Part shown: positions 1 to 64,000 of the stretch, piece after piece
How the letters are laid out: each line of letters begins with the position of its first letter
Numbering within the stretch: position 1 is the first letter of the stretch
Origin: an uncultured Chloroflexia bacterium
Lineage (GTDB): Bacteria > Chloroflexota > Anaerolineae > Anaerolineales > E44-bin32
Direction of reading: 5' to 3'
DNA length: 64,000 nt
Assembly (NCBI GenBank): GCA_963789825.1
Contig: CAWBME010000006.1
Span: 974,612-1,038,611, forward strand
The notes under the pieces: generated by a model
The model's input: the letters and a program-made list of their open reading frames with translations, nothing else
What the model was told of the DNA's origin: nothing
Database searches by the model: none
Position numbers and translations under genes: made by a program

Positions 1-1425
1 CGGGTGATCCAGGCATCGGCCAGGCTCTCGCCGGAGAATGACCACGAAAGCGTGGTGCACACCCCGACGTCGATCTGCGTGGGATCGGCCTGGAAGTATT
101 GGATGGCCGGCGGCTGCTCCGGCTCTGCGGTCGGCTGCTCCGGCTCTGCGGTCGGTTCGGGCTCCTCGCCCGGGACAACGATACCGACCCAGACGGTCTG
201 GCCGAACGCCTGCCCGTTGGCGTTGAACATCTGCCAGAACCCCTGGTACGTGTCGGGCCGGCTCGGTGCTTCGAGCTCGACGTACATGTCGTAGGTCTGG
301 CCCGGCTTCACCGTGCCACTCACGTAGGTTGTCTCGCCGTCCATGTCCGACTCGAACTCGTTCCCGTAGACGTAGCGGATCGAGTACTTGTTCGTCCAGT
401 CGCACGTCCCCACGTTCTTGAGGCGCCAACCCTTCTCGAAGTCCTCGTTGGGATCCATTTCGACCGGATCCTTCATGTTTTCGTCATCGTAGTTCAGGTC
501 GGCGACATAGGCCATGGCGTCGACGCAACCCGTCGGGGCAGCGGTCGCAGTCGGCCCCGGCACCGGCGTGGCGGTCGGGACAGCCTGCGGCGGAGCGACT
601 TCCGCCGGCGTGAACTGCATGTATTGCTCGGTCAGGCGGGCGATCGTCCCGTCGTTGGTCAGATCGACCAGCGCCTGGTTGACCGCGGCCAGCAGCGTCG
701 GCGATCCCTTGGGCAGGGCGATGGCGTAGCGCTGCTGGGTGAGCCCGGTGCCGGCGATCTCAACGCCGCCGAGCGGCGACCGCTTCCTTCGCCGGCGCGT
801 CGTCCATCACGAAGAGGTCGATCGCACCGTCCTTGACGGCGGTGATCCCCTCATCGGCCTTGACATAGGTGAAGACGTTGGTCGGGGGCATGCGCCCGAA
901 CTCGACCAGATCCAGCAGTTCGGTCTGGTAGACGCTGGCGTCCTGGACGCCCACCCGGTACTGCGCGAGCTGATCCACGCTGGTCAGCGGCCCGATGCCC
1001 GCGCCTTGCTTCGCCAGTGCGACGCCGGCTCCGATGAAGTAGATATTGGAGAAGTCCACCGCCAACTGGCGCTCATCGGTGACCGAGATCGCCGCGATGG
1101 CGGCATCGATCTGCCCGATCTGCAGCGCCGGGGCGAGGCCGTCAAAGGCGAAGTCCGTGACTTCAGCAGGGACACCGATCTTCTGGCCGATGGCCTTGAT
1201 CAGTGCCACATCGAAGCCGTCCAGCAGAAACTGCTCGTTGTAGTACTCGAACGGCCGGTAGTCACCGGAGGTCCCGACGTGCATCTTCCCGTTCGCCTGG
1301 ATTCGCTCCCAGGTCGGGTCGGCCGAGGCAGGCACGGCCGTGGGCTCGGGAGTTGCCGCCGGCGCACAAGCAGCAGCCAGCAGCCCCAGAACCATCCCCG
1401 CTACGATTACGATCTTGAACTTCAT
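1..1425 (-). CDS. Lipoprotein with a family-3 solute-binding (amino-acid ABC SBP) domain, Pro/Thr linker and NBR1/FW-like Ig domain; 3' end off window; apparent frameshift ~765-775
   Basis: ORF 760..1566. The ATG at 1425 is preceded by GGAGGA and followed by a signal peptide with lipobox (LLAAAC). SBP motifs are present (GTSGDYRPFEY, DAAIAAISVTDER). After the stop at 760 the homologous sequence continues in another frame (GGVEIAGTGLTQQRYAIALP..., GWRLKNVGTCDW..., FWQMFNANGQAFG), colinear with the paralog at 2029..3697. Confidence 0.75.
111..152 (-). repeat. Perfect 2 x 21-bp tandem repeat inside the linker of the SBP lipoprotein (encodes PTAEPEQ twice)
   Basis: cggctgctccggctctgcggt occurs at 111..131 and again at 132..152. 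Confidence 0.9.
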
Positions 1426-2028
1426 CTTCCATCCTCCATTCATCAATTCAGCCAACCGTGCGTCCCGTGCTTTCCCCGCGACGCCCAGCATGGCATTCCC
1501 GGGCGCGCCCCGCATAGCGCACGACGAGCGAGCCGTTGCTCGCTCGTAGAACGACGTTGAATGCATGGGCAGGGTGGACTATATCACATCTGGCCATGTC
1601 GACAAGGTTCCTCCGATTGCGGCTTTCGTCTGGCGCATCCGGGCGCCTGCGTCTCTCCAAGGCACCGCTCAGATCGGATCCGCCTCGGCCGATCCCCGCT
1701 CTGACCACAACCCCTCACCACCCAGCTGTGTCTTCCTCCGGGCATCGCCGAGCGTATGGATTCGGAGGTCGGAGATTGCCGGATCTGTGGTCGGCCGCTG
1801 CGAGGATCTCGAAGGAGCCTGGCACGAAGGTGCAGTCAGGAAGGCTACCTCGTGCGCCTGGACAGGAGTCACCGGGTTGCCGAAGCCTTGCGGTCGCGCC
1901 GTTTGGAGGCGCCAGGCTCTGGCCGGGGGGATGGACGTCCACTGATCCGCCGCCAGCCCGTCAAGCGCTCGGGACAAAGGCGGGCTGCCCGCATGGATGC
2001 GCTTGCACGCAGGGATGGGTGGGCAGGC

Positions 2029-3697
2029 CTACCGGGCCTGATAGACAAGGGTGAGGTTGTCACCCGTGAAGAGCTGCAGTTGGTTCCCGGCAACGGCGTA
2101 GCGCGTGGCCCGTCTCAAAGAGGTAGAGGTACCTGTTCTCCTGGGAGTTCAGCTCCTCCGTTGGGCAGGCAAGCCTTGTGAACGAGAGGCTGGTGATCTT
2201 GAGGGTGGACTCCTTGGCTTTGTAGGTCCCTGTATAGGAGTTGCAGTTGGTGCTGCCCGACAGGGTTCTGTCCTCCGTGAACGAAGCCGTGACCACCGAG
2301 CCGGAAACGGGGTCAACCGGCTTTCCGGACTCATCCTGGATCAACACCAGGAACCAAGCCGGCCCGACCACGGGCGGTGGTGTTGGGGTCCACGTCGGCA
2401 GGGGCGCGGGCGTGACCGCCGGGCTGGGCGTGCTGGTGGCGGTCGGCATCGGCGTGTCGGTTGGCACGCTGATCCCTACCCGGAGAGTCTCCCCAAGAGC
2501 CTGACCGTTGACGTTGAACAATTGCCAGAATCCCATGTAGGTTCCGGATTCTTTCGGGGCCATCAGGTCGACGTACGCGTCATACGTCTCCCCGCTCCGG
2601 ACCGTCCCTGCGAAATTGGCTGGATTCCCTTCCATCCGGGCTTCGGCGTTGTTGCCGTGGACAAAGCGCAGGGAGTAGTCTTCCGTCCAGGCACACGTCC
2701 CGACATTGCGAATTCTCCAACCCTTGGAGTATGCCTCCCCCTTCTCGAGCTCGGGAGGGTTCTGCATGTTCTCGTCGTTGAAGCTGAGATCCTCGATGTA
2801 GGTCATTGCCTCGGTGCACGCTGCCGCCGACGGCGTCAGGGCTGCCGCAGGGGTCGGCGCGGCCAGGGGCGCGATCGCGGCAGGCGGGGCGTTCAGGTAG
2901 CGCTCGCTCAGAAGAGCGAGCGTCCCGTCATTGGCTAACTCGGACAGGGCGCGGTTGAGTTCGGCCTGAAGCGTCACCGCTCCGGCCGGGATGGCGATGG
3001 CATAGCGCTGCTCGTGGATCCCCCGGCCGACGATCTCGACTCCACCCTGGGCAGCGAGTCCTTCAGCCGGCGCCTGATCGAGCAAGAAGAGATCGATGGC
3101 GCCCCGCTGCAGGTCAGCGACAGCCTCATCTGCCTCGTCGTAGGCCGACAGCTGATCAGCTGGCATCGCACCGCTGGCCACAATCCGCCTCAGTTCGGCC
3201 TGATACACCGAGCCGCTCTGGACCCCCACCCGGTATGGGGTCAGGTCGGCGACGGCCGAAAGCGGGCCGATGCCGGCGCCTTGCTTGGCCAGCGCAACGC
3301 CAGCGCCGACATGGTAGACATCCGAGAAATCCATCCGCGCCTGGCGCTCGTCGGTGACCGAGATTGCGGCAATGGCCAGATCCACTTGTCCCAAGCCCAG
3401 AGCCGCGCCGAGACCCTCGAAGGCGAAGTCGTCAAGCTCGACCCGCAAGCCGAGCTCCCGGCCGATAGCCTGGATGAGGGCCACGTCGAAGCCATCCAGA
3501 CGGTATTGGTCGTTGTAGGACTCGAAGGGTGGGTAGTCGCCGGCGGTCCCAACAACCAGCCGGCCCGTGCTTTGGATCCGCTCCCAGGTGGGATCGGCCA
3601 GCGGGGTCGGGGTCGGCTCGGGGGTGAGCGTGGCCGCGCAAGCGCCGGTCAGCAGGCCCAGCAGCGCCCCGGCGACAACCATCGACTTGAAGGCCAC
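2029..3697 (-). CDS. Lipoprotein with a family-3 solute-binding domain, NBR1/FW-like Ig domain and C-terminal META (HslJ-like) domain; apparent frameshift ~2105
   Basis: ORF 2060..3859. The likely start is GTG 3697 after AGGAGG (MAFKSMVVAGALLGLLTGAC lipobox, parallel to the paralog). It has an SBP core, then GWRIRNVGTCAW...FWQLFNVNGQALG, then CNSYTGTYKAKESTLKITSLSFTRLAC. The last 20 aa of the ORF look out of frame. The alternative frame gives ATRYAVAGNQLQLFTGDNLTLVYQAR-stop at 2029, a typical META ending. Confidence 0.75.
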
Positions 3698-3921
3698 TCT
3701 TCTACCTCCTGGGCGCGTGCTTCGCGTCGGAACGGCCGAGCCTTGGCACCCGTCGCTGGAACGGAGAAGGCGGGACACACACGCCGGCCATCTGGCGAAG
3801 GTCCTGTCCGGCCCGATGCAGTCAAGCGTGCGACCGAGTGTACTACCGGTCGGGGGCATCGCGACGGGGCGCCATTCGCCTGGGCTATACTCCCCAAGGC
3901 CTCGCGCCCCGACCGACGTCC

Positions 3922-5211
3922 ATGATGATCCGCCCAGTGCTCCTCCTCGTCACCACCCGGACCTACCGTGCAGGCGCCTTCCTGCGGGCCGCCGAACGCC
4001 TGGGGCTGCCGCTGACCGTCGCCACGGACCACCCTCTGGCCTGGCGCACTGGCCCGCCGACCGGCCTGCTGGCGCTCGACTTCGACCATCCGGCGGAAGC
4101 CGCCGAAGCACTCCTCACCACGCCCGGGCCGGGATTCCAGGCTGTGCTCTCGGCCGAGGACGAAGGCGTGATCGCGGCAGCCGCCGTCAGCGCCCGTCTG
4201 CACTTGATGCACAACTCGCCGGAGGCGGTCGCCATCACTCGCGACAAAGCGCGTTTCCGCCAGCAGCTGGATCATGCCGGCCTGGAACTCAACCCACGAT
4301 TCTGGATCCTCTCCCTTCAGGCCGATCCAGAGGATGCCGCTGCACAGGTCCAGTACCCGTGTGTCCTGAAGCCGCGCGGCCTCGCCGGCTCACGCGGCGT
4401 GATCCGTGCCAACGACCCGGGGGAGTTCGTGGCTGCCTTCCGCCGGACGGCGCGGATCATCCAGTCCGAGGCGCCCCAGGATCCGCAGGACATCCATACG
4501 ACGCTCCTGGTTGAAAGCTACCTCCCCGGATCGGAGCACGCCCTGGAGGGGTTGCTCAGCGACGGACGGCTGGAGCTGCTGGCGATCTTCGACAAACCGG
4601 ACCCGCTCGTGGGACCGTTCTTCGAGGAGACGCTCTACGTCACACCCTCGCGGCTTGAGCCAGGGTTGCGGCAGGCGGCCCAAGCATGCGTTTCGCAGGC
4701 GGTGTCCTCGATCGGCCTCACCCACGGCCCGGTGCATGCCGAGGTCCGGGTGCACGAGGGCCGGGTGTGGATCCTGGAGATCGCCGCCCGCTCGATCGGT
4801 GGCCTGTGCTCACGCGCGCTGCGTTTCGAAGGCGGTCGTTCGCTCGAAGAGATCCTGCTGCTCCATGCAGCGGGCCTGCCGCTTCCCAGCTTGCGGTTGG
4901 AGCCGGCCGCCAGCGGGGTGATGATGATCCCGATTCCGGGGGCCGGCACGTTGCGCAGCGTCGAGGGCGTCGAAGCCGCCGCTGCCGTGCCAGGCATCAC
5001 CGAGGTGGTGATCGAGCTTCGGCCGGGAGAACCGGTTGTGCCGCTGCCCGAAGGCGGCGCCTACCTGGGCTTCCTGTTCGCCGAAGGCGAGTCACCTGCC
5101 CAGGTCGAGGGCTCGCTGCGGTCCGCTCATGCCTGCCTGCGGATCGACCTGGCCCCCCCAGCCGACGCTTTGGAGCTTGCTGAAAGACGTGCTTTCGACC
5201 TCACCCCCTGA
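3922..5211 (+). CDS. ATP-grasp domain protein (carboxylate-amine ligase-like)
   Basis: ORF 3838..5211 with internal start MMIRPVLLLV at 3922. ATP-grasp hallmarks are present: TRDKARFRQQL, YPCVLKPRGLAGSRGV, LLVESYLPGSEHALEGL, HGPVHAEVRV..WILEIAARSIGG. Confidence 0.7.
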   Translation: MMIRPVLLLVTTRTYRAGAFLRAAERLGLPLTVATDHPLAWRTGPPTGLLALDFDHPAEAAEALLTTPGPGFQAVLSAEDEGVIAAAAVSARLHLMHNSPEAVAITRDKARFRQQLDHAGLELNPRFWILSLQADPEDAAAQVQYPCVLKPRGLAGSRGVIRANDPGEFVAAFRRTARIIQSEAPQDPQDIHTTLLVESYLPGSEHALEGLLSDGRLELLAIFDKPDPLVGPFFEETLYVTPSRLEPGLRQAAQACVSQAVSSIGLTHGPVHAEVRVHEGRVWILEIAARSIGGLCSRALRFEGGRSLEEILLLHAAGLPLPSLRLEPAASGVMMIPIPGAGTLRSVEGVEAAAAVPGITEVVIELRPGEPVVPLPEGGAYLGFLFAEGESPAQVEGSLRSAHACLRIDLAPPADALELAERRAFDLTP

Positions 5212-5430
5212 GCCCATCTCCGCAGACGGCACACGGGTACGCCATGAACTGTGGCGGCGAGAGGGGGACACGATCTGGGGGTTTGGGGGACCCAGCTCCC
5301 CCCACCCCCCAGGAACATCCACCCCTTCCCCGGCGGGACTCGTGTGCGTCGCGGATGTCGGCTCATGCAGGGGGAGGGGCTAGGGCGAGAGGGTTGGACG
5401 ATGACACGGCGTTCTTCAGCAGCTTGCCAG
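5172..5430 (+). repeat. MITE-like palindromic dispersed repeat, copy A (~259 bp)
   Basis: It aligns end to end with 53312..53568 (same orientation) and 41940..42189 (inverted). Its termini are inverted (GGAGCTTGCTGAAAGAC ... GTTCTTCAGCAGCTTGCC), and the left half is largely complementary to the right half. Confidence 0.8.
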
Positions 5431-5555
5431 ATCCGAGCGAGTACAATGGTGCAGTTTGACCTGCGGTCTGTCGTGCGCCTGGGTCGATGGGGAGCGACGA
5501 TGGGCATGCTGGGCAGCATGTGTTGGTTGTTCAACTCAGGATGTGGAGGCAAGGC

Positions 5556-6155
5556 ATGATCACGGTGACCGAGTCGGCCAGGCAGAAGATCTTCGAGCTG
5601 CAGCAATCGCGCGGCCTGACCGATGCGCTGCTGCGCGTCGGGATCCGTGGCCGCGGCCCGAATGGTTTCCTATACACACTGGCCTTCGCCACCCCGGATG
5701 CCGAGCAGCCCGACGACACACGCATCGTCCTCGATGGCGTCACGGTGCTCGTGGACGCCGAGAGCATGGACTATCTGCAGGGCGCCAGCGTCGACTTTGT
5801 CGACACGCCCGACGAGTCCGGCTTTCGCGTCGACAACCCCAACCCGTTGTGGCGAGACCCGGCCTCGCTTGCGGTGCAGGCGGTCATCGACGCCAAACTC
5901 AATCCCGCTCTGGCGTCCCACGGCGGATTCGTGCAGCTCCTACAGGTCGACCGAGATACGGCCTACGTCGCCCTGGGAGGCGGATGCCAGGGCTGCGGCA
6001 TGGTCGACGTGACGCTCAAGCAGGGGATCGAGGTCATGATCCGCCAGGAGGTTCCGGCGATTGAGCATGTCGTCGATACGACGGACCATGCCGGTGGAAC
6101 CAACCCGTACTACCGGCCGTCGAAGGGCGGCCAATCGCCGTTGGCCAAGAGCTGA
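5556..6155 (+). CDS. NfuA-like Fe-S cluster carrier (degenerate HesB/IscA domain + Nfu C-terminal CxxC domain)
   Basis: ORF 5487..6155. The ATG at 5556 follows GGAGG. The N-terminal A-type-carrier-like fold starts MITVTESARQKI, and the C-terminal region reads HGGFVQLL...LGGGCQGCGMVDVTLK. Confidence 0.8.
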   Translation: MITVTESARQKIFELQQSRGLTDALLRVGIRGRGPNGFLYTLAFATPDAEQPDDTRIVLDGVTVLVDAESMDYLQGASVDFVDTPDESGFRVDNPNPLWRDPASLAVQAVIDAKLNPALASHGGFVQLLQVDRDTAYVALGGGCQGCGMVDVTLKQGIEVMIRQEVPAIEHVVDTTDHAGGTNPYYRPSKGGQSPLAKS

Positions 6156-6409
6156 ACCGAAACCCAAGGAGCCTGCGCCAACCGGGCCGGGCCGAAGTCG
6201 ACTTTCGCTCGTCGAGCGGGCGTGATAGAAACCTGGTGTTGCCTGACCCGAGTCCGAACCTCCTCGGTGGTGATTGACTCTCAGGCACCCGATCCCGCTG
6301 TCTCCGCAGGGCGCTTCCGCCCCACAGGGCAGTCCTGACGATTCGGCATGACCGCCCCTCTCGATCCGGCCCTCCCAGGAGCAGGCACTCGAGCGCCTGA
6401 GAACTCAGC

Positions 6410-7711
6410 ATGCAACATCTAGGCAGGCAACAGCGCAAGGTCGTCGACCTGTATCGGGAGTTTCCCAAGCCGTTCTGGACGCTGGTCGGGGCCACGTTCG
6501 TCGACCGGCTTGGCGGCGCACTGCTCTTCCCCTTCTTCGCCCTGTACTTGACCGACCGCTTCCAGATCGGTATGTCCGAGGTCGGCGTGCTGTTCGCCAT
6601 CTGGTCATTGGCGGCATTCCCTGGCAGCCTGCTGGGCGGAGCCCTGGCCGACCGCATGGGCCGCAAGTACCTGCTGATCTTCAGCCTGCTGGCCAGCTCC
6701 CTGAGCACACTGGCCATGGGGTTCGTGAGCTCACTGCAGGCCTTCTACCTGCTGGCGTTGGTGTCGGGGGTGTTCACCGAGGTCGGGGGCCCGGCCTACA
6801 ACGCCATGGTCGCCGACCTGCTTCCGGAACGTCAGCGGGCCCAGGGCTATGGGATCCTCCGCGTGGCCTTCAACGTGTCGGTCGTGCTCGGGCCGGCGAT
6901 CGGCGGATTGCTGGCCGCTCGTTCCTACCTGTTGCTGTTTGTCATCGATGCTGTGATCAGCGCCGGCGTGGCGCTGTTCGTCTGGTTGGCCATGCCGGAA
7001 ACCCGCCCCGCGCCCCACCCGGACGCCAAGCCCGAGAGCGTTGGCCAGACCTTCGCCGGCTACCTGGTCCCGCTGCGCGATCGGGTCTTCCTGCTGTTCC
7101 TGCTCGCCGGCATGCTGGCATGGTTCGTCTACATGAATATGAACACCACGCTGGGGGTCTACCTGCGCGACGACCACGGCATCGCCGAGAACCTCTACGG
7201 CTTGATCCTCAGTCTGAATGCCATCATGGTGGTCTTCCTGCAATTCCCCATCACCCGCTGGATCGCGCCCTACCGTCCGATGCGGGTGATTGCGGCGGGG
7301 ACGGCGCTGTACGCCGTCGGCTTCGCCATGTATGGCGTCACTTCCACCTACGTCATGTTCCTACTGGCGATGGTCGTAATCACTGTCGGCGAGATGGTGA
7401 TCGCGCCGGTCTACCAGGCGATGGTCGCCGATCTCTCCCCGGAGGCAATGCGCGGGCGCTACATGGCGGTCTCCGGCTTCGCCATCGGCATCCCGTATGC
7501 GATCGGGCCATTGATTGCCGGCAACATCATGGACAACCACGACAGCCGATTGCTCTGGTACTTGTGCGGCGTGGTCGGGATGATCTCGGTGCTGGTCTAC
7601 CTGTATCTGGATCGGTTGGTGCACCCAGCCCCCCGCCCGGCCGAGGCCGGGCTGGCCGCCGACCCCCCAGCGTCCACCCCCGGCTCGATGGATCAGGAGG
7701 CCGTCCGATGA
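6410..7711 (+). CDS. MFS transporter
   Basis: 433-aa ORF with ~12 predicted hydrophobic helices and the MFS loop motif GALADRMGRKY. Confidence 0.8.
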   Translation: MQHLGRQQRKVVDLYREFPKPFWTLVGATFVDRLGGALLFPFFALYLTDRFQIGMSEVGVLFAIWSLAAFPGSLLGGALADRMGRKYLLIFSLLASSLSTLAMGFVSSLQAFYLLALVSGVFTEVGGPAYNAMVADLLPERQRAQGYGILRVAFNVSVVLGPAIGGLLAARSYLLLFVIDAVISAGVALFVWLAMPETRPAPHPDAKPESVGQTFAGYLVPLRDRVFLLFLLAGMLAWFVYMNMNTTLGVYLRDDHGIAENLYGLILSLNAIMVVFLQFPITRWIAPYRPMRVIAAGTALYAVGFAMYGVTSTYVMFLLAMVVITVGEMVIAPVYQAMVADLSPEAMRGRYMAVSGFAIGIPYAIGPLIAGNIMDNHDSRLLWYLCGVVGMISVLVYLYLDRLVHPAPRPAEAGLAADPPASTPGSMDQEAVR

Positions 7712-8514
7712 GTCTGATGCGCAGAGTCGACGAGGCACGCAAGGGTTACGCCACCGGGGACGAGGCGCTCACGGCGCACGCCCATGCGCCCGATCGAATC
7801 GCACAGGCAGCCCGCGAGGAGCATGGCGGCGCCGCTCAGCAGTACCTCGGCGACATGGTGTACGGCGGCCTGGACGGGATCATCACCACGTTCGCCGTTG
7901 TCAGCGGCGTCGCCGGGGCCCAGTTGGGAAGCGACATCGTCCTGGTGCTCGGCCTGGCGAACCTGCTGGCAGACGGCTTCTCGATGGCGATCGGCGCCTA
8001 CCTATCCTCCAAGAGCGACCAGGAGTACTATGATCGCGAGCGTGAACGCGAACGCTGGGAGGTCGAGCACTATCCGGAAGGCGAGAAGGCCGAGTTGCTC
8101 GAGGTGTATCGCAACCGAGGCTACGATTCTGCCGATGCCTCCGCCCTGGTCGAAATCCATTCCCGCCACCCGGATCGTTGGGTCGAGACGATGATGTTCG
8201 ACGAATTGGGCATGGTCAAGGACGAGCGCAAGCCGACGCGCAGCGCCCTGGCAACCTTCGTCGCTTTCCTCATCGCCGGGTCGGTGCCTTTGCTGGTATT
8301 CCTGATCGGCCTGGTTGTGCCGATCCCAGCCCAGACGGCCTTCTGGGTATCGCTGGTTCTCTCGGGCGTCGCCCTGTTCCTGCTGGGTGCGGCCAAGGTG
8401 CTGGTGACGCAGCGCAGCCTGCTGCGCAGCGGCATGGAGACGCTGCTCGTGGGAGGCCTGGCAGCCGGAGTGGCGTATGGGGTTGGGGCGCTGCTCAGGG
8501 GCCTGGTCGGCTGA
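7708..8514 (+). CDS. VIT1/CCC1-family iron/manganese transporter
   Basis: The start ATG 7708 overlaps the MFS stop (ATGA). Family motifs are present: YGGLDGIITTFAVVSG, NLLADGFSMAIGAYLS, and an acidic EYYDRERERERWE helix. Confidence 0.8.
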   Translation: MSLMRRVDEARKGYATGDEALTAHAHAPDRIAQAAREEHGGAAQQYLGDMVYGGLDGIITTFAVVSGVAGAQLGSDIVLVLGLANLLADGFSMAIGAYLSSKSDQEYYDRERERERWEVEHYPEGEKAELLEVYRNRGYDSADASALVEIHSRHPDRWVETMMFDELGMVKDERKPTRSALATFVAFLIAGSVPLLVFLIGLVVPIPAQTAFWVSLVLSGVALFLLGAAKVLVTQRSLLRSGMETLLVGGLAAGVAYGVGALLRGLVG

Positions 8515-8614
8515 CTCCGGCGCGGCGCGACCGGGAATCGCGGCCGCCGCACAGCCTGAGGAGGTTTCTCAAGACGATCGGTCGCCCAATCCGGCGGACC
8601 CGGAGGAGAGAGAG

Positions 8615-9130
8615 ATGGACCAACGTCAACGCACGGGGCTCGCCGGGGGGATCCTACTGATCGTGCTCGGCGCCTGCTTGCTGCTCGTCCGCATGTCGCC
8701 CGACTTCCAGGCGCTGCTTCCGCAGAACCTTGGCTGGCCGCTCATCCTGGTCGGCGTCGGCGCACTGCTGCTCGTGATCGGCCTGATCAGCGGCAACGCG
8801 GCGATGGCGGTGCCGGCGTGCATCGTCGCCGGGATCGGACTGATCCTGAACTACCAGGTGGCCACCGGCGATTGGGGCAGCTGGCTGTACCTGTGGGCCC
8901 TGATCCCGTTCTTCGCCGGGCTGGGGACCGTCCTGGCCGGCATCCTGGGGATGAATCCCCACCCGGTCCATTCCCGACGGGCTTTGGACGATGGTGGTCA
9001 GCCTGGCGCTGTTCCTGGTTTTCTCTTCGATCTTCGGCGGCCCAGTGCCGGCCGGCCCCTACTGGCCGGCGCTGCTCATCGCCCTGGGCCTGGCGGAACT
9101 GATCCGCAACATCTTCCGCGCCGGGAGTGA
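8615..9130 (+). CDS. Polytopic membrane protein (DUF5668/LiaF-N-like), apparently frameshifted twice
   Basis: ATG 8615 follows GGAGGAG. The native-looking hydrophobic sequence moves from the 8477 frame to the 8991 frame (MVVSLALFLVFSSIFGG...LIRNIFRAG) near 8970. The stop TGA 9128..9130 overlaps the next gene's GTG (GTGA). Confidence 0.45.
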   Translation: MDQRQRTGLAGGILLIVLGACLLLVRMSPDFQALLPQNLGWPLILVGVGALLLVIGLISGNAAMAVPACIVAGIGLILNYQVATGDWGSWLYLWALIPFFAGLGTVLAGILGMNPHPVHSRRALDDGGQPGAVPGFLFDLRRPSAGRPLLAGAAHRPGPGGTDPQHLPRRE

Positions 9131-9734
9131 GCGCGGCCGCCTTGCGACGGAGCGCTGTGTACTGGGGGATCGGGCTGATCGGCCTGGGCCTCCTGCTGCT
9201 GCTCGACAGTCTGGGCCTCCTGCCTTTCGATCTGAGCGGACTGGTCATCCCCATCCTCCTGATCCTTGCCGGGATCTGGGTCATTTGGGGACTCTCCGGC
9301 GCCAGGCGCAGCGCAGGCGCGACCGTGCTGCGGGCGCCACTGGAAGAGGCCTCGTCCTCGAGCTGGATCTCCGCCACATGGGGGGACGCCTGAGACTGGA
9401 TGGCTCGAGCACCGAGCCAGATGTGCTCACGGCTCAGTTCGCCGCCGCCGCGCGCCATGAGTTGGTGCGCAGCGGCGGGACGCTCAAGCTGAGCCTGCGC
9501 CCGGCAGACGACTGGGCGTTCCTCGCCGCGCCCTGGGCCTGGCAGCCAGGCGATCCGCCGCACTGGGCCGTGCATGTCCCAACGACGGTTCCCGTTTCCG
9601 CGGCGGTCCAGCTCCGTCGGTTGATTCGAGAAGAACTCCGAGGCATGGCCGGGCATGGTCCGAGCGCTGTTCGACAGCCGGCGCATGGATCACACGGAGG
9701 ATCGAGATGCACAAGTCGCGGCCACAGATCCTGA
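9127..9734 (+). pseudogene. LiaF-like protein (TM N-terminus + beta-rich C-terminal domain), fragmented by frameshifts; 3' end uncertain
   Basis: ORF 9127..9393 gives the TM part (YWGIGLIGLGLLLLLDSLGLLPFDLSGLVIPILLILAGIWVIWG). The continuation LELDLRHMGGRLRLDGSSTEPDVLTAQF...TLKLSLRP lies in the 8991..9734 frame. Confidence 0.35.
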
Positions 9735-10346
9735 TCGGCCTGGCGCTGATCGGCGGCGGGCTGTTGTTCCTGCTGCAGAGCTATGGGATCCTGCCCGAGG
9801 GCGCAGCGCTGTTCTGGACACTGGCGTTCGCCATCAGCGGCGGCATCTTTCTGTATGTCTTCGCCCTCAACCGAGACAACTGGTGGGCGCTGGTTCCCGC
9901 CGCAGCTCTGCTGGGCGTGGCAGGGGTCATCGCTCTGGGCACCTTCCTTCCGGCGGCCGCTGATCCGTGGTCGGGGGCGCTGTTCATGGCTGTGCTATCG
10001 CTCGGATTCTGGGGGATCTGGTTGAGCAAGCGCGATGCCTGGTGGGCGATCATTCCCGCCGGCGCGATCCTGTCAGTCTCGGCGATGATCGTCGCCGGTG
10101 AACTTCTGCCGGGCGAGCTCGCCCCGCTTAGCGTGCTGTTCCTCGGGCTCGGCGTTGACCTTCGGGCTACTCCTGCTTGTACCCACCGAAGAGGGGCGCA
10201 TGCGCTGGCCGGCGGTCCCGGCCCTGGTCTTGCTCCTGATCGGCGCGTTCTCGACCCTGCTCTTCAGCCCTTCACTTCAACTCGCGGGGCCGGTGCTGCT
10301 GATCCTAGGGGGCATCCTGCTGGTCGTTCGCGCGCTGCGCAAGTAG
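9707..10346 (+). CDS. Polytopic membrane protein (DUF5668-like), frameshift ~10150
   Basis: ORF 9707..10708 is hydrophobic up to ...SVLFLGLG. The sequence then continues in ORF 10098..10346 (LTFGLLLLVP...LLILGGILLVVRALRK-stop). Confidence 0.5.
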
Positions 10347-10379
10347 CGCCTCCTGCGCGGATCACTGGGAAGGAGAACG

Positions 10380-11297
10380 ATGATGACCACCAGCTATCGA
10401 CACGGGAGCATCGTGGGGCCGGTCCTGCTGATCGGGTTCGGCGCGGTGCTGCTGCTGGACAACCTCGGCCTGCTGGGCCAGTCTCCCTGGACGGCACTGT
10501 TGCAGCTTTGGCCGGTGATCCTGGTATCCGTCGGCCTCGACCTTGCCATCGGCTACCGTTCCCGGGCAGGCGCTGCCACGGCGGCGGCTCTGTCGCTGAT
10601 CGTGCTGGGCGGAGCGATTGCCTGGCTCGCCGAAGCCGACCAGAGGCAACCGTTGGCGCTGCCGGGCGAGATGGTGCAGGTCGAGCTGAACGGCGTGACG
10701 TCGGCTGAGGTATTGCTGGCCCCGGTCGCCTCTGCCCTGCACGTCGGCGCGCTGGCGGACGAGACCTACTTGCTGGCCGGGAGGATCGCTTCCTATCGCG
10801 TCGAGGAAGTCGGCCAGAGCTATCAGCGCACCGGCGACCACGCTCAGGTCAGGCTCGAGACGGCTGGCGCTTCGGTCGTCCCGACGACGGCGTTCTCCGG
10901 ATCTTCCCCGACATGGGACCTGGACCTTACGCCCACGATCCCGCTGGCGATTGCTGTGAACCTCGTGGCCGGCCAGGCGGATCTCGCGCTCGCTCCGCTC
11001 ACCGCCGAGAGCCTCGCCGTCGACCTGGTCTTCGGACAGTCGACGGTCGTGCTCCCGGCCAATGGGAAATACGACGCTCGGCTATCGGGTGTGTTCGGGC
11101 AGACGGTGGTCGTGATCCCCGCCGGCCTGGAGGCAAGCGTGCGGATCGAGCCGCTGCTGACGGCGCGCACCGTCGACAGCAGCCTCCGCCAGCTTCCAGA
11201 CGGCCGCTACGTCACGGCAGGCTACGGCCAGTCCGAGAACCAGGTTGACCTGGTGATCTCGCAGGTCGTGGGAGCCATCGAGGTGCAGGCAGAGTAG
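10380..11297 (+). CDS. LiaF-like membrane protein with a C-terminal beta-rich (toast-rack/DUF2154-like) domain
   Basis: Intact 305-aa ORF after GGAAGGAG. The N-terminal TM pair is VLLIGFGAVLLLDNLGLL. The C-terminus has repetitive beta strands (DLDLTPTIPLAIAVNLVAGQADLALAP...). Confidence 0.6.
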   Translation: MMTTSYRHGSIVGPVLLIGFGAVLLLDNLGLLGQSPWTALLQLWPVILVSVGLDLAIGYRSRAGAATAAALSLIVLGGAIAWLAEADQRQPLALPGEMVQVELNGVTSAEVLLAPVASALHVGALADETYLLAGRIASYRVEEVGQSYQRTGDHAQVRLETAGASVVPTTAFSGSSPTWDLDLTPTIPLAIAVNLVAGQADLALAPLTAESLAVDLVFGQSTVVLPANGKYDARLSGVFGQTVVVIPAGLEASVRIEPLLTARTVDSSLRQLPDGRYVTAGYGQSENQVDLVISQVVGAIEVQAE

Positions 11298-11398
11298 CGC
11301 CGGCAGGCTGGCGGCGCCCTTCCCCCCGAGGAGCCAGCTGCCGCCCTGGCCCTGGCGAGAGAACCAAGGAGGCCGTCATCGACCCTCATTTTGACTTC

Positions 11399-12393
11399 TT
11401 GCGCGAACAAGGTCTTGCCATCCGAGCTGCCCGGCTTGACGACCTGCCGCGGGCGATTGAGATGTTCAATCTTGCCGAAACCGAGCTTATTGGCACCTGC
11501 ATGTGGACTGCGGAGCGCTACCAACAGGAGTGGAAGTTCCCCGGATTCGATCTGGATGAGGACACGCGCCTGGTGCTGGCGCCCGACGGTTCCCCGGTGG
11601 GCTGCGCCGAAGTATGGACACTGCTCGACCCGCCAGTCCATCCCTGGATGTGGAGCCGCATCCATCCGTCGTGGCGCGGGCAAGGTATTGGCACCGGCTT
11701 GCTGGCCTGGTCGCTAACTAGAGCGCTGCAGGCCATCGGGCGCGTCCCTCCGAGGCACGCTTCGCGCCGCGCGTCGCCGCCCCACTCGGGCATGAGCCCA
11801 GTGTTGCCTTGTTTCGCGATTTCGGCTTCGAGCCCGTCCGTCATAGTTGGACGATGACCATCGACCTCGGTGTTCCTCCGCCGGATGCCGCCTGGCCGCC
11901 AGGCATCCGGCTGCACCTCTTTCGGCATCCGCAGGATCTGCGCGCGGTCTACACCGCAACCATCGATGCCTTTCGAGATCACTGGGGTTTCATCGAGGTG
12001 CCATTTGAACAGGGGTTCCGCCAGTGGACGCACGCCTCGGTAGAGCTGCGCCCCTTCGATCCCAGCCTGTGGTTCATCGCATTTGACGGGGAAGAGATCG
12101 CCGGGATCGCCCTGTGTCGGGCGCACGCCGACGACGACCCCGAGATGGGCTGGGTCGACACCCTGGGAGTCCGCCGGCCGTGGCGCAAGCGCGGGCTTGG
12201 CCTGGCGCTGCTGCTGCACGCTTTCTCTGCCCTTCGCGCGACCGGCGCCCGCCGGGCAGGCCTCGGCGTCGACGCCGCCAGCCTGACCGGCGCGACCCGC
12301 CTGTATACCCGCGCCGGGATGCACGTGCTGCGCGAATCGACGACCTTCGAACTCGAATTGCGGCCCGGCGAGGAACTCGCCAGGCTCGAGTAG
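11399..12393 (+). CDS. Two-domain GNAT acetyltransferase (MshD-like architecture), frameshift ~11750
   Basis: ORFs 11399..11857 and 11809..12393. Each half carries a GNAT motif A (WRGQGIGTGLL and WRKRGLGLALLL). The junction reads ...RVPP|EARFAPRVAAPLGHEPSVALFRDFGFEPV after a 1-nt shift. Confidence 0.7.
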
Positions 12394-12433
12394 CGGCCCG
12401 CTCCTTGCGCCCAAGGCCGCCCACAGCCTCGGC

Positions 12434-13191
12434 ATGATCCAGGCCGGGGTCCGCGCCGCTCTTCCGCTGGTTGCGCCCGATGACCTACCTCGCATCCAAG
12501 GTGTTCATGCCGCTGTGGCAGATGCTGTTCTTCTCGCTGCTGGGGATGTTCGCCGGTGCGCAGGAACCGACGTACTATGTGATCGGCAACGCCATGCAGA
12601 TCACCGCGGTCAGCGGGATCTTCGGCGTGACGATGAGCATCGGCGGTGATCGCTGGGAGGGGACGCTGCCGTATCTGTTTGGCACGCCGGCCAACCGCAT
12701 GGCAATGGTATTCGGGCGCGCCTTCTTTCACATTCTGGACGGCATGCTTGGCGTCGTGCTGGCCTTCGGCTGGGGCGTAGCGCTGCTCGGCCTCGACCTT
12801 TCTCAGACCGATCCGGTGGCGCTGGCGCTGGTCGTGATCGCCAGCACGATCAGCACGGCAGGGCTCGGGCTGCTGCTGGGATGCCTGAGCCTGATCACCC
12901 TCAACGTGATGTTCGTCAACAACACGGTCTACTTCCTGCTGCTGGTCTTCAGCGGGGCCAACATCCCGATCGCCACGCTGCCGGCCTGGATGCAGGCGGT
13001 GTCCTTTGTCCTGCCGCTCACCCGCGGCATCGCTGCCGCACGGCTGGTGATCGAGGGGCCTCGCTACGATTGGTGACACCGCTGATCGCCGGCGAGCTGG
13101 TCATCGGGGCGATCTACGCCCTGCTCGGCTACTTCCTCTTCCGTTCGTTCGAGTTCCAGGCGAAGAACGCGGCACGCTGGAAGCCTTCTAG
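12434..13191 (+). pseudogene. ABC-2 type transporter permease, at least 3 frameshifts (~12458, ~13060, ~13165)
   Basis: ORF 12471..13076 forms the core (6 TM helices). The N-terminus MIQAGVRA lies in ORF 12434. The tail LIAGELVIGAIYALLGYFLFRSFEF lies in the 12881 frame. The final ...EERGTLEAF-stop at 13189..13191 is in a third frame. Confidence 0.6.
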
Positions 13192-13529
13192 CAGCTCGCG
13201 GAACGCCGCCACCCGCCTCACCTCCAACCCCGCTCCGTCGACAGCTGCCGATAGCACGCTGCGCAGCGGTCGAGAGCGCAGCATGGGGCGAGTCCGGCGC
13301 CGCCGCTGCCGGGCGCCGGCTTCGCGGTCCGAACCATCGGCGGGGCAATCCGCCGGATTGCCCGACCAAGCCTCCCGCTGTCTGACGATCGTGCGCTCGT
13401 CCGCGGACCATGCCGAGCTATCCCCGCCGGCCCAACGGGCACGCAGCGCAGGCTCGCACCGCGTCTCCGCGCAGCGAGGCTGAGATGGTGGTCAGCAGTC
13501 TACGCCTGTGCCCCCTGAAGCAGGAGGGA

Positions 13530-14150
13530 TCACGCCGCGAGGCGGGTGCGGGAGGCGGAACGGCGCGCCAGGGCCTGGTGCATGAACCGCTTGGCCACCT
13601 CGACCGGGATCGCCATGCCAACATCCGGCCCCGCCATCAGGGTGTTGATCCCAACCAGGCGCCCATGCACATCGATCAAGGCGCCGCCGGAATGCCCCGG
13701 GCGCAGGTGCAGACTGACGGCGATCCATTCGCCCTCAGCCTTGGGCAGCGCCGCCAAGGATTTCCCCACCTCGATCACACTGCCCAGCGTGGCTGCATAG
13801 GCGATACCCCACGGATGGCCCATCGCCAGCACCAGCTGCCCGCTGCGCAGTTGACGCGAGGCTCCGAGTTCAATCGCCGGCAAATCTTCGGCCTCAATCG
13901 CCAGCGCCGCCAGATCGAGCCGATGGTCACGAGCCAACACCGTGGCAGGATACTCGGCACCGCCCAGGCAACGCACCGTCAGCCGCCCGGCGCCGGCGAC
14001 GTGAGCGTTGGTGACGATCAGCCCAAGCGCGTGCCAGATCGTCCCGGCACCGGCGCCGCGCCCGTGCGACAGGACGTGCACCAGCGATGGACGCACTCGA
14101 TCGGCCGCTTCGCTCCAACCCGAACTCATTTCTTCCAGAACAAGACCCAT
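13530..14150 (-). CDS. Trypsin-like serine protease (S1C, no PDZ)
   Basis: Catalytic triad context is present: VTNAHV, DLAALAI, PGHSGGALID. Confidence 0.75.
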   Translation of the reverse strand: MGLVLEEMSSGWSEAADRVRPSLVHVLSHGRGAGAGTIWHALGLIVTNAHVAGAGRLTVRCLGGAEYPATVLARDHRLDLAALAIEAEDLPAIELGASRQLRSGQLVLAMGHPWGIAYAATLGSVIEVGKSLAALPKAEGEWIAVSLHLRPGHSGGALIDVHGRLVGINTLMAGPDVGMAIPVEVAKRFMHQALARRSASRTRLAA

Positions 14151-14238
14151 TCGGCTCTGCTCTCTTAGCCCGCAAGGGAGCGGAAGCCGCGCCGAGTCGG
14201 GCGGAAGGCTCCCAGGCTGAGCCCTGCGGCTCGCTGCA

Positions 14239-15132
14239 CTAGCCTCGCTCCCCGATCGTCACCTTCACCGACTTGAGCTGGCCGCCGCGCAGCAAGCCGA
14301 TCTCAACCGACTTTCCCACCCGTTCGCCGGAGAGCGCCCCGAACAGATCCTCCATCGACTGGAGGGACGATCCCTCGAGCGATAGCAGCGTATCGCCCAA
14401 CAGCATGCCCCCCTGGTCTGCCGGGCTGCCAGGCTCGACGGACATCACCAACAGCCCGGTTATCTGGCCGGCCTGCGCCGCAACCGCCTCGGGCAGCGGC
14501 ACGGTCTGTGCCCCTACGCCCAGGAACCCGCGCCGGATCCTGCCATGCTGCAGGAGAGTCTCGACCACTCGGCGAACGGTCTCGGTGGGCACGGCCAGGC
14601 TGACGCCCCGCAGCAGGCCCGAAGTCATTACACCGGCGACTCGGCCATCGGCTGTGACGAACGCGCCACCGGAGAACCCTGGATACATCACGGCATCGGT
14701 CTGCAGGTAGCGCTCGATCGCGCCGCCCATACCGGTCTGGAAGGGGCCGCCCACCGCGCTCACGATCCCCAACGTCGCCTGTACCGTCTTTCCCGGTCGT
14801 CCCACGGCCACTGCCAGATGGCCGACCTTCAGGTCATCCGTGGCACGCCAGATGGGGTTGGCGGCGCGCCCGGAAGCCAGACGCAGCACGGCCAGGTCAG
14901 TGCTGGGGTCGCGCCCTACCAGGGATGCCTCGGCGCTCTCGCCATCGGGCAGGCCGACGCGGATCGATTCATCCCGGCGCACGACGTGCTCAGCCGTTAC
15001 GATCACCCCCTCTGCCGACCACGCCACGCCGCTCGCTGGCAGGCGCCGTCGCCCCTCGACTCGCACGATTCCCGGCACGGAGCTGACCAGCGCCGCCAAT
15101 TCCTCCGAAACCGTCTCCAGAACCTTGTTCAT
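14239..15132 (-). CDS. HtrA-like serine protease with a C-terminal PDZ domain
   Basis: ORF 14239..15162, start MNKVLETV at 15132. The triad is TAEHV, DLAVLRL, PGFSGGAF. The PDZ-like region reads GFLGVGAQ...LVMSVEPGSPADQGGMLLGDTLLSLEG. Confidence 0.8.
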   Translation of the reverse strand: MNKVLETVSEELAALVSSVPGIVRVEGRRRLPASGVAWSAEGVIVTAEHVVRRDESIRVGLPDGESAEASLVGRDPSTDLAVLRLASGRAANPIWRATDDLKVGHLAVAVGRPGKTVQATLGIVSAVGGPFQTGMGGAIERYLQTDAVMYPGFSGGAFVTADGRVAGVMTSGLLRGVSLAVPTETVRRVVETLLQHGRIRRGFLGVGAQTVPLPEAVAAQAGQITGLLVMSVEPGSPADQGGMLLGDTLLSLEGSSLQSMEDLFGALSGERVGKSVEIGLLRGGQLKSVKVTIGERG

Positions 15133-15239
15133 GGCTTCACTCCTCTTGGACACCAAATCCATCGCCTGCCATGCTAGATGAACGCGGCCGACGCGTCACC
15201 GGCCAAAGGATCGGGGTAGGCCCTGTACTTTGGATCGGG

Positions 15240-15875
15240 TTAGAGGGGGATCAAGCCCATGCGGCCTGCACGGACGACGGCCTCGGTACGGCTTTGGGCA
15301 TCCATCTTTCGCAAGATCGCATTGACATGATACTTGACCGTGCTCTCGGTCACCCCCAGGCGGGCCGAGATGAGCTTGTTCGGCAGGCCATCGGCCATGA
15401 GCCGCAAGACCTGGAGCTCGCGCGCCGTCAGGGGCTCCGGAAGCGCCTCCGGGGTGGAGGGCTCAGCCGCCGGCGGACGGCTGGGCGGAAGGTCAGAGGC
15501 CCACAGTCCGGCCAGCACCGCCCGAGCAGCCGCCAGGACAACGGTGGGCTCGACCCGTCGGTGGAGCACAGCCCGTGCTCCGGCGGCCCAGGCGCTCTCG
15601 GCATCCTCAGCAGAATCGGCCAACACCAGCACGACCGGCAGCCTGGGCAGATGCTGCCGCAACAAGTCCAGGGAAACCTCGTCACCCCCGGCGTCCCACA
15701 CGACCAGGTCCGGCGAACCGTTCACCACCCACTCAGCCGCCTGCGGGGTGGGCAGGTCGACCGCCACCACCTCCCATCCTGGCTCGGATTGGAAGTAGGC
15801 AGCCAGGCCGGCGCGGATCACGGGCTCGGATGAGACGATCGTGACACGCTCGATGGATGGCTGGGACAGGATCAT
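15240..15875 (-). CDS. LuxR/NarL-type response regulator with a degenerate receiver domain
   Basis: The C-terminal HTH is LTARELQVLRLMADGLPNKLISARLGVTESTVKYHVNAILRKM. The receiver has SSE in place of the acidic DD pair and lacks the usual T and K positions. Confidence 0.8.
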   Translation of the reverse strand: MILSQPSIERVTIVSSEPVIRAGLAAYFQSEPGWEVVAVDLPTPQAAEWVVNGSPDLVVWDAGGDEVSLDLLRQHLPRLPVVLVLADSAEDAESAWAAGARAVLHRRVEPTVVLAAARAVLAGLWASDLPPSRPPAAEPSTPEALPEPLTARELQVLRLMADGLPNKLISARLGVTESTVKYHVNAILRKMDAQSRTEAVVRAGRMGLIPL

Positions 15876-15988
15876 GGCGCTTGGCGGCACTCAGCCGAGG
15901 AAGGCAGAGCGGGATTCAAGGCGAGGAACGGTGAGGGCTGAACACGGGCATGTCCGTATGAGCTGCAGCCGAGAGCGGCGGGGCACGC

Positions 15989-17098
15989 TCACGGGGTCGT
16001 AGGCGTTTCGGTCGGCGTGGGCGTCTCAGTCGGTGGAGGCGGCGGTGTGGTCGGCCCGGTGGTCGGCGGCGCCCCGATCGTCGGCGTCTCGGTGGGGGTC
16101 TCGATGGGCAGGCCGAAGGTCGGCGTCAGCGTGATCGTCGGCGTCGGAGGCTGGGCGGTCGCCGTGAGGCAGGCATCCCGCGCATCGTCAGCAAGGCCCT
16201 CCACCTCAGAGTCGGCGCGCGTCTCGTTGGAGGCCTCAAACTGAGACACGGCGGCGCAAGGATCGTTGGCCTTCATCAGCTCATTGCCGTATTCCATCGC
16301 GGCCACTGAGTACTTGTAGCAGGAGTCCCAGCCGCCGGCGGCGCAGAGCTGGGCGAAGTAACGGGCGGCATCCTGCCAGACGACACCGAAGAAGCTGTTG
16401 GCGAAGAGGTAGAAGGAAGCGCTGCTGCGCCATGTGCTAGCCTGGCTGTCCAACGGGCCGAACCGCTCGGCCAGCGCCAGATCGAAGATGCCCTGCTCGT
16501 GCTGGCCTGCCCAGATCTTCTCCAGGCCGCGGGCGCGCAAGGCGCCCGCCATCAGCTGGTTGACCTCCGCCCGGCGATGCTGCGGATCGATCGAACGGAC
16601 GGTCAGCAGCGCTTGAAGCGTGGTGTTCCAGTCCTCGGCGGCGTAGGCCGACTGGGCTTGGCTGAAGAGCGAATCGAGCGACGATAGGTCGAGCGTTGCA
16701 GTCGGCGTGACGGCGATGGTCGGGGGCACGGGCGTGGTCGTGGGCGCGTTCAGGCCAAGCAGCGCCTTGTCGAGCAGCTCGGCGGCACCGGGGTAGGCGG
16801 GGTCGATGCTCAAGATGTACTCAAAGCGCTGCCGGGCCAGCTCGTAGCGCGTGTCGAGCAGATCCTGCACGCCGAGGTCAAACTGCTCCTGGGCAGCGCG
16901 TGCCTGAGCGTCCGATTGCCCGGCAGTCGATTGCTGGCGGCCGGCGGCCACGCCGGTCAGCCCGCCGACACCGAGCACGCACAGCAGATAGAACCCGCCC
17001 AGTGCAGCCCACCAGCCCCAGCGCGGCACCCGCTGCAGAGGCTGCGGCAGGCGATCGAGCAGGCTTCGGCGCGGCTTCGGACTGGGTGCAGGGCGCAT
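15989..17098 (-). CDS. Hypothetical membrane-anchored protein with a helical (TPR-like) ectodomain and Pro/Thr-rich tail
   Basis: ORF 15989..17158. There is a single TM helix (WWAALGGFYLLCVLGVGGLTGV) and a PT-rich C-terminus. The start was chosen at ATG 17098 to avoid overlap with LCP. No recognisable catalytic motif was found. Confidence 0.5.
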   Translation of the reverse strand: MRPAPSPKPRRSLLDRLPQPLQRVPRWGWWAALGGFYLLCVLGVGGLTGVAAGRQQSTAGQSDAQARAAQEQFDLGVQDLLDTRYELARQRFEYILSIDPAYPGAAELLDKALLGLNAPTTTPVPPTIAVTPTATLDLSSLDSLFSQAQSAYAAEDWNTTLQALLTVRSIDPQHRRAEVNQLMAGALRARGLEKIWAGQHEQGIFDLALAERFGPLDSQASTWRSSASFYLFANSFFGVVWQDAARYFAQLCAAGGWDSCYKYSVAAMEYGNELMKANDPCAAVSQFEASNETRADSEVEGLADDARDACLTATAQPPTPTITLTPTFGLPIETPTETPTIGAPPTTGPTTPPPPPTETPTPTETPTTP

Positions 17099-17117
17099 CA
17101 CGCGATCGGCCTCGGGC

Positions 17118-18254
17118 TCACGGACCGATGATCCCGGTCTGGGTGAAGATCTGGTCACGCAGTAGACGGATCTGATCCGGTACCTGGCGCAGCACCGCCG
17201 CGCCGTCGGGGAGCGTGTGGAAGCCCACCATGTTCGGCGGCGCGATGACGCCGCGCTGGATGCTGGCCTTGGGCGTCTGCACCGCCAGCCAGCCGAGCGA
17301 GATCATCTGCTCGAGCGTCAGATTGGTTCGGATGCCGGAGGACAGCTCTTGATAGAGAGCCGGCGACTTGGCCACCAGCGTCGGAACCATGTCCAGACCG
17401 ACGACACGGTCGATGATGGCCAGTGCCACCTGCTGCTGGCGTTCGGCGCGTCCGAAGTCATCGCCGGCGCCCTTGCGCACGCGGGCGTAGGCCAGAGTTT
17501 CTGCCCCGTCCAGGCGATGCGCCTTGGGCAACAGGATCTTGCACGAGCGGCCGATCGGGCAGATCTTGATCTGGTCGTTGACCAGGACGTCGACGCCGCC
17601 GATCTCGTCGATCATGCGCTCAAAGGCAGCGAAGTCGATCACGGCATAGAACTGGATTGGAACCCCGACCACCTTCTCGACGGTCTGCATCGCCAGCGCC
17701 GGCCCGCCGCCGGGCAGACGGTTCCCTTCTCCGCTCGGGTAGGCGGTGTTGATCCGGTTGTGGCCGAAGCCCGGGATCTCGACCCACAGATCGCGCGGGA
17801 TCGAGAGCATGCCGCCGGTCTTCGCCTGCGGGTCGAGCGTGACCAGCATCATCGTATCGGTGCGGGCCGGCCCCTCACCCGCCACCCAGTCGCGGTAGTC
17901 CAGGCCCATCAGGAGGACCGTGACCCGTTCGACGCCCGTCCAGGGGATCGGCGTGGCCGCCGGAGGCAGTGCCGTCGCCGCCTCCCCCGGCTGCAGGGGG
18001 CCGGTGGGATTGGCGGGGTTGGGTTGGAACGGATTGAGGGCGAAGCTGGCCCAGGTGCGGGTCAGGTCCCGCGCAATCAGGTGCACCACCAGGCCCAGCA
18101 GCAGGACGGCACTCGCGAACGCCACTGCGAGCAGCCCCATGAGCCAGATCGGGAGGCGCGAGCGGGATGGCCTCCCAGGCGGCCGCCCCCCCGTGCGGGC
18201 GATGGGTTGGGTCTGGTCTGCCGCAGAGCGGCTGGGGGTTCCGTGGCTGTACAT
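17118..18254 (-). CDS. LytR-CpsA-Psr (LCP) family cell-envelope phosphotransferase
   Basis: It has an N-terminal TM anchor followed by VLLMGLDYRD...RTDTMMLVTLDP...LSIPRDLWVEIPG...NRINTAY. Confidence 0.8.
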   Translation of the reverse strand: MYSHGTPSRSAADQTQPIARTGGRPPGRPSRSRLPIWLMGLLAVAFASAVLLLGLVVHLIARDLTRTWASFALNPFQPNPANPTGPLQPGEAATALPPAATPIPWTGVERVTVLLMGLDYRDWVAGEGPARTDTMMLVTLDPQAKTGGMLSIPRDLWVEIPGFGHNRINTAYPSGEGNRLPGGGPALAMQTVEKVVGVPIQFYAVIDFAAFERMIDEIGGVDVLVNDQIKICPIGRSCKILLPKAHRLDGAETLAYARVRKGAGDDFGRAERQQQVALAIIDRVVGLDMVPTLVAKSPALYQELSSGIRTNLTLEQMISLGWLAVQTPKASIQRGVIAPPNMVGFHTLPDGAAVLRQVPDQIRLLRDQIFTQTGIIGP

Positions 18255-18365
18255 GGCGCTGACCGGCGAACATTATACGCCAAGGGTCGGGGCTGCACGC
18301 GGTCTGGACGGGTCGGCCATTCCTGGGTACACTTTAGCCCGCTTAACTAACAAGGTGGTTGAACC

Positions 18366-18825
18366 ATGGCGCAGCGATCGACATTCGAACAGGCGCTTCG
18401 GGACTGGGCACAGGTCTTCATGCGTCGCTCGATGCGGGAGTATCAAGCCTGGGTGCGTGAATCCGGCATGTCACACTCGCAGCTGGCCACGCTGATGCGT
18501 CTGCACCACACTGGGGCTTGCCCGGTCAATGAGATCGGGCAGGACCTCTCGGTGACGGCGGCGGCCGCCAGTCAGCTGGTTGAGCGCCTCGTCCAACAGG
18601 GTTTGCTCTCGCGCAGCGAGGACGAGCGAGACCGACGCGTGCGCCGCGTCACGCTGACCCCGGCCGGTCAAGAAGTCGTACGGCAGGCGATCGAACTCGC
18701 GGACAGTCTGGATTCGACAACTCGTCAGTGCACTCGAACCGCAAGAACAGCAGGCGATTGTCGAGTCCCTGGACCAACTGACCCAAGCCGCCCGGGCGCT
18801 AGAGGAGGAACAGGGTGCGAGCTAG
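18366..18825 (+). CDS. MarR-family transcriptional regulator, frameshift ~18695
   Basis: The wHTH reads SHSQLATLMRLHHTGACPVNEIGQDLSVTAAAASQLVERLVQQGLLSRSEDERDRRVRRVTLT. The C-terminal helix continues in another frame (RTVWIRQLVSALEPQEQQAIVESLDQL...) to TAG 18823..18825. Confidence 0.75.
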
Positions 18826-20761
18826 ACGAAGACGGGGACTGCAGCCGGCGACCTCCGAGCCTCCTTCCGGCACGCGCCGCTCGCTGAGGCCGCTGGGCAG
18901 GGCAATCCGATACCTTGGCCACTATCGCCGAGAGACGACGCTTGCCTACACCGCCTTGATTCTCGCCACCGGGGCCCAGCTGATGGTCCCCCGGCTGATC
19001 CAGCTGCTGATCGACAGCCTGACGAAGAGCCTGGTGGCCAGCCGCGTGGCCGCTTTGCCTGCGCCGGCGCAGCCGGCTGCCGCACAAGCTCTCGGCCTCT
19101 CCACCGCCCAGTTCGTTTCCCTTCAGGCCGATCCCACCCGCGGCATGTTCCTGGCGGGAGGCTTGATTCTGGTATTTGCCTTGATCCGAGGGCTGTTCTC
19201 GTTCTCCCAGGCCTACATGGGGGAGCGCGCCTCGCAGAGCGTGTCGTTCGATCTGCGTAACGAACTCTTCGCGAGAATCCAGCGTCTTTCGTTCAGCTAC
19301 CATGACCGCAACCACACCGGGCAACTGATGATCCGCGCCACGGACGATGTCGAGAAAGTCCGTCTGTTCGTCGGCCAGGGATTGCTCATGGCCGTCCAGT
19401 CGCTGCTCTTGCTGACGGGAACGCTGATCATCCTGAGCACCACGAACTTCCGGTTGATGCTGGTGATCCTGCCCATCTTGCCTTTTGCCGTTCTGCTGTT
19501 CATGGCGATCGGCTCCCTGGCCCGGCCGATGTTCGAGGCCGCGCAGATCCGGCTCTCAGCCCTGAACGGCATCCTCCAGGAAAACATGGCAGGCATCAAA
19601 GTCGTCAAGGCCTTCCATCGGGAGTCTCAACAGATCGACCGGTTCGACCGTGGCGCGGACGAGTACCTGCAGGTGCAGTTGCGCGTGATGCGGCTGATGA
19701 CGCTGGTCATGCCCACCCTATTCCTGATCGCCAATCTCGGACAGGCGCTCATCCTGTACTTTGGCGGACGCCAGATCATCAACGGGACGTTGACCCTGGG
19801 CCAGTGGCAAGAATTCAGCCTGTACCTGATGTTCGTGTTCATCCCCGTCGGTCAGCTGGGCTTCATCATCACCCAGATGTCGCAAGCCTCGGCCTCCGCC
19901 GGGCGGGTGTTTGAGATTCTCGATGCTTCCAGCGATGTCGTCGATGCGCCGAACGCCCGCCCCTTGCCGCCCGTGCGCGGCCAAGTCACCTTCGATAACG
20001 TCTCCTTCCGCTACCTGGGCAGCGGCCGGCCCGTGCTGGACCAGGTGTCCTTCCAGGCGGAGCCCGGGCAGAAGATCGCACTGCTGGGAATGACAGGTTC
20101 CGGCAAGTCCTCGATCATCAACCTGATCCCCCGCTTCTACGACCCAACGCAGGGTCGGGTCCTGATCGACGGCTACGACCTGCGCCAGGTCACGCTCGAA
20201 ACGCTGCGCGGGCAGATCGGGATCGTCCTGCAGGAGACCACCCTGTTCAGCGGGACGATCCGGGACAATATTGCCTTTGGCCGGCCAGACTCCAAGATGG
20301 AGGAGGTCATCGAGGCCGCCAAGGCGGCTGCCGCGCACGAGTTCATTAGCCAGTTCTCAGAGGGCTACGGGACCGTCGTCGGCGAGCGTGGGGCCACCCT
20401 CTCTGGGGGCCAGAAACAGCGTATCGCTATCGCCCGCGCCCTTCTCTTGGATCCCCGGATCCTGATCCTGGACGACGCCACGTCCAGCGTCGACCTGCAA
20501 ACCGAGGTGGAGATCCAGCACGCCCTGGACCGACTGATGCGGAGCCGAACCAGCTTCGTCATCGCACAGCGCGTCAGCACGGTGGTCCAGGCCGACCGGA
20601 TCCTCGTACTCGATCAAGGTCAGATCGCCGCTCAGGGGACTCACGCGGAACTGATGGAATCTAACGAACTGTACGCCGAGATCTACAGCTCGCAGCTGGC
20701 GGAGGATATCACCCCCCGGCTCGAGAGCCTCGAGCCCAGTTCGGTGCGCGAGGAGGTCTGA
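18815..20761 (+). CDS. ABC exporter, fused permease-ATPase (MsbA/MdlB type), subunit 1
   Basis: It has 6 TM helices and an NBD with Walker A GMTGSGKSS, signature LSGGQKQR and Walker B ILILDDATS. Confidence 0.85.
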   Translation: MRARRRRGLQPATSEPPSGTRRSLRPLGRAIRYLGHYRRETTLAYTALILATGAQLMVPRLIQLLIDSLTKSLVASRVAALPAPAQPAAAQALGLSTAQFVSLQADPTRGMFLAGGLILVFALIRGLFSFSQAYMGERASQSVSFDLRNELFARIQRLSFSYHDRNHTGQLMIRATDDVEKVRLFVGQGLLMAVQSLLLLTGTLIILSTTNFRLMLVILPILPFAVLLFMAIGSLARPMFEAAQIRLSALNGILQENMAGIKVVKAFHRESQQIDRFDRGADEYLQVQLRVMRLMTLVMPTLFLIANLGQALILYFGGRQIINGTLTLGQWQEFSLYLMFVFIPVGQLGFIITQMSQASASAGRVFEILDASSDVVDAPNARPLPPVRGQVTFDNVSFRYLGSGRPVLDQVSFQAEPGQKIALLGMTGSGKSSIINLIPRFYDPTQGRVLIDGYDLRQVTLETLRGQIGIVLQETTLFSGTIRDNIAFGRPDSKMEEVIEAAKAAAAHEFISQFSEGYGTVVGERGATLSGGQKQRIAIARALLLDPRILILDDATSSVDLQTEVEIQHALDRLMRSRTSFVIAQRVSTVVQADRILVLDQGQIAAQGTHAELMESNELYAEIYSSQLAEDITPRLESLEPSSVREEV

Positions 20762-20762
20762 G

Positions 20763-22746
20763 ATGATGCGAGATCGGCACGGCCTGTGGGAGGGCGAGAC
20801 CTCCAAACCGAAGAATGTCAGCGCCACCCTGCGACGGTTCACGGGGTATTTCCGGCCCTACTGGCCCCAGTATCTGCTGGTTCTGGTCCTGATGATCGTG
20901 GGCACGTGGAGTCAGGTCACGGCGCCACAGCTCCTGGGCCAGGCGGTCGACTGCTACCTGACGCCCGCCTCGGTGAGTTCGGCCTTCAGCCAAGTTCCGG
21001 AGCCTCTTCGCCTGGCCATGGCCACGCTGTCGGGGTCTGAGTCGGCGTCCGCCACCAGCAACTGCTGGTATGACCCGCCGCAGCCGGGCTGGACCTCGCA
21101 AGACTACCTGGCAGGGCTGGCCGGGCTGACCGTGCGGCTGATGGGCATCTTCCTCCTCGGCACCGTGGCCACCGGTGCGATGTTCTACTTGATGACCTGG
21201 TCCGGCCAGCACGTGCTGAAGACCCTGCGTGTCGATGTCTTCCGGCAAATCATGCGGCTTTCGATCGGCTACCATGTCCAGCATGAGACTGGCGACACCA
21301 TGAGCCGGGTGACCAATGACGCCGATACGATTCAGCAGGCGATCACCTTCGCCCTGGTGCAGGTCCTCAGCGGGGCCATGCTGATTCTCTGGGTCTCCTA
21401 TGTCATGTTCAAGCTCAGCGCGCCTTACGCGCTGGTCGCCTTGTCGATCTTGCCCTTCATGGTCGCGGCCACGGTTTGGTTTTCCGGACAGGCGCGCCGG
21501 GCCTTCCGCCGATCGCGCCAGGAGATGGGCTCGGTGAATGCCGAGCTCCAGGAGAGCATCTCGGGCGTGCGTGAGAGCCAGGCCTTCGGCCGCGAGGATG
21601 AGAACATCGCCGCCTTCCGCCAGGTCAATGCTTCCAACCGGGATGCCAACATCCGAGCCGTGGCCTTCACCTCTGCCCTGTCGCCCACTCTGGAGGCCCT
21701 GGGCTATGTGTCCCTCATGCTCGTCACCGTCGTCGGAGGCATCGGCCTGCTGCGGGGCGCCGGGCTGCTCGGCTCCGCCATCTCCCTCGGAATGATCATC
21801 ACCTTCATCGCCTACGTGCAACGCTTCAATCAGCCCGTACAGATGATCGCCGTGATGTGGACCAACATCCAGAGCGCCATCGCCGGCGGAGAGCGCATCT
21901 TCGGCCTGCTCGATGTCGTCCCCGATGTTCGTGACGCAACCTCTGCCGTGCCGTTGCCCCCCATCCGCGGAACCGTGATCTTTGACGACGTGTGGGCTGA
22001 GTACGAGAAGGGCGTCAGCGTCCTGAAAGGCATTCAGCTGGAGGCGCTGCCAGGCCAGACGACTGCGATCGTCGGCCCTACCGGCGCCGGCAAGACAACG
22101 ATCATCAACCTGATCCCTCGCTTCTATGATGTCACGCGCGGACGGGTGACGATCGACGGCCATGACGTACGGGACGTTACGGCCGCCAGCCTGCGCCGCC
22201 AGATCGGCGTGGTTCTGCAGGACAACTTCCTGTTCAGCGCCAGCATCATGGAGAACCTGCGCTTCGGTCGCCCCGAGGCCACCGATGAGGAAGTTGTAGC
22301 GTCTGCCCGGCTGGCGCACGCCGACACCTTCATCCAACGCCTGCCCGAGGGCTACCAGACGGTTCTCGGGGAGCGCGGCGCCGGGCTGAGCCAGGGCCAG
22401 CGCCAACTGCTCGCCATCGCCCGGGCGGCACTGGCGGATCCGCGTATCCTGATCCTGGATGAGGCCGACCTCCAGCGTCGACACGCGCACCGAGCGCCTG
22501 ATCCAGTCGGCGCTTGAGACGCTGATGCGCGGCCGCACCTCGTTCGTCGTCGCCCATCGCCTGAGCACGATCCGCAACGCCGACCAGGTGCTGGTGCTGC
22601 AGGACGGCCAGATCGTGGAACGCGGCCGGCACGAGTCGCTGCTCGCCCTTCAAGGCGTTTACCACCAGCTGTACATGAGCCAGTTCCGACGACAGGCCGA
22701 GACGACGGGCCAGTCACCCTCCGGCCTCGCTGCCGCCCCCGCCTGA
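20763..22746 (+). CDS. ABC exporter, fused permease-ATPase, subunit 2; frameshift ~22465
   Basis: ORFs 20763..22517 and 22459..22746. Motifs are Walker [10 protein letters not shown], signature LSQGQRQL and Walker [24 protein letters not shown]... then continues in the next frame. Confidence 0.85.
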
Positions 22747-22913
22747 TCGGCTCCCATCCGGCCGGGAGACCGGCCGCGCAGCTGGCACGCTCCTTGCAGG
22801 CGCGTGAGCGCTCCCCTGCAGCGGGGACGGCTGCTTCCGGACGGCCTAGACCGCCGGTATGCTGGCAGCCCGCCCCAGGTTAGGGTAGAGTCGACAGAGG
22901 GAGACCTGCTGGC

Positions 22914-24023
22914 GTGCGGCTCTGCGACTACTGCGCCCTTGAGATCCAGGACGAGGCGGTGTATTGCCGGTACTGCCACCGGCAACTCAAGCCTTTTCCC
23001 GGCCTTCGGGGCAAGGTGCGCTGCCTGTACTGCGCCGAGTGGATCGAGCGAGGGGCCAGCGAGTGCGAGTACTGCGAGCACGCTTTGACTCCCCCCGAGC
23101 CCGAACCCGAGCCTCTGCGCGTCCCCCCCTCGGCTCTGCCGAGCCGCAACTGGGATCCGCGGGACGTGCTCTTGGAGGAAGGCCCCCCGCCGGCAGGTGC
23201 GCCCTCGGAGCCGACAGCGGAACGCCGCTCACGCTTCTTTGGCCTCGGCACCAAGTCCCAGGGAACCCCGCAGGCGGCTGATGACTCCCCATTCGCCCCT
23301 GAGTCCGAGACCGATGCGCCACCGAGGCGCGGCGGGCTGTTCGGTCTCGGTCGATCCCGCAAGGATGCCCCAGCCCTCGAGCCGCTCCCCCTTGAGCCGT
23401 CAGTTCCTGCGGCACTATGGGGTTCGAGCTACGTCGAGCAGACACCCGCCATGCCCGCGCCGGACCTGGGCACCCGCCGGCGGGGCAAGCCGCCGTCTCC
23501 CCCACCACCACCGGGTGTCGCATCCGGTGGGCGCAGCGGCTCGTCCACAATTCTGGTCGTGCTGCTGCTCGTGGTGCTGGGTGCGGTCGTTCTCTTCTTC
23601 GTGGCCCGCGCTGGCCTGCCCAGCCTTGCTTCGCTGATCCCCGCTCCGCCGCCCCCCACGCCAGCTCAGCCTCTCCCCACGGCGGCCGTGCTCCCGACCG
23701 CCCCAGTGGAAACCCCCAGCGTTGGAGGCACACCCGGCCAACCGGCTGTGGCCAACTGCATGCGTTGGGAAGAGGTCTCGCTGGCCGACACGGGTCGCTC
23801 GCTCTGCGTCTATGGCGACCTCAAGCGCTGGTTTGCGGCCGACGAGATACCCTTCGTCGCCCTGTTCAGCGAAGAGCGCGGCTCCTTCGCCATCATTGAC
23901 CGCACCGGCATCCACTACGAAGCCCGGTCCGGCTCCTGCATCACGGCCACCGGCGAGGTGGAGGTGATGGCAGGCACCCGGCCGTTCATCGACGTCAACG
24001 GCGAGCTGCTGACCTGCCCCTGA
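22914..24023 (+). CDS. Hypothetical membrane protein with an N-terminal double zinc ribbon
   Basis: The N-terminus has CDYC..CRYC and CLYC..CEYC pairs. A Pro-rich linker and one TM helix (ILVVLLLVVLGAVVLFFVA) follow, then a C-terminal ~90-aa globular domain. Confidence 0.5.
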   Translation: MRLCDYCALEIQDEAVYCRYCHRQLKPFPGLRGKVRCLYCAEWIERGASECEYCEHALTPPEPEPEPLRVPPSALPSRNWDPRDVLLEEGPPPAGAPSEPTAERRSRFFGLGTKSQGTPQAADDSPFAPESETDAPPRRGGLFGLGRSRKDAPALEPLPLEPSVPAALWGSSYVEQTPAMPAPDLGTRRRGKPPSPPPPPGVASGGRSGSSTILVVLLLVVLGAVVLFFVARAGLPSLASLIPAPPPPTPAQPLPTAAVLPTAPVETPSVGGTPGQPAVANCMRWEEVSLADTGRSLCVYGDLKRWFAADEIPFVALFSEERGSFAIIDRTGIHYEARSGSCITATGEVEVMAGTRPFIDVNGELLTCP

Positions 24024-24029
24024 TCGGCG

Positions 24030-24684
24030 CTACCGATCCTGACGCCCCTCGAGATGCGCGGCCCAGGTCGCTTCGAAATCCCGTAGCGCGCTCGTCGTGA
24101 GTGGGTTGTCAGCCATTGCCTTCAGCACATCGAGGGGGAGGCTGAGGTGGTCCGCCCCGGCCAGACGCGCCGCTACCGCCTCCGCTGGGGATTTGATCCC
24201 AGCCACCAGCAGGGCGCAGGGCGTTCCATCGAGGGCAGCCCCGATCTCGGCGACCACGCCGGCGCCGTCGCCGACAAAGCGGGTCAGGCGGTTGATGTAG
24301 GGGAGGGCGAAATGTGCCCCGGCCTCTGCCGCCAGCATCGCCTGGCTGGGGGAGAAGACAGCCGTGATGGCAACCGAGGGCGCGAGGGGAGAACTCGGCG
24401 GCGAACTTGAAGCCCTCCAGCGTCGCTGGCACCTTGAGGCCTACGTTCGAACCCAACGCCAGTACGGGCGGCGCTTCCCGCGCCATACCCTGTGCGCTCG
24501 ACTCCATCACCTGGTAGAACACCGTGCCGCTGAACAGATCGGCAAGTTGGCGGATGGCCTCCAGAGGCCGGGTGTGACCGGCACGTGCCAGCAGTGCGGG
24601 GTTGGTCGTGCATCCGGCGACAAAGCCCAGGCTGCTTGCCTCACGGGCCTCGTCGAGATCGGCCGAGTCCAGATACAGCGTCAT
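24030..24684 (-). CDS. Transaldolase-family protein (Fsa/TalC type), frameshift ~24350
   Basis: ORFs 24109..24684 (MTLYLDSADLDEAREA...GCTTNPALL...LKVPAT) and 24030..24338 (...AMLAAEAGAHFALPYINR). The junction restores ...APSVAITAVFSPSQAMLAAEAG. Confidence 0.75.
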
Positions 24685-24956
24685 CGAACCTCCTGCGTCG
24701 GCAGCGAACGAACCGGGCTAGATCCAGCCATCGTACCCTCGCCTCCTCCCAGGGACAACTGCCCTTCTTCCAGGGTCGAGCGAGTGGCGCGCTATACTGT
24801 CACCGCCCCTGAGGGCGGAGGCCCCGAGGAGGTTCCACAGGTGCGTTACGCGAGTATCGCCAACATCGCCGCCCGATCCTCTGGCCGGCAGGCGCAATCG
24901 GCGCAGGGCAGAGTCGGCGGACCCCGGTCGCCGCACCCGGTGCTTCAGGCGATCCG

Positions 24957-25494
24957 ATGAGCCGCCGCGTCCTGAGCCCCTGGGAAGTCAGCGAGTGTCG
25001 GCAGGTGTTCGGCGACTCCATTGACTGGGGGCGCGTACGGATCGTGGAGGAGACCGGCTGGCCGCTCGCTCTCGCGCGCGCGGTAGCCCGCCTTCAGCAA
25101 CAGCCCCCGCCGGCGCACAACGCCGTCACGCTGGGACACCGGGTCTTCTTCTCCCGACGCCTGCATACGGACTTCACCGAGGCTGCCACACTCCGCCGCA
25201 GCGACCTGGCCTGGCTGACACATGAATTGACCCATGTCTGGCAGTTCGAGCGCATGGGGAGCGGCGCGCTCTGGGATATGGTGAGGCTCCATCTGCGCCG
25301 GGGCGTCGACCCTTACGACTACGGCGGCGCCGAAGGGCTATCGACCGACGCCGGCCCCAAGTCGCTATCGGCCTTCACCCTGGAGCAGCAGGCGGAAATC
25401 GCCCGAGACTACTATCATGCGCCTGGCTGCTCGGCGAGGACACGCTTCGCTGGGACCCAGTGGTCCAGCCCCTGCGGCACCGCTGACTCCGGCG

Positions 25495-25505
<11 letters not shown>
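24957..25505 (+). CDS. DUF4157-like (eCIS core domain) protein with an HExxH motif
   Basis: It contains LTHELTHVWQFE preceded by the FGDSIDWGRVRI... pattern typical of the family. The last ~25 aa may be frameshifted, since an alternative frame ends ...LLGEDTLRWDPVVQPLRHR-stop ~25486. Confidence 0.55.
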
Positions 25506-26454
<949 letters not shown>

Positions 26455-26455
26455 G

Positions 26456-27007
26456 TCAGTCCCTGCCCTTCTGAGAATCCAACCACTCGCTCTTCAGGAG
26501 GCCCATCAACAGCGTATCCCAGTATCTCCCTTCGAGGAAGTGATCCTGACGGAGTCGACCTTCCTCCTTGAAGCCCACGCGGCGATAGACGGCGAGGGCG
26601 CGGGCGTTGTCCTCGTACACCCGGAGGTACACGCGGTTGAGGTTCAGCGTCTCGAACGCATGGCGCAGGATCAGGCGCACTGCCTGGGAGCCGAGGCCTT
26701 GGTTCCAGAAACGGGTGTCGCCGACATGGATCCCGACCTCGGCATGCCGGGCCCGCCCCTCGATATGCATCAGACTGGTACCGCCGATATGCTGCCAGGC
26801 CTCACCCTGGCGAACATCGATCGAGAACGGTCGCTCGTCGGGCGGCGCCTGCAGCGAACCTTCGAACCAGCGCTTCTCTTCCTCCAGGCTGAGCGGCAGG
26901 TAGAGCGCCAGCCCGCGGCGAACCTCAGGGTTGTTCAGCCATTCGACGAAGCGCGGCAGGTCGTCGCGCTCTACCGCCCTCAGGCGGACACTCTCGCCGA
27001 GGATCAT
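26456..27007 (-). CDS. GNAT N-acetyltransferase (RimJ/RimL-like)
   Basis: ORF 26456..27175. The start ATG 27007 overlaps the MeaB stop (ATGA). Motifs are VRLRAVERDDLPRFVEW and FWNQGLGSQAVRLILRHAFETLNLNRVYLRVYEDNARALAVYRRVGF. Confidence 0.8.
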   Translation of the reverse strand: MILGESVRLRAVERDDLPRFVEWLNNPEVRRGLALYLPLSLEEEKRWFEGSLQAPPDERPFSIDVRQGEAWQHIGGTSLMHIEGRARHAEVGIHVGDTRFWNQGLGSQAVRLILRHAFETLNLNRVYLRVYEDNARALAVYRRVGFKEEGRLRQDHFLEGRYWDTLLMGLLKSEWLDSQKGRD

Positions 27008-28002
27008 GGCTCCAGCTCCGCGGTCAATCGTCCCACCGCCTGCTGCGGCGAGATCCTCCGCTCGACGACCAGCCGGACGGCCGTCTGAAGCTCCTCCTCG
27101 GCCAGCTTGGCGTGGAACCACTCGACCAGGCGCTGTTCCAGGAGCGCTTCCACTTCGCGCCGTGCTCGGCGCCACTCGAGCGCTTGACGCGAGCCGGAAG
27201 AATCCAAGTGCGCCAGGTGGCGGGCGATGGCGTCGATCAGATCGGGGACACCGGTGTCTTTGAAGGCGCTCGTTGGCAGAACTTCCGGCACCCAGCCCGG
27301 CACACCCGCCGGCGCCTCCGGGGCGTGGTGCCCGGCGTCATGGGCAGGGTAGCCGAGGGCCAGCGCCGCGCGCAGCTGGCGTATGGCATTCTCGGCGCCC
27401 GGCAGGTCGGCCTTGTTGACCACCAGGATGTCGGCGATCTCCAGGATGCCGGCCTTGATCGCCTGAACGTCGTCGCCCATCCCGGGCGCCTCGACGACCA
27501 GCGTCGTGTGCGCGGTCCGAGCGATCTCGACCTCGGCCTGACCGGCGCCGACGGTCTCGATCAGGATCACCGGATAGCCAGCCGCGTCCAATGCCTGCAC
27601 CGTTCCGAACGTTGCCCGCGCCAATCCGCCGAGCGCCCCTCGGCTGGCCATGCTGCGGATGAACACCCCGGAGTCGCCCGCCAGGTCGCGCATGCGGATG
27701 CGGTCACCGAGAATGGCTCCCCCGGAGAACGGACTGCTGGGATCAACCGCCACCACGGCCACTTTCACCGGTCCGGTGCCGGGGCGCAGGCCGTGACGGC
27801 GGATGTGCCCTGCCAGCCGCGCCACCAGCGAGGACTTGCCGCTGCCGGGCGGGCCAGTGATCCCGATGCGATCGGCCTGGCCGCCCTTCGGGTAGAGCTC
27901 CGACAAGGCGTCCAGGCCGCTAGGATCTTCGTTCTCGATGCCGGTCAGCAAGCGGGCGAGGGCCAATCGGTCGCCTTGCAGAACCGCCGCCGCGAGGTGC
28001 AT
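27004..28002 (-). CDS. meaB: Methylmalonyl-CoA mutase-associated GTPase MeaB/ArgK
   Basis: Motifs are the P-loop GPPGSGKSS, VAVDPSSPFSGGAILGDRIRM, ILIETVGAGQAE and VVNKADL. Confidence 0.9.
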   Translation of the reverse strand: MHLAAAVLQGDRLALARLLTGIENEDPSGLDALSELYPKGGQADRIGITGPPGSGKSSLVARLAGHIRRHGLRPGTGPVKVAVVAVDPSSPFSGGAILGDRIRMRDLAGDSGVFIRSMASRGALGGLARATFGTVQALDAAGYPVILIETVGAGQAEVEIARTAHTTLVVEAPGMGDDVQAIKAGILEIADILVVNKADLPGAENAIRQLRAALALGYPAHDAGHHAPEAPAGVPGWVPEVLPTSAFKDTGVPDLIDAIARHLAHLDSSGSRQALEWRRARREVEALLEQRLVEWFHAKLAEEELQTAVRLVVERRISPQQAVGRLTAELEP

Positions 28003-28016
28003 GGCCCAGTCGGCCC

Positions 28017-28427
28017 TCAGCCGGCCGCTGGGCGCTGAGCGACGGCCTGTTGGAAGGCCATAATCACATCCTGCGTGCTGGTGCCCGGGCCGAAGATTGC
28101 GGCGACCCCCATTTCCTTCAGGGCCGGAACATCCTCATCCGGGATGATCCCCCCGATAAGCATCGGGACATGCGTCTGGCCTTGCTGGTGCAGCAGTTCG
28201 AGTGTGCGGGGGACGAGCGCCATGTGGGCACCCGAAAGGACGGAAAGGCCCACGGCATCTACGTCCTCGTGCAGGGCGGCCTCGGCGATCATCTCCGGCG
28301 TCTGCCGCAGCCCGGTGTAGATCACCTCCATCCCTGCGTCCCGCAGGGCACGGGCGATGACTTTGGCGCCGCGGTCATGGCCGTCGAGTCCGGGCTTGGC
28401 GATCAGGACGCGCAGAGGGGTCGGCAT
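28017..28427 (-). CDS. Methylmalonyl-CoA mutase B12-binding (small/C-terminal) subunit
   Basis: It carries the cobalamin-binding DxHxxG context: [38 protein letters not shown]. Confidence 0.85.
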
Positions 28428-28491
28428 AAGGCGAGGGACTCCCGATGAACGGGGCGATTATACAACGACGGCTCCGCCTGTGCACCCCCGC

Positions 28492-29488
28492 TCAGTCGCC
28501 GGCCAACTGGTAGAGCCCCACCGCCCGGCGCACCTCGCGCCGTCGCCCGCTCGGACCCGGCGACCAACACGCACTCGACGAGACCGCGCTCCCTCTCAAA
28601 CTCGGCGCGCCATTGGCGCAAGGGTTGCAGCAGGGCCTCTAGCGTCTCGATCAGGCGGCCCTTCACCTCAACATCGCCGACGGTTCCGCTGCGGCAGCGC
28701 ACCTTCAGGGCCTCGACCTCGGCGCGGTCGCGGTTGAAGGCCTCGTGATACTGGAAGACCGGGTTGCCTTCCACCCGACCCGGGAAGTTGGCCCTCACTC
28801 GCTGCAGATCGGTGTCCATGCGCCGGACCTTGGCCGCAACAACCTCGGCCGGATCCGACAGGAAGATGGGGTTGTCGAGCAAGTTGCCCATCTTCGCCAG
28901 CCTATCGATCCCAGCAGGCTCGGCACTTCACCCAGCAGCAGATCACGGATCGGGAAGGTCCCCCCATGCCGGTGCTTGAGGCGACGGGCGATCTCGCGCG
29001 TCCCTTCGACATGGGCTTCGTTGTCCCTCACGACCGGCACCAGCGGGGCGCGCGGCAGCAGGATGTCGGCGGCCTGCAGCACCGGTTGGCCGAGCAGGCC
29101 GTAGGGCATGGCCTCCAGGTGCGCCGCAGATGGCCATCTCCTTCAATGTCGGAACCCGCTCCAGCCGCGGCACGCTGACCGGCATCTGGTAGTACAGATG
29201 GAGCTCGAAGGTCTCTGGCACGGCGGACTGCTAGATGACTGTGCTGCGCCCGGGGTCGATCCCTGCCGCCGGGAAGTCGAGCACCATCTGCCGGACGTTC
29301 TCTCCAATCGCGAGAAGATCCGGCCGCTCCGGCCGCGTCGTAAGCGTATGCAGGTCAGCCACGATGAAGAAGCAGTCGTACTCGCCTTGCAGCCTGACGC
29401 GGTTGGCAAGCGAGCCCACGTAGTGGCCGAGGTGCAGCCGGCCAGCCGGTCGATCGCCGGTCAGGATCCGCCTGCGGTTGACCTGCAT
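28492..29488 (-). pseudogene. trpS: Tryptophan--tRNA ligase, split by at least 4 frameshifts
   Basis: Pieces in order are 29231..29488 (ILTGDRPAGRLHLGHYVGS, HIGH-type motif), 28943..29221 (YQMPVSVPRLERVPTLKEM), 28795..29109 (YGLLGQPVLQAADILL...VPVVRDNEAHVE) and 28403..28891 (MGNLLDNPIFLSD...). A final frame ends EVRRAVGLYQLAGD-stop at 28492. Confidence 0.8.
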
Positions 29489-29533
29489 GTCTCTTTCCCG
29501 CGCTCTTGTGCGTCGGCGAGCGCGTCGGCCTGG

Positions 29534-29774
29534 GAATCAAGACGCTCGCCCCATGTGGGGACGAGCGCGATGCCCGGGGTGCCACCCCACCTAGGCGGTG
29601 TACCGCGCCGCCACATCTCTCACCGGCGACGCAAGGCAACCGCTGCCGCGACACCGGGGGCACTCTCCCGCACGGGCAACCGCACCATGCGGGCGGCGCT
29701 CCATCCAGGCGGCTCGGAGGTCCATTCGCCGCCGGCATGCGGGCGGTCTCCCACCCACGCCTCTCGGGTCCTCC
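29534..29774 (-). promoter_or_regulatory. Probable T-box riboswitch leader with a Trp (UGG) specifier, upstream of trpS
   Basis: On the minus strand, stem I is GGAGG...GAGAGG...CGAAUGGACCUCC, with GAA-UGG-A in the specifier-loop position (UGG = 29722..29724). The T-box-like core GGGGUGGCACCCCGG lies at 29574..29588, and its variable base C would pair with the G73 discriminator of bacterial tRNA-Trp. A 10-bp hairpin plus UCUUGAUU follows at 29534..29568. Confidence 0.5.
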
Positions 29775-30000
29775 GCTTCGGCGCCTACTCGTCCTCGTCA
29801 ACGCCTTCTTCGTCTTTGCCTGCGATTCAGTCTACGCCGCCGGTCACTGACCGTCATGCAGACTGCCATCCCTGAGCGTCTGGTGCCGGTCTCGAAGGAC
29901 TCGCGGACCGTCGCCGGCGCGGGTGCATGGTAGAGCTGGAGGGTGGGGAGCGCGGGAGGCCGCGGCCGGCACCGAAGGAGAAGGACCCGAGGCTGGGGCC

Positions 30001-30333
30001 TCAGCCGGCCGGCAGGAAGGGGCCCAGTTTCTCCAGGATCCTGCGCTTGGGTTGGAACCCAGCGAGGCGTTCCTTGGCCTCTCCGCCGTGGAAGAGGATC
30101 AGCGTGGGCACGCCCATCACACCGTACTTCATCGTCGTGGCAACGTTCTGGTCGATATCGAGCTTGACGACGCGCACCTTGCCCGCCCACTCGGCCGCCA
30201 GCTCTTCGACGATCGGATCGAGCTGGCGGCAGGGGTGACACCAGGTCGCGCCAAAATCCACGAGAACAGGCAGATCACTCTGCAGAACGTCGGACTCAAA
30301 CGCACTGTCACTGGTGCTGGCTAGGTTACCCAC
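30001..30333 (-). CDS. trxA: Thioredoxin (active site WCHPC)
   Basis: Thioredoxin fold sequence: LVDFGATWCHPCRQLDPIVEELA...VKLDIDQN...YGVMGVPTLILF. Confidence 0.9.
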   Translation of the reverse strand: MGNLASTSDSAFESDVLQSDLPVLVDFGATWCHPCRQLDPIVEELAAEWAGKVRVVKLDIDQNVATTMKYGVMGVPTLILFHGGEAKERLAGFQPKRRILEKLGPFLPAG

Positions 30334-30451
30334 GCATCAATCCTTCGAGCCGTAGTGGAAGAGTACGTCGGGCATGATAGCTGCGCCAGGGAAGGCTGTC
30401 AAGCGATCCAATCCGATTGCACGCCAAACAGCAGCAGGCAGCCGGCGGGTG

Positions 30452-32031
30452 TCAGGGCTGCCAGGTGTTGGGGACGACCTCAAAGTCAAAGGTGTCGATC
30501 TCGTCCGACCAGTACGTGATGTCTTCGAGCGGCGCATAGGGTCCCCCGAAATACTCCTCGAAGACGATCCGGAAGCTATTGACGGGAGTGATCGTGGGGT
30601 AGAGCCGCTCGCTGCGCCTCCTGGCAAGTGGTAGGCATTCAGGATTGACATCTTGTCTTCGTGATCGCGGTCCGCCCAACCGTGATCGCCCTGAATGATG
30701 ATGATGGGCGGGGTCGAAGACCCTGCCTTGATTGCGTCGACAGATTCGAGCAAGCGAGAATTCAGGTAGGTGACTTGAGCCCCGTACGCCGCAAGTGCCT
30801 TCTGCCCCGTCGCATCCGACTGTATCGTCGTCTCGAATTCGCCCAAGCTGATGAATTCGCCGTCGGCCTTGAACACCATCGGGGGGTGCGGCGATATGAT
30901 GTGTACGAACACCAGTTTTGGTGACGGTAGCGAAGGCACGCGCGCCAACTGGTCGAACACGAACAAGATTCGGTCACGGTGATCCGCCAAGGGGTCCAAG
31001 GACGCCACCTCACCGGATGCTTGGGACTGCCGGATCGCATCCAGGCCTGACCTGGCCACTGTTGTGTCCAACAGCTTGGCTTCGAAGCGCGAGACCCCAC
31101 CCAGCAATCCTAGATCGGAGAACGGTCCAGAGTCCCTGGCGTAGAAGTGGTCGGTCCCTTCCCACTCGGTCCAGAAGGCTCCGGTCTCAAACGCAACCGT
31201 CTCGTAACCCAGGCACTCCAGCTCGCGCCGTAGCCGGTTGTTGGTGATTCTCTGGATCATCCCCCACGAAGAGATTTCTCCCGCAGAGTACACGTCCTCG
31301 AGGGATTGGAGGTAGTCCAGGTTGAGCACGGAAGCCAACGACTGCTCGGTATTCCGGTAATTGCTCAAGCTACCACGGGCGACATAGAAGCCTCGGTCCT
31401 CCAGGGCTCGAAGAAATGGCGTGTTGTCATAGCCGTGCATCTCGCGCAAGACATCGTCGCGCTCATACGCATCCATGATGATGAGATAGATGTCCGGGAG
31501 CGGGGCATCGGGAGCCGGCTGCAAGGTGCATTGGGAGGCTACCTCGGCGGCATTGGACCTGGACTGGAAGTAACCGACCTCCGCCTGGACCAGCCGCAAG
31601 GCAGGGAACAGTATCGCTACGACGGCTACTGCGTTAAGGATCGGAGTGAGTCTTTCCGGCTCGCGCAACCGGCTTGCCAGGATGCTGGCCCCCAGGAGGA
31701 GGGCGGCGGCTAGCGGCAGCAGGTAGCGATGCCGAATGAACGGTGCGAGGACGGGGAGGCTGTCCTTGAGTGCATCATACCCGTGGCCATAGGAGGCCAG
31801 GAGCAGAACGATCACGGTCGTCGCCATGCCTGCGCGATGGGGATTCCGGAAGACCAAGCGCAAGACCAGGTAGATAGCGCCTGTTCCAGCAAGGGCGAGA
31901 ATCAGCGACCTTGAGCCAACAACCGGCCGCATTTGCCCGGCATTGGTCGCCAACATGGCAATCACCGCATAGGCCGCGAACAGGAACGGGTGGAAAGCGA
32001 GGTTGGCGAGCTTGGCCAGGCTTCGGGTCAT
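30452..32031 (-). CDS. Membrane-anchored sulfatase / alkaline-phosphatase-superfamily protein (LTA-synthase-like), frameshift ~30615
   Basis: ORF 30337..32244. The likely start is MTRSLAKL at 32031, followed by ~5 TM helices and the catalytic domain (DIYLIIMDAYERD..., IIIIQGDHGW). The C-terminus continues in ORF 30452..30679 (ERLYPTITPVNSFRIVFEEYFG...). Confidence 0.65.
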
Positions 32032-32211
32032 TGGCTCCTCAGCGTGCGCCAGCCAGCGGCGTACGTCAGCCCCAATTCTAGCCGATGCGGCAGCCGCAGA
32101 ATCGACCGTCAGACCTGGGCCACCATTGGCTGGCAGCCGACCGCAGCCCTCACCCCCGACAGGCTGCCGGACCACGCCCGCCGACGACGTTGCGGGGCAT
32201 CGTGATCTGAC

Positions 32212-32241
32212 TTGACGACGATTTCCGCCGCATGCTATCAT
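32212..32241 (+). promoter_or_regulatory. Putative sigma70-type promoter of the hrcA-grpE-dnaK-dnaJ-prmA operon
   Basis: TTGACG (32212..32217), 18-nt spacer, TATCAT (32236..32241), directly upstream of CIRCE. Confidence 0.5.
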
Positions 32242-32254
32242 CATCGCCGGCCTA

Positions 32255-32281
32255 TTAGCACTCGCGACGCTCGAGTGCTAA
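32255..32281 (+). promoter_or_regulatory. CIRCE operator (HrcA binding site)
   Basis: TTAGCACTC-GCGACGCTC-GAGTGCTAA is a perfect match to the TTAGCACTC-N9-GAGTGCTAA consensus, 17 nt upstream of the hrcA start. Confidence 0.95.
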
Positions 32282-32297
32282 CGGAGAGGTGCTCTTC

Positions 32298-33329
32298 ATG
32301 CAAGACCTGACGGAGCGCCAGGAGACGATCCTGGCGCTGGTGGTTCACGAGTACATCGAGAGCGCCGAGCCCGTCGGCTCGAAGTTCCTCGTGCAACGAT
32401 TTGTGCTTGACGTGAGTTCGGCCACGGTCCGCAACGAGATGCTTGCCCTGACCGAGGCGGGATTGTTGCGTCAGCCGCACACTTCGGCCGGGCGGGTTCC
32501 GACCGAGGAGGGATACCGCTACTTCGTGCGGCGGCTGCTGGGGGATACCGATCTGCCCCCGGACGAGAAGCGCCTGATCAGCCACCAGTTCCACCAGGCT
32601 CGCCCCCAGGTCGAGGAGTGGATGAGACTGGCGGCCTCGGTGCTCGCCCAGCATGCGAGCGCCCTGTCGTTGGTGACCGCCCCCCGCCCCGAGCGAGCAG
32701 TCTTCAAGCACCTCGAACTGATCTCCACTCGGCTGAACCAGGCACTGCTGGTGCTTGTGCTGCAAGGCGGCGATGTGCGCCAGCAGCTGCTCACCTTGCA
32801 GGAGGGGATGGACCAGGGTCATCTCAGCCTGCTGGCAGACCAGGTGACGCGTGCCTGCGCTGGCCAGACCGCCGAAAGCGTCCGCACGCAGGCGGAGCTC
32901 AGCAGCGGACTGCCCTCGGAAGTGATGCGCCTGGTGGCCGGGCTGATGGTCCAGGCGGATACCCCGCCGGCGGGCGAGGTCTTCCGCGATGGACTGACCA
33001 ACGTGCTGGCCCAGCCGGAGTTCGCCGAGCCGGGCAGCGCACAGGATGCCCTTCGGCTGCTGCAGGAGCAGACTTTCCTGGAGGGCGTCGTCAGCCGGGC
33101 GCTCCAGCCGACGGTCGGCGGGGTGCAGGTGGTGATCGGCGGCGAGGGCGCCTGGTCCGAGCTGCGCAATTGGTCCATGGTGCTGGCGCGCTACGGCACT
33201 CCGGGGTTCGCCACCGGCGCCGTGGGCGTGGTCGGCCCGACACGCATGTCCTACGGGCATTCGATATCCTGCGTGCGCTACGTGGCTGGCTTGATGAGCG
33301 AACTGGTGACCGAAAGCCTGGCCGGGTGA
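32298..33329 (+). CDS. hrcA: Heat-inducible transcription repressor HrcA
   Basis: ORF 32289..33329. ATG 32298 lies 8 nt after GGAGAGG. The N-terminal wHTH is LTERQETILALVVHEYIESAEPVGSKFL, with full-length HrcA colinearity. Confidence 0.95.
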   Translation: MQDLTERQETILALVVHEYIESAEPVGSKFLVQRFVLDVSSATVRNEMLALTEAGLLRQPHTSAGRVPTEEGYRYFVRRLLGDTDLPPDEKRLISHQFHQARPQVEEWMRLAASVLAQHASALSLVTAPRPERAVFKHLELISTRLNQALLVLVLQGGDVRQQLLTLQEGMDQGHLSLLADQVTRACAGQTAESVRTQAELSSGLPSEVMRLVAGLMVQADTPPAGEVFRDGLTNVLAQPEFAEPGSAQDALRLLQEQTFLEGVVSRALQPTVGGVQVVIGGEGAWSELRNWSMVLARYGTPGFATGAVGVVGPTRMSYGHSISCVRYVAGLMSELVTESLAG

Positions 33330-33359
33330 ACCTGGCCAGATCGAAGTGAGGACGAGCGC

Positions 33360-33953
33360 GTGAAGGAAAAGAAACCCATTCCGGAGACCACCGACGAGCC
33401 CAAGGCCTCCCAAGACCAGGGCGACGAAACGCTTGACGCTGAGCGCCTGGAGCTCCCGCCCGAGATCCTGGAAGACTCGCCGGCCAGCCAGGCCGTCCTC
33501 GAGTTGGTCGATCTGACCTTACTCCAGGCACAGGCCTCAGAGTACCTCGACGGTTGGCAGCGTTCGCGGGCCGAGTTTGCCAACTACAAGCGGCGCGTCG
33601 ACAAGGAAGCGGAGGACGCCCGCGCCCGGATCACGGCCGAGCTCGCGGCGCATTTCCTGCCGATCCTCGACGACCTGGAGCGCGCCCTCAGGGACCGCCC
33701 GCTCGACGGCGACGGCGCCCGTTGGGCGGAGGGCATCGAGTTGATCTACCGCAAGATGGGTGCACTGCTCGACGCGGAGGGCATTGAACCGATTCCCGCC
33801 CGCGGCGAACGCTTCGACCCGATGGTGCACGAGGCGCTCACCCTGGAAGACAGCCAGGAGCACGACGAGGGAATGGTGATCGAAGTGATTCAACAGGGCT
33901 ACCGGCTCGGCGACCGCGTGCTGAGGCCTGCCCTGGTGCGCGTGGCCAAATAG
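33360..33953 (+). CDS. grpE: Nucleotide exchange factor GrpE
   Basis: Motifs: YLDGWQRSRAEFANYKRR...ILDDLERAL...FDPMVHEALT...VIQQGYRLGDRVLRPALVRVAK. Confidence 0.95.
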   Translation: MKEKKPIPETTDEPKASQDQGDETLDAERLELPPEILEDSPASQAVLELVDLTLLQAQASEYLDGWQRSRAEFANYKRRVDKEAEDARARITAELAAHFLPILDDLERALRDRPLDGDGARWAEGIELIYRKMGALLDAEGIEPIPARGERFDPMVHEALTLEDSQEHDEGMVIEVIQQGYRLGDRVLRPALVRVAK

Positions 33954-33965
33954 GAGGCAGCCAGC

Positions 33966-35873
33966 ATGGGCAAGATCATCGGCATCGACCTGGGCACGAC
34001 AAACTCGGTGGTCGCCATCATGGAAGGCGGCGAGCCAACCGTGATCTCCTCCTCGGAGGGCGGGCGCCTGATCCCTTCGGTCGTGGCGGTCAACCCGAAG
34101 ACGGGCGAGCGCATGGTCGGCCAGGTCGCGCGGCGACAGGCAATCGTCAATCCAGAGAACACGGTGTTCTCGATCAAGCGCTTCATGGGCCGGCGCCACT
34201 CCGATGCCGAAGTGCAGCGTGCGCTGGAGACCGTTCCCTACCGGGTGGGCGCCGCTCCCAACGGTGATGTGCGCGTGCAAATGGGCGGCAAGGAGTACTC
34301 CGCACCCGAGGTCTCGGCCATGATTCTGGCCAAGCTCAAGGCCGACGCCGAGGCCTACACCGGTGAGTCGATCACCCAGGCCGTGATCACCGTGCCCGCC
34401 TATTTCAACGACTCGCAGCGCAACGCCACCAAAGATGCTGGCAAGATCGCCGGCCTGGAAGTGCTGCGCATCATCAACGAGCCCACCGCCTCCTCCCTGG
34501 CGTACGGGATGGACAGGAAGGCCGAGCAGACCATCGCCGTCTACGACCTTGGCGGCGGGACCTTCGATATCTCGATCCTGGACGTCGGCGAAGGCGTGTT
34601 CGAGGTCAAGGCCACCAACGGCGACACCTTCCTGGGGGGCGACGACTTCGATCAGCGCATTATCGACTGGGTCGCCACCGAGTTCCAGCGCGAGCAGGGC
34701 ATCGACCTGCGCGCCGACCGCCAGGCACTGCAGCGCCTCAAGGAAGCCGGCGAGAAGGCCAAGATCGAGCTCTCCACCGTCTTGCAGACCGAGATCAACC
34801 TGCCCTTCATCACCGCCGATGCCGGCGGCCCCAAGCACCTGAGCATGCCGCTGACCCGGGCCAAGCTTGAGCAGATCACCGAGGATCTGGTCGAACGCTC
34901 GATCGCGCCCTGCCGCCAGGCGCTGCAGGATTCCGGGCTCAAACCCAGCGATATTGATGAAGTCGTGCTTGTGGGCGGCATGACGCGCATGCCGGCGGTT
35001 CAGGAGGCCGTGCGCAAGATCTTCGGCCGCGACCCGCACAAGGGCGTCAACCCGGACGAGGTGGTGGCAATCGGCGCCGCCATCCAGGCGGGCGTCCTGG
35101 GCGGCGAGGTCAAGGATATCCTGCTGCTGGACGTTACGCCCTTGACGCTTTCGATCGAGACGCTGGGCGGGGTGTCCACCGGGTTGATCGAGCGCAACAC
35201 CACGATCCCCACCCGCAAGAGCCAGGTGTTCTCGACCGCCACCGACAACCAGCGCGAGGTCGAGATCCACGTCGTCCAGGGAGAGCGCCCGATGGCGGCG
35301 GACAACAAGTCCCTGGGCAAGTTCACTCTCGACGGCATCCCACCTGCGCCGCGCGGGGTACCCCAGGTGGAGGTCACCTTCGACATCGATGCCGATGGCA
35401 TCCTCAAGGTGAGCGCCACCGACAAGGCCACCGGCCGCAGCCAGCACATCACCCTCACCGCCTCGTCCGGACTGTCGGAGAGCGAAGTCGAGAAGATGCG
35501 GCGCGATGCTGAATCGCACGCCGAGGATGATCGCAAGCGACGCGGCCTCGTCGAAGCGCGCAACTCGGCCGACAATGCCATCTATGCCTCTGAGAAGGCG
35601 CTGCGCGAACTGGGCGACAAGGTCCCGGCCGACGTGCGCTCCCGGGTGCAGTCCAAGGCCCAGGCCACACGCGCCGCCCTCGAAACCAATCTGGCCGAGA
35701 ACGTCCAACAGGCCACCAATGAACTGCTGCAGGCGATGCAGGAGATCGGCACGGCAGCCTACCAAGGCGGCAGCGAGAACATCGGAAGCGCCGCCGGCGG
35801 AACCGGCCCCACCAAGCCCAAGCCCTCCGGCGGAGACGCCGACGTTATCGATGGCGAGTTCAAGGAAGGCTGA
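33966..35873 (+). CDS. dnaK: Molecular chaperone DnaK (Hsp70)
   Basis: Motifs: [34 protein letters not shown]; full-length Hsp70. Confidence 0.98.
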
Positions 35874-35916
35874 CCGCCAACGGCGCATTGCGGCCGTACC
35901 AGCGGGCTGACCGGGC

Positions 35917-37020
35917 ATGTCCGACAAGCGCGATTACTACGCGGTGCTTGAGATCGACCGACAGGCGTCGGTCGAGGATATCCGGCGCGCTTATCGCCGG
36001 CTGGCCAAGCAGTATCACCCCGACGTCAACCGCAGCGCGGGTGCCGAGGACCGCTTCAAAGAGATCAACGAGGCTTACGCCGTGCTCTCCGACGCGGAGC
36101 GGCGCGCAGCATATGACCGTTACGGCCATGCCGGTGTCCAGGGTCTCCCGACCGATTTCGGCTTCGCCGACATCTTCGAGGAGTTCTTCGGTTTCGGCAT
36201 GGCCGGCGGGCGCGGCCGCCGGCACGCCCCGCGACGCGGGGCTGACCTGCGCCTGGATGTGACGATCAGCTTCGAGCAGGCCGTGTTCGGCGTCGAGCGC
36301 GAGCTCGCCTTCACCCGCCACGAGCCTTGCCAGGGCTGCGGCGGCAGCCGCGCCGAACCGGGAACCAGCCCCATTCGCTGCACCACCTGCAACGGCTCGG
36401 GCGAGGTGCGCCAGGTGCGGCAGACATTCCTGGGCTCGATGGTCAACGTCGCTACCTGCCCGCAGTGTCGCGGTGAAGGCGAGACCATCGCCACGCTGTG
36501 CCGCGCCTGCAAGGGCGAAGGCTACCTGAAGCAAGAGGTCGCCCGGGTGGTCCCGATCCCGGCCGGCGTCGACGACGGAACGCAGGTGCGACTGAGCGGC
36601 GAGGGTGAGCCAGGGACGCTCGGCGGACCGCGCGGCGATTTGTACATCGTCATCCACGTCCAGGCCCACCGGTTCTTCCGGCGACGCGGCGACGACATCC
36701 TGCTCGACCTGAACGTCAACGTCGCCCAGGCTGCCCTCGGAGCCAAGGTCCAGATTCCGACTGTCGACGGGGATGAGGAGCTGGCGATCTCGCCTGGAAC
36801 CCAATCCGGCACCGTGCTCCGCCTGCGCGGCAAAGGGGTGTCCCGGCTGCGGCGCACGGGTCGCGGCGATCTGCTGGTGATGGTCGAGGTCGAGATTCCC
36901 AAGAAGCTAAGCACCGAGCAACGCCGCCTGTTCAGCGACCTCGCCGGGACCCTTGGCACGGAGGCCAAGCCGGTCGAGAAGAGCTTCCTCGATGGATTGA
37001 GGGAGTTCTTGGGGGGCTAG
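35917..37020 (+). CDS. dnaJ: Molecular chaperone DnaJ
   Basis: It has a J domain with HPD (YHPDVN), a G/F region and four CxxCxGxG zinc motifs. Confidence 0.97.
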   Translation: MSDKRDYYAVLEIDRQASVEDIRRAYRRLAKQYHPDVNRSAGAEDRFKEINEAYAVLSDAERRAAYDRYGHAGVQGLPTDFGFADIFEEFFGFGMAGGRGRRHAPRRGADLRLDVTISFEQAVFGVERELAFTRHEPCQGCGGSRAEPGTSPIRCTTCNGSGEVRQVRQTFLGSMVNVATCPQCRGEGETIATLCRACKGEGYLKQEVARVVPIPAGVDDGTQVRLSGEGEPGTLGGPRGDLYIVIHVQAHRFFRRRGDDILLDLNVNVAQAALGAKVQIPTVDGDEELAISPGTQSGTVLRLRGKGVSRLRRTGRGDLLVMVEVEIPKKLSTEQRRLFSDLAGTLGTEAKPVEKSFLDGLREFLGG

Positions 37021-37023
37021 CCG

Positions 37024-37938
37024 GTGGCCTGGCTGCGCATTGCGTTGGAAACCAGCGGTGAACTGGCCGAGGCCGTCGCCGATGTGCTGGCCCGCCACGT
37101 ACCCGGCGGCGTGGCCGTCGAGGCGCCACACCCCGACCTTCCCCCGACAAGCGACCCGGCCGAAATCCGCATCACCGCCTACCTACCGGTCGACGAACAC
37201 ACCGCCGACCGGCGCCGGGCGATCGAAGAGGGGATTTGGCACCTGGCGCAGATTGCCCCGCTCCCCGCACCGCAGTTCACCCCGGTCGAGGCGCAGGATT
37301 GGGCGGAGACCTGGAAGCAGCACTACCAGCCGATCCCGATCGGCGAGCGCTTGGTGATCGTCCCCTCCTGGATCGATCTGCCGCCCTCCTCCCGCCTGCC
37401 GCTCGTGCTGGATCCGGGGATGGCGTTCGGCACTGGCACTCACCCCAGCACCCAACAGTGCCTGCTGGCGCTGGAGCGGCACCTGCGCCCGGCGGCGCGG
37501 GTGATCGACCTGGGCTGCGGGTCGGGGATCCTGGCCATTGCCGCCGCCCGGCTCGGCGCCGCCAGCGTGCTTGCCCTCGATATCGACCCGCTGGCGGTCG
37601 AAGCTACACAGGCGAACTGCAGGCGCAACTCCGTCACCGAGAGGGTCGAGGCCCAACTGGGTTCACTGGACGATCTGGATGCGCCGCGCTTGGCAACCTT
37701 TCGGCCGGCCGACCTGCTCCTCGCCAACATCCTCGCTCCGGTCCTGATCGACATGCTCTCTTCCGGCCTCGAGCGGCATGTTGCCCCAGGCGGGCTGGCT
37801 GTCCTGTCGGGGATTCTCGCCGACCAGTTGCCAGGGGTGTTGCTGCAGGCAGAGGCGGTCGGCCTACAGCCGGTCGAAGTACTGGAGGCCGAAGACTGGC
37901 GCACACCAATCCTGCGTAACACAACCGCTCCCAGCTGA
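37024..37938 (+). CDS. prmA: Ribosomal protein L11 methyltransferase
   Basis: Motifs: [44 protein letters not shown]. It follows dnaJ, the conserved position for prmA. Confidence 0.9.
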
Positions 37939-37952
37939 ACAGCTGGGAGCGG
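37925..37952. terminator. Hairpin between convergent prmA and infA (possible bidirectional terminator)
   Basis: CCGCTCCCAGCT-GAAC-AGCTGGGAGCGG forms a perfect 12-bp stem. On the minus strand it is followed by TTGTGTTAC. Confidence 0.5.
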
Positions 37953-37978
37953 CGCGAAGTCGTCAGACCGCCTTGCGA

Positions 37979-38234
37979 CTACGGAGTCGTCTCGGCGGGT
38001 TCGGTGCCGCGCTGTCGGTAGCGATACGTGATGCGGCCACGCGTCAGGTCGTACGGCGAGAGCTCGAACTCGCACTCGATCGCCAAGCAGGATGCGGATG
38101 TAGTAGCGGCGCATCTTGCCGGAGAGGTACGCCAAGACCGTGTGGCCGTTGTCCAGCTCGACCCGGAATTGGGTCGATGGCAGGGCCTCGACGATCCGAC
38201 CATCGACTTCGATCTTGTCCGTCTGCTTGGTCAT
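37979..38234 (-). CDS. infA: Translation initiation factor IF-1, frameshift ~38070
   Basis: The N-part is in ORF 37440..38240 ([56 protein letters not shown]). The C-part is in ORF 37979..38203 ([16 protein letters not shown]...). One extra base lies in GTT-C-GAG. Confidence 0.85.
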
Positions 38235-38303
38235 GCGCACCTCAGTCGACGGCTCCGTCGCCTCCGACGCCCTTCATCTTCTTTGACGTCAACCCGTGCC
38301 GGT

Positions 38304-38513
38304 CTATGTCTCAGGCCGGCTTGCCGCAACCTTCCGCTGACGCCGCTTCAACCGTCGGATGGCCTTCTTGCGCTGGATTCGGCGCAGTTCGCTCTTGGAC
38401 ACGAACCAGCGTTTTCTGCGGACCGTACTCAGGATGCCGCTCTTGGCGACCTTCTTGCGAAAGCGCTTGAGCAGCATGTCCTGGGACTCATTCGGACGCA
38501 GGACAACTGTCAT
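38304..38513 (-). CDS. rpsU: 30S ribosomal protein S21
   Basis: A 69-aa basic protein: LLKRFRKKVAKSGILSTVRRKRWFVSKSELRR. Confidence 0.9.
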   Translation of the reverse strand: MTVVLRPNESQDMLLKRFRKKVAKSGILSTVRRKRWFVSKSELRRIQRKKAIRRLKRRQRKVAASRPET

Positions 38514-38519
38514 ACCATC

Positions 38520-39620
38520 TCACCTCCCTTCGGTTGAGGACTCGGCCCAGCCGGCCGGCTCCAACTCTCCGACCAGGGCCAGCTCCAAGTGCTCCGCCGG
38601 CGCGTCGAAGGTGACTACGCTTGTCTTGACCCGGGTGCCCACGGTCAGCATCCGTACGACCTCACTGAGCTGGAGCTTGCCCTCCACCCCATGCTCGGTA
38701 TGCACGTGGACGGAGGTTCCGGTCGCCCGCACCACTTCGCCCGTCACCGTGCTGCCGACCTGGAGCGAGGTGGCTGCCTGCATCCAGGGGTTCGGCTGCA
38801 GGCGCTTGAGGCTCAGGCCGATCCGGTTCGCCTGCGGATCCACTCGGACCACCAGGGTTTCGACCTCCTGGCCGACCTGCAGCACCTCGCCCGGGTCTTC
38901 CACCCGACGCCAGGCAAGCTCGGAAATGTGAATCAGCCCGTCGGCGCCCCCGATGTCTACAAACGCCCCGAACTCGCGCAGGCTGGTCACCACGCCCTTG
39001 CGGGTCTCGCCCTCGCGCAGGCTGGCCAGCACGTCGGCCTTGCGCTGCTGACGCCACTGGCGGATCGCCTTGCGCTCGGAAAGCACCAGGCGCTGCCGCT
39101 GCGGATCGACCTCGATCACCTTGAAGGGACGGGCCTGCCCGACCAGCCGGCGAAGTTGCTCCATGCGTGTCTCTTCATCCAGGCCGCGCGGCAAGTCAGC
39201 TAGATGCGATGCCGGGGCGAAGCCGCGGATCCGACCGAATGGAACAACCAACCCGCCGCGGTTGGCGGCGCAGGGAACGCCCTCAAAGACCGCCTCGGTG
39301 TCCATCAGCTTCTGGGCAGCTTGCCAATCGTCGCTCTCGCGCGCCAGAGCCAAGGACACGACGAGATTGCCATCGGGATCGACCGGGTTGACGACCATCG
39401 CCTTGACCCGGCTGCCAATCTTGAGCGCAGGCTCCGTCGGGGGCAGGTTGTTAATGTCCTGGAGTGGGACAACCCCGTCCCACTTTAGACCCAGATCGAG
39501 CACCAGTCCGTTGTGGTCCCTGCCGATGACGACGCCGTCGAGCACGTCTCCCCGGCGGGGCATGCTCACCTCTTCCGAGTGAGCAAGCAGGTATTCCATA
39601 CTGTCAGAAGCATCGGCCAT
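38520..39620 (-). CDS. S1 RNA-binding domain protein (ribosomal protein S1-like, four S1 repeats)
   Basis: Four repeats of the G.V..G.V......G..VD.G...G..H.SE pattern are present (e.g. GVVTSLREFGAFVDIGGADGLIHISEL). Confidence 0.85.
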   Translation of the reverse strand: MADASDSMEYLLAHSEEVSMPRRGDVLDGVVIGRDHNGLVLDLGLKWDGVVPLQDINNLPPTEPALKIGSRVKAMVVNPVDPDGNLVVSLALARESDDWQAAQKLMDTEAVFEGVPCAANRGGLVVPFGRIRGFAPASHLADLPRGLDEETRMEQLRRLVGQARPFKVIEVDPQRQRLVLSERKAIRQWRQQRKADVLASLREGETRKGVVTSLREFGAFVDIGGADGLIHISELAWRRVEDPGEVLQVGQEVETLVVRVDPQANRIGLSLKRLQPNPWMQAATSLQVGSTVTGEVVRATGTSVHVHTEHGVEGKLQLSEVVRMLTVGTRVKTSVVTFDAPAEHLELALVGELEPAGWAESSTEGR

Positions 39621-39791
39621 CCAGGGCTCCCCCCAGGGGCAAACAAAAACGCCTGATCACGTGCGGTCACAGGATGACCAGGCCAATTGGAGCGGCACGA
39701 TACCCAGCTCGTCGACCCTTTGTCTACCCCAGAGGCTCTCCTCTTACCCGTGCACCGCGCCGGAAAAGGGCCTTCCCCTGATCGCTTGACC

Positions 39792-39820
39792 ATTATACCC
39801 ACCCGATTCAGCCTTGTCAA
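39792..39820 (-). promoter_or_regulatory. Consensus sigma70 promoter for the S1-rpsU-infA transcription unit
   Basis: The minus strand reads TTGACA (39815..39820), 17-nt spacer, TATAAT (39792..39797). This leaves a ~165-nt leader before the S1 start at 39620. Confidence 0.55.
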
Positions 39821-39841
39821 ACACGGCCGAACTGCGGGCGG

Positions 39842-40355
39842 CTACGTCCCATGCGGCTCGTCGAGCGGCACCCGGTCAGTCCCATGGCGGATTTCCCAGG
39901 GATAGACAATGTGGGCATCCGTGACGGCGGAGTAGTAATCCGGCTGCGCCTGGGAGAACAGCGAGCGGTACGGGTTGAAATGCAGGACGCATGCGTAAGC
40001 ATTGGCCCCTGCTGCGGAGACCCGGCTCTTGACGGCAGTGATGGTGCGGCCGGAACCCCAGACATCGTCCACCACCAGCACCCGGCGCCCGGCGACCTGC
40101 CCGTCCTCCGGGAACTGGATGAACCTCGGCCAGGCGAGCAGCTTGGCTCGCTCGCGCTCGGCCTCGTACGGGAAATCGACCGCGGCGATCAGCATGTCAT
40201 GGATCCCCAGCGCTTCGGCCAGGATCCCCCCTGGAACCACCCCTCCCCGGCTGATCATCAGCATGGCATCGAACTCGGTGCGGAATTGGGGGATCAGATG
40301 GTCGATCAGGCGGTCGACTTCTTGCCAGTTGAGCAGTTCGCGTCCGGGTATCCAT
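39842..40355 (-). CDS. Phosphoribosyltransferase (Gpt/XGPRT-like); start region apparently frameshifted
   Basis: ORF 39842..40264 has the PRPP loop VLVVDDVWGSGRT. The in-frame upstream sequence RELLNWQEVDRLIDHLIPQFRTEFDA has no start codon. The ATG at 40353..40355 is one base out of frame. Confidence 0.7.
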
Positions 40356-40412
40356 GCCTCACCGCCAGGGGAGAAGGGTCACCGGTGATGATAGCACCGG
40401 CTTGGACGGACT

Positions 40413-41610
40413 TCAATCGCCGGGCGAGCCTGCGGCAGGCAACGGGCGAACGATCAGGGCGGTGGCTGCGCCCGACACACGCGTCAGGATCACGGTCAGG
40501 GAGCGGTCGCCGCGGAGCTTCAGCTGGCGTCCGAGCGCCTCCGTATCGACCGGCGACCCGCGCTTCTTGAACACCGCCTCGCCAGCGCCCAGGGAATCCA
40601 ACGCCGCCTGCAGACGCTTTCGCCCGAACGGCAACTGGTCGAGCACCTCATAGGCCCGCGCAAAGGGAGTGGCCACGAGATGGGGCGCGGTGAGATAGGC
40701 GATGGTCGGATCGAGCTGTGCGGCATCCAGGCGCTCGCCCAGATTGGCCACCAGCCCGGCGCGCAGCACAGCCGGGTCCGGCTCATACAGGAATGTCAGC
40801 GGGTGAGAGAGCCGCCTGGGCGGCTGAGGCGCCTCGGCCAGCGTGTGGCCGCCCGGAAGCAGCGTTGCCCGTACAGGACACGTCTGGAGCTCCCCGAACC
40901 ACAGGGTCGCCTCCTTCAACTCCCCCTCGAGCGAGATGAACTCGGTCTCGCACGCGAACTGGGCCAGGGCCTGGCGCTCGATGGCTGGGCTGACCTTGAC
41001 CGCCAGTCCCTCCAGCCGATCGATCCATTGCAGCAAGGAGGAGAGCGGCGGGTGGTACTGCTCCGGCTGCCGCAGGCGGCGGTGCCCTTCCCGACGGGAG
41101 GGATCGAAGAAGGCGGCAATCTCCGGCGTCAAAGGACCACGGTAGGCGCAGGACGTCCCCGACGAAGGCGTGGATGCGGCTGCCCCGGCCGAGGGCGGCA
41201 GCATTGGCACGGAGCAAGGCGACGCAAAGCGGGTCATGGTCGATGGCAACCACGGGATGACCCTCGGCGAGAGCCAGCGCGTCGCTGCCCAGGCCGCAGC
41301 ATAGGTCGAAGACGCGACGCAAGCCCAAGAAGCGCCCGGCGCGATGGGCCGCAACCGCGGCAGGCGTGGCCTGCTCCAGACCCTGCCGAGTGAAGTACAT
41401 CCGATGCGGCTGGTCGAACTTCTCCGCAGCGCGCTGCCGCAGCAGAGCCTGCTCCAGCGCCAGGCGTGCCAATCGCTCCGGGTAGACGCGCGACAGCCGT
41501 TGAGCCATGGCCAGGAAGGCGTCGGGCCTAGGTTGAAGGCGCATGGCCTCAGCCTGGCAGGCCAAGCCCTGCTCTGTCTGCAGCGCGGCTAGCGATGGCA
41601 GATCGAGCAT
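40413..41610 (-). CDS. Class I SAM-dependent methyltransferase with a C-terminal THUMP-like domain, frameshift ~41153
   Basis: ORF 40783..41610 carries motif I (VFDLCCGLGSDALALA). ORF 40413..41354 carries the C-terminal part (YRGPLTPEIAAFFDPSRRE...LEGLAVKVSPAIE...). Confidence 0.7.
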
Positions 41611-41693
41611 CGGGAACGAAGGATCACGGGACGCCGGCGCCGCCTCCCGGCTGCGGCCCGGGCCAGGCGGCTTCGGCGCCGGTCATCCGAGGT

Positions 41694-41867
41694 TCAGCTC
41701 AGCTCCCCAACCAGCTCCAGGAATTCGGTCCACTCTTCCTCGAAGAAATGCACCGTCACCGTGCCGAGCTCGAGATGGTAGGTCACCTCGCCATCAGGTT
41801 CGCCGGCCTTCCAGGCAACGAAGCTGGTGGTCTCGGCCAACGTCTCAGTCGGGATGTTGTCGCTCAT
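41694..41867 (-). CDS. Small acidic hypothetical protein (57 aa), absent from the ORF track (<60 aa)
   Basis: The ATG at 41865..41867 lies 6 nt after AAGGAG. Translation: MSDNIPTETLAETTSFVAWKAGEPDGEVTYHLELGTVTVHFFEEEWTEFLELVGELS-stop. Codon usage is GC3-rich like its neighbours. Confidence 0.5.
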   Translation of the reverse strand: MSDNIPTETLAETTSFVAWKAGEPDGEVTYHLELGTVTVHFFEEEWTEFLELVGELS

Positions 41868-41939
41868 CGGATTCTCCTTGTGGGTCGGTTGTCAGGTCGG
41901 GCATGTTCGTGCCTAGTCGTCGAATTCGCCTAGCAGGCT

Positions 41940-42189
41940 GCTGAGAAGCACCGTGTGATCGTCCAACCCTCTCCCCTAGCCCATCCCCCTGCATGAGCCG
42001 ACATCCGCGAGCTCACACGCGTCCCGCAGGGGAAGGGGGCGGATATTCGAGGTGGGTGGGGGGAGCGAGGCTCCCCCCACCCCACGGATCTTGTTCCCCC
42101 TCTCCGCCACGGTTCATGGCGTACCCGTGCGCCGTCCGCGGAGAGGGGGTCAGGGGGTGAGGTAGAAAGCACGTCTTTCGGCAAGCTCC
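41940..42189 (-). repeat. MITE-like palindromic dispersed repeat, copy B (inverted)
   Basis: The reverse complement aligns over its full length with copies at 5172..5430 and 53312..53568. Confidence 0.8.
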
Positions 42190-42469
42190 TAGGGCGGTCA
42201 GCACACCATGCGATGCGACCAGGCTCGCTCCGGCGTGAGCGCTGGAGTTGAGCGGCGCAAGCCGGTGGCGCCGCTCGTTCGTGTTCGGCTCGAAGCCGGG
42301 TGGTGCCCGCAGCGCCTCTCTTGCGCGCCACAAGCCCCCCTGCGTTCAGGCGTCCAGGATCGCCCCTGCCCTCTCCAGTACAGGTGAGCGGAGACAAGCG
42401 GATCGTCCGGCCGGTCGTCAGAGGCCGATGCCGCCGGCGGACGGCTTGGCGCAGCAAGGTCACCTGGGG

Positions 42470-43660
42470 TCAGCGATCGGGCTTCGGCGTCCGACGCCAG
42501 GGAAGCCGCGGCAGCGACGGTCGCGACCCGCCGATGACATCGATCGGCGGATCCCAGGGTGAGAGGTCGAATAGCTTGCGTAGGGCATAGCGGCCGAGCA
42601 GAATGAACGTCGCCATGGTCGGCGCCGAAAGCAACAGCCCAACAATCCCCAGCAGGCTGGCGCCGATGATGGCCGCGATCAGGATCACCGCCGGGTGCAG
42701 GCTGAGCGAGCTTCCCATGATGCGCGGCAGCAGGAAGTAGTCGATCGCCTGATCGAGGACAATCAGCGCCACGATCACCAGGGCGGCGTGTCCCAATGGA
42801 GACAGCCCGAGCGGGTGCTGGGGCTGCAGCAGGGCGACCAATCCGGTCACCACGCCGACCGAGAACGGGCCGACAATCGGGAGAAGCTTGGCCAGCCCCA
42901 TCAATACCCCGAGGGCGACCGAGTAGCGCACCCCGAGCATACTCATCAGGATCATGGTGAGCAGGCCGGTAATCAGAACGATCAGGAACTGCCCGCGCAG
43001 GAAGGCATGCCAGATGCGTCCCAACGCCTGCTGGATGCGGCGCACATCGGATTCGTAGCGTGGGATGGAGAAACCCGACCAGCGTTCCTGCAGCCGGGCC
43101 GAGTCCAACACGATGAAGTAGGCGATAGCCAGGACGAAAACGGCGTGCGCCAGTCCCTCGACCAGCCGCGCCGCAGCGAAGGTCAGCAGGCCGCTCACCT
43201 GCGTCAGCGCAGGCTGGATGATCCCCAGCGTCTGCTGGACGAAGGTCGCCGGGTCGAAGGCGACCAGATCGGTTTGCCAGGGGCCGACCACCAGCACCAG
43301 GTTGTCCAGCCCGGCCAACCGATCCGGCAGACTGACCACAACCGATTCCAGCGCCAGCAGCAGAGCCTGCAGCTGCTCGAGCGCCGCCAGGCCGACCGCC
43401 GTGGCCAGCGTCAGCAGCACCAGCGCCAGGAAGGCGAAGGTCACATTGGTCGCCGCCATCCGCCCGAGACGCGCTCGCCGATGCAGGAGGTTCACCAGGG
43501 GAACCAGCAGGTACGACAGCAGCCCAGCAAGGATGAGCAATGGCAGGATGACGCGGAAGCGGATCAGCAGGGCCCCGACGAGGACCACGCCCAGCAACCC
43601 CGCCACCATCTTGGTCGCCGTCGGCCAGCGCGGCGAAGCGGCCCGATCGCCGTCGCTCAT
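42470..43660 (-). CDS. AI-2E family transporter (PerM/UPF0118)
   Basis: This is the lower part of ORF 42470..44152, starting MSDGDRAASPRW at 43660. It has 8 TM helices and the family motif LLPIVGPFSVGVV...IDYFLLPRIMG. Confidence 0.8.
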   Translation of the reverse strand: MSDGDRAASPRWPTATKMVAGLLGVVLVGALLIRFRVILPLLILAGLLSYLLVPLVNLLHRRARLGRMAATNVTFAFLALVLLTLATAVGLAALEQLQALLLALESVVVSLPDRLAGLDNLVLVVGPWQTDLVAFDPATFVQQTLGIIQPALTQVSGLLTFAAARLVEGLAHAVFVLAIAYFIVLDSARLQERWSGFSIPRYESDVRRIQQALGRIWHAFLRGQFLIVLITGLLTMILMSMLGVRYSVALGVLMGLAKLLPIVGPFSVGVVTGLVALLQPQHPLGLSPLGHAALVIVALIVLDQAIDYFLLPRIMGSSLSLHPAVILIAAIIGASLLGIVGLLLSAPTMATFILLGRYALRKLFDLSPWDPPIDVIGGSRPSLPRLPWRRTPKPDR

Positions 43661-44874
43661 GCGGGCGAATTGCCCTTGCTTCGCGCGCAGCCTGCGCCGA
43701 AGCTGAGCCAGCACACGCTTGGGCCGCACCCGAGGCTCCATGGGCAACTCGGGCCAGCTATCAATGCCGACGGTCTTGTTGTACACGTACCCGCCCCATA
43801 GGCGAAGCGTTGCCAGCGCCGGGGCGGCTACCAGCACCCCCACGATCCCAGCCAGGCTGGACCCGGCGATGACGGCGACCAGCACCAGTATCGGGTGCAG
43901 GCGCAGCGAGACGCCGACGAACCTCGGCACCAGATAGTTGTTCTCCACCAGCTGGATCAGCATCATCACGCCGAGCACCAGCAGGGCGAAGGGCAGTGGA
44001 TTCAATCCATGCCAGCTTCCGCCCTGGAAGAAGGCGACGATCACCGCCAGCGCCGTCGAGATGGCAGGGCCGAAGACCGGCACGAACTCGAGCACCCCGG
44101 CGATCAGCCCCAGGCCGAGCGAGAAGCGTACGCCGAGGAAGGTGAGCAGCACACGGCGACGACGACCCCGACGAACAGCGCCAGCACCAACTGACCGCGC
44201 AGGAATGCACGCCAGATCAGTTCCGTCTCCCGAGTCAGTCGCTCGCCATCGGCACGGTAAGGCTCGGGCATCAGGCCGACCACCAACGATCGACCATGCC
44301 GTAGTCGATCAGCAGGTAGAAGCCCAGGATGAAGATGACGAAGACCCTGCCGATGACCGAGGCCGTCGCAGCGACGGACGACCCCAGCGCCTGCCCGGTC
44401 TGGGACAGGATCGGCTGGATCGTCGAGGTGAGCGGGGTGATGAAGAACTCGAGGGTCTCTTGGGAGAAGGATGAATCCGAAGGGGCCGACGTCGACGACC
44501 ACCCCTTCCGCCTGGTCGAGCAGTTCAGGGATCCGGCCCGGGAGCGCCTGTAGATCTTCGTACCAGCCCGAGTCAACTGCTGGGAGATGGCCAATCCGAG
44601 GGCGGCGGCCAGTCCCGGCCGAGAGATGGACACGATGACCAGGTAGACGGTGAGCACCGCCAGCCAGCGCGGGAAGCGCAGGTGTCGCTGCAAGCCGGAC
44701 GGCCAGCGGGTGCAGCACGTAGGCCAGCACCATGGCCGCCATCAGCGTCACCAGCGTCGAGCGCAGCGCGTAGGCCAGCAGACTTGCGGCCAGGATCAGC
44801 AGTACGGCCGATACCAGCCGGGTGGACGGCTGCCATGCAGGCGAGCTCGGACCCGGTGCTTGCTCGGCGGTCAA
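43657..44874 (-). pseudogene. AI-2E family transporter, tandem paralog, at least 4 frameshifts
   Basis: Native-looking segments alternate between ORFs 44104..44874, 44271..44693 and the top of 42470..44152 (LEFVPVFGPAIS...NNYLVPRFVG). The expected stop is TGA 43657..43659, overlapping the next ATG (ATGA). Confidence 0.65.
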
Positions 44875-44922
44875 GGTGCCCTGCTCGACGGTGTGACTTC
44901 GGTCACGACGGCTCCTGCCACG

Positions 44923-47195
44923 CTACCGGCGTGCCAGCTCGTTCTGCGGGCGGATGGCCTCAGCGGCGCGAGGGCCCGAACCGCGCCGTCCGCCCGGACG
45001 ACCCGAGCCGGAGGGCCGTCCGCCGGGACGACCGGAGCTTCGCCCACCACTCTCCGGGGAACGCCGCGGCGTGCGTTGGTCGCGTTCGAGGGCTTCCTCC
45101 GGCGTCCAACCTTCCAGGACCGCCTGGCGCGAGAGGCGGATCTTCCCCTCCGGATCGATCGAGGTCACCATGACGGTCAATTCCTCGCCCAGGCGTGCCA
45201 CGTCCTCGACCTTCTCGAACTCGGTCGCTGTCCAGCTGGGAGATGTGCACCATGCCATCGACATTCGGCAGGATCTCGACGAACGCACCGAAATCGGTGG
45301 TGCGCACGACCTTGCCGGTGTAGATCCGCCCGACAATCGGTACTTCTGTCAGGCTTTGGATCAGCTCCCGCGCTCGGCGCGATTGCTCAGCATCGGCGGC
45401 GGCGATGAACACCGAGCCATCGTCCTCGATGTCGATCCTGACGCCGGTCTGCTCCTGGATGCTGCGGATCATCTTGCCGCCGGGGCCGATGACCGCCCCG
45501 ATCTTGTCCGGGTCGATCTTGATCACCGTCAGACGCGGCACGAACGGCTTGAGTTCCGGTCGCGGCGCGGGCATCGCTTGCTCGATGACGTCCAGGATCG
45601 CCAGGCGCGCCTGCTGCGCCTGGGCCAGCGCTGCCGACATGATCTCGGCCGTGATGCCTTTGATCTTGATGTCCATCTGCAGCGCGGTGATGCCCTGCCG
45701 GGTCCCCGCCACTTTGAAGTCCATGTCGCCGAAGTGGTCCTCGGCCCCTTGGATGTCGGTCAGCACTGCGTGCCGCTCACCTTCTTTGATCAGCCCCATG
45801 GCGATCCCGGCCACCGGCGCCCGGATCGGCACGCCCGTGTCCAGCAGCGCCAAGGTCGAGGCGCAGACGGAGGCCATCGAGGTAGAGCCGTTAGACGACA
45901 GCACTTCCGAGACCAGGCGCACGGTGTAGGGGAACTCATCCATGGGGGGCAGCACCGGCAGCAAGGCGCGCTCGGCGAGCGCGCCGTGGCCGGTGTCGCG
46001 CCGCGAGGTGCCGCGCAACGGGCGCACCTCGCCGGTGGAGAACGGCGGGAAGTTGTAGTGGTGGATGTAGCGCTTCTCGTCCACCGGCGACAAGCCATCC
46101 AACTCCTGCCGCTCACGCGGCGTTCCCAGCGTCGCCAGGGTCAGCACCTGGGTCTCGCCGCGGGTGAACAGCCCGGAGCCGTGGGCGCGCGGGCTGAGGT
46201 CGACCTCGGCGCTGAGCGCCCGGATGTCCTTGAAGCCTCGGCCGTCCGGCCGCTTGCCGTCTTCCAGAATGCGCCGGCGAACTTCCTGCTTGTACAACTG
46301 GTCGATCGCCTGATCGACCTGACCGGCATCCAGGCCGCCCTGCTCGCACAGCGATGCCGTGGCTTCGATCTTCAGGCCAAGGAATCCGTCTTGTTGCTCG
46401 GCGCGGCTCAACGGGCGCACGACCAGCTGACGCAGCCGGTCGCCTACCCAGGCCTCGACCTTGTGTCCGACTTCCTCGTCCAGCAGGAACGAAGGGTAGC
46501 TGGATTTCGGCTTGCCGACGGCAGCCCGCATCTCATCCTGCAGGTCGATCAGCGGCTGCATGGCACGATGCCCGAAGGCGAGCGCCTCAACCATCGTCTG
46601 CTCGGAGACCTCGCTGGCGCCGCATTCAACCATCAGGATGGCGTCGCGCGTGCCGGCCATGCGCAGGTCCAGCGGCGATGCCTCCAGCTGCTGGTAGGAG
46701 GGATTGGCGACGAAACCCCCGTCGACCATCCCGACGCGCACCCCGCCGACCGGTCCCAGGAAGGGCACATCGGAGATCGTCGAGCGCGGCCGAGGCGCCG
46801 ACGATCGCCAGCACGTCGATCGGGGTCTCGCCATCGGACGAGAGCGAGTACAGCATGATCTGCACGTCGTTGTGCAGATCCTTGGGGAACAGCGGGCGCA
46901 TCGGGCGATCGACCAGGCGGGCGATCAGGATGGCTGCCTCGGACGGCCGGCCTTCGCGGCGGAAGAACGATCCGGGTATCCGGCCGCCGGCGTACATGCG
47001 CTCCTCATAGTCGACCGTCAACGGGAAGAAGTCGATGCCCTCGCGGGGGGTCATCGCCATCGTGGCCGCTGCCAGCAGCAGCGTGTCGTTCTGGCGCACG
47101 GTGACCGCCCCGCCCGCCTGCCCGGCGAGCTTGCCGGTCTCGATCGTCAGCGTCTTGCCATCGATCGTGGTCTGGAAGGTTCTTACGTCTGGCAT
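44923..47195 (-). CDS. pnp: Polyribonucleotide nucleotidyltransferase (PNPase), frameshifts ~46795 and ~45225
   Basis: ORFs 46626..47195 (N-terminal RNase PH domain), 44960..46834 (core, KH: [16 protein letters not shown]) and 44923..45336 (S1 tail [29 protein letters not shown]). Confidence 0.9.
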
Positions 47196-47439
47196 GAAAT
47201 GCCCCTTTCTCGCCGGAGAGGGGGCGAGTCAGGGACTGGAGTGCGGCCGTCAGTCTGGCCCCGGCAGACGTGCTCCGGGGTGATGAACGCACTCCAATTC
47301 CCGACCCGTCGCTCCCTCCTGGGCGGATACAACGATTCTATAGGATAGCGGCGCGCGATGCTACCGGCAGGTCGCCGGGCTACGCAGCGGAACCAAGGAT
47401 TGGACTGCCCGACGGGTGCGGCAGGGGCACACGGACCGC

Positions 47440-47711
47440 TTACTTGCGGCGGATGCTCAGCCGATCGGTCAAACCGAGGTAGCCGGACGGGTTGGTCTTC
47501 TTCAGGTACGCCAGGTGACGGTGGCGCTGGCCAACCAGTTTCAGCAGCCCACGGCGAGACAACTCGTCATGCTTGTGGGTGCGCAGGTGTTCGGTCAGCT
47601 GGCCGATGCGGTGGGTCAGCAGGGCGATCTGGACCTCGGGCGATCCGGTATCGCCGCCGTGACGGTGATACTCCCCAATCAGCCGGTCTTGTCTTCCTTG
47701 GTGATGGACAT
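47440..47711 (-). CDS. rpsO: 30S ribosomal protein S15, frameshift ~47682
   Basis: ORF 47440..47736 contains [39 protein letters not shown]. The true start MSITKEDKT (ATG 47709..47711 after GAGGAG) is one base out of frame. Confidence 0.85.
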
Positions 47712-47806
47712 GACGTCTGCTCCTCGTGCAGGTCACCCAGCCCCCAGTCGAAGTGCCAACCGAGAACCGGTCTAGTCAGAATGCGAGGCATTATAACAGG
47801 TGGCCC

Positions 47807-48593
47807 CTACCCCCTCAAGGCCAGCCGCAGCCGGTCCCGCAGGTCCGGCGGGAAGCGATCCGCCAGCAGTCGCAGGTCGCGCTCGCTGCCGGATGCGCCG
47901 CGCTCGTGTTCGTGCAGCAGGTAGGCTGCGACTTCGGCCGGGCTTCTCTCGGCCAGGGCGCGCAGCAATTCGAGCCGGGCTTGCTGCACCCCCGGACTGC
48001 CCCGCACGGGCAGCCGGTAGAGCAGATCGATCAGCGGAGCCAGGCGGTCGGAAGCCGTCGCCTCGACCGCGGCCGTGAGTGCGACATAGGCGAACGACTG
48101 GCGCGCCGCGTCCCGGCCGCCTGCCCAAGCTTCAACCAGCGCCAAGAAGCTCTCGGGCTCGGCGGTGCGCCAGCCGCGCCAGGCGGTTGAGGCCAGCAAG
48201 TGCCGCAGGCGGTCGTCCAACCCTCGAGCGCAGCCGCTCCTCGACCCAGGCCGCCGCCCGGGCGTCGGTCTGCGGCTCGAGGACCGCCGCCGCCAGCTGG
48301 TGGGTCTCGTGGTAGCCAGCCGCCCACAATCGATCGGCGACTTGCCAAGCCGGATCCGTATGGGCTGCCGCCACCCGCCCCAGCGCAAGGCGCAGCCCAT
48401 TGACCACGGGAGTCGGAGCGGAGAAGGTCCGGCGCGGAGCGCGCATGGCAGCATAGGCGCCCTGGCGCAGGACGCGGTCGGCGTACAGATCAAGCAGGGC
48501 TAACACCCGTTCGACCAGCTCGACCGGTTGATCGAAGGCCAGCGTCACGGTCTCGATTTCGCGCGACAGTCGAGCCGGATCAATCGCCGGCAT
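47807..48593 (-). CDS. Hypothetical helical-repeat (HEAT-like) protein, frameshift ~48225
   Basis: The N-part comes from ORF 48132..48821 (start MPAIDPARL at 48593). The C-part comes from ORF 47807..48493. It is all-alpha and Leu/Ala/Arg-rich. No confident family assignment was possible. Confidence 0.45.
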
Positions 48594-48667
48594 ACCCCGG
48601 CCTCGAAACCAAGCCCGCCGCTCGGCGTGCGGCCCTCTGCGCACATGGTCGACGATCGGCTCCGGCC

Positions 48668-50102
48668 TCAGTAGGCGCGGGCGAACAGCGCCCGCTCCGT
48701 CGCCGGCTCCCCACAGCGGATGCAGCGGCCGCCGCCCGACGGTTGATCGAGCGGGATGTTGCGGGTCGTTGCCTTGGTGTCTTCCTTGATGGCGCCCTCG
48801 CACTCGCGCCGGCCGCACCACCAGGCATCCGCCCAGCCAGCCTCGACAACCTGCCGGAACTCGTCATAGCTCCGCGGCTGATGGGTGTGCGCGGCGCGGA
48901 ACTCCAGCGCCCGCTTGAACAGCGCCGCCTGCACCGCCTCCAGTTCTTCCGCCACGGCCGGGGCGGCACCTTCCAGCGGCACGCTGTGCTTGCCCTGCTT
49001 GCCCGGCAGGTCGCGGCGCGCAATCGTGACCGTCCCCTGCGCCACATCCTTCGGGCCGATCTCCAGGCGCAGCGGCACACCGCGCATCTCCCAGTCGTTG
49101 AACTTGAATCCTGGGGTGACCCCGTCCCGGCGGTCGATCTTCAGGCGGAAGCCGGCCAGCTGCGCCTCAAGCTGCCCAAGCGCCTGGCCCACGGCGGCTT
49201 TCTCCTGGTCCGTCTTGTGGATCGGCACGATCACCACCTGGTGCGGCGCCAGACGAGGCGGCAGGATCAGGCCCTGGTCGTCGCCGTGCACCATGATGAT
49301 CGCCCCAATGAAACGGGTCGAGAGGCCCCACGAGGTCGTCCAGCAGTACTGCAGGGCGTTGGCGGCATCCAGGTAACGGATCTCAAAGGCGCGGGCGAAA
49401 TTCTCACCCAGGTTGTGCGAGGTGCCAGCCTGCAGCGCACGCGTGTCGCCCATCATCGCCTCAATGCTGTAGGAGCGCAGCGCGCCGGCGAACTTCTCGC
49501 TCTCGCTCTTGCGGCCGCGCACCACCGGCACGGCGGCGACGTTCTCGGCGAAATCGGCGTAGATGTCGAGCATCTGCATCGTCTCGGCCTGAGCCTCTTC
49601 GGCCGTGGCATGGGCGGTGTGCCCTTCCTGCCAGTAGAACTCCGACGTGCGCAAGAACAGCTTGGTGCGCATCTCCCAGCGCATGACGCTGTTCCAGAGG
49701 TTGATCAAGACCGGAAGATCTCGGTAGGACTTGATCCACTTGGCATACATGTGTCCGATGATGGTCTCAGATGTCGGACGGACTACCAGCGGCTCCTCGA
49801 GCTTCTCCCCCCCTCCGATGGTGACCACCGCCAGCTCCGGAGAGAAGCCCTCGACGTGCGCCTTCTCCTTCTCGAGGAAGCTCATCGGGATCAGCATCGG
49901 GAAGGCGGCATTCACGTGGCCGGTGGCCTTGAAACGTTGATCGAGGGCAGCCTGGATGTTTTCCCACAGCGCCCAGCCGTAGGGCATGACCACCATGCAA
50001 CCGCGCACCGGCGCGTAGTCGGCCAACTCGCGCGCGCAGCACCAGCTGGTTGTACCATTCGGCGAAGTTGTCGGATCGGGAGGGCAGACGGTCTTCGGAC
50101 AT
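48668..50102 (-). CDS. proS: Proline--tRNA ligase (archaeal/eukaryote-like type), frameshift ~50030
   Basis: ORF 48668..50026 has class II motifs and a C-terminal Zn-binding tail. The N-terminus MSEDRLPSRSDNFAEWYNQLVLRA is in ORF 49767..50108. Confidence 0.9.
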
Positions 50103-50150
50103 TCTCAAACCTCGGTCGCCTTCAAGAGAGTTGGTTCGTCTCGGCGACGA

Positions 50151-51224
50151 TCACGCCGCCGGCAGTCGCCGCGCAACAGCCTGAGCTACAGGCTGCAGCC
50201 AGCTGGCATCCAATTCCTCGGCGCGCGCCCGCAGTACCGCATCGGGCGATGCCGCCAACACATCGATCCACTCCTCAAGGAACTGCCACATCAGCGCATG
50301 GTCCCACAGACTGGCCCACTCGTCGTCGGACCAGACGACGCCAGTCCGCTGCTGCAGCCCCTGGCGATAGCGGGTGATCAGCGATGCTGCGGGCACAGCC
50401 AGGTCCCCGAACGCCCAGCGGCTCTTCATGATCAGGGTCAGCAGATCGATCACGCCGGGTCCCACGCCGGCCATCTGCCAATCGTACACAACCTGGCGTC
50501 CATCCGCCAGAAGGACGATGTTGCCGGGCCAGTAGTCGCCGTGCATCAAGGTTGCCGGGGCCCGCAACAAGGGCTGGGCGACCCGGTCCGCCTGGGTGGT
50601 GAGCTGGGCCAGGAGCCGCATCCGCCAAGGCGACCCGGCTAGCGCCTCGGGACGTCCACTCTCCACGATACGGCCGATGGCCTGCGCCGCGGCCGCCACG
50701 TGCACACTGAAATCCGCTTGCAGCGGCCGCGCCAGCCAGGGGAAGGCTTCCAGGTCCTCCTCCAGATGCCAGAACCGGTCGTGCAGCGCCACCAGACTGT
50801 CGACGGCTTGGACGAAGTCCTCCTCCGTCCAGCTTTCAGGCGGGCGAGACTCGCTTTCCGCCGTCATCAGCAGCCAGTCCCCGCTGGCGGAGGCGGCGAT
50901 CAGGGCGGGCATTGGGACAGGCATCAGCGGCGCCAGCGCGGCGTACACCCCAACCTCTCTGCGCCCGACGCCGGCCAGCCCGGCTCGGGTCGTGCCGCGC
51001 GGTTCCTTCAGAACCAGCGGCAGGCTGCCCGGCTTGCCGGACCGGTCGAAGTGGGCCGTCAGGCCCTGGATGCGGCCGATCGACGGACGGCGCGACGCCA
51101 TCGGCATCCGCTGGACCCGGCTGAGGGTCAGGCTCTTGTCGCCATACAGCCGGCGCAGCCCGGCGGTGATCTCCGACCGCGAACACGGCCAGGTCCAGGT
51201 GTCGTCATCCAGCCGGCTGCTCAT
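50151..51224 (-). CDS. Aminoglycoside/choline-kinase-like phosphotransferase (APH family)
   Basis: It has the Brenner-type catalytic loop LMHGDYWPGNIVL and DWQMAGVGPGVIDL. The start is uncertain (51224 or 51290). Confidence 0.7.
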   Translation of the reverse strand: MSSRLDDDTWTWPCSRSEITAGLRRLYGDKSLTLSRVQRMPMASRRPSIGRIQGLTAHFDRSGKPGSLPLVLKEPRGTTRAGLAGVGRREVGVYAALAPLMPVPMPALIAASASGDWLLMTAESESRPPESWTEEDFVQAVDSLVALHDRFWHLEEDLEAFPWLARPLQADFSVHVAAAAQAIGRIVESGRPEALAGSPWRMRLLAQLTTQADRVAQPLLRAPATLMHGDYWPGNIVLLADGRQVVYDWQMAGVGPGVIDLLTLIMKSRWAFGDLAVPAASLITRYRQGLQQRTGVVWSDDEWASLWDHALMWQFLEEWIDVLAASPDAVLRARAEELDASWLQPVAQAVARRLPAA

Positions 51225-52095
51225 CGTCCTCCAGCCCCACTTGCTCCTCGAGGAAGTCGGCAGCGGCGGCGACGGCATCGACGTGCTCACCGCCGGCGCG
51301 GCTCCGCAAGAAGTGCAGATGGTCCATGACCCATAGGTACATGTCGGTGGGCGTCCTGCCCGGAAACTCGGCCATCAGCTCCGAGCTTTCGGCCATACTG
51401 GCGACGGGAGCATACAACGTATCGTGCCAGTGGGTCACGGCCTCCTCCTCGGGGATCTCCCGCCCCTGCTCTAGGCCCATGAAGTAGCGGTGCACGGCGA
51501 TGTGTTCGAGCAGGCGATCATAGCCGCCGAGCAAGGTGGTCTCGACCCGGCTGTCCGGCCTCAGGAAATCGATTCGCGTGCGCTCCAGGAAATCGACTCG
51601 GTCCCCCAGGCGTTCCAGCGAATCGGCGTCAATGTCCGGCGTCAGCGGGACGCGTGCCCGACACTCGCGCACCTCGGCCTGGATCGTTGGCTGTCCGTGG
51701 CTGCGGGCCACCGAGACGCGGTGATGTCCATCGATGACAAAGTACACTTCCCCCACCTGGTATAGCATGACCGGAGGCAAGTTCTCCTCCTGGTACCATG
51801 CCCGGTTGATGCGCTGCCACTTGTGCTCACTATGGGACTGCTTGGGCATGAAGCGCCGGTCGAAGTCCTGATAGCGATCGACACTGCCGATGATCTGGTC
51901 GAGAGGTACGTCCTGCACCCCGCGGTAGATGGGTCCACCCAGCTTGAGCTTCTCCCGCACCTGGTCGAAAGGCAGCAGCTCCTGAGAATGCCCCGACAGC
52001 GAGCCCAGGACACGCTGAAAGAAGCCCTTCAAGCGGCTCCACTCGAACTCGGAATCGGTCAGGGCAGGGCCTTGCGGCAGTTGCCTCATGGCCAA
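51205..52095 (-). CDS. ParB/Srx-like N-terminal domain protein with a DUF4032-like C-terminal region
   Basis: It has the ParB-box-like sequence VYFVIDGHHRVSVARSHG and a conserved helical C-terminus. Function is unknown. Confidence 0.6.
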   Translation of the reverse strand: MAMRQLPQGPALTDSEFEWSRLKGFFQRVLGSLSGHSQELLPFDQVREKLKLGGPIYRGVQDVPLDQIIGSVDRYQDFDRRFMPKQSHSEHKWQRINRAWYQEENLPPVMLYQVGEVYFVIDGHHRVSVARSHGQPTIQAEVRECRARVPLTPDIDADSLERLGDRVDFLERTRIDFLRPDSRVETTLLGGYDRLLEHIAVHRYFMGLEQGREIPEEEAVTHWHDTLYAPVASMAESSELMAEFPGRTPTDMYLWVMDHLHFLRSRAGGEHVDAVAAAADFLEEQVGLEDDEQPAG

Positions 52096-52676
52096 CCCAC
52101 CACCTGGTAGGGATACACATTGATGACCAGCGTCTGGTACAACTCCGTCTCCTTCTGTACCAGGTTCGGGTGGGCATGCACATGCCCGTGTAGCATCAGG
52201 CGCGGCTTCGCCATCTGAAGAAGGCGGTGAAAGGCCTCGAACCCCTGATGGGTCAAGTCTCGCCCATCATGTACGCCCTGGGGTGGCGAGTGCGTCACCA
52301 GGACATCCAGGCCCCGATGGCGGGAGCGCACCGTGAGCAACAGCCGGACCGTGCGGTAGAACATCTCCCGCTCCGTGTATTGGTGCCGGCCATCGCTCTT
52401 GTAGCGGCGGCTTCCGCCCAGGCCGGCGATCCGCACCCCGGCGATCCTCACCACTCTGCCGTCGATACTCACCCCTCCGGGCACCCGGTATTTGTCCGAG
52501 TCGTGATTCCCGGGGACATACACCAGCGGCACATTGAGCTGCGTCACGACGTATTCCAGGTAGTGGGCTGGCAAGTCGCCACAGCCGACGATCAGGTCGA
52601 TATCGGCGAAGCGCTCGGTCACCCATGAGCTGTAGATCAGGTCGACAACGGTGTCCGAGAGCGCCAGGATCTTCAT
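52086..52676 (-). CDS. Metallophosphoesterase (calcineurin-like)
   Basis: Motifs: LSDT (D-x-H region), GCGDL, VPGNHD, VTHSPP, GHVH. Confidence 0.75.
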   Translation of the reverse strand: MKILALSDTVVDLIYSSWVTERFADIDLIVGCGDLPAHYLEYVVTQLNVPLVYVPGNHDSDKYRVPGGVSIDGRVVRIAGVRIAGLGGSRRYKSDGRHQYTEREMFYRTVRLLLTVRSRHRGLDVLVTHSPPQGVHDGRDLTHQGFEAFHRLLQMAKPRLMLHGHVHAHPNLVQKETELYQTLVINVYPYQVVGWP

Positions 52677-52679
52677 CTT

Positions 52680-52976
52680 CTACCACGACCGTCGATAGTT
52701 CCGATCGAGCTTGGCCAGGACGGCTGCCTCCAGGTCCACGCCGCTCACGCTCGCCAGTTGCAGCAGATAGAGCGTGACATCCGCCAGCTCCTCCCCCAGT
52801 GCGGCCGGCTCGGGTGAGGACTCGCCCCACTGATAGAGCTCCAGCACTTCAGCGGCCTCAATCGCCAGCGAGGCCGCCAGATTGCGCGGCGTCTGCGGCC
52901 GGGGGCTGTCTGGCCGATACCAGCCCTGCGCTTCGACAAATCGGTGCATCGCCTGCGTGAGTTCGTCCAGCTGCAT
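52680..52976 (-). CDS. MazG-like nucleotide pyrophosphohydrolase domain protein
   Basis: A 98-aa all-alpha protein with the EAAEVLE...EELADVTLYLLQLA EExxE/D motif pair. Confidence 0.75.
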   Translation of the reverse strand: MQLDELTQAMHRFVEAQGWYRPDSPRPQTPRNLAASLAIEAAEVLELYQWGESSPEPAALGEELADVTLYLLQLASVSGVDLEAAVLAKLDRNYRRSW

Positions 52977-52992
52977 GGCGCCTTCCTATCGG

Positions 52993-53029
52993 CAAACAAA
53001 CGCGGCTTCCCTGGGTTCCGGGAAGCCGC
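52993..53029 (-). terminator. Intrinsic terminator-like hairpin
   Basis: The minus strand reads GCGGCTTCCC-loop-GGGAAGCCGC (10-bp stem) followed by GTTTGTTTG. Confidence 0.5.
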
Positions 53030-53311
53030 CTGAGGCTCGACCTCGAGCGAAGGGCGCTACCCTGACCCAGTGGGCAGGTGGACAGCCGGCGGGCGGACTG
53101 GCAGCGTGCGCCTGCGTGCGATCATGCGGAGATTATACGATTGCCATCGGCGTGAGTCAAAATCCCCCGGCACGCTCGCCTCCGGAGTCGCAGATCATCT
53201 CTCTCGCCCCAGTCAGGAGGCGGCTGGCCGAGCGGTGCTCGGACGGATCGGCCGCGAGACGCCTTCTCCGGGGCACCCGGCGCTGGGTAAACGCCTCAGG
53301 CGGGGCCGCCA

Positions 53312-53568
53312 GGAGCTTGCGGAGGAACGTGTAGACCTCCACCCCCTGACCCCTTCTCCGAGGACGGCGCACGGGCACGCCATGAACCGTGGCGGAGAGG
53401 GGGAACAAGATCTTGGGGGGTGCGGGGAGCCAAGCTCCTCCCACCCCCCAGGAATATCGACCCCTTCCCCTGCGGGACTCGTGTGAGTCGCGGAGGTCGG
53501 CTCATGCAGGGGGAGGGGCTAGGGGAGAGGGTTGGACGATCACAGGCTGTTTTTCAGCAGCCTGCTAG
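53312..53568 (+). repeat. MITE-like palindromic dispersed repeat, copy C
   Basis: It aligns over its full length with 5172..5430, the same orientation. Confidence 0.8.
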
Positions 53569-53580
53569 ACCCGATCGTGC

Positions 53581-54294
53581 TCAGCTGTCGACCCGTGCCA
53601 GGACCATCGAGGCTGAGCCCGCCGCCGGGAGGCCGATTTCGGCCGCCTCCAGATCGCAGCCGAACGTCACCTTGGTGGGCTCGAAGATCTCAAATTCCTC
53701 TGGGGGAACACCCTGCGGCGCCGGCTGCCCACCGACGGAGGTCTCGACGGTCAGATCGGCCGCTTCGAGATTCGAGAAGGTCACCGTGGCGCCCTCGATG
53801 GCGTAGCTGGCCTGGCCTCGGCCGTTGACCACGATCTGCAAGGGCAGCGTCGTTCCGCCGGCGCTGATCTCACCCGTCATGGTCAGCTGGTTGTAGGCGA
53901 AGACAGCCTCACCTCCCTGGCCGAAACTCAATGCCAGATCACCACCGCCAATCGCCAGGTCGTCCGGGACCCCTCCTCCTCCTCCGAGAAACACCACCTG
54001 CGCCAGCTCCAGCAGGTTCTCGACGCGCCACGTGCCGACCAGGCATTCGGTCTTCTCCGTCGGAGCCTCGTCTGGCACCGTGGGTGTGGGCTCAGGCACC
54101 TCTGTCGGCGCAAGGGTTGGGGGCGATGGGAGCCGTGTCGGGGCCGATGGGACAGTGGGTGTGGGCTCAGGCACCTCTGTCGGAGCAAGGGTCGGGAGCG
54201 ACAGGGGCAGTGTCGCGGCCGGAGTGAGGCTCGCTGCACTTGAACATCCAGCCAGCACCATCGCGGCAACAAGGAACGCGGTGAGACGTCTCAT
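53581..54294 (-). CDS. Hypothetical lipoprotein with an internally duplicated Pro/Thr linker
   Basis: ORF 53581..54387, start MRRLTAFLVAAMVLAGCSS (lipobox) at 54294. PTLAPTEVPEPTPTVP occurs twice (38-bp repeat at 54080..54117 and 54155..54192, 1 mismatch). The C-terminal domain is beta-rich. Confidence 0.55.
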   Translation of the reverse strand: MRRLTAFLVAAMVLAGCSSAASLTPAATLPLSLPTLAPTEVPEPTPTVPSAPTRLPSPPTLAPTEVPEPTPTVPDEAPTEKTECLVGTWRVENLLELAQVVFLGGGGGVPDDLAIGGGDLALSFGQGGEAVFAYNQLTMTGEISAGGTTLPLQIVVNGRGQASYAIEGATVTFSNLEAADLTVETSVGGQPAPQGVPPEEFEIFEPTKVTFGCDLEAAEIGLPAAGSASMVLARVDS

Positions 54295-54500
54295 GCTGGA
54301 TACCTCGGGTGCGGCCGGCTTTGGCCGCAGCCCAATCCGACTCGAAGGACGATAACCCAATGTTGTTGGAGGGCGATCCCAGGTCAAGCAACACTGCGTG
54401 GCCCATTCGGCCTACCGGGAGGCGATTCCCCCGGGGGCGGGAGACGGGTCCCACGCAGAGGAGTCGCCCATCCCGGGCGACGCCGCGGCTCCCCCCCAGG

Positions 54501-54529
54501 AAGCAAACCGGCCAGGTCTCCCTGGCCGG
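54501..54529 (-). terminator. Intrinsic terminator after metK
   Basis: The minus strand reads CCGGCCAGG-GAGA-CCTGGCCGG followed by TTTGCTT. Confidence 0.55.
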
Positions 54530-54551
54530 CAAGGACATGTCCTGCTTGAGC

Positions 54552-55778
54552 CTACGCGGCGGACACGCCGACGGCAGCCTCCGACTGGATCGCCTCGAGC
54601 CGATCCAGTCGCTCCCACGGGAGGTCAAGGTCGGTCCGTCCAAAATGCCCGTAGGCGGCAGTCTGCTGGTAGATTGGGTGCAGCAGATCGAGGTCGCGGA
54701 TGATCGCCCCGGGTCGCAGATCGAAGATCCTGGTGATGATCTCACTGATCTCCGTGTCGGGCAGCTTGCCGGTGCCGAAGGTCTCGATGTTGACGGAGAG
54801 CGGATGCGAGACCCCGATGGCATAGGCCACCTGGATCTCGCAGCGGTCGGCCAACCCCGCAGCAACGATGTGCTTGGCGACGTAGCGTGCGGCATAGGCG
54901 CCGGAGCGATCGACCTTGGTCGGGTCCTTGCCGCTAAAACAGCCGCCGCCGTGGCGGCCCATGCCGCCGTAGGTGTCGACGATGATCTTGCGTCCGGTCA
55001 GGCCGGAGTCGCCCATTGGGCCGCCGATCTCGAAGGACCCGGTTGGGTTGACGAAGTACTTGATTCCGTCCTGCACCAGCTCCGCCGGCAGGATCGGCTT
55101 GACGATCTCCTCGATCACGCCTTCGCGGATCCGTTCGGCAGGCGTCCCGGGGGCGTGCTGCGTGCTCACCAGGACGGTGTCGACCCGCTTGGGACGTCCG
55201 AACGCGTACTCGATCGTCACCTGCGCCTTGCCGTCGGGCCGCAGCCAGGGAAGCCCCCCCGCCTTGCGCACCTCTGCCAGGCGGCGGGTCAGGCGGTGCG
55301 AGAGCTCGATCGGCATGGGCATCAGCGCCGTCGTTTCATGGCAGGCGTAGCCGAACATCATCCCTTGGTCACCGGCGCCGATCGTCTCAACATCCTCGTC
55401 GCTCAACTTGTGGCTGCGCACCTCGAGGGAAGCGTCCACACCTTGCTTGATGTTCGGGCTCTGCTTGCCCAGCGCCACGAGCACGCCGCAGGTGCTGCCG
55501 TCGAAACCTTTGCTGCTATTGTCGTAGCCGATGTCGGTGATCACCTTGCGTGCCAGTTCGTCGAAGTTCACCTGGGCGAGCGAGGTAATCTCGCCGAACA
55601 GCATGACGAAACCGGTCTTGGTCGCCGTCTCGCAGGCCACCCTTGAGCGCGGGTCCTGCGCGATGCAGGCGTCCAGCACGGCGTCTGAGACCTGGTCACA
55701 CAGCTTGTCCGGGTGGCCCTCGGTGACCGACTCCGAGGTGAAGAACAATGACGGGGAGGTCATGAAAGAATTGGTCAC
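54552..55778 (-). CDS. metK: S-adenosylmethionine synthetase
   Basis: Motifs: [44 protein letters not shown]. Confidence 0.97.
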
Positions 55779-55794
55779 GCGCCTCTACTCCTGC

Positions 55795-55830
55795 AGAACA
55801 AGTTGCCCCTTCTCGACGAGAAGGGGCAAC
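55795..55830 (-). terminator. Terminator hairpin of the SAM-I expression platform
   Basis: The minus strand reads GTTGCCCCTTCTC-GTC-GAGAAGGGGCAAC followed by TTGTTCT. Confidence 0.7.
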
Positions 55831-55850
55831 ACAAAGCACCGTCTGCCTCC

Positions 55851-55963
55851 CTCTCATCTTCCAGATTCGTACTTCTGCCGGACTTGGCACCACACCAGGA
55901 TCTTGCTCCGGGTAGGTTGCCGAGGCATCAAAGGGCCGGTCCCTCCGCCTCTCTGGATAAGAG
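55851..55963 (-). promoter_or_regulatory. SAM-I (S-box) riboswitch aptamer upstream of metK
   Basis: The minus strand reads CTCTTATCCAGAGAGGCGGAGGGACCGGCCCTTTGATGCCTCGGCAACC...GGTGCCAAGTCCGGCAGAAG...GGAAGATGAGAG. This matches the conserved S-box core blocks. Confidence 0.9.
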
Positions 55964-56176
55964 TTACAAGGGGCTATTCAATTGTGGAAGGCATCGTACC
56001 ATGCCGCCCGGGACGGGTCAAGACGAGCCCATGCGGGCGACGGGCAGTGTCGGCGGCGCCGTTCCCCATGCCCACGTCGCGCGGATCTCGTGTTCTACCC
56101 TCGCGCCCGGTCACGGCAAGCACCGCCCAGGATCGCTCGTCGGCGAGTGTGCCGGTTGCTGGGTCAGGCTGCACGA

Positions 56177-57334
56177 TCAAGCGGCAGGACGCTCAGCCAG
56201 CGTGATCTCCAACTGCACTCGCTGACCGGAACGATAGACCTCCACTTGCACGGCGTCACCGGGGCGGAAGCGCAGCAGCTGATTGATGAACGGATGCTCC
56301 TCATCGATCCCCTGCCCGTTGAGCGCGGTGAGGATGTCGCCGCGCTGCATGCCGGCGAGCTCGGCCGGCCCGCCTGACACCACCTCAGTGATGGCAATCC
56401 CCCCCGGGATGCCCTGCTGGGCGGCCTGCTCCGCCGGGACCGGTTCCCAGCTCACGCCCAAGTAGGGACGGAGCACACGGCCGGTGGCGATCAGCTCATC
56501 GACGATCGCCCGCGCCGTATTGCTGGAGACGGCGAAGCCCAACCCCTCGGCCGGCGCGCCCCCCGAGCCGCTGCTGCGCACCACCAGGGTGTTGACGCCG
56601 ATCACCTCGCCGGCCAGGTTGACCAGCGGGCCCCCGGAGTTGCCGGGGTTGATGGCGGCGTCGGTCTGGATCAGATCCTGCTGCTCGTAGCCCAAGCCGC
56701 TTCCGACGCTGCGGCCCATGCCGCTGACCACGCCGACGGTCACGGTGTTCTTGAAGTCGCCCAACGGCGAGCCAAAGGCGATCACCGATTGCCCCGGCTT
56801 GAGGCTCTCCGAGTCGCCGAACGACAGGATCGCCGGGAGCAATCCGTCGACGCGCACGACGGCAATGTCGGCGAATGGGTCGACGCCGATCAGGGCCGCC
56901 GAAATGGTCGAACCGTCCGCCAAGACCACCTCCAGGCGCGCCGCGCCCTCAACCACATGGTTGTTGGTGACAATGTAGCCCTGATCGGACACGATGAAGC
57001 CCGAACCCGAGGCCTTCGCCGCCTCTTCCTGGCCTTGCAGGGAGGAGGCGCCTTCCAGATAGTTGACAATGGTGACCACGCCCGGGCCGATCCTGGACAC
57101 GGTCTCGGCCACCGGATCGCCCAGGCTGCGATCGACCAGCGGCAGGTCGACCGGAATCTGGGCGCTTGGCTGCCCCGGAGCGGATGGCTGACGCAGGCCG
57201 TAGTAGACGGTCGCTCCACCGAGGGCCACGCCCAGGAATCCGCACAGCCCGGCCACCAGGCCGGCGACGGCAATGACCCCCCACAGGCTTGCTCGACCCG
57301 GCCGTCTGGTCGGGATGCTCGATCTCGGTTCCAT
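56177..57334 (-). CDS. HtrA/DegP-family serine protease with a PDZ domain, N-terminal TM anchor
   Basis: ORF 56177..57385. The start MEPRSS at 57334 follows AAGGAGG. The triad is TNNHV, DIAVVRV, GNSGGPLV, and the PDZ is at the C-terminus. Confidence 0.85.
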   Translation of the reverse strand: MEPRSSIPTRRPGRASLWGVIAVAGLVAGLCGFLGVALGGATVYYGLRQPSAPGQPSAQIPVDLPLVDRSLGDPVAETVSRIGPGVVTIVNYLEGASSLQGQEEAAKASGSGFIVSDQGYIVTNNHVVEGAARLEVVLADGSTISAALIGVDPFADIAVVRVDGLLPAILSFGDSESLKPGQSVIAFGSPLGDFKNTVTVGVVSGMGRSVGSGLGYEQQDLIQTDAAINPGNSGGPLVNLAGEVIGVNTLVVRSSGSGGAPAEGLGFAVSSNTARAIVDELIATGRVLRPYLGVSWEPVPAEQAAQQGIPGGIAITEVVSGGPAELAGMQRGDILTALNGQGIDEEHPFINQLLRFRPGDAVQVEVYRSGQRVQLEITLAERPAA

Positions 57335-57698
57335 CGGTGGTCCCTCCTTGGGCTTGCTGAGGGAGGGATTTGACCACGCCAGCATGAGCCTTCGCTAAAC
57401 CGCCGGTGAAGGTTCGCTCAGGCCCGCACGGGAAGCCGGCAGGAGCTGCCCAGGCGACCGACCCCCGGCTGCCCCGGCCAGGGGTCGAGGGCCCAGACCA
57501 AGTCTCACGCCCTCGGGCAAGGCTGCCGCCTTCCTTCCCCTGTCAGCCGGAAGCTCGCCGCGGGCGAGAGCGGGCAGACACGGCCTGGCTGCCCGGTAGC
57601 GCTCAGGCCGATTGCGGGTTGCACTCGACCGTCAGCCAGTTAGCTGAGTATTCGGGTAGAATTACGCCATTCCCGAAATCCAAGGAGGCTTGCTGTAC

Positions 57699-58088
57699 AT
57701 GAACGTCTTGCTGTGGATCCTTCAGGTTCTCTTCGCCATCTACTTTCTCTTTGTGGGTGTGATGCACTTCATCATCCCCCCTGGCCTGCCCGCTCCGATG
57801 AGCTGGATGTATGAGCTGTCCACCCCGCTGCACCTCGTCAGCGGGTCGGCGGAGATCCTGGGAGCGCTTGGGCTGGTGCTTCCATCGGCGACGCGCATTC
57901 GGCCGCGCCTGAGCGTGTACGCCGCGCTGGGGCTGGGGGCGGTTATGCTGCTGGCGGCGGTCTACCATGTGACGCGGGGCGAATTCCAGAACGTCCCCTT
58001 GAACCTGCTGATCGCCGCAATCCTCGGCTTCATCGCCTACGGCCGGGCGCGCCTGGCTCCGATCACCGAGAAGCCGCGGGCGAGCTAG
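57699..58088 (+). CDS. DoxX-like family membrane protein
   Basis: ATG 57699 follows AAGGAGG. It has four hydrophobic helices and the FLFVGVMHF motif. Confidence 0.7.
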   Translation: MNVLLWILQVLFAIYFLFVGVMHFIIPPGLPAPMSWMYELSTPLHLVSGSAEILGALGLVLPSATRIRPRLSVYAALGLGAVMLLAAVYHVTRGEFQNVPLNLLIAAILGFIAYGRARLAPITEKPRAS

Positions 58089-58329
58089 TTCGAATCCGGG
58101 GCCAGCCCGTGACGGGGCACGGAGCAAGCTCCCGTCCCCTCGGAGGCGCGGCCGCCCCTCGGCAGGTCCGCTCCGAGCCTGTCAGCCGGGCTGGTCTTGC
58201 AGCGCCACGCCGACCGGCCGTTTCTGCTGGGTCTGCAGCGGGGTCCGGTCAGCCCATCCGCCTGTGAGCCGAGCCAGGGATGGGCCCCCGGCGAGCCTGA
58301 ACCCCGCCGGCGCAGCCCAAGATTCGGGG

Positions 58330-58358
58330 CTTGTGGGATGGGACTGCCTGTGGTATAT
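58330..58358 (+). promoter_or_regulatory. Putative promoter of cspA (extended -10)
   Basis: TTGTGG, 17-nt spacer, TATATT, with TGG immediately upstream of the -10. This would give a ~155-nt 5'UTR, as is typical for csp genes. Confidence 0.35.
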
Positions 58359-58520
58359 TCCTTCCTGAAGGTAGCATGGTAGTTCTGTCTGGATGTCGAA
58401 CAAACGGCCTGGGCGGAAACTGCTCGGGCCGGCTTGGTTCTTCCAGCACTTCCCGAAGAACCCGACCAGCCCAGGGAACGAACAGGCACCTATCCTCTTG
58501 TTGCCTAGGGAGGCAATGTC

Positions 58521-58730
58521 ATGTCTGGACGGATTCAGGGTACGGTCAAGTGGTTCAACAGCGGGAAGGGCTACGGCTTCATCTCGCGCGAGGGCGGGGA
58601 CGATGTGTTCGTTCATTTCTCCGCCATCCAGGGCGACGGCTATCGCGAGCTGCAGGAAGGCCAGCGAGTCGAGTTCGCCATCGCCCAGGGCCCGAAGGGC
58701 CTGCAGGCTGAGGCTGTCACCGTCCTCTAG
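58521..58730 (+). CDS. cspA: Cold-shock protein (CspA family)
   Basis: RNP1/RNP2 motifs are present: [24 protein letters not shown]. Confidence 0.95.
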
Positions 58731-58753
58731 TCGGACGGGATGGATGAAGCACG

Positions 58754-58787
58754 AAGCCCCCGGGCATGTCCCGGGGGCTTTTCGATT
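58754..58787 (+). terminator. Intrinsic terminator after cspA
   Basis: AAGCCCCCGGG-CATGT-CCCGGGGGCTT followed by TTCGATT. Confidence 0.75.
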
Positions 58788-59289
58788 CGGGTCCGCGGTT
58801 GGGTAGGAGCCGTCACCGAGGCGCAGCGCGGGTCTCCGCCGTGGGGCAAGCTGGCAGGGATTGCCTCAGATCCGGCGCGAGGGCCAGGCCGCATCGATCC
58901 CCGGCGCTTGGTGGTAGCTGAACCTGCGGCGCTTCACTCGGCGCCTCTTCGTTGAAGCCTGCAACTACGCCTCGCTCAGTTCGTGGGAGACCCCATCGGA
59001 GCATCCCCTTGGCTGCAGGGCAAGCCAACTCAGGCTCGGGACCTGACTGAAATCCAGGCTGAGCCCAACCTTCCCTATCGAGCCACCTTCATCGGGTGTT
59101 GCATCTTCGGGTGCTGCATCGCCCAGCTCCGGGAAGGACTGGATCCGGAAGGAAGCACGCTCCCGGACGCTGGGCAGCATTCGCACATTCAGGCAGCGTC
59201 AGGCGAGCCCCCCGGGCAACCGGGCGTCAGCAGCCACCGGGAAGGCACACGATTCCCCGGGCATGGGACTTTAGGGCTAGTCCCAGGGG

Positions 59290-59319
59290 TTGACTTCTTT
59301 CCCCGAAAGGCGCTAGAAT
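59290..59319 (+). promoter_or_regulatory. Putative sigma70-type promoter of the ubiquitin-like operon
   Basis: TTGACT (59290..59295), 18-nt spacer, TAGAAT (59314..59319). Confidence 0.55.
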
Positions 59320-59325
59320 AAGGTC

Positions 59326-59342
59326 TGCTGGTCTGACCAGCA
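59326..59342. promoter_or_regulatory. Perfect 17-bp palindrome, candidate GntR-type operator
   Basis: TGCTGGTC-T-GACCAGCA has 8+1+8 perfect dyad symmetry. It starts 7 nt after the -10 and ends 14 nt before ATG 59356. Its half-site TGGTC/GACCA fits the GT-Nx-AC rule for GntR-family operators. Confidence 0.5.
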
Positions 59343-59355
59343 TACCAGAGGGCGC

Positions 59356-61018
59356 ATGCAGATTGAGCAGATCGATCACCTGAGGCTTGGCCGAGCAGGT
59401 CGCGGGGCGGCTGGCGGCGTCCATCCTGGATGGTGGCTTGCAGGCCGGCGAGCAGCTCCCTGCCGAGCGCGACCTGATGACCCGTTTCGGCGTCAGCCGG
59501 GCCACGCTGCGCGAGGCGCTGCGCATGTTGGCCGAGCACGAACTGCTCGCGGCCCGCCCCGGCGTCGGCTGGTTCGTGCGCCAACCGGGGAAGCGGGTGC
59601 TGCCTTCGGTGATGGCGCTGGCGCAGGCCCACCGCCCTACGCTCCTGGCCGACACCCAGCCGGCGCGCCAGCCGCCGCCGGAGGGCCCGCGACGCCTGAC
59701 GGTCGTCGCCGAGAAGCCGCTGCATATCCCTAACCTGCGCACCGACCGCCTGGGCACTTTCGACTTCATCTCCTGGTGGGAACGGGACAAGGTCCAGGCC
59801 GCCCGCGTGCTGGTCGTCGGCGCAGGTGCCCTCGGCAACGAGGTCGTCAAGAGCCTGGCGCTGATGGGCATCGGTCATCTGTTCCTGGTCGACTTCGACA
59901 CGATCGAGGCCGCCAACCTCAGCCGCTCGGTGTTCTTTCGCGAGGCCGACACCGGGAAGGAAAAGGCGGTCGTCGTGGCGGCACGCGCCAAGGCGCTCAA
60001 CCCACAGATCCACGTCCAGCACCTGCAAGGGGACGTCACCACCCGACTGGGGTTGGGCATCGTCCGCCGCATGGACGTGGTCATCGGCTGCCTGGACAAC
60101 CGGGAGGCCCGCCTGGCGCTCAACCGCTTCTGTTACTGGATGGGCAAGCCGATGGTCGATGGCGCCATCCAGGAGCTGCTCGGCCTGGTGCGAGTGTTCG
60201 TCCCCGGACAGGGCGCCTGCTTCGAATGCACCCTGACCGAGCAGGCGCGCCGCGAGATCTCGCTGCGCTACTCCTGCCCGCTGCTCGCCCGTCACAACAT
60301 TCTGCAGGGCAAGGTGCCCACCACCCCGACCATCGCTTCGATCATCGGCTCGATGCAGGCCCAGGAAGCGCTCAAGCTGATTCACGCCATGCCGGTCGAG
60401 GCCGGCAAGGTGACCCATTTCAACGGCCTGACCAATGCGATGCACACCACCGCCTATGTGGCGCGGGAGGACTGCGAAAGCCACTGGACCTATGGGGAAG
60501 TGATCGAACTCGCCGCTCGTGCCGACAACACTCGGGTGCGGGACCTGCTCGAGGTCGCCCAGCGGGACCTCGGTCCGGAAGCGGTGATCGAACTCGACCA
60601 CGAACTGCTCCTTCGGCTGAGCTGCCCGCTCTGCCAGACCGTCGAGGAGGTCATCCGCCCGCTGTCCGAGGTGAGCTTCGAAGCCGGCCACTGCCCGTCC
60701 TGCGGGGTTCTGCGAGAGACCGACATGACGCACCTGCTCACCGGGCGGGAAGGCTTCCTCGATCGCACGCTGTCCAGCATCGGCGTCCCGCCGCTGCACA
60801 TCTTGCGCGCCCACAATGGCCGCGAGTACCGCTTCTACGAACTGACCGGCGACCTGGCGCAAGCGCTGCACTTCTCCGATTTCGAAGGACCCCCACCAGC
60901 CAGCAGCGATCCGCTCTCCGGCCAGCGCGTCCGGCTCGGGCCGGAGGTCGGAGAGACACCTGCTCCGGGCAGCCCGGCGCGTGGGCGGATCGTCGTCCAC
61001 CAATCGGAGGCGCAGTGA
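59356..61018 (+). CDS. E1-like Ubl-activating enzyme (ThiF/UBA fold) with an N-terminal GntR-type wHTH and C-terminal C4 zinc ribbon
   Basis: ORF 59387..61018. The wHTH is LPAERDLMTRFGVSRATLREALRMLAEHELLAARPGVGWFV. The Rossmann region is VLVVGAGALGNEV...LVDFDTIEAANLSRSVFF. ACFEC is followed by YSCP (Cys at 60275..60277), positioned like the catalytic Cys of UBA-type E1s. The zinc ribbon CPLC...CPSC lies at 60623..60703. The probable true start ATG 59356 (MQIEQIDHLRL) is one base out of frame (extra G ~59389). Confidence 0.8.
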
Positions 61019-61932
61019 CCATCTCGCTCACCCCGCCTCCTGCTCCACCGCCGCTGCGCCGCTCGCCGCGCCTGCCGCGCTGGCTGGGGATCATCTTTCC
61101 CCTGGTGGTACTGACTGCGCTCGGGATGACGTATGCCGCCGCCGTCAACCGCACGCTGCACCCGGCTGCTGTCCAGGCCGGCGGGGCGGCGGCGCTCGGC
61201 CTGGCCGCCGGCGCGCTGACGCGCAGGAGCGCCGCCGGCCGGCCGCTCGCCACGCAATGGTGGATCGCCGAGGCGGCGGCCACTCTCGGACTGCTGTTGG
61301 CCGGGCTGCTTTCCGGCGGCCGCAGCGGCATCGCCGCGCCGCTGGTCGGCGGCTCTGCGGCGCGCCTGGCAGACCTGGCCTGGCTGGCGCTTGCCGGGCT
61401 CGGCGCGTGGCTCGCGCTCCGCTACCACCGGCCGCGCCCGATGCGCCCGCCCCGACGGACGCTGCGGCAGCGGATCCATTCCTCCCAAGACGGCTGGCGA
61501 ATCCGCCTGCAGCGCCTGTCGCCCGCCCGCCTCTGGCGCCGCCATCGGCTGGGGCCGATGCACACCCGTCCGCGCCTCCCCACTGCCGCGGCCGCCGCCA
61601 CTGCACAGTCAGCTCCCCGGCATGCGCCCACCAGCCGCACCAGGCCGTCCCCCAAGGTCAAGCCCGCCAAAGCCCGCCGCCTGACCACCGCTCGCGCCTC
61701 CCGGCGCGCACCGAGGCGGATCGCACAGCGCCCCATTCGCTTCACCGGCAGGGAAGAATCGCGCTGCCCATACTGTCTGGAACGGGTATCCCCAAATGAC
61801 CCACGCGGATCCAGAGTCTGCCCGGTCTGCCACACTCGCCACCATGCGGACTGCTGGGCTGTAACCGGAGTCTGCCAGATGCCGCATCTGTACGTGGACG
61901 CCTCCGCCGGACGACAAGGAGCGAACCGATGA
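61015..61932 (+). CDS. 4-TM membrane protein with a C-terminal RING-like (treble-clef) zinc finger; candidate E3
   Basis: This is the 3' part of ORF 59776..61932. GTG 61015 overlaps the E1 stop (GTGA) after GGAGG. Four hydrophobic helices and an Arg/Pro-rich linker are followed by CPYC-x14-CPVC-HTRHHADC-x6-C (61765..61875). Confidence 0.65.
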   Translation: MTISLTPPPAPPPLRRSPRLPRWLGIIFPLVVLTALGMTYAAAVNRTLHPAAVQAGGAAALGLAAGALTRRSAAGRPLATQWWIAEAAATLGLLLAGLLSGGRSGIAAPLVGGSAARLADLAWLALAGLGAWLALRYHRPRPMRPPRRTLRQRIHSSQDGWRIRLQRLSPARLWRRHRLGPMHTRPRLPTAAAAATAQSAPRHAPTSRTRPSPKVKPAKARRLTTARASRRAPRRIAQRPIRFTGREESRCPYCLERVSPNDPRGSRVCPVCHTRHHADCWAVTGVCQMPHLYVDASAGRQGANR

Positions 61933-62777
61933 CCGACCTGGCCGTGACGATAGTCCTTCCCAACGGCGGCGCGCGCACGGCGGAGATGCCGGACGAGGTC
62001 AGCGTGCGTGATCTGCTGGCCGAGCTGACCTCGCTGCTCAAGCTCCCTACCCTCGGGCCGGATGGCCGGGCGATGGGCTACCGCATCGACAGCAAGGCGC
62101 TCGGCCGCGAGCTGCGCGAGGACGAGACGCTGGCCCAGGCTGGCGTTCCCGCCAACGACCGGCTGATCCTGACCGCCGACATCACCGCTGGCGCCAATCC
62201 AGTCGAGCAGTCACCGCGTCAGCGCCGGCTGCGCGGCGACCACGAGCGCATGGTCGAGTTGGCGGCGCGCAGCGATGTGATTCGCTTCGAGGCCCGGCCG
62301 GAGCATCCCGGCTGGGCGCCCGAGCGCTATGTCCTGACGTTTCGCTGCAAAGGCATCGCCAGCGTCGATCGGCAGGGCCGGCCCAAGTTCTCCGAACATC
62401 ATCAGGTGGAGATCTACCTGCACAGCCAATACCCGCAACGCTGGCCAGGGATGAAATGGCTGACGCCGATCTGGCATCCCAACATCAACCATCTCAATGG
62501 AAGCGTGTGTATCGACGCCGCCTGGTGGACGGCCGGTCGCTCGCTCGACCGGCTGGTGATCATGCTGGGCGAGATGATCCAGTACAAGAACTTCCACGAT
62601 GACCCGAAGCAGCCTCCCTTTCCGTGGGACGTCGAGGCTGCGCGCTGGTGCCGGGAGTATCGCCGCCGGCACCCCGATGCCTTCCCTGTCGATCGCCGTG
62701 AACTGCTGCGGCCCGAACGCGTCAAGCTCGCCGGTCAGCCGGCGGCCAAGGCGCGCCCACGCGTCCGCCTGAAGTAG
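61929..62777 (+). CDS. Ubl-E2 fusion: N-terminal beta-grasp Ubl (aa 1-88, ends ITAG) + UBC-fold E2 with HPN motif and catalytic Cys
   Basis: ATG 61929 overlaps the previous stop (ATGA). The E2 core is YPQRWPGMKWLTPIWHPNINHLNGSVCID (HPN 62475..62483, Cys 62508..62510). The N-terminal 85 aa are ~70% identical to the free Ubl at 62824..63120. Confidence 0.8.
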   Translation: MTDLAVTIVLPNGGARTAEMPDEVSVRDLLAELTSLLKLPTLGPDGRAMGYRIDSKALGRELREDETLAQAGVPANDRLILTADITAGANPVEQSPRQRRLRGDHERMVELAARSDVIRFEARPEHPGWAPERYVLTFRCKGIASVDRQGRPKFSEHHQVEIYLHSQYPQRWPGMKWLTPIWHPNINHLNGSVCIDAAWWTAGRSLDRLVIMLGEMIQYKNFHDDPKQPPFPWDVEAARWCREYRRRHPDAFPVDRRELLRPERVKLAGQPAAKARPRVRLK

Positions 62778-62823
62778 CCGGTGCCGACGGGAAGATCCAA
62801 CTCAGCCACAGGAGGCAGACACC

Positions 62824-63120
62824 ATGACCGACAACGTGAAAGAGGAAACCCGGGCAGCGGAACTCTCGGTGACGATTGTGCTCCCCTCCGGGGGAAGCCG
62901 GACGGCGGACGTGCCGCGTGAGGTGCCGGTGCGCGAGTTGATCCCCGAGCTCACCACATCGCTCGGCTTGCCGACGACCGGGCCCGACGGACGACCGACC
63001 AGCTACCGCTTGGACAGCAAGGCCCTCGGTCGCGAGCTGCGCGAGGAAGAGACGCTGGCCTCGGCCGGCGTCCCAGAAGGCGACCGCCTGATCGTGACCG
63101 CCGACGTGACCGCCGGCTGA
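62824..63120 (+). CDS. Free ubiquitin-like (beta-grasp) protein ending ...VTAG-stop
   Basis: A 98-aa ORF after AGGAGG. It has an alternating beta/alpha pattern (VTIVLPSGGSRTADVPREVPVRELIPELTTSLGLP...YRLDSKALGRELREEETLASAGVPEGDRLIVTADVTAG) and an exposed C-terminal Gly. Confidence 0.75.
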   Translation: MTDNVKEETRAAELSVTIVLPSGGSRTADVPREVPVRELIPELTTSLGLPTTGPDGRPTSYRLDSKALGRELREEETLASAGVPEGDRLIVTADVTAG

Positions 63121-63137
63121 GCTCGATCGGCTTTCAT

Positions 63138-63168
63138 CCCCGCCCGGCGGCATGCGCCCCGGGCGGGG
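63138..63168 (+). other. GC-rich hairpin between the Ubl and JAB genes, 3' arm abutting the JAB Shine-Dalgarno
   Basis: CCCCGCCCGG (63138..63147) pairs perfectly with CCGGGCGGGG (63159..63168). The sequence GGGGAGG that follows and overlaps it is the only RBS for ATG 63182. No U-tract follows. Confidence 0.5.
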
Positions 63169-63181
63169 AGGCCAGGTGGAT

Positions 63182-63844
63182 ATGATCTCGGACTCGACAC
63201 GCATTCGGATCGGCGCCAGGGAAGCCATCCAAGCCGCGCCCGGGCACATGCCGGTGCAGCAGGCGCTCCACTGGCTCTCGGCGTACGACAGCCCTCGCCC
63301 GGCGGAGGGAATGCGCGTGTTCATGACGCCCTCGGCCTACGTTCGCTGCTGCGCGCATGCTGGCAGCGATCTGGTGCACGAGGTCGGCGGGGCGCTCGTC
63401 GGCCGGTGGCGGGTGGATGCCGCCACGCGCCAGCCCTACCAGGTGATCGAGGCGGTCCTGCCGGCGCGCCACACCCGCCACGGCCCTGCCTACCTGACCT
63501 TCACCCAGGACAGCCTGGTGGCATTGAACGATGATCTCGAGGAGCGTTTCCCCGGCCGGCTGATGCTCGGCTGGTATCACACCCACCCGCGGATGGGGGT
63601 CTTTCTCTCCGGGCAGGATCTCTGGATCCACGAGCACTTCTTCCCCGAGCCCTGGCAGGTGGCGCTGGTGATCGAGCCGGTGACGCGCGCCGGCGGGTTC
63701 TTCGTGCGGGACAAGGCAGGTCGCCTCGACCCACACGCCTACACCGGCTTCCACGAGCTGCTGCGCGACGGACGCGGCAGCCTGATGGTGTGGACCAATC
63801 TCAGCCAAGAGGTAGTGGCAGTCGAGGAAGGAGTATCTGGATGA
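63182..63844 (+). CDS. JAB/MPN+ (JAMM) metalloisopeptidase
   Basis: ORF 63152..63844, start ATG 63182. It has a Glu in HEVGGALVG and the JAMM motif HTHPRMGVFLSGQD (63578..63619). Confidence 0.85.
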   Translation: MISDSTRIRIGAREAIQAAPGHMPVQQALHWLSAYDSPRPAEGMRVFMTPSAYVRCCAHAGSDLVHEVGGALVGRWRVDAATRQPYQVIEAVLPARHTRHGPAYLTFTQDSLVALNDDLEERFPGRLMLGWYHTHPRMGVFLSGQDLWIHEHFFPEPWQVALVIEPVTRAGGFFVRDKAGRLDPHAYTGFHELLRDGRGSLMVWTNLSQEVVAVEEGVSG

Positions 63845-64000
63845 GCCGGTCGATGCGCACGTATTACTACGCCGTGGCAGGCGCCATGGGTGGGCTGATC
63901 GCCTGGCAGGTCAGCAACTTGATCGGGCTGTCGTTCTCGGCCAATCTGTACCTCAACGAAGTCGTCGTCGGTGGCCTGATCGGCCTGTGCATCGGACTGC
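63841..64000 (+). CDS. Membrane protein, 5' fragment (continues beyond the window), translationally coupled to JAB
   Basis: ATG 63841 overlaps the JAB stop (ATGA). Translation: MSRSMRTYYYAVAGAMGGLIAWQVSNLIGLSFSANLYLNEVVVGGLIGLCIGL, with at least two hydrophobic helices. Confidence 0.5.
   Translation, partial: MSRSMRTYYYAVAGAMGGLIAWQVSNLIGLSFSANLYLNEVVVGGLIGLCIGL

Follow-up and report, generated by a model that had tools for sequence, protein, structure and literature searches.

The window, by which we mean the whole 64,000-nucleotide stretch of Anaerolineae DNA that was analyzed, ends in a cassette holding a full ubiquitin-style set of genes, namely an E1, a RING protein, a fusion of a ubiquitin-like protein to an E2 (Ubl-E2), a free Ubl and a JAB protease, as established from checked coordinates and Pfam profiles (Table 1). 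We consider it fairly likely that this cassette specifies a membrane-directed, self-regulated Ubl conjugation pathway that represents, throughout the class Anaerolineae, a variant of the prokaryotic E1/E2/RING/Ubl/JAB operons. An earlier sequence-only reading had assigned the five genes as a winged helix-turn-helix (wHTH) E1, a membrane RING-like E3, a Ubl-E2 fusion, a free Ubl and JAB, and profiles and conservation support all five assignments. Its 4-nt overlaps at three junctions (GTGA at 61015, ATGA at 61929 and ATGA at 63841) are exact, and every motif coordinate it gave for E1, E2, RING and JAB held on re-reading. The profile searches that it called for recovered the GntR, ThiF, Prok-RING_1, YukD, UQ_con and JAB families, with the RING match below cut-off in the window copy.

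Table 1 Features of the cassette and its promoter region in the window
Feature	Coordinates	Strand	Basis
Promoter-like site TTGACT, 18-nt spacer, TAGAAT	59290..59319	+	sigma-70-like match
25-bp palindrome GGTCTGC-TGGTCTGACCA-GCATACC, predicted operator	59322..59346	.	conserved core; just past promoter-like site
Gene 1, GntR wHTH + ThiF/E1	59387..61018	+	Pfam; invariant residues; AlphaFold/Foldseek; PDB sequence search
Gene 2, four TM helices + RING	61015..61932	+	Pfam; alignment; AlphaFold model
Gene 3, Ubl-E2 fusion	61929..62777	+	Pfam; alignments; PDB search
Gene 4, free YukD-like Ubl, 98 aa	62824..63120	+	Pfam; ends ...TADVTAG-stop
Gene 5, JAB/MPN+ metalloprotease	63152..63844	+	HxHx7Sx2D motif; Pfam; alignment; PDB search
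Gene 6, first 53 codons only (window end)	63841..64000	+	relatives' gene

Relatives of the cassette occur in at least 271 species genomes, from which the 80 best loci were fetched and compared. The proposed check on synteny came out positive, since gene order is the same in all 80 loci, 79 of which carry an Anaerolineae or other Chloroflexota label; gene 6 was found in 71 and a seventh gene in 66, and the cassette in relatives reads GntR-wHTH–E1, 4TM–RING, Ubl–E2, Ubl, JAB, TM-FHA, vWA. E2 identity is 70-87% across these best 80 of at least 271 genomes, and in comparison with one locus (L001) identity is 81% for E1 and 87% for E2, against 67% for the neighboring HtrA. Conservation of the motifs in orthologues had also been proposed as a check, and because the catalytic motifs are invariant or at least 98% kept in alignments of 63-79 orthologues, we judge from these alignments that they are not due to chance. 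The window flanks (CSD, HtrA-like, DoxX, MetK and ProRS) are housekeeping genes, in line with the earlier reading, and there is no GC anomaly at the cassette. Among relatives the flanks differ from genome to genome, with nusG-rplKAJL 5' and lexA 3' of the cassette in about 23-25 loci. One related cassette (L085) adjoins WYL and type I CRISPR-Cas genes. Separately, a distant E2 relative (P0261) bears a TIR-like C-terminal fusion, as judged by reading its sequence and not by profile search.

Gene 1 consists of a GntR wHTH (aa 1-81; Pfam GntR, E=5.6e-21), a linker, a ThiF/E1 adenylation domain (aa 130-360; ThiF, E=7.7e-55), a beta-rich C-terminal domain (aa 370-493) with a CxxC...CxxC zinc ribbon, and a disordered tail bearing an RVRL...RIVVH motif; no description of a GntR–ThiF/E1 fusion was found in the literature searched. 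GAGALG lies at 59819-59836 and CFEC precedes YSCP, whose Cys (60275-60277) is Cys297. GAGALG, DFD, NLSR, K193, D237, C278/C281 and C297 are invariant in orthologues. By sequence, the top solved-structure relatives in the PDB are eukaryotic UBA7/UBA1 (1.6e-25), with ThiF ranking behind, and the best Foldseek match to the AlphaFold model is UBA3 (9e-17 over 442 columns). The catalytic Cys had been described as spaced like that of UBA-type E1s; the residue is present, but it lies, like those of ThiF, MoeB and UBA5, in a short crossover loop, whereas UBA1-type E1s use an inserted Cys domain. UBA5-type E1s of the UFM1 pathway share with gene 1 this short-loop Cys and a disordered C-terminal tail with short linear motifs, and differ from it in having no additional folded zinc-ribbon domain. 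The tail motifs of UBA5 bind Ubl and E2. In the window the open reading frame begins at TTG 59387. The start codon of orthologues lies some 10 codons further 5' and corresponds to ATG 59356; here a single extra base puts this ATG out of frame.

Gene 2 encodes four TM helices (aa 22-136), a basic disordered linker and a C-terminal Prok-RING_1 finger (aa 248-292) of the pattern C-x2-C-x13-C-x2-C-x4-H-x2-C-W-x5-C-x3-H, which reads CPYC...CPVCHTRHHADCW...C at 61765-61875. The window copy scores E=4.4e-5 and 23.8 bits, below the Pfam curated cut-off of 29.1; PF14446 is matched by 74/74 gene 2 homologues, among which the RING ligands are invariant. The AlphaFold model is confident for all four helices (block-mean pLDDT 82-96) and for the zinc-finger domain, so that model and homologues together uphold the RING-like finger on four TM helices read earlier. 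Foldseek with the whole gene 2 model gave no significant match, and the RING domain profile found only weak RING/RBR matches among PDB sequences (best 0.0034).

Gene 3 opens with a YukD-like Ubl (aa 1-88; Pfam YukD, E=1.4e-8) whose end, ...LTADITAG, is kept at 98% or more, and continues through a variable linker into a UBC-fold E2 (UQ_con, E=6.1e-10) and the C-terminal tail ...RPERVKL-x-PRVRLK. The E2 HPN (183-185; 62475-62483) and Cys194 (62508-62510) are invariant across orthologues, and the nearest solved relatives by sequence are UBE2K/N/D (5e-8). The free Ubl of gene 4 (YukD, E=7e-14), which has an AGGAGG ribosome-binding site 5' of its gene, is 71% identical to the gene 3 Ubl, and the best solved match for the Ubl, a weak one, is CsUb of Caldiarchaeum (0.13). 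Two beta-grasp Ubls ending in Gly had been proposed; both copies match YukD and have TAG ends, and the free Ubl terminates exactly at Gly (...TAG-stop) in 61 of 67 loci, giving it a mature Gly C-terminus. Gene 5 (Pfam JAB, E=7.8e-8) carries the motif HTHPRMGVFLSGQD at 63578-63619, its HxH..S..D residues are invariant among orthologues, and its top solved-structure relative is the Caldiarchaeum Rpn11-like protein CsRpn11 (1.6e-10).

A further membrane protein had been noted downstream. Gene 6 in relatives does encode a 285-aa Gly-rich multi-pass membrane protein, now seen to have a degenerate C-terminal FHA domain, and 3' of it gene 7 encodes an exported vWA protein that has a signal peptide and is anchored by a C-terminal TM helix, with a basic tail after it; both genes belong to the cassette. 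The FHA domain matches Yop-YscD_cpl besides FHA, and its best PDB match is 3gqs, deposited as adenylate cyclase-like, which we take to be an FHA protein of Chlamydia associated with the T3SS. E1, E2 and vWA have in common a basic/hydrophobic motif in their C-terminal tails, [RK][IV][RK][LIF], often with acidic residues after it. It falls in the last 10 residues of 66/78 E2, 42/63 vWA and 34/77 E1 proteins and of 0/68 JAB, 0/79 RING and 0/67 TM-FHA proteins, the background rate being 0.69 per 1000 aa.

How would such a cassette be switched? The promoter-like site is the sole sigma-70-like match in a scan of 58400-64000, and related loci have a TTGAC/TATAAT pair spaced equally from the operator. 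Position 59290, given earlier as the start of the region, is the -35 hexamer of this site and no coding start. The palindrome core, TGGTCTGACCA (59329-59339), has one exact copy in the whole window. The exact 11-mer is present in 51 of the 80 loci, as a single copy in each except for two in L015, and it stands directly 5' of E1 in every locus checkable on the tblastn map; among 57 loci with the E1 5' end, 41 cores are exact, 13 have one mismatch and 3 have two. The core was not found in the negative controls L081 and L083, in both of which E1 has no GntR domain. The presence of the exact core in 51/80 loci and its absence where E1 lacks GntR suggest that E1 probably represses its own operon, with the 25-bp palindrome as the predicted binding site for its GntR domain. 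GntR regulators of the FadR, HutC, MocR and YtrA subfamilies likewise carry their GntR wHTH at the N-terminus, and a palindrome with a GT...AC core serves as operator at their own promoter, but their C-terminal domain is FCD, UTRA, aminotransferase or YtrA-type and not a ThiF/E1 enzyme.

Prokaryotic E1/E2/RING/Ubl/JAB operons were predicted by Burroughs, Iyer and Aravind in 2011, as described in PMC7159879, PMC10557695 and PMC5654768. The architecture had been called experimentally undescribed; no experimental test of such operons in bacteria was found in the literature searched, but operons with JAB, E1, a prokaryotic RING and a Ubl-E2 fusion had already been described by Aravind's group (PMC7159879, citing Burroughs 2011). 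The window cassette has the same JAB, E1, prokaryotic RING E3 (PF14446 throughout the gene 2 homologues) and Ubl-E2, and the E1-RING-Ubl-E2-JAB core recurs with FHA and vWA genes in a Planctomycetota MAG and in one metagenome contig of the same type. The papers describing that prediction call the operons rare or sporadic and assign them to conflict systems whose partners are MoxR, FtsH, EAD1 and caspase proteins, whereas the present cassette is fixed class-wide among housekeeping genes without these partners, and its E1 carries a GntR domain and is accompanied by a conserved operator.

The closest characterized relative is the Ub/E1/E2/small-RING/Rpn11 operon of Caldiarchaeum subterraneum, for which in vitro reconstitution (PMC5654768) and Rpn11 processing (PMC6043591) have been reported. 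Both operons are compact and encode a single-domain Ubl, a ThiF-type E1 that has a catalytic Cys, a RING-type finger, a UBC E2 with HPN and Cys, and an MPN+ protease. Unlike the archaeal system, the bacterial cassette has an E1 that begins with a GntR wHTH and whose catalytic Cys sits in just a short loop, anchors its RING via four TM helices, adds TM-FHA and exported vWA partners, and encodes a YukD-like Ubl that ends in AG, not GG, and exists in E2-fused and free copies. In type I Bub (BubAB, BubCD, BubE), too, a Ubl is fused to an E2 and the Gly where they join is conserved; the Bub JAB peptidase cuts after this Gly to free the Ubl (PMC11601596). However, Bub E1 and E2 have no catalytic cysteines and form Ser/Tyr oxyesters, Bub JAB is fused to E1, and Bub has the DUF6527 protease BubE. 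The window cassette has an invariant cysteine in each of the two enzymes and an invariant HPN, encodes JAB apart from E1, and includes a RING but no BubE.

We hypothesize that GntR-E1 forms a ThiF-type dimer whose two wHTH domains would bind the palindrome just past the -10 hexamer and so repress the seven-gene operon. Free Ubl would be produced in mature form, and JAB may cut Ubl-E2 after ...TAG88 to release a second Ubl, as in type I Bub. E1 would adenylate the C-terminal Gly, form a thioester on Cys297 and pass the Ubl to E2 Cys194, beside HPN; the 4TM-RING would then bring E2~Ubl to the cytoplasmic membrane face and promote transfer to lysines. Targets are likely membrane-proximal, the best candidate being the cytosolic, Lys-rich tail of vWA from the same operon, and JAB would undo the modification. 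To our knowledge, no proteasome is known in Anaerolineae. The tail motifs of E1, E2 and vWA could act as docking elements that assemble these proteins, through either the acidic Ubl (SIM-like) or a phospho-independent FHA domain of gene 6.

An alternative hypothesis, to which we give a minor share of belief, is that the cassette serves in phage defense or another conflict, in the manner of Bil, Bub or CBASS type II; the Ubl would then be placed on an invader protein or control an effector, with vWA/FHA as sensor and scaffold. The experimentally studied bacterial E1/E2 operons all act in phage defense or stress response (PMC11601603, PMC10557695), and Aravind's group assigns RING/Ubl-E2/E1/JAB modules to conflict systems that contain vWA (PMC7159879); the TIR-like E2 fusion, the CRISPR-Cas neighbors of L085 and the lexA gene 3' of the cassette in about 23 loci point the same way. 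However, defense systems are typically patchy, and this cassette keeps a fixed order and a closely conserved E2 across the best loci, is flanked by core housekeeping genes and, in Anaerolineae, has no effector domain (nuclease, TIR or caspase). PADLOC gave no match for E2, Ubl, RING, TM-FHA or vWA and only generic matches for E1 and JAB, and viral contigs gave no relative.

The YukD-like Ubls could instead be structural adaptors, as they are in type VII secretion, within an accessory for assembly or secretion that does no conjugation; they would act with a YscD-like FHA and an exported vWA while E1/E2 are regulators or vestigial. The Ubls do match Pfam YukD and, weakly, T7SS EccD, the Yop-YscD_cpl and 3gqs matches of the FHA domain fit, and the founding member of the YukD family, B. 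subtilis YukD, is reported as non-conjugated (PMC1779556). We nevertheless find this account quite improbable: the free Ubl stops at its conserved ...TAG, the adenylation, thioester and JAMM residues that vestigial enzymes would lose are all invariant, and no FtsK/EssC ATPase, WXG100 or secretin gene was seen in the cassette flanks. A role as a ThiF/MoeB-ThiS/MoaD-type sulfur-carrier or cofactor pathway under transcriptional control by the fused GntR is hardly credible, even though E1 is publicly annotated as 'adenylyltransferase/sulfurtransferase' and matches the NCBIfam ThiF and MoeB models, far under their cut-offs, since the cassette lacks a rhodanese domain as well as any gene for cysteine desulfurase or for thiazole or molybdopterin synthase, is never without its canonical UBC E2, RING finger and JAB protease, and encodes an E1 whose PDB matches rank UBA7 and UBA1 above ThiF.

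Under the conjugation pathway that we favor, the cassette is a variant of the predicted operon kind and not a separate category, one that is conserved across Anaerolineae and apparently switches itself. To the earlier sequence-only reading the analysis adds the predicted 25-bp operator, the conserved Gly end of the free Ubl, the tail motif common to E1, E2 and vWA, and the seven-gene extent.

The cassette in the window, whose features are collected in the table, had been interpreted in a sequence-only reading as a complete ubiquitination operon, and that finding is real and correctly interpreted. All motifs and gene junctions it named are present when checked on the sequence, and its five domain assignments are borne out by Pfam as GntR/ThiF for gene 1, Prok-RING_1 at a score under the cut-off for gene 2, YukD/UQ_con for gene 3, YukD for gene 4 and JAB for gene 5. 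The catalytic motif residues are kept in orthologues of the E1 (64 sequences), the Ubl-E2 fusion (79), the RING protein (74) and the JAB protein, and tblastn maps of the best 80 of at least 271 genomes with a relative show that the gene order is kept as well. The neighbourhood is of the housekeeping kind that had been described (CSD, HtrA-like, DoxX, MetK and ProRS genes), and GC content across the cassette is unremarkable. A cold-shock (CSD) gene at 58521-58730 lies directly 5' of the cassette, and the terminator-like hairpin behind it (58928-58945) indicates that the cassette begins its own transcription unit at 59290.

Features of the cassette and its control region, with positions in the window
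Feature	Position	Strand	Remarks
Palindrome GGTCTGC-TGGTCTGACCA-GCATACC	59322-59346		two bases 3' of the promoter-like site
Gene 1, E1	59387-61018	+	543 aa
Tail motif region of E1	60930-61015		
Gene 2, RING protein	61015-61932	+	305 aa, GTG start
Gene 3, Ubl-E2	61929-62777	+	282 aa
Tail motif region of E2	62700-62774		
Gene 4, free Ubl	62824-63120	+	98 aa
Gene 5, JAB	63152-63844	+	230 aa
Gene 6	from 63841, continuing past the window end	+	partial ORF
Tail motif region of vWA protein			vWA tails in related loci L003-L080

Gene 1 matches the GntR (E = 5.6e-21, profile positions 2-64) and ThiF (E = 7.7e-55) profiles, and automatic annotations likewise recognise both domains; a GntR-ThiF fusion is not described in any paper of the literature searched. 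Invariant in 64 sequences are GAGALG, D169-F-D171, N177-L-S-R180, K193, D237, C278/C281 and Y-S-C297-P, together with D362-C-x-S-H-W and two C-terminal CxxC pairs. Profile, alignment and Foldseek results all point to an E1 of the ThiF fold whose adenylation residues are intact and which has a catalytic cysteine. Among PDB sequences, UBA7/UBA1 (1.6e-25) score better than ThiF (4.8e-22). The structure model (mean pLDDT 74.6) comprises a wHTH at residues 1-81, a disordered segment at 85-129, the adenylation domain at 130-360 with a low-confidence loop near Cys297, a confident beta-rich C-terminal domain at 370-493 containing a zinc ribbon, and a disordered tail. Foldseek with this model recovers the E1 fold (UBA3, ThiF, UBA5), and the best match is UBA3 in the NEDD8 E1 complex (9.4e-17). 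This alignment covers 442 columns, against about 236-245 for ThiF, MoeB and most UBA5 chains, and the greater length suggests, without proof, that the modelled C-terminal domain is the counterpart of the ubiquitin-fold domain. Cys297 lies 16 residues past the CxxC pair, a spacing that would place it in a short crossover loop without an inserted Cys domain; such a loop carries the Cys in ThiF, MoeB and UBA5. The T119/T124 stretch before the Rossmann fold was considered as an FHA ligand and rejected, since it matches the helix with which ThiF/MoeB adenylation domains begin, and the cassette's FHA domain has no pThr-binding residues.

Where does the window E1 begin? Orthologous E1 proteins have the N-terminus MKIQPI... 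(in the related locus L001, MGRMQIEQVDHLTLSAQVAGRL), and the window ATG at 59356 (MQIEQIDHLRL...) corresponds to this start, one base out of frame with the remainder of the gene. DNA alignment with L001 locates one extra base near 59386. The database protein P0121, 96% identical to the window E1, has an intact N-terminus (MQIEQIDHLRLAEQVAGRL). The disruption stems either from an indel in the assembly or from a genuine frameshift, translation then re-initiating at TTG 59387, and the GntR domain is intact under both explanations.

A further question is how the cassette is controlled. TTGACT-18-TAGAAT at 59290-59319 is the only sigma-70-like site within 58400-64000, and the 25-bp palindrome that follows it (GGTATGCTGGTCTGACCAGCATACC) is the predicted operator. 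Its 11-mer core is found exactly in 51 of the 80 related loci, as a single copy in each and as two in L015, where our own estimate of the chance expectation is about 0.6 in roughly 1.2 Mb on both strands, and it lies directly 5' of the E1 gene in every locus that could be checked by tblastn map. When loci are anchored on the core, TTGAC and TATAAT hexamers, outer arms GGTAT...ATACC and an ATG about 27-29 nt 3' all align, and several loci carry a perfect 12+1+12 palindrome. The core is absent from two more distant loci, L081 and L083, both of which have an E1 without GntR. An N-terminal wHTH and a palindrome conserved at the regulator's own promoter mark the E1 as a predicted member of the GntR family, whose operators are typically TGGT-N3-ACCA palindromes. 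It differs from the known GntR subfamilies in that the C-terminal part is ThiF plus zinc ribbon, rather than an FCD, UTRA, MocR aminotransferase or YtrA domain. From this arrangement we infer that the E1 binds the operator, and because the operator lies over the transcription start, repression is implied; the E1 probably represses its own operon. ThiF and MoeB are dimers, and a ThiF-type E1 dimer would offer two wHTH domains to the operator, with Ubl or ATP loading, or self-modification of the E1, as candidate signals for derepression. In two loci, L037 and L047, the RING gene is 5' of the E1 gene rather than 3', and since the operator remains directly 5' of the E1 gene, the RING gene there is upstream of the operator. 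A one-mismatch copy of the core (TGGACTGACCA) occurs at window positions 32990-33000; it was rejected as a regulon member, being inside a long ORF, without outer arms and within chance expectation.

The RING protein encoded by gene 2 matches Pfam Prok-RING_1 (PF14446) at 4.4e-5 and 23.8 bits, under the curated cut-off of 29.1, and the same profile is matched by 74 of 74 homologues (best 1.2e-9), many of which carry a precomputed PF14446 label and one the NCBI name 'RING finger protein'. Invariant in the 74 homologues are C251, C254, C269, C272, H276/H277, C280, W281, C287 and H291, that is, eight Cys/His ligands and a Trp, as predicted for a binuclear zinc finger, and sequence conservation is low in the TM part. 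The four TM helices that had been proposed are borne out by the structure model (mean pLDDT 76), in which helices 22-44, 50-72, 78-99 and 114-136 reach 10-residue block means of 82-96 and are followed by two cytosolic helices at 150-179, a disordered basic linker and the finger at 248-292 (block means about 79-91). Positive segments on both sides of the TM bundle fit a cytosolic N-terminus and a cytosolic RING. The whole 4TM-RING model gave no Foldseek match in the PDB at E<=0.001, a result that is uninformative on the RING fold because the helical bundle dominates the search. The finger profile has weak matches among PDB sequences to the HOIL-1 RBR domain (0.0034) and the TRIM5 RING (0.019). 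Could gene 2 then be an RBR-type thioester E3? The HOIL-1 residue that we take to be the catalytic Cys (Ala in that construct) aligns with an invariant Arg of the finger, and for this reason such an identity is unlikely. The conserved ligands support gene 2 as a putative membrane RING E3.

Gene 3 combines YukD (1.4e-8) and UQ_con (6.1e-10; 39.3 bits against a cut-off of 27), and in 79 sequences the Ubl part contains LTADITAG at 98% or more, followed by a variable linker, with HPN and Cys194 conserved to the same degree. The closest PDB relatives of the E2 are UBE2K, UBE2N and UBE2D, aligned over IWHPNI..G..C.D, which is consistent with a UBC-type E2 having an HPN motif and a catalytic Cys. Gene 4 matches YukD at E=7e-14, and its product ends in ...TADVTAG or ...TADITAG directly before the stop in 61 of 67 loci, with a two-residue extension in five more; the Ubl C-termini in L081 and L083 read ...TAGI and ...TAGA. 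The fused and free Ubl of the window are 71% identical. The best match of the Ubl among PDB sequences, a weak one, is Caldiarchaeum Ub (0.13). Both copies are predicted to be beta-grasp Ubl proteins with an exposed or exposable C-terminal Gly. The gene 5 product matches JAB (7.8e-8; 32.6 bits against a cut-off of 22.5), its HxHx7Sx2D motif is conserved in orthologues, and its PDB relatives are headed by the Caldiarchaeum Rpn11-like protein CsRpn11 (1.6e-10), followed by Rpn11, AMSH and CSN5. The operon includes its own MPN+/JAMM protease.

The sequence-only reading had placed a further membrane protein downstream of the JAB gene, which is correct in that gene 6 of the relatives encodes a TM-FHA protein, but the cassette does not end there, since a vWA gene comes next. 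Among the best 80 of at least 271 relatives, gene 6 was found in 71 loci and the vWA gene in 66. The gene 6 product is typically 285 aa long; its TM helices are rich in Gly, and an FHA domain (PF00498, E=4e-11 in L003 and 2e-12 in L044) forms its C-terminus. The gene 7 product carries a signal peptide and a DxSxS MIDAS motif, and its C-terminal TM helix is followed by a short basic tail on the cytosolic side. Compared with GarA, the canonical pThr contacts of this FHA domain are replaced (GR Arg to Ser, SxxH Ser to Ala, NGT Asn to Ala/Ser). The substitutions are consistent across 66 full-length orthologues ('GS' in 54, 'IAPQHA' in 44, 'S-x-[SAT]-G-T' in 53, with no match in 12-13 of the 66 for each pattern), and the domain probably binds peptides independently of phosphorylation. 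The profile of the YscD cytoplasmic domain matches it as well (L003:5560-5880 and orthologues). In L005:11903-12765, gene 6 ends before the FHA domain with a 255-nt gap to the vWA gene, probably through an assembly frameshift error; other MAGs of the 'MFD' series (L011, L034, L048, L058, L064) have split tblastn matches in E1 or gene 6.

A basic/hydrophobic C-terminal motif is common to the E1, Ubl-E2 and vWA proteins; it is often present twice, and acidic residues often come after it. Examples are ...RPERVKL-x10-KPRVRLK at the end of the E2, ...SRIKLK at the end of the vWA protein and ...RIRLGxEV-x12-GRVVLHE at the end of the E1. The strict pattern [RK][IV][RK][LIFM], which has a background of 0.69 per 1000 aa, falls within the last 10 residues of 66/78 E2, 42/63 vWA and 34/77 E1 proteins, and of 0/68 JAB, 0/79 RING and 0/67 TM-FHA proteins. 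A looser IRFTG/IRLTGxEE directly precedes the finger in most RING proteins, and in the Planctomycetota relative copies of the motif are spread over the tails of the E2 and vWA proteins and the N-termini of the RING and JAB proteins. With its acidic flanks, the I-x-I-L core is similar to SUMO-interacting motifs, and UBA5 binds its Ubl and E2 through tail motifs. By this likeness and precedent, the tails are read as possible docking elements, candidates for binding the Ubl or the FHA domain. A plain Lys acceptor site is unlikely as a general rule, since many E1 and some vWA tails carry Arg or His and no Lys.

How widely is this cassette distributed? With the Ubl-E2 protein as query and one genome per species, at least 271 genomes encode a relative, and the best 80 of these are 70-87% identical to the window Ubl-E2 and are labelled as Anaerolineae, Anaerolineales or other Chloroflexota MAGs, with L025 as the sole exception. 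Each locus of adequate length has the order E1, RING, Ubl-E2, Ubl, JAB, membrane gene by tblastn, apart from L037 and L047. L025, labelled 'Candidatus Eisenbacteria', has almost exactly the same gene order, spacing and gene-by-gene identity to the window as the Chloroflexi contig L023, and its label probably reflects a mistake in binning or labelling rather than a second phylum. The flanks of the relatives differ from those of the window, except in L001. About 23-25 of the 80 loci have the cassette in a core-genome position, immediately 3' of nusG-rplK-rplA-rplJ-rplL and with a divergent lexA on its downstream side; other loci have an ABC transporter and an HlyD-like gene next to it. No cassette relative was found in a scan of viral contigs.

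A search of 50%-identity representatives returned 632 clusters at E<=1e-10, 72 of them at E<=1e-30, with a single cluster taking in all Anaerolineae orthologues. Among the distant members (35-53% identity) are E2-only proteins, fusions of Ubl and E2 with ...AG at the end, and a 2xUbl-E2. One database protein, P0261 (624 aa), reads by eye as Ubl-E2-Ubl(...TVAG)-unknown domain-TIR-like C-terminus and has the look of a conflict-system form of this E2 family. A related cassette, of one type in L081/L082 (a Planctomycetota MAG) and L083 (an unlabelled metagenome contig), reads ThiF (no GntR)-TM-RING-Ubl-E2-JAB-[vWA+RING]-TM-FHA-vWA, so that the linkage of FHA and vWA proteins to the conjugation core crosses phyla. 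By comparison, the Anaerolineae variant is marked, on domain content, by the GntR-E1 fusion and by the Ubl-E2 fusion combined with a free Ubl. The extra protein of L081:11476-12759 and L083:7486-8763, not in the Anaerolineae cassette, is an exported vWA protein with a TM helix, a C-terminal Prok-RING_1 finger and a weak match to the Ssl1/TFIIH p44 vWA profile. Locus L084 has Ubl-E2-JAB only. In L085:2277-8849 a related cassette consists of E1, a 243-aa YukD protein, RING, Ubl, E2, JAB and vWA-RING, and adjoins a WYL regulator and type I CRISPR-Cas genes (Cas6, Cas3, Cas8b) at L085:10760-15260, a context that contrasts with the housekeeping context of the Anaerolineae cassettes.

Ubl conjugation in bacteria is being actively studied (CBASS Cap2, Bil, Bub), and a role in defence is the main rival to a cellular function for this cassette. 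By their defining features, Bil, Bub and CBASS are other families. For Bil (BilABCD), PADLOC gave a weak BilD match for the E1 (31.4 bits) among generic E1-E2 matches; it returned nothing for the window E2 or Ubl, and no more than generic E1 and JAB matches overall. Its 'E1-E2' models match the window E1 over the adenylation domain only, and the E2 is a separate gene. The likeness to Bub type I lies in gene 3 as a Ubl-E2 fusion (YukD plus UQ_con), but that system is defined by a JAB-E1 fusion, a Ser-type E2 and the DUF6527 protein BubE (PMC11601596), whereas here JAB and E1 are separate, the E2 Cys and HPN are invariant and no DUF6527 gene is in the cassette. The Bub type I JAB cuts its Ubl-E2 fusion after a conserved Gly (PMC11601596) and is, by analogy, a precedent for JAB cleavage of such a fusion. 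CBASS type II (Cap2/Cap3) has an E2-E1 fusion beside a CD-NTase and an effector, unlike the present arrangement, in which Pfam found no CD-NTase family match among the cassette genes. The nearest described relatives are operons of JAB, E1, prokaryotic RING E3 and Ubl-E2 fusion, described computationally by Aravind's group according to PMC7159879 (citing Burroughs 2011), and the archaeal E1/E2/RING cascade of Caldiarchaeum (PMC5654768, PMC6043591), the only reconstituted prokaryotic one found in the literature searched. In that literature the bacterial operons nearest to eukaryotic E1-E2-RING E3 logic are uncharacterised and described as rare. Class-wide housekeeping fixation, the GntR-E1 with its operator, the degenerate FHA domain and the tail motif are new with respect to this literature, and Burroughs 2011 may already note some of them. 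Distribution, genomic context and the absence of an effector speak against a defence role, which we disfavour. Within one bacterial lineage, at least 271 species genomes have the cassette, which keeps a fixed gene order, is under strong purifying selection and sits among core genes; this points to a cellular function instead of, or beside, phage defence.

With reasonable but far from full confidence, we prefer to read the cassette as an autoregulated E1-E2-RING Ubl cascade that works on the cytoplasmic side of the membrane; the JAB protein would act as maturase and eraser of the Ubl modification, and the co-encoded TM-FHA and vWA proteins as scaffold, target or both. Much less confidence attaches to the target and to what the tail motif does. 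The best candidate target would be the exported vWA receptor, at its cytosolic tail, and assembly could proceed through the previously undescribed tail motif binding the Ubl or the degenerate FHA domain. We further hypothesize, as a speculative and on present evidence doubtful proposal, that the E1 is the transcription factor of its own operon with DNA binding set by its catalytic state, joined to a class-wide housekeeping system for motif-assembled ubiquitination of membrane proteins, the vWA tail included, via the RING E3. The states in question may be ATP binding, Ubl loading or self-modification, such that the pathway would sense its own flux. If true, this joint reading would make the cassette not an immune system but a bacterial equivalent of the ubiquitination of membrane proteins in eukaryotes. 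The cassette offers several handles, namely a defined promoter and predicted operator for the first E1 with a DNA-binding domain found in the literature searched, a Ubl predicted to be mature without processing and a second one that would require a cut from the E2, a membrane RING, the TM-FHA and vWA proteins as candidate targets or scaffolds, and the common tail motif as a candidate docking signal. If conjugation is confirmed, the system would bear on the origin of the three-enzyme ubiquitin cascade and of membrane E3s before eukaryotes.

Follow-up and report, generated by a model that had tools for sequence, protein, structure and literature searches.

A four-pass membrane protein with a Prok-RING_1 finger as a probable third component of a Ubl-conjugation module conserved in Anaerolineae

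In the 64,000-nt stretch of DNA analyzed here (the window, to which all coordinates refer), the gene lying between those for an E1 and a Ubl-E2 fusion encodes a four-helix membrane protein whose C terminus, beyond a long basic linker, bears a Cys/His finger of the Prok-RING_1 type (the TM-finger protein; Table 1). This four-pass inner-membrane protein is probably a dedicated third component, either an E3 or an adaptor, of a self-contained Ubl-conjugation module conserved in Anaerolineae. Both of its termini would be cytoplasmic, with a two-zinc treble-clef finger carried at the C terminus on a basic tether of ~100 residues. In the pathway that we propose, the Gly-terminated YukD-like Ubl would be adenylated by the GntR-E1 and passed to the HPN/Cys-type E2, which would itself be produced as a Ubl-E2 fusion and could be trimmed by the JAB peptidase. 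The membrane-tethered finger would then recruit or activate Ubl~E2 at the cytoplasmic membrane face, so that targets close to the membrane would be modified. Obvious candidates for these targets are the membrane proteins FHA and VWA of the same operon, through their cytosolic tails, and the JAB peptidase would reverse the modification.

Table 1. Positions of the Ubl-conjugation operon and of the parts of the TM-finger protein in the window
Feature	Position	Strand	Details and basis
Imperfect palindrome, core TGGTCTGACCA (59329-59339)	59322..59346	.	Putative operator site of the E1 GntR-type HTH
E1: N-terminal GntR HTH, ThiF adenylation domain, C-terminal extension	59387..61018	+	Pfam GntR E 5.6e-21, ThiF E 7.7e-55
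Ribosome-binding site GGAGG (Shine-Dalgarno)	61006..61010	+	4 nt 5' of the TM-finger GTG; direct reading
TM-finger gene	61015..61932	+	305 aa; GTG start 61015, TGA stop 61930-61932
Four transmembrane helices	61078..61422	+	aa 22-44, 50-72, 78-99, 114-136; Kyte-Doolittle scan and AlphaFold2
Two basic helices adjoining the membrane	61462..61551	+	aa 150-167, 170-179; AlphaFold2 pLDDT ~90
Disordered Arg/Pro/Ala-rich tether	61552..61749	+	aa 180-245; AlphaFold2 pLDDT <50
Prok-RING_1 finger, predicted binuclear	61750..61890	+	aa 246-292; Pfam, invariant columns, AlphaFold2
Ubl-E2 fusion: YukD-like Ubl, linker, UBC domain	61929..62777	+	Pfam YukD and UQ_con; alignment
Free YukD-like Ubl, ending ...TADVTAG*	62824..63120	+	Pfam YukD E 7e-14
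JAB/JAMM isopeptidase	63152..63844	+	Pfam JAB E 7.8e-8; HTHPRMGVFLSGQD motif intact in translation
Polytopic membrane FHA gene, start only, runs off the window end	63841..64000	+	Aligns with the L001 FHA N terminus; synteny

Reading frame, membrane domain, and linker

The earlier note on this DNA described a gene that overlaps both the E1 stop and the E2 start and encodes four transmembrane helices, an Arg/Pro-rich linker, and a C-terminal Cys/His module, and all of these features were recovered. Reading of the sequence located both overlaps: the start codon shares GTGA with the stop of the E1 gene, and the stop codon shares ATGA with the start of the Ubl-E2 gene. The TM-finger gene is translationally coupled to E1 and E2. 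It is also real and in frame, with 252 homologs of its product, one of which is a 305-aa, 99%-identical protein from an independent assembly. GC3 remains high across the linker in the TM-finger frame. When the gene was compared with that of the related locus L005, the linker showed 31/18/46 differences at codon positions 1/2/3 and the finger 2/3/22, and thus third-position changes prevail. The 22 third-position changes in the finger compare with 5 amino acid changes, which shows it to be under strong purifying selection.

The same note had raised the concern that the linker might be an out-of-frame artifact, which is ruled out by GC3, the codon-position differences, and the architecture of the homologs. 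We regard as highly improbable the broader reading that the open reading frame is a high-GC artifact with an out-of-frame linker or that an ordinary, mononuclear zinc ribbon makes up the finger. The frame is indeed open far 5' of the start, in a region of 70% GC, as an artifact would allow. These features are countered by codon periodicity as well as GC3, by the nearly identical protein found elsewhere, and by 548 family representatives at an E value of ≤0.001 (375 at ≤1e-10), all with a C-terminal finger.

The four hydrophobic helices detected by the Kyte-Doolittle scan coincide with helices modeled by AlphaFold2 at pLDDT 88-97. Lys and Arg follow a positive-inside distribution across the family (6.4 in inside segments versus 1.55 in outside loops), and the predicted topology is N-in/C-in, with the finger in the cytosol. 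Within the membrane domain, R70 and G105 are invariant and G62 and G66 nearly so in an alignment of 93 sequences. When the full-length model was compared with the PDB by Foldseek, no structural relative of the transmembrane domain was found, and the matches were generic helical membrane proteins only (E ≥ 0.8). The linker (residues 141-245) contains 27 Arg and 14 Pro among its 105 residues, and its tether portion terminates in a strand, PIRFTG (residues 241-246). It is basic in all homologs at 26-80% identity (median 115 aa, 21% K+R), while its length ranges from 59 to 269 aa.

Rapid evolution of the linker could also mean that the TM-finger protein serves the pathway as a target or a regulator, for instance as a membrane sensor with a modified tether or a redox- or metal-sensing zinc finger, with the E2 conjugating without an E3. 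Across loci, the protein as a whole is 27-76% identical, compared with 67-96% for E2, and the E1 and E2 of Bil do conjugate without an E3 (PMC10557695). However, the linker of the window protein is rich in Arg (27 residues) and poor in Lys and would therefore be a poor acceptor. Furthermore, conservation within the protein is highest in the finger, whose linkage to a canonical E2 is strict. We consider a role as target or regulator distinctly improbable.

Ligands, family, and fold of the finger

The protein (305 aa) has six Cys, and all are confined to one 37-residue stretch. The earlier note had read this region as CPYC(251-254)-x14-CPVC(269-272)-H273-x2-HH(276-277)-x2-C280-x6-C287, which maps to 61765..61875 exactly as described. 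The assignment of ligands within it required revision: H273 is variable among homologs (H/R/N/G/K) and is therefore not a ligand, and an invariant eighth ligand, H291, had been missed. Eight putative zinc ligands are invariant in 93 to 120 homologs, namely C251, C254, C269, C272, H277 (or H276), C280, C287, and H291, with the spacing C251-x2-C254-x14-C269-x2-C272-x4-H277-x2-C280-x6-C287-x3-H291. A regular expression for the finger was found in 120/120 homologs, and the 93 aligned sequences share 20 invariant columns. In this subfamily, the finger is always located at the extreme C terminus of proteins of ~250-360 aa, and it is retained in every orthologous operon, as the E3 proposal of the earlier note required.

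The ligand order is C4HC3-like (C4-H-C-C-H) with a final His instead of Cys, i.e., C4HC2H, and the spacing is of the PHD type. Four residues separate ligands 4 and 5, and the canonical C3HC4/C3H2C3 order and spacing are not matched. Canonical RINGs carry a basic "linchpin" residue, which served as a comparison; no conserved basic residue of this kind was found after the last ligand in the homolog alignment. Three hydrophobic residues, Y253, W281, and P290, are invariant, and we presume, as a lead only, that their positions are loosely analogous to those of E2-contact residues in canonical RINGs.

Profile matches support the assignment of the finger to the Prok-RING_1 family (PF14446). Against a gathering cutoff of 29.1 bits, the window protein remained below threshold both at full length (23.8 bits, E 4.4e-5) and as the finger alone (25.7 bits, E 1.1e-5). 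Among homologs, PF14446 matched 25/25 at E ≤ 0.01 and 38/38 at E ≤ 1 (best E 4.1e-11). Many homologs have a precomputed PF14446 match, and one is called "RING finger protein" by NCBI. Prok-RING_1 is the sole family matched by all homologs tested. Among families of the cross-brace (PHD/RING-type) fold, Pfam PHD (PF00628) came second, with sub-threshold matches to 12/38 members (best E 9.8e-4), while zf-RING_2 matched 2/38 (E 0.085).

In the AlphaFold2 model (core pLDDT 88-93), a hairpin containing C269xxC272 is followed by a helix, HADCWAV, that carries ligands 5 and 6. This knuckle-hairpin-helix layout is that of a treble clef and resembles cross-brace PHD and RING domains, and two zinc ions would presumably be bound in a cross-brace arrangement. 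Foldseek placed PHD fingers ahead of RING E3s as the top matches to the finger, with probabilities of 0.6-0.8 and none significant (best E 0.07).

The simple zinc ribbon that the earlier note had named as one outcome refuting its proposal was not what the modeling returned; the closest folds are PHD and RING, none of them at a significant score. Weak matches to zinc-ribbon families and to ribosomal Zn ribbons do occur, and among 38 members the Pfam zinc-ribbon families match the finger weakly and inconsistently. A mononuclear ribbon is ruled out by eight, and not four, invariant ligands and by the helix after the second knuckle, and its improbability is further underlined by the fact that Prok-RING_1 alone is matched by all homologs. 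Likewise, an RBR Rcat/RING2 domain of the HOIL-1 type was rejected: a profile match was obtained (E 0.0017), but the structures resemble each other poorly (TM 0.21). In addition, no catalytic-type Cys is conserved between the knuckles at C254 and C269 in the homolog alignment, which counts against an Rcat domain.

Operon context, tail motif, and candidate operator

The gene order GntR-E1, TM-finger, Ubl-E2, Ubl, JAB, membrane FHA, and membrane VWA was found, as far as each contig extends, in all 84 related loci. These loci were sampled from 192 species genomes, and the 80 that were kept and listed are all from Chloroflexota. The order is rearranged in one locus only (L054), where the first two operon genes are swapped and the TM-finger gene still adjoins the operon. 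In the window, the VWA gene is expected from synteny to follow FHA beyond the window end, and the genes flanking the operon are housekeeping genes. FHA and VWA are membrane proteins having cytosolic parts, and their membrane nature fits conjugation at the membrane.

The catalytic motifs of the cascade are intact as judged from the translated sequences. The UBC domain of E2 carries HPN...C194 and is of the canonical HPN/Cys type, and the JAB motif is of the HxHx7SxxD type. The Ubl part of the Ubl-E2 fusion ends in TADITAG, and the Gly-ending C terminus of the free Ubl is identical in nearly all loci. In their 2011 work, Burroughs, Iyer and Aravind reportedly took the modifier that is conjugated to be the YukD-like Ubl. 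The fusion of GntR and ThiF domains in E1 is also present in L001, L002, and L004.

A "RIKLK"-type C-terminal tail motif is common to E1, E2, and VWA, nearly all of which carry it at their end. A strict regular expression matched the tails of E1 in 35/83 loci, E2 in 47/79, and VWA in 41/59, compared with 0.1-0.3 expected. A second copy upstream is usual in these three proteins, and the motif is multiplied in L054. In the loci compared, it was not found in JAB, FHA, or the TM-finger protein. The E2 encoded in the window has the tail RPERVKL...RPRVRLK*, and KKPRIKLK and RPERVKLAGQPAAKARPRVRLK are further examples of tail-motif peptides. A related strand, [IV][RKQ][FL]xG, is located four residues ahead of the finger.

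These tails raise the possibility that the finger acts, in the way of PHD fingers, as a peptide reader and scaffold that docks the "RIKLK" tails of E1, E2, and VWA and brings the cascade together at the membrane, with no allosteric E3 catalysis involved. PHD fingers bind peptides through beta-strand addition. The preference for PHD over RING in both fold and profile matches, the PHD-type ligand spacing, the occurrence of the tail motif in E1, E2, and VWA far above expectation together with its multiplication in L054, and the motif-related strand just before the finger would all fit such a role. However, the motif could equally be read by the acidic Ubl (much as with a SUMO-interacting motif, or SIM), by the membrane, or by something outside the operon. 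We consider a pure scaffold unlikely, though worth keeping in view; scaffold and E3 roles are compatible and not mutually exclusive.

A palindrome, TGGTCNGACCA, is conserved upstream of the E1 gene. Its exact core was found ≤150 nt upstream of E1 in 58/69 related loci, and 60 matches were counted in 847 kb, compared with ~0.8 expected. This conservation suggests that the operon may be autoregulated by E1's own HTH acting at this site. Both the tail motif and the upstream palindrome may be new.

Taken further, these observations could describe a self-regulated transmembrane Ubl signaling system rather than a simple cassette of an E3 and its enzymes, in which an extracytoplasmic VWA sensor would form a complex with FHA and the TM-finger protein. 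The "RIKLK" tails would be recognized by the PHD-like finger or by the acidic Ubl, the cascade would be assembled on the cytosolic tail of the sensor, and the E1 HTH on TGGTCNGACCA would couple the state of the pathway to operon transcription. We offer this elaboration as speculative and rather unlikely. If it were true, the finger would be recruited via a linear-motif code, which is undescribed for RING E3s.

Significance and relation to known systems

The interpretation of the TM-finger protein as an E3 is not new, as transmembrane prokaryotic RING family 1 proteins in E1/E2/Ubl/JAB operons were published in 2011, and the core idea is already present in the literature and in Pfam. "Tri-ligase" Ubl operons with a TM-anchored prokaryotic RING were described in a computational study (Burroughs, Iyer and Aravind 2011, Mol Biosyst 7:2261), and the RING family was predicted to supply their E3. 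A transmembrane domain is a characteristic feature of prokaryotic RING family 1 (PMC4029887). The window protein is a further member of this known kind, with a predicted E3 activity.

Complete bacterial E1-E2-RING-Ubl-DUB cascades, in which the DUB is here the JAB peptidase, bear on the origin of eukaryotic ubiquitin. A RING-containing cascade has been reconstituted from the archaeal Caldiarchaeum only, and none from bacteria. The Anaerolineae module is unusually tractable: it is compact, its synteny is strict, and both E2 and Ubl show high conservation. In addition, related loci in the genome collection are labeled Anaerolinea thermophila, a species with a cultivated strain. A decision between a true E3 and a scaffold that reads motifs would put the 2011 prediction to the test, and the answer would also show whether membrane-localized Ubl conjugation predates eukaryotes.

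The closest counterparts are the Prok-RING_1 tri-ligase operons (Kaur et al. 2020, PMC7159879), which share the finger family, the TM helices, E1, the Ubl-E2 fusion, Ubl, and JAB. In place of the MoxR/FtsH/EAD1 context described there (PMC7159879), the module of Anaerolineae has FHA and VWA membrane proteins and a GntR HTH on E1 as additions. Unlike the PF14446 family, the window sequence falls just below the cutoff and has His as the last ligand (C4HC2H).

Bil, Bub, and type II CBASS Cap2/Cap3 share the logic of a bacterial E1, E2, Ubl, and JAB-type protein but, unlike the window operon, do not include a RING or TM-finger protein. The window E1 and JAB gave weak PADLOC matches that reflect generic similarity. 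PADLOC models gave no match for the finger protein, E2, or Ubl of the window, and NCBIfam had no name for any of the three. A known anti-phage Ubl system was ruled out on the grounds that the finger, E2, and Ubl are without a PADLOC model. Furthermore, the operon is flanked by housekeeping genes and its enzymes are very conserved, unlike typical defense genes.

PHD fingers resemble the window finger in their C4-H-C order, in having ligands 4 and 5 separated by four residues, and in a hairpin that holds the second knuckle and leads into a helix beginning at H-x2-C. In contrast, the last loop of the window finger has 6 residues compared with 12-46 in PHD fingers, its last ligand is His, and all scores are sub-threshold. 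PHD fingers also belong to a chromatin context, whereas the window finger is encoded in a Ubl-conjugation operon.

Eukaryotic membrane RING E3s (the RING-CH proteins MARCH/Doa10, and Hrd1) are likewise polytopic, and to a soluble E2 they offer a finger of the RING superfamily on the cytosolic side. RING-CH domains are C4HC3. Unlike these E3s, the window protein carries its finger C-terminally on a long, disordered basic tether, and no direct homology to MARCH/Doa10/Hrd1 was found beyond the RING/PHD superfamily level. Prokaryotic RINGs have been described as C4HC3 (PMC11354881).

The operon of Caldiarchaeum subterraneum (Hennell James et al. 2017, PMC5654768) is a similarly compact and complete E1-E2-RING-Ubl-JAMM cascade and is the only such prokaryotic cascade to have been reconstituted biochemically (PMC5654768). 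The archaeal RING is small and soluble and its Ub is near-eukaryotic, whereas the window finger is tethered to four transmembrane helices, its YukD-like Ubl ends in Ala-Gly, and its E2 is fused to Ubl.

Operon layout and conservation

A tightly packed row of genes on the + strand was read from the sequence at the end of the window (see table). The gene for the TM-finger protein begins with GTG, which lies four bases after a GGAGG, and its start overlaps the E1 stop (GTGA), while its own stop overlaps the start of the ubiquitin-like protein (Ubl)-E2 gene (ATGA). Because of these overlaps, the translational coupling to E1 and E2 claimed in the earlier note is real. The operon continues past the window end with a polytopic membrane FHA protein and then a VWA protein. 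The window flanks hold housekeeping genes, identified by eye from translations (S-adenosylmethionine synthetase, HtrA-like protease, and cold-shock protein). Rfam gave a match below threshold to the cspA thermoregulator (56.6 bits; gathering score, 78), which overlaps the cold-shock gene, and a GC-rich perfect hairpin 3' of that gene is terminator-like in appearance.

Coordinates of features in the window and in related loci
Feature	Coordinates	Strand	Remarks
cspA thermoregulator match	58428-58784
Cold-shock gene	58521-58730
GC-rich hairpin	58754-58780
Palindrome	59322-59346		TGGTCTGACCA; 48 nt upstream of E1 start
Palindrome core	59329-59339		TGGTCNGACCA
E1	59387..61018	+	Pfam GntR HTH (E 5.6e-21) and ThiF (E 7.7e-55)
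GntR-type domain of E1	59387-59580
E1 tail motif	60925-61015
TM-finger gene	61015..61932	+	305-aa product
Ubl-E2 fusion	61929..62777	+	Pfam YukD-like Ubl and UQ_con
E2-fused Ubl	61929-62195
E2 tail motif	62709-62774
Free Ubl	62824..63120	+	Pfam YukD-like (E 7e-14)
JAB peptidase	63152..63844	+	Pfam JAB
Membrane FHA gene	63841-64000	+	First 53 codons in window; start overlaps JAB stop
Operon beyond window end	9928-11938		Related locus L001; FHA, then VWA protein
VWA tail motif	11830-11935		Related locus L001
Altered gene order	5902-9731		Related locus L054

A scan covering one genome for each species gave 192 genomes with a relative, and the best 80 of these 192 were all from Chloroflexota (mostly Anaerolineales, one Ardenticatenales). 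Gene calls around three distant homologs gave an identical seven-gene row: GntR-ThiF E1, TM-Prok-RING_1, YukD-UQ_con, YukD, JAB, Yop-YscD_cpl/FHA protein, and VWA protein. Every operon gene, including the finger gene whose absence from orthologous operons the earlier note had held to count against an E3, was found by tblastn in 84 related Chloroflexota loci wherever the contig reaches. Gene order was kept in all but one of these loci (L054), in which the finger gene lies immediately upstream of E1 with the putative operator between them. E1, E2, and Ubl of the related loci share 58 to 96% identity with their counterparts in the window; for the finger protein the overall figure is 27 to 76%, and the finger itself is near-invariant. 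Searched against 1.84 billion cluster representatives, a finger profile matched 375 proteins at E<=1e-10. The finger sits at the extreme C terminus in every match listed, and most of the proteins are 250 to 360 aa long.

Of 69 related loci, 58 have the exact palindrome core <=150 nt upstream of E1, and the others have one-mismatch variants (60 matches in 847 kb versus about 0.8 expected). As this conserved palindrome precedes an E1 fused to a GntR HTH, it is probably the operator for that domain, and E1 would thus be autoregulated. The N-terminal GntR-type winged-helix DNA-binding domain is kept in distant orthologs; an E1 doubling as a transcription factor is unusual.

Family and ligands of the finger

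The Cys/His pattern lies exactly where the earlier note had placed it. However, H273, which had been counted as a ligand, varies among homologs (H/R/N/G/K) and, not being conserved, is not one, while H291, which had been missed, is invariant in alignments of 25, 38, and 93 sequences and in a list of finger sequences. The eight-ligand set comprises C251, C254, C269, C272, H276/H277, C280, C287, and H291, and its regular expression was present in 120/120 homologs. The spacing (C-x2-C-x14-C-x2-C-x4-H-x2-C-x6-C-x3-H) is C4HC3-like, the configuration reported for prokaryotic RING domains in a 2024 review (PMC11354881).

Prok-RING_1 (PF14446) is the only Pfam family that matches the finger consistently. 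The window sequence itself scored 23.8 to 25.7 bits, just below the 29.1-bit cut-off; the family was matched by 25/25 full-length and 38/38 finger-only homologs (best E, 4.1e-11). Many database homologs are already annotated with this family, and one bears the name "RING finger protein." In the finger-only AlphaFold2 model (mean pLDDT 79.6, core 88 to 93), C269xxC272 occupies a beta-hairpin turn followed directly by a helix starting H277-A-D-C280, a predicted layout that is that of a treble clef. Foldseek found no significant match in the PDB (best E, 0.07); its top list consisted mostly of PHD fingers (Pygo, MLL, DIO-1, and TAF3) with some RINGs (TRAF3, EL5, Arkadia, and RNF38). The sequence profile gave weak PDB matches to HOIL-1 RING2, the TRIM5 and TRIM21 RINGs, and ribosomal zinc ribbons, and HOIL-1 RING2 fitted the finger model poorly (TM 0.21). 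Among Pfam families with the cross-brace (PHD/RING-type) fold, PHD ranked second (12/38 members) and zf-RING_2 matched 2/38; Cas12f1-like_TNB matched more members than PHD (23/38) but weakly (best E, 0.0074).

Taken together, the Pfam, model, Foldseek, profile, and ligand-spacing results indicate that the finger is a binuclear member of the RING/PHD superfamily, prokaryotic family 1, in line with the claimed RING-like treble clef with two predicted zinc sites. A plain zinc ribbon, the outcome named beforehand as telling against an E3, was rejected on the Prok-RING_1 matches, the treble-clef model, and the C4HC3-like spacing; the structural and profile matches to the PHD/RING layout were weak. 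Since the finger resembles cross-brace folds and fits the sequentially paired Rcat arrangement poorly, cross-braced zinc sites are favored. The main rival reading makes the finger a PHD-like reader of peptides that would serve as a pathway scaffold rather than an E2 activator. This reading, with which the PHD-rich Foldseek list and the second rank of PHD agree, is considered the less likely one.

Membrane domain and basic linker

A Kyte-Doolittle scan gave four hydrophobic segments, and AlphaFold2 (93-sequence alignment) placed helices at residues 22-44, 50-72, 78-99, and 114-136 with pLDDT 88 to 97, bearing out the four TM helices first read from the sequence. Across the family, Lys and Arg are enriched ahead of TM1, between TM2 and TM3, and after TM4 (K+R sum of 6.4 per protein versus 1.55 in the other two loops). 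This distribution predicts that both termini, and with them the finger, lie in the cytoplasm (N-in/C-in). In the models, two confidently predicted basic helices (aa 150-179) follow TM4, aa ~185-245 are disordered (pLDDT <50), and the finger comes next (pLDDT 88 to 91).

The gene is real and its linker is in frame. An out-of-frame linker, the artifact against which the earlier note had warned, was dismissed on four grounds: GC3 stays at 0.73 to 0.93 from the start through the linker; differences from a 76%-identical ortholog (L005), counted by codon position, are 17/10/44 for the TM part, 31/18/46 for the linker, and 2/3/22 for the finger; an independent assembly encodes a 99%-identical 305-aa protein; and the linker remains basic in homologs with identities as low as 26% (median 115 aa, 21% K+R, 6.5% D+E).

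Partner proteins, proposed pathway, and known systems

The motifs of the operon enzymes are intact, namely, HPNINHLNGSVC with Cys194 in the E2 and HTHPRMGVFLSGQD in the translated JAB, and from these the enzymes seem to be active. Across almost all loci, the free Ubl has ...TADVTAG at its C terminus. The two Ubl paralogs are 69% identical. As the fused copy has TADITAG and then a linker, it may be freed by the JAB peptidase or kept as a tethered, noncleaved Ubl; in related systems, fused Ubls are interpreted as released by JAB (Kaur et al., PMC7159879). The products of the two downstream genes are both membrane proteins. In the FHA protein, a long hydrophobic stretch at the N terminus is paired with an FHA domain at the C terminus; the VWA protein starts with a signal/anchor, continues with a VWA domain, and ends in a C-terminal TM helix followed by a short, basic cytosolic tail.

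Nearly all E1, Ubl-E2, and VWA sequences terminate in a pentapeptide of alternating basic and hydrophobic residues, of the "RIKLK" type (E2, ...KKPRIKLK*; VWA, ...KKPRIKLK(D)*; E1, ...GRIRLRD*), usually with a second copy 15 to 25 residues upstream. Across loci L001-L084, a strict regular expression matched 35/83 E1, 47/79 E2, and 41/59 VWA tails (0.1 to 0.3 expected from shuffles) and virtually no JAB, FHA, or finger protein. In L054, both the E1 tail and the E2 tail are longer and carry several additional copies. Ahead of the finger lies a related strand, [IV][RKQ][FL]xG. The tail motif could be a docking site for the finger or the acidic Ubl.

We propose that E1 would activate the Gly-terminated YukD-like Ubl and hand it on to the canonical E2. 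The finger, on its flexible basic tether at the inner membrane face, would contact Ubl~E2 and recruit or activate it, so directing conjugation to membrane-proximal targets, and JAB would trim the Ubl-E2 fusion and reverse conjugation. That the operon's Ubl system has a dedicated membrane-anchored Prok-RING_1 finger is considered highly probable, and it is reasonably probable that the protein acts as an E3, as predicted. Less probable than the peptide-reader alternative is that the TM-finger protein serves as a target or a regulator, with the E2 working without an E3, for which Bil systems are a cited precedent (PMC10557695). PADLOC had no model for the finger, E2, or Ubl. Overall, the earlier note was accurate in observation, and its E3 interpretation is supported; the system is a good experimental target.

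Conjugation of YukD-like Ubls by such systems was reportedly proposed by Burroughs et al. in 2011. The analogy to eukaryotic membrane E3s (MARCH/Doa10 RING-CH and Hrd1) holds in logic: RING-CH has the C4HC3 order, which the TM-finger protein shares, and the relatedness shown is at the superfamily level. For the TM domain, no structural relative was detected in the PDB. Among prokaryotic E1/E2/RING cascades, only that of the archaeal Caldiarchaeum, whose RING is a small, soluble protein, has been reconstituted (PMC5654768). The closest known counterpart is prokaryotic RING finger family 1 itself, "characterized by a transmembrane domain" in PMC4029887, which cites Burroughs et al. 2011. As this computational prediction was already published, the reading in the earlier note is a rediscovery of it, and the window holds a member of an already known, predicted kind.

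Follow-up and report, generated by a model that had tools for sequence, protein, structure and literature searches.

The window, by which we mean the whole stretch of 64,000 nucleotides that was analyzed, encodes a ubiquitin-like protein (Ubl) twice, once as the N-terminal domain of an E2 and once as a free protein in the following gene. This double encoding is confirmed, and the paralogues behind it are old and each conserved in its own right. The Ubl-E2 is encoded at 61929..62777 (+, 282 aa) and the free Ubl at 62824..63120 (+, 98 aa), reading frames that we confirmed at exactly these coordinates. The first-pass annotation had counted by hand about 70% ungapped identity between them (61 of 85 residues, 5-88 against 15-98). 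BLASTP gave essentially the same figure, aligning residues 3-88 of the Ubl-E2 with 13-98 of the free Ubl without gaps (61/86 identical, 71%; 74/86 positives; E 8e-41 in a single comparison). At the DNA level the 84-codon core of the pair is 72.6% identical, the longest identical run being 17 nt. Both segments end in ..D(I/V)TAG. The free copy, recognized from its ORF, BLASTP, Pfam and structural models, ends in DVTAG, with a TGA right after Gly98. The fused domain, supported by BLASTP, Pfam, AF2 and Foldseek, comprises residues 1-88 (61929..62192, +) and ends in DITAG, where Gly88 is the codon 62190..62192 and is followed by ANPVEQSPRQRRL and the UBC domain.

Pfam matched the YukD-like beta-grasp family (PF08817) to both Ubl segments (35.8 and 52.8 bits, cutoff 27). 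The AF2 models of both copies are ubiquitin-like beta-grasps, for which Foldseek found ubiquitin and Caldiarchaeum Ub; the fused segment (pLDDT about 80-90) also matched SUMO and ISG15, in agreement with the beta-grasp originally proposed for it. The pLDDT dips at residues 81-100, where the junction lies without secondary structure between two folded domains. AF2 modelled the UBC half weakly (mean pLDDT 67), so that the packing of the Ubl on the E2 cannot be judged from it. The linker ANPVEQS, delimited by ortholog alignment and a junction survey (62193..62213, +), separates Gly88 from UBC helix 1. The tryptic peptide of the Ubl-E2 that spans the junction is LILTADITAGANPVEQSPR. The E2 domain itself (62214..62777, +) is of the canonical UBC type, as indicated by Pfam UQ_con (PF00179, 39.3 bits, cutoff 27) and by PDB sequence matches to UBE2K, UBE2N and UBE2D. 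It has an HPN motif (62475..62483), a Cys194 (62508..62510) that aligns with the catalytic Cys of UBE2K and helices after the active site, that is, it is not shortened. H183, P184, N185, C194 and K282 are invariant in the orthologue alignment, and the C-terminal tail is basic, ending in RPRVRLK (62754..62774). Like the E2, the VWA protein of the cassette has a C-terminal tail of the form ..R[IV]+L+.

The pair belongs to a cassette of seven genes in the order GntR-E1, membrane RING, Ubl-E2, Ubl, Rpn11-like JAB, membrane FHA and VWA. By Pfam, the E1 (59387..61018, +, 543 aa) consists of an N-terminal GntR winged-helix domain (5.6e-21), a ThiF-type adenylation domain (PF00899, 7.7e-55; 186 bits, cutoff 28.1) and a C-terminal region; among solved sequences, the active adenylation domains of UBA7/UBA1 come closest to it (E about 1e-25). 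An inverted-repeat search located the palindrome GGTCTGCTGGTC-T-GACCAGCATACC (59322..59346, strandless) 41 nt upstream of the E1 start. In 53 of 64 orthologous loci the core GGTCnGACC precedes the E1 start by 53-75 nt, compared with a background frequency of 0.017 per 200 nt. We infer DNA binding here from the sequence and regard the palindrome as a putative GntR-type operator. The second gene (61015..61932, +) starts with a GTG that overlaps the E1 stop (GTGA) and codes for a polytopic membrane protein whose C-terminal part has a RING-like zinc finger, a putative E3 by its Cys/His pattern (CPYC..CPVCH..HH..C..C) and by synteny, which extends across all orthologous loci surveyed. Its score against Prok-RING_1 is 23.8 bits, under the cutoff of 29.1.

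The free Ubl gene has its own Shine-Dalgarno sequence (AGGAGG, 62811..62816), and in the gap between it and the JAB gene there is a GC-rich intercistronic hairpin (63137..63168, +; MFE -45.6 kcal/mol, z -3.65). The same spot holds hairpins of unrelated sequence in 56 of 74 loci. The JAB gene (63152..63844, +), whose true start is probably the ATG at 63182, codes for an Rpn11-like JAB/MPN+ metallopeptidase (PF01398, 7.8e-08, 32.6 bits against a cutoff of 22.5) with an intact JAMM motif (HTHPx7SxxD, here HTHPx7SGQD). Among solved sequences it is closest to the Caldiarchaeum Rpn11 homologue (6fju/6fjv, E 1.6e-10), in an alignment that spans the JAMM motif. By translation, the polytopic membrane and FHA protein (63841..64000, +) is present with its 5' part only and continues past the window end. 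In orthologues it is followed by a protein with a signal peptide, a VWA domain and a TM segment (Pfam matched FHA and VWA on one locus, L010), and both genes were found in all 61 loci with room for them. Conservation of the flanks stops beyond the closest relative, so the genes neighbouring the cassette are uninformative on function. No NCBIfam family matched the E2, Ubl, RING or JAB proteins.

Relatives of the Ubl-E2 are found in 412 species-representative genomes. We have examined the 80 loci that match best, almost all of them labelled Anaerolineae/Chloroflexota; across these species the protein sequences of the cassette are 70-87% identical. The two-domain architecture is the same in all of the best 120 database homologues. 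Whether orthologous operons keep both copies and the TAG end had been raised at the outset, and they do: both copies are present in 76 of the 76 Anaerolineae loci with enough sequence, among which neither the loss of one copy nor an un-fusion was seen, and the junction T[A/T]DITAG, with its Gly, is invariant in 80/80 orthologues. The linker after it differs in length and sequence, with a P1' residue that is small in 72 of 75 cases (A 52, S 13, G 7, K 2, V 1). The free Ubl stops directly after TAG in 70 of the 76 orthologues. The claim that it needs no processing is therefore correct for the window and for these 70 and fails for the other six, which have short extensions past TAG. The Ala-Gly end, originally presented as a departure from Gly-Gly, is indeed found throughout the family, outgroups included; it is not exceptional among Ubls, since UFM1, ATG8 and ATG12 likewise end in X-Gly. 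The dN/dS check that had been suggested gave values of 0.05-0.13 between orthologues for both copies, which corresponds to strong purifying selection, and the fused copy keeps the whole of the surface that is conserved in the free Ubl. This pattern is what would be expected if both Ubls pass through the E1, E2 and JAB.

The fused and free lineages have been separate since before the radiation of these Anaerolineae. Fused and free copies are 71.8% identical within a genome and 70.2% between genomes, the nearest neighbour is a Ubl of the same type in 149 of 150 cases, and synonymous divergence is heavy (pS 0.44 for the pair in the window, median 0.68, saturated in 17 of 75 pairs). Moreover, the fused copy has an invariant Ala15 and Ile85 where the free one has Ser/Thr and mostly Val. 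Recent duplication and gene conversion are ruled out by these figures. A neighbour-joining tree did not recover the exact fused/free split (35/100 bootstraps), so the reciprocal monophyly of the paralogues is unproven. After so long a separation, the copies are probably not redundant.

A metagenome scan with a 6-sequence alignment as query was productive; a scan with a single protein (P0128) gave no matches. Distantly related operons typically have a free Ubl gene (..TAG*) immediately 5' of an unfused E2, which is the ancestral arrangement. The nearest relative of each non-Anaerolineae fusion sampled is an unfused E2 (for example, L090, fused, and L137, split, are 64% identical), indicating that the Ubl-E2 fusion arose repeatedly. 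Some operons (L082/83, L084, L090 and L117/118) contain E1, JAB and the fusion, with no second Ubl detectable in up to 6-7 kb per side on the longer contigs. Without another Ubl in the operon, the fused one is the sole possible modifier there, with the proviso that these operons share no more than 30-42% identity with the window protein, lie in other contexts and partly on short contigs, and could have a Ubl elsewhere in the genome. Among the distinct free Ubls of the outgroups, roughly one in four bears a short propeptide after the Ala-Gly. Together with the extensions in six Anaerolineae, this suggests that trimming after AG is a trait of the family.

All the computational checks suggested in the first-pass annotation turned out in favour of the double encoding, and neither of its grounds for refutation applied. 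It had left open whether the fused Ubl is a precursor or a regulator in cis. The comparative evidence now favours the precursor, and we lean, with moderate confidence, towards reading the Ubl-E2 as a pro-protein that would be cut by the operon JAB after Gly88. What tips the balance is the set of fusion-only relatives, the recurrent fusions, the free-Ubl propeptides, the Rpn11-like JAB and the precedent of BubAB. In addition, the fused junction T[A/T]DITAG matches the mature end of the free copy, D[V/I]TAG*. The Caldiarchaeum Rpn11 homologue cleaves linear pro-ubiquitin exactly past its C-terminal Gly (PMC6043591), and in Type I Bub the Ubl-E2 fusion BubAB is cut past a conserved Gly by its JAB domain (PMC11601596). 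JAB release had also been predicted for Ubl+E2 proteins in E1/E2/RING systems (Kaur et al., 2020; PMC7159879). Under this scheme the JAB would cut the peptide bond past Gly88 (..DITAG|ANPVEQ..), yielding a mature Ubl that ends in a free glycine. The cut would also leave an E2 with an N-terminus similar to those of stand-alone E2s in related operons. The free paralogue, in contrast, needs no cut to be ready for use, and its spacers, ribosome-binding site and 3' mRNA hairpin hint at a separate control of its expression. The E1 would adenylate both Ubls for subsequent transfer to Cys194 of the E2. Conjugation would take place at the membrane, aided by the membrane-anchored RING protein, and the JAB would additionally reverse it. 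The fused copy is made one-for-one with the E2 and might hold it inactive until cut. What the data show is the anatomy of the cassette, its conservation, the folds, the family context and the history of the paralogues; we infer that the fusion is cleaved, that the Ubls are activated and conjugated and that they might divide the labour, the support for cleavage being comparative. One point speaks against the precursor: were the fusion a mere extra source of Ubl, loss of a copy or un-fusion would be expected, and the free Ubl is kept beside it in all 76 loci. Either the two Ubls differ in function, it would seem, or the fused one does something besides being released.

That second option leads to a reading which we consider possible and rather less probable, namely that the fused Ubl is never released and acts in cis on the E2, only the free paralogue being conjugated. 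The tethered Ubl might bind at one of the Ubl sites of the dimeric ThiF-type E1 and thereby dock the E2 there, a task performed in eukaryotic E1s by their ubiquitin-fold domain. A sequence search found no such domain in the window E1, a short ThiF-type enzyme. Alternatively, the tethered domain might be a pseudo-substrate on the E2 backside or on the JAB. The E2 has no independent start in these organisms and is always made attached to a Ubl, which fits a tether, as do the constant retention of the free copy and the distinct orthologous lineages with their same-type neighbours and fused-specific residues. The invariant DITAG followed by a freely varying linker does not, because permanent Ubl domains in larger proteins usually lose the C-terminal Gly tail. 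Release would also be required in the related fusion-only operons, and both experimental prokaryotic precedents, one a Ubl-E2 and the other a pro-Ubl, involve cleavage. A broader combination, in which a permanent uncleaved tether docks or gates the E2, conjugation uses the free Ubl alone and the GntR-E1 feeds back on its own expression via the upstream palindrome, seems to us doubtful as a whole. If true, it would provide an E2-borne counterpart of the eukaryotic E1 ubiquitin-fold domain, with two Ubls dividing labour and an E1 doubling as its own transcription factor.

We think it improbable that the copies are simply redundant, the fusion being a neutral by-product of the loss of a stop codon between adjacent Ubl and E2 genes, tolerable thanks to trimming by the JAB, and the second copy merely restoring or boosting dosage, with no division of labour. 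The outgroup layout, with the Ubl gene directly upstream of the E2 gene, and the repeated fusions are what such a history would leave. Neither Anaerolineae copy is closer than the other to the outgroup Ubls (37.9% vs 38.3%), and nearly the same residues are conserved in both copies. What redundancy does not predict is the presence of both copies in 76/76 species-level genomes with saturated synonymous divergence, nor a clean separation in two lineages without homogenization. Finally, a frameshift or mis-assembly artefact, or a similarity due to recent duplication or gene conversion without functional meaning, has a negligible probability, as we found nothing in its support, the synonymous divergence contradicts a recent duplication and the same two-domain protein in all 120 best database matches and in 80 genomes rules out an artefactual fusion.

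Ubl-E2 fusions and their release by a JAB are already known, having been predicted by Kaur in 2020 and demonstrated for BubAB in 2024; what seems to be new here is the universally retained pair of a fused and a free Ubl. Bacterial Ubl conjugation has been studied so far chiefly in sporadic phage-defence operons (CBASS, Bil, Bub), from which this cassette differs, its Ubl-E2 having relatives in 412 species-representative genomes. It comprises a full eukaryote-like set of E1, canonical E2, putative membrane-anchored RING E3 and Rpn11-like protease. The pair is a testable handle to tell a precursor from a regulator that stays tethered. Should both Ubls be released, one enzyme cascade of a bacterium would serve two distinct modifiers, with a bearing on how diversification of the Ub/NEDD8 kind starts. 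If the fusion is only a precursor, the BubAB principle would extend to canonical Cys-dependent E2s.

Prokaryotic tri-ligase cassettes for Ubl conjugation were reportedly described from comparative genomics by Burroughs, Iyer and Aravind in 2011. A comparative genomic account of such cassettes (Ubl, E1, UBC-type E2, Prok-RING E3 and JAB) is given by Kaur et al. (eLife 2020, PMC7159879). The window has the same five components, the RING being a putative one that stays below the Prok-RING_1 cutoff; the outgroup L161, a plain E1-Ubl-E2-JAB-JAB-Prok-RING_1 cassette, passes it at 35.2 bits. The tri-ligase Ubl-E2 fusions of Kaur have an N-terminal EAD1 and belong to FtsH/vWA-MoxR conflict systems with caspase-like effectors, whereas the window has no EAD, MoxR or FtsH. 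It also departs from those conflict systems in the RING on a polytopic membrane protein, the GntR domain on the E1, the second free Ubl and the TM-FHA and VWA-TM genes fixed in the cassette. In literature such as PMC7159879, the accounts by Burroughs, Iyer and Aravind set aside, we found no mention of a fused-plus-free Ubl pair, and a full-text search for Anaerolineae or Chloroflexota with ubiquitin gave nothing specific.

Type I Bub (BubAB, BubCD, BubE; PMC11601596) shares the N-terminal Ubl-E2 fusion with a conserved junction Gly. However, its E2 has a catalytic Ser and no C-terminal UBC helices, its E1 has no catalytic Cys and is fused to the JAB, and it has a DUF6527 serine protease, no RING and no second free Ubl (PMC11601596). 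The window E2 is canonical, with HPN and Cys194, JAB and E1 are separate genes, the free paralogue is present and no cassette protein matched DUF6527 in Pfam, so membership of Type I Bub is out. With PADLOC the E2, Ubl and RING proteins had no match, the E1 matched through its adenylation domain only (BilD, 31 bits) and the JAB matches were weak and generic. These results rule out Bil (BilABCD) and Type II CBASS (Cap2/Cap3). YukD/EsaB (PF08817) is the best Pfam match of both Ubl copies, and the free one is publicly annotated as 'EsaB/YukD family protein'. YukD is not known to be conjugated or to have a reactive C-terminal Gly, unlike the window Ubls with their invariant terminal Gly and the company of E1, E2, RING and JAB. 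The seven genes of the cassette include no T7SS component (FtsK-like ATPase, WXG100), which rules out a T7SS YukD function. The YukD name is a label at the level of the fold, not of function, and YukD is treated in the ESX context only by Iyer (2006).

The operon of Caldiarchaeum subterraneum shares the eukaryote-like set of E1, E2, RING, Ub and Rpn11 in one operon, and its Ub is a precursor trimmed by the Rpn11 homologue (PMC5654768, PMC6043591). That precursor has a 9-residue tail instead of a fused enzyme, a Gly-Gly end and a single Ub gene, and the operon has none of the membrane anchor, FHA, VWA and GntR elements of the window cassette. The window JAB and Ubl fold are closest to the solved Caldiarchaeum structures. 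The eukaryotic precursors UBA52, RPS27A and polyubiquitin, encoded by several genes, carry the modifier N-terminally and release it by deubiquitinases past the terminal Gly. As in the window, the modifier stands N-terminally to an unrelated protein and has more than one gene as its source. In eukaryotes the fusion partner is a ribosomal protein or more ubiquitin units, not an E2. All the eukaryotic ubiquitin genes are known to give an identical mature protein, whereas the two mature Ubls of the window would differ at about 29% of their residues.

The Ubl is encoded twice on the plus strand, as the N-terminal part of an E2 protein of 282 amino acids (Ubl-E2, ORF 61929..62777) and as a free paralog of 98 amino acids (free Ubl, ORF 62824..63120) that adjoins the fusion gene. 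Residues 3-88 of Ubl-E2 and 13-98 of the free Ubl align by BLASTP without gaps and with 61 of 86 positions identical (E 8e-41). Both segments end in D(I/V)TAG, bearing out the two TAG-ending copies proposed in the first-pass annotation. In the free copy the stop codon follows directly after Gly98; in the fusion Gly88 is followed by ANPVEQSPRQRRL and then by the UBC domain. Both Ubl segments scored above the Pfam threshold as YukD-like beta-grasp, and the remainder of Ubl-E2 as UQ_con. The latter part matched UBE2K, UBE2N and UBE2D in a search of PDB sequences, with HPN and Cys194 at the catalytic positions. The AF2 model of fusion residues 1-88 is beta-beta-alpha-beta-beta-(short helix)-beta (pLDDT ~80-90), and Foldseek matched this domain to ubiquitin, Caldiarchaeum ubiquitin (25-27% identity), SUMO, ISG15 and a bacterial Ubl, which confirms the beta-grasp nature of the N-terminal segment. 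The free Ubl model (pLDDT 83) gave the same structural matches. The label 'EsaB/YukD family protein' found in public annotation refers to the fold only.

The pair sits within a tightly packed cassette on the plus strand. Ahead of it are an E1 of 543 amino acids that combines a GntR winged-helix domain at the N-terminus with a ThiF adenylation domain (59387..61018), and a polytopic membrane protein whose C-terminus carries a RING-like finger (61015..61932; Prok-RING_1 score just under threshold). Behind it come a JAB/MPN+ peptidase (63152 or 63182..63844) and the start of a membrane protein running past the window end (63841..64000). The gene boundaries overlap (GTGA, ATGA, ATGA) except at the free Ubl, which has spacers of its own and a ribosome-binding site (AGGAGG). 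Closest to the E1 adenylation domain are the active domains of UBA7/UBA1, and the closest solved relative of the JAB is the Caldiarchaeum Rpn11 homolog (E 1.6e-10). For the JAB, ATG 63182 is a more likely start than ATG 63152: it has GGGAGG in front, orthologs align from around residues 8-18 of the longer version onward, and ATG 63152 falls within a hairpin (63137..63168). A SAM riboswitch (55851..55963, minus strand; Rfam RF00162, 85.7 bits) upstream of metK (54552..55778) is ordinary and bears no relation to the cassette.

Ubl-E2 has 1938 database homologs, and the best 120 are all YukD plus UQ_con proteins from Anaerolineae/Chloroflexota assemblies. A scan with one genome per species found a relative in 412 genomes, and 80 loci were retained. 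Wherever the contigs extend far enough, these loci share the order E1, TM-RING, Ubl-E2, Ubl, JAB, save two in which the RING gene is ahead of the E1. Our analysis indicates that orthologous operons keep both copies and the TAG end: the fusion junction T[A/T]DITAG is invariant (80/80), and the free Ubl is present in all 76 loci with room for it, ending in D[V/I]TAG-stop in 70. In the other six, four of them L004, L006, L008 and L009, short extensions follow TAG (GR in four cases, AQ, and the Cys-rich ACCACCA). The residue after the junction Gly varies (A 52, S 13, G 7, K 2, V 1), as do the length and sequence of the linker up to the UBC helix (..SPRMRRL).

The operon extends beyond the JAB. In orthologous loci the next gene codes for a polytopic membrane protein that ends in an FHA domain (TM-FHA), followed by a signal-peptide/VWA/TM gene (7833..8690 and 8695..9900 in locus L010); both are present in 61 of 61 loci with room. 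Their products are candidate substrates or adaptors for the membrane RING. The E2 C-terminus (62754..62774) reads ..KPR[IV]RLK with the last Lys invariant, and the cytoplasmic tail of the VWA proteins (L003-L080) has the same strand-like motif of basic and hydrophobic residues at its end, ..R[IV]KLK, in many cases twice. Distant E2 relatives retain a C-terminal x-I-x-L/I-x motif. This resemblance at the sequence level suggests a common docking partner.

Regarding expression, a palindrome (GGTCTGCTGGTC-T-GACCAGCATACC, 59322..59346) precedes the start of GntR-E1 by 41 nt. In 53 of 64 orthologous loci the palindrome core, GGTCnGACC, appears at a distance of 53-75 nt ahead of the E1 start, compared with 0.017 occurrences per 200 nt in the background. 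The palindrome probably serves as operator for the GntR domain of the E1 itself, and the E1 would then be autoregulatory. The strong GC hairpin at 63137..63168, located after the free Ubl stop and before the JAB start, reaches -45.6 kcal/mol (z -3.65), and hairpins of unrelated sequence occupy the equivalent place in 56 of 74 loci (median z -4.35). The hairpin likely acts as partial terminator or mRNA stabilizer and so lifts Ubl expression over that of the downstream genes.

The two copies have long histories of their own. Over the 84-residue Ubl core, mean identity between fused and free copies was 71.8% in the same genome and 70.2% in different genomes, compared with 77.9% among fused and 82.3% among free copies, and the closest neighbor of a Ubl sequence was of its own type in 149 of 150 cases. 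The two copies within a genome are close to saturation at synonymous sites, and outgroup Ubls are equidistant from both (37.9% vs 38.3%). Together with the identity pattern, this indicates an old duplication, which took place on the stem lineage of the cassette type, earlier than the divergence of the sampled species, and was followed by no regular homogenization. The dN/dS between orthologs (0.05-0.13 for either copy) points to strong constraint on both. Conserved residues are the same in the two, with few fixed differences: the fused copy has Ala15 and Ile85, the free one Ser/Thr, a Pro at the helix start and mostly Val.

An exhaustive search of cluster representatives returned 1585 relatives. 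At 30-53% identity they comprise unfused E2s, which begin around query residue 94, and Ubl-E2 fusions whose junction retains ..[IV]xAG (rarely AA). Over 89 loci of such distant relatives, the commonest layout was a free Ubl gene, typically ending in FPEVTAG-stop, immediately upstream of an unfused E2, with E1 and JAB. One locus (L161) has the order CAP, E1, Ubl, E2, JAB, JAB, Prok-RING_1, with the two JAB genes in succession (6880..9415). For every non-Anaerolineae fusion the closest E2-domain relative was an unfused E2, indicating that fusion through loss of the Ubl stop happened several times. Fused and free Ubl coexist at L081 and L100, the latter with two free Ubl genes bearing long extensions ahead of the fusion (4..1131). 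At L082/83, L084/85, L090, L117 and L118 a second Ubl was not detected by the family HMM in six-frame translations of the available sequence, up to 6-7 kb per side on the longer contigs. All these fusion-only operons have an E1, and a JAB is in view in all but the short L085 contig. Among the distinct outgroup free Ubls, about one in four carries a short C-terminal extension after AG.

An E1 requires a free C-terminal carboxylate, so that the fused Ubl of fusion-only operons must be excised to serve as modifier. As the propeptides on free Ubls show, members of this family are routinely trimmed after Ala-Gly, and the protease cutting after Gly88 would be the Rpn11-like JAB of the cassette. Its closest characterized relative cuts linear pro-ubiquitin exactly after the terminal Gly (PMC6043591), the Ubl-E2 fusion BubAB has been shown to be cut by its JAB after a conserved Gly (PMC11601596), and a prediction of JAB release exists for Ubl+E2 proteins in E1/E2/RING systems (PMC7159879). 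Because of the fusion-only operons, the propeptides, the nature of the JAB, these precedents, the invariant DITAG, the freely varying linker and an unstructured junction, cleavage of Ubl-E2 after Gly88 is the best-supported reading, with chances that we put slightly above even. From the anatomy, conservation and context of the genes we infer cleavage, activation and conjugation. The first-pass annotation had set this precursor beside a fused Ubl acting in cis. Our data favor the precursor and keep the latter as a less likely rival, in which the Ubl would remain attached, for example for docking of the E2 on a dimeric E1, and the free copy alone would be conjugated. The universal retention of both copies as separate lineages agrees with such a tethered Ubl, but fits two released, functionally distinct modifiers equally well. 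The same retention and separate lineages speak against simple redundancy.

A Bil, CBASS or Bub identity of the cassette was ruled out, since the E2, Ubl and RING proteins had no PADLOC match, the E2 is Cys-dependent and the JAB and E1 genes are separate. The fusion-only operon at L082 (E1, small zinc finger, Ubl-E2, JAB) adjoins a protein that combines an EAD8 effector-associated domain with TPR repeats (8953..10374), which ties this relative, unlike the Anaerolineae cassette, to the conflict systems described by Kaur et al. (2020). The cassette belongs to the prokaryotic tri-ligase systems (E1, UBC E2, RING, JAB, Ubl) of comparative genomics. Within the literature covered, the fixed pair of fused and free Ubl appears to be new, as do the Anaerolineae elaboration (GntR-E1, membrane RING, TM-FHA, VWA-TM) and the relatives in 412 species-representative genomes with their varying genomic neighborhoods.
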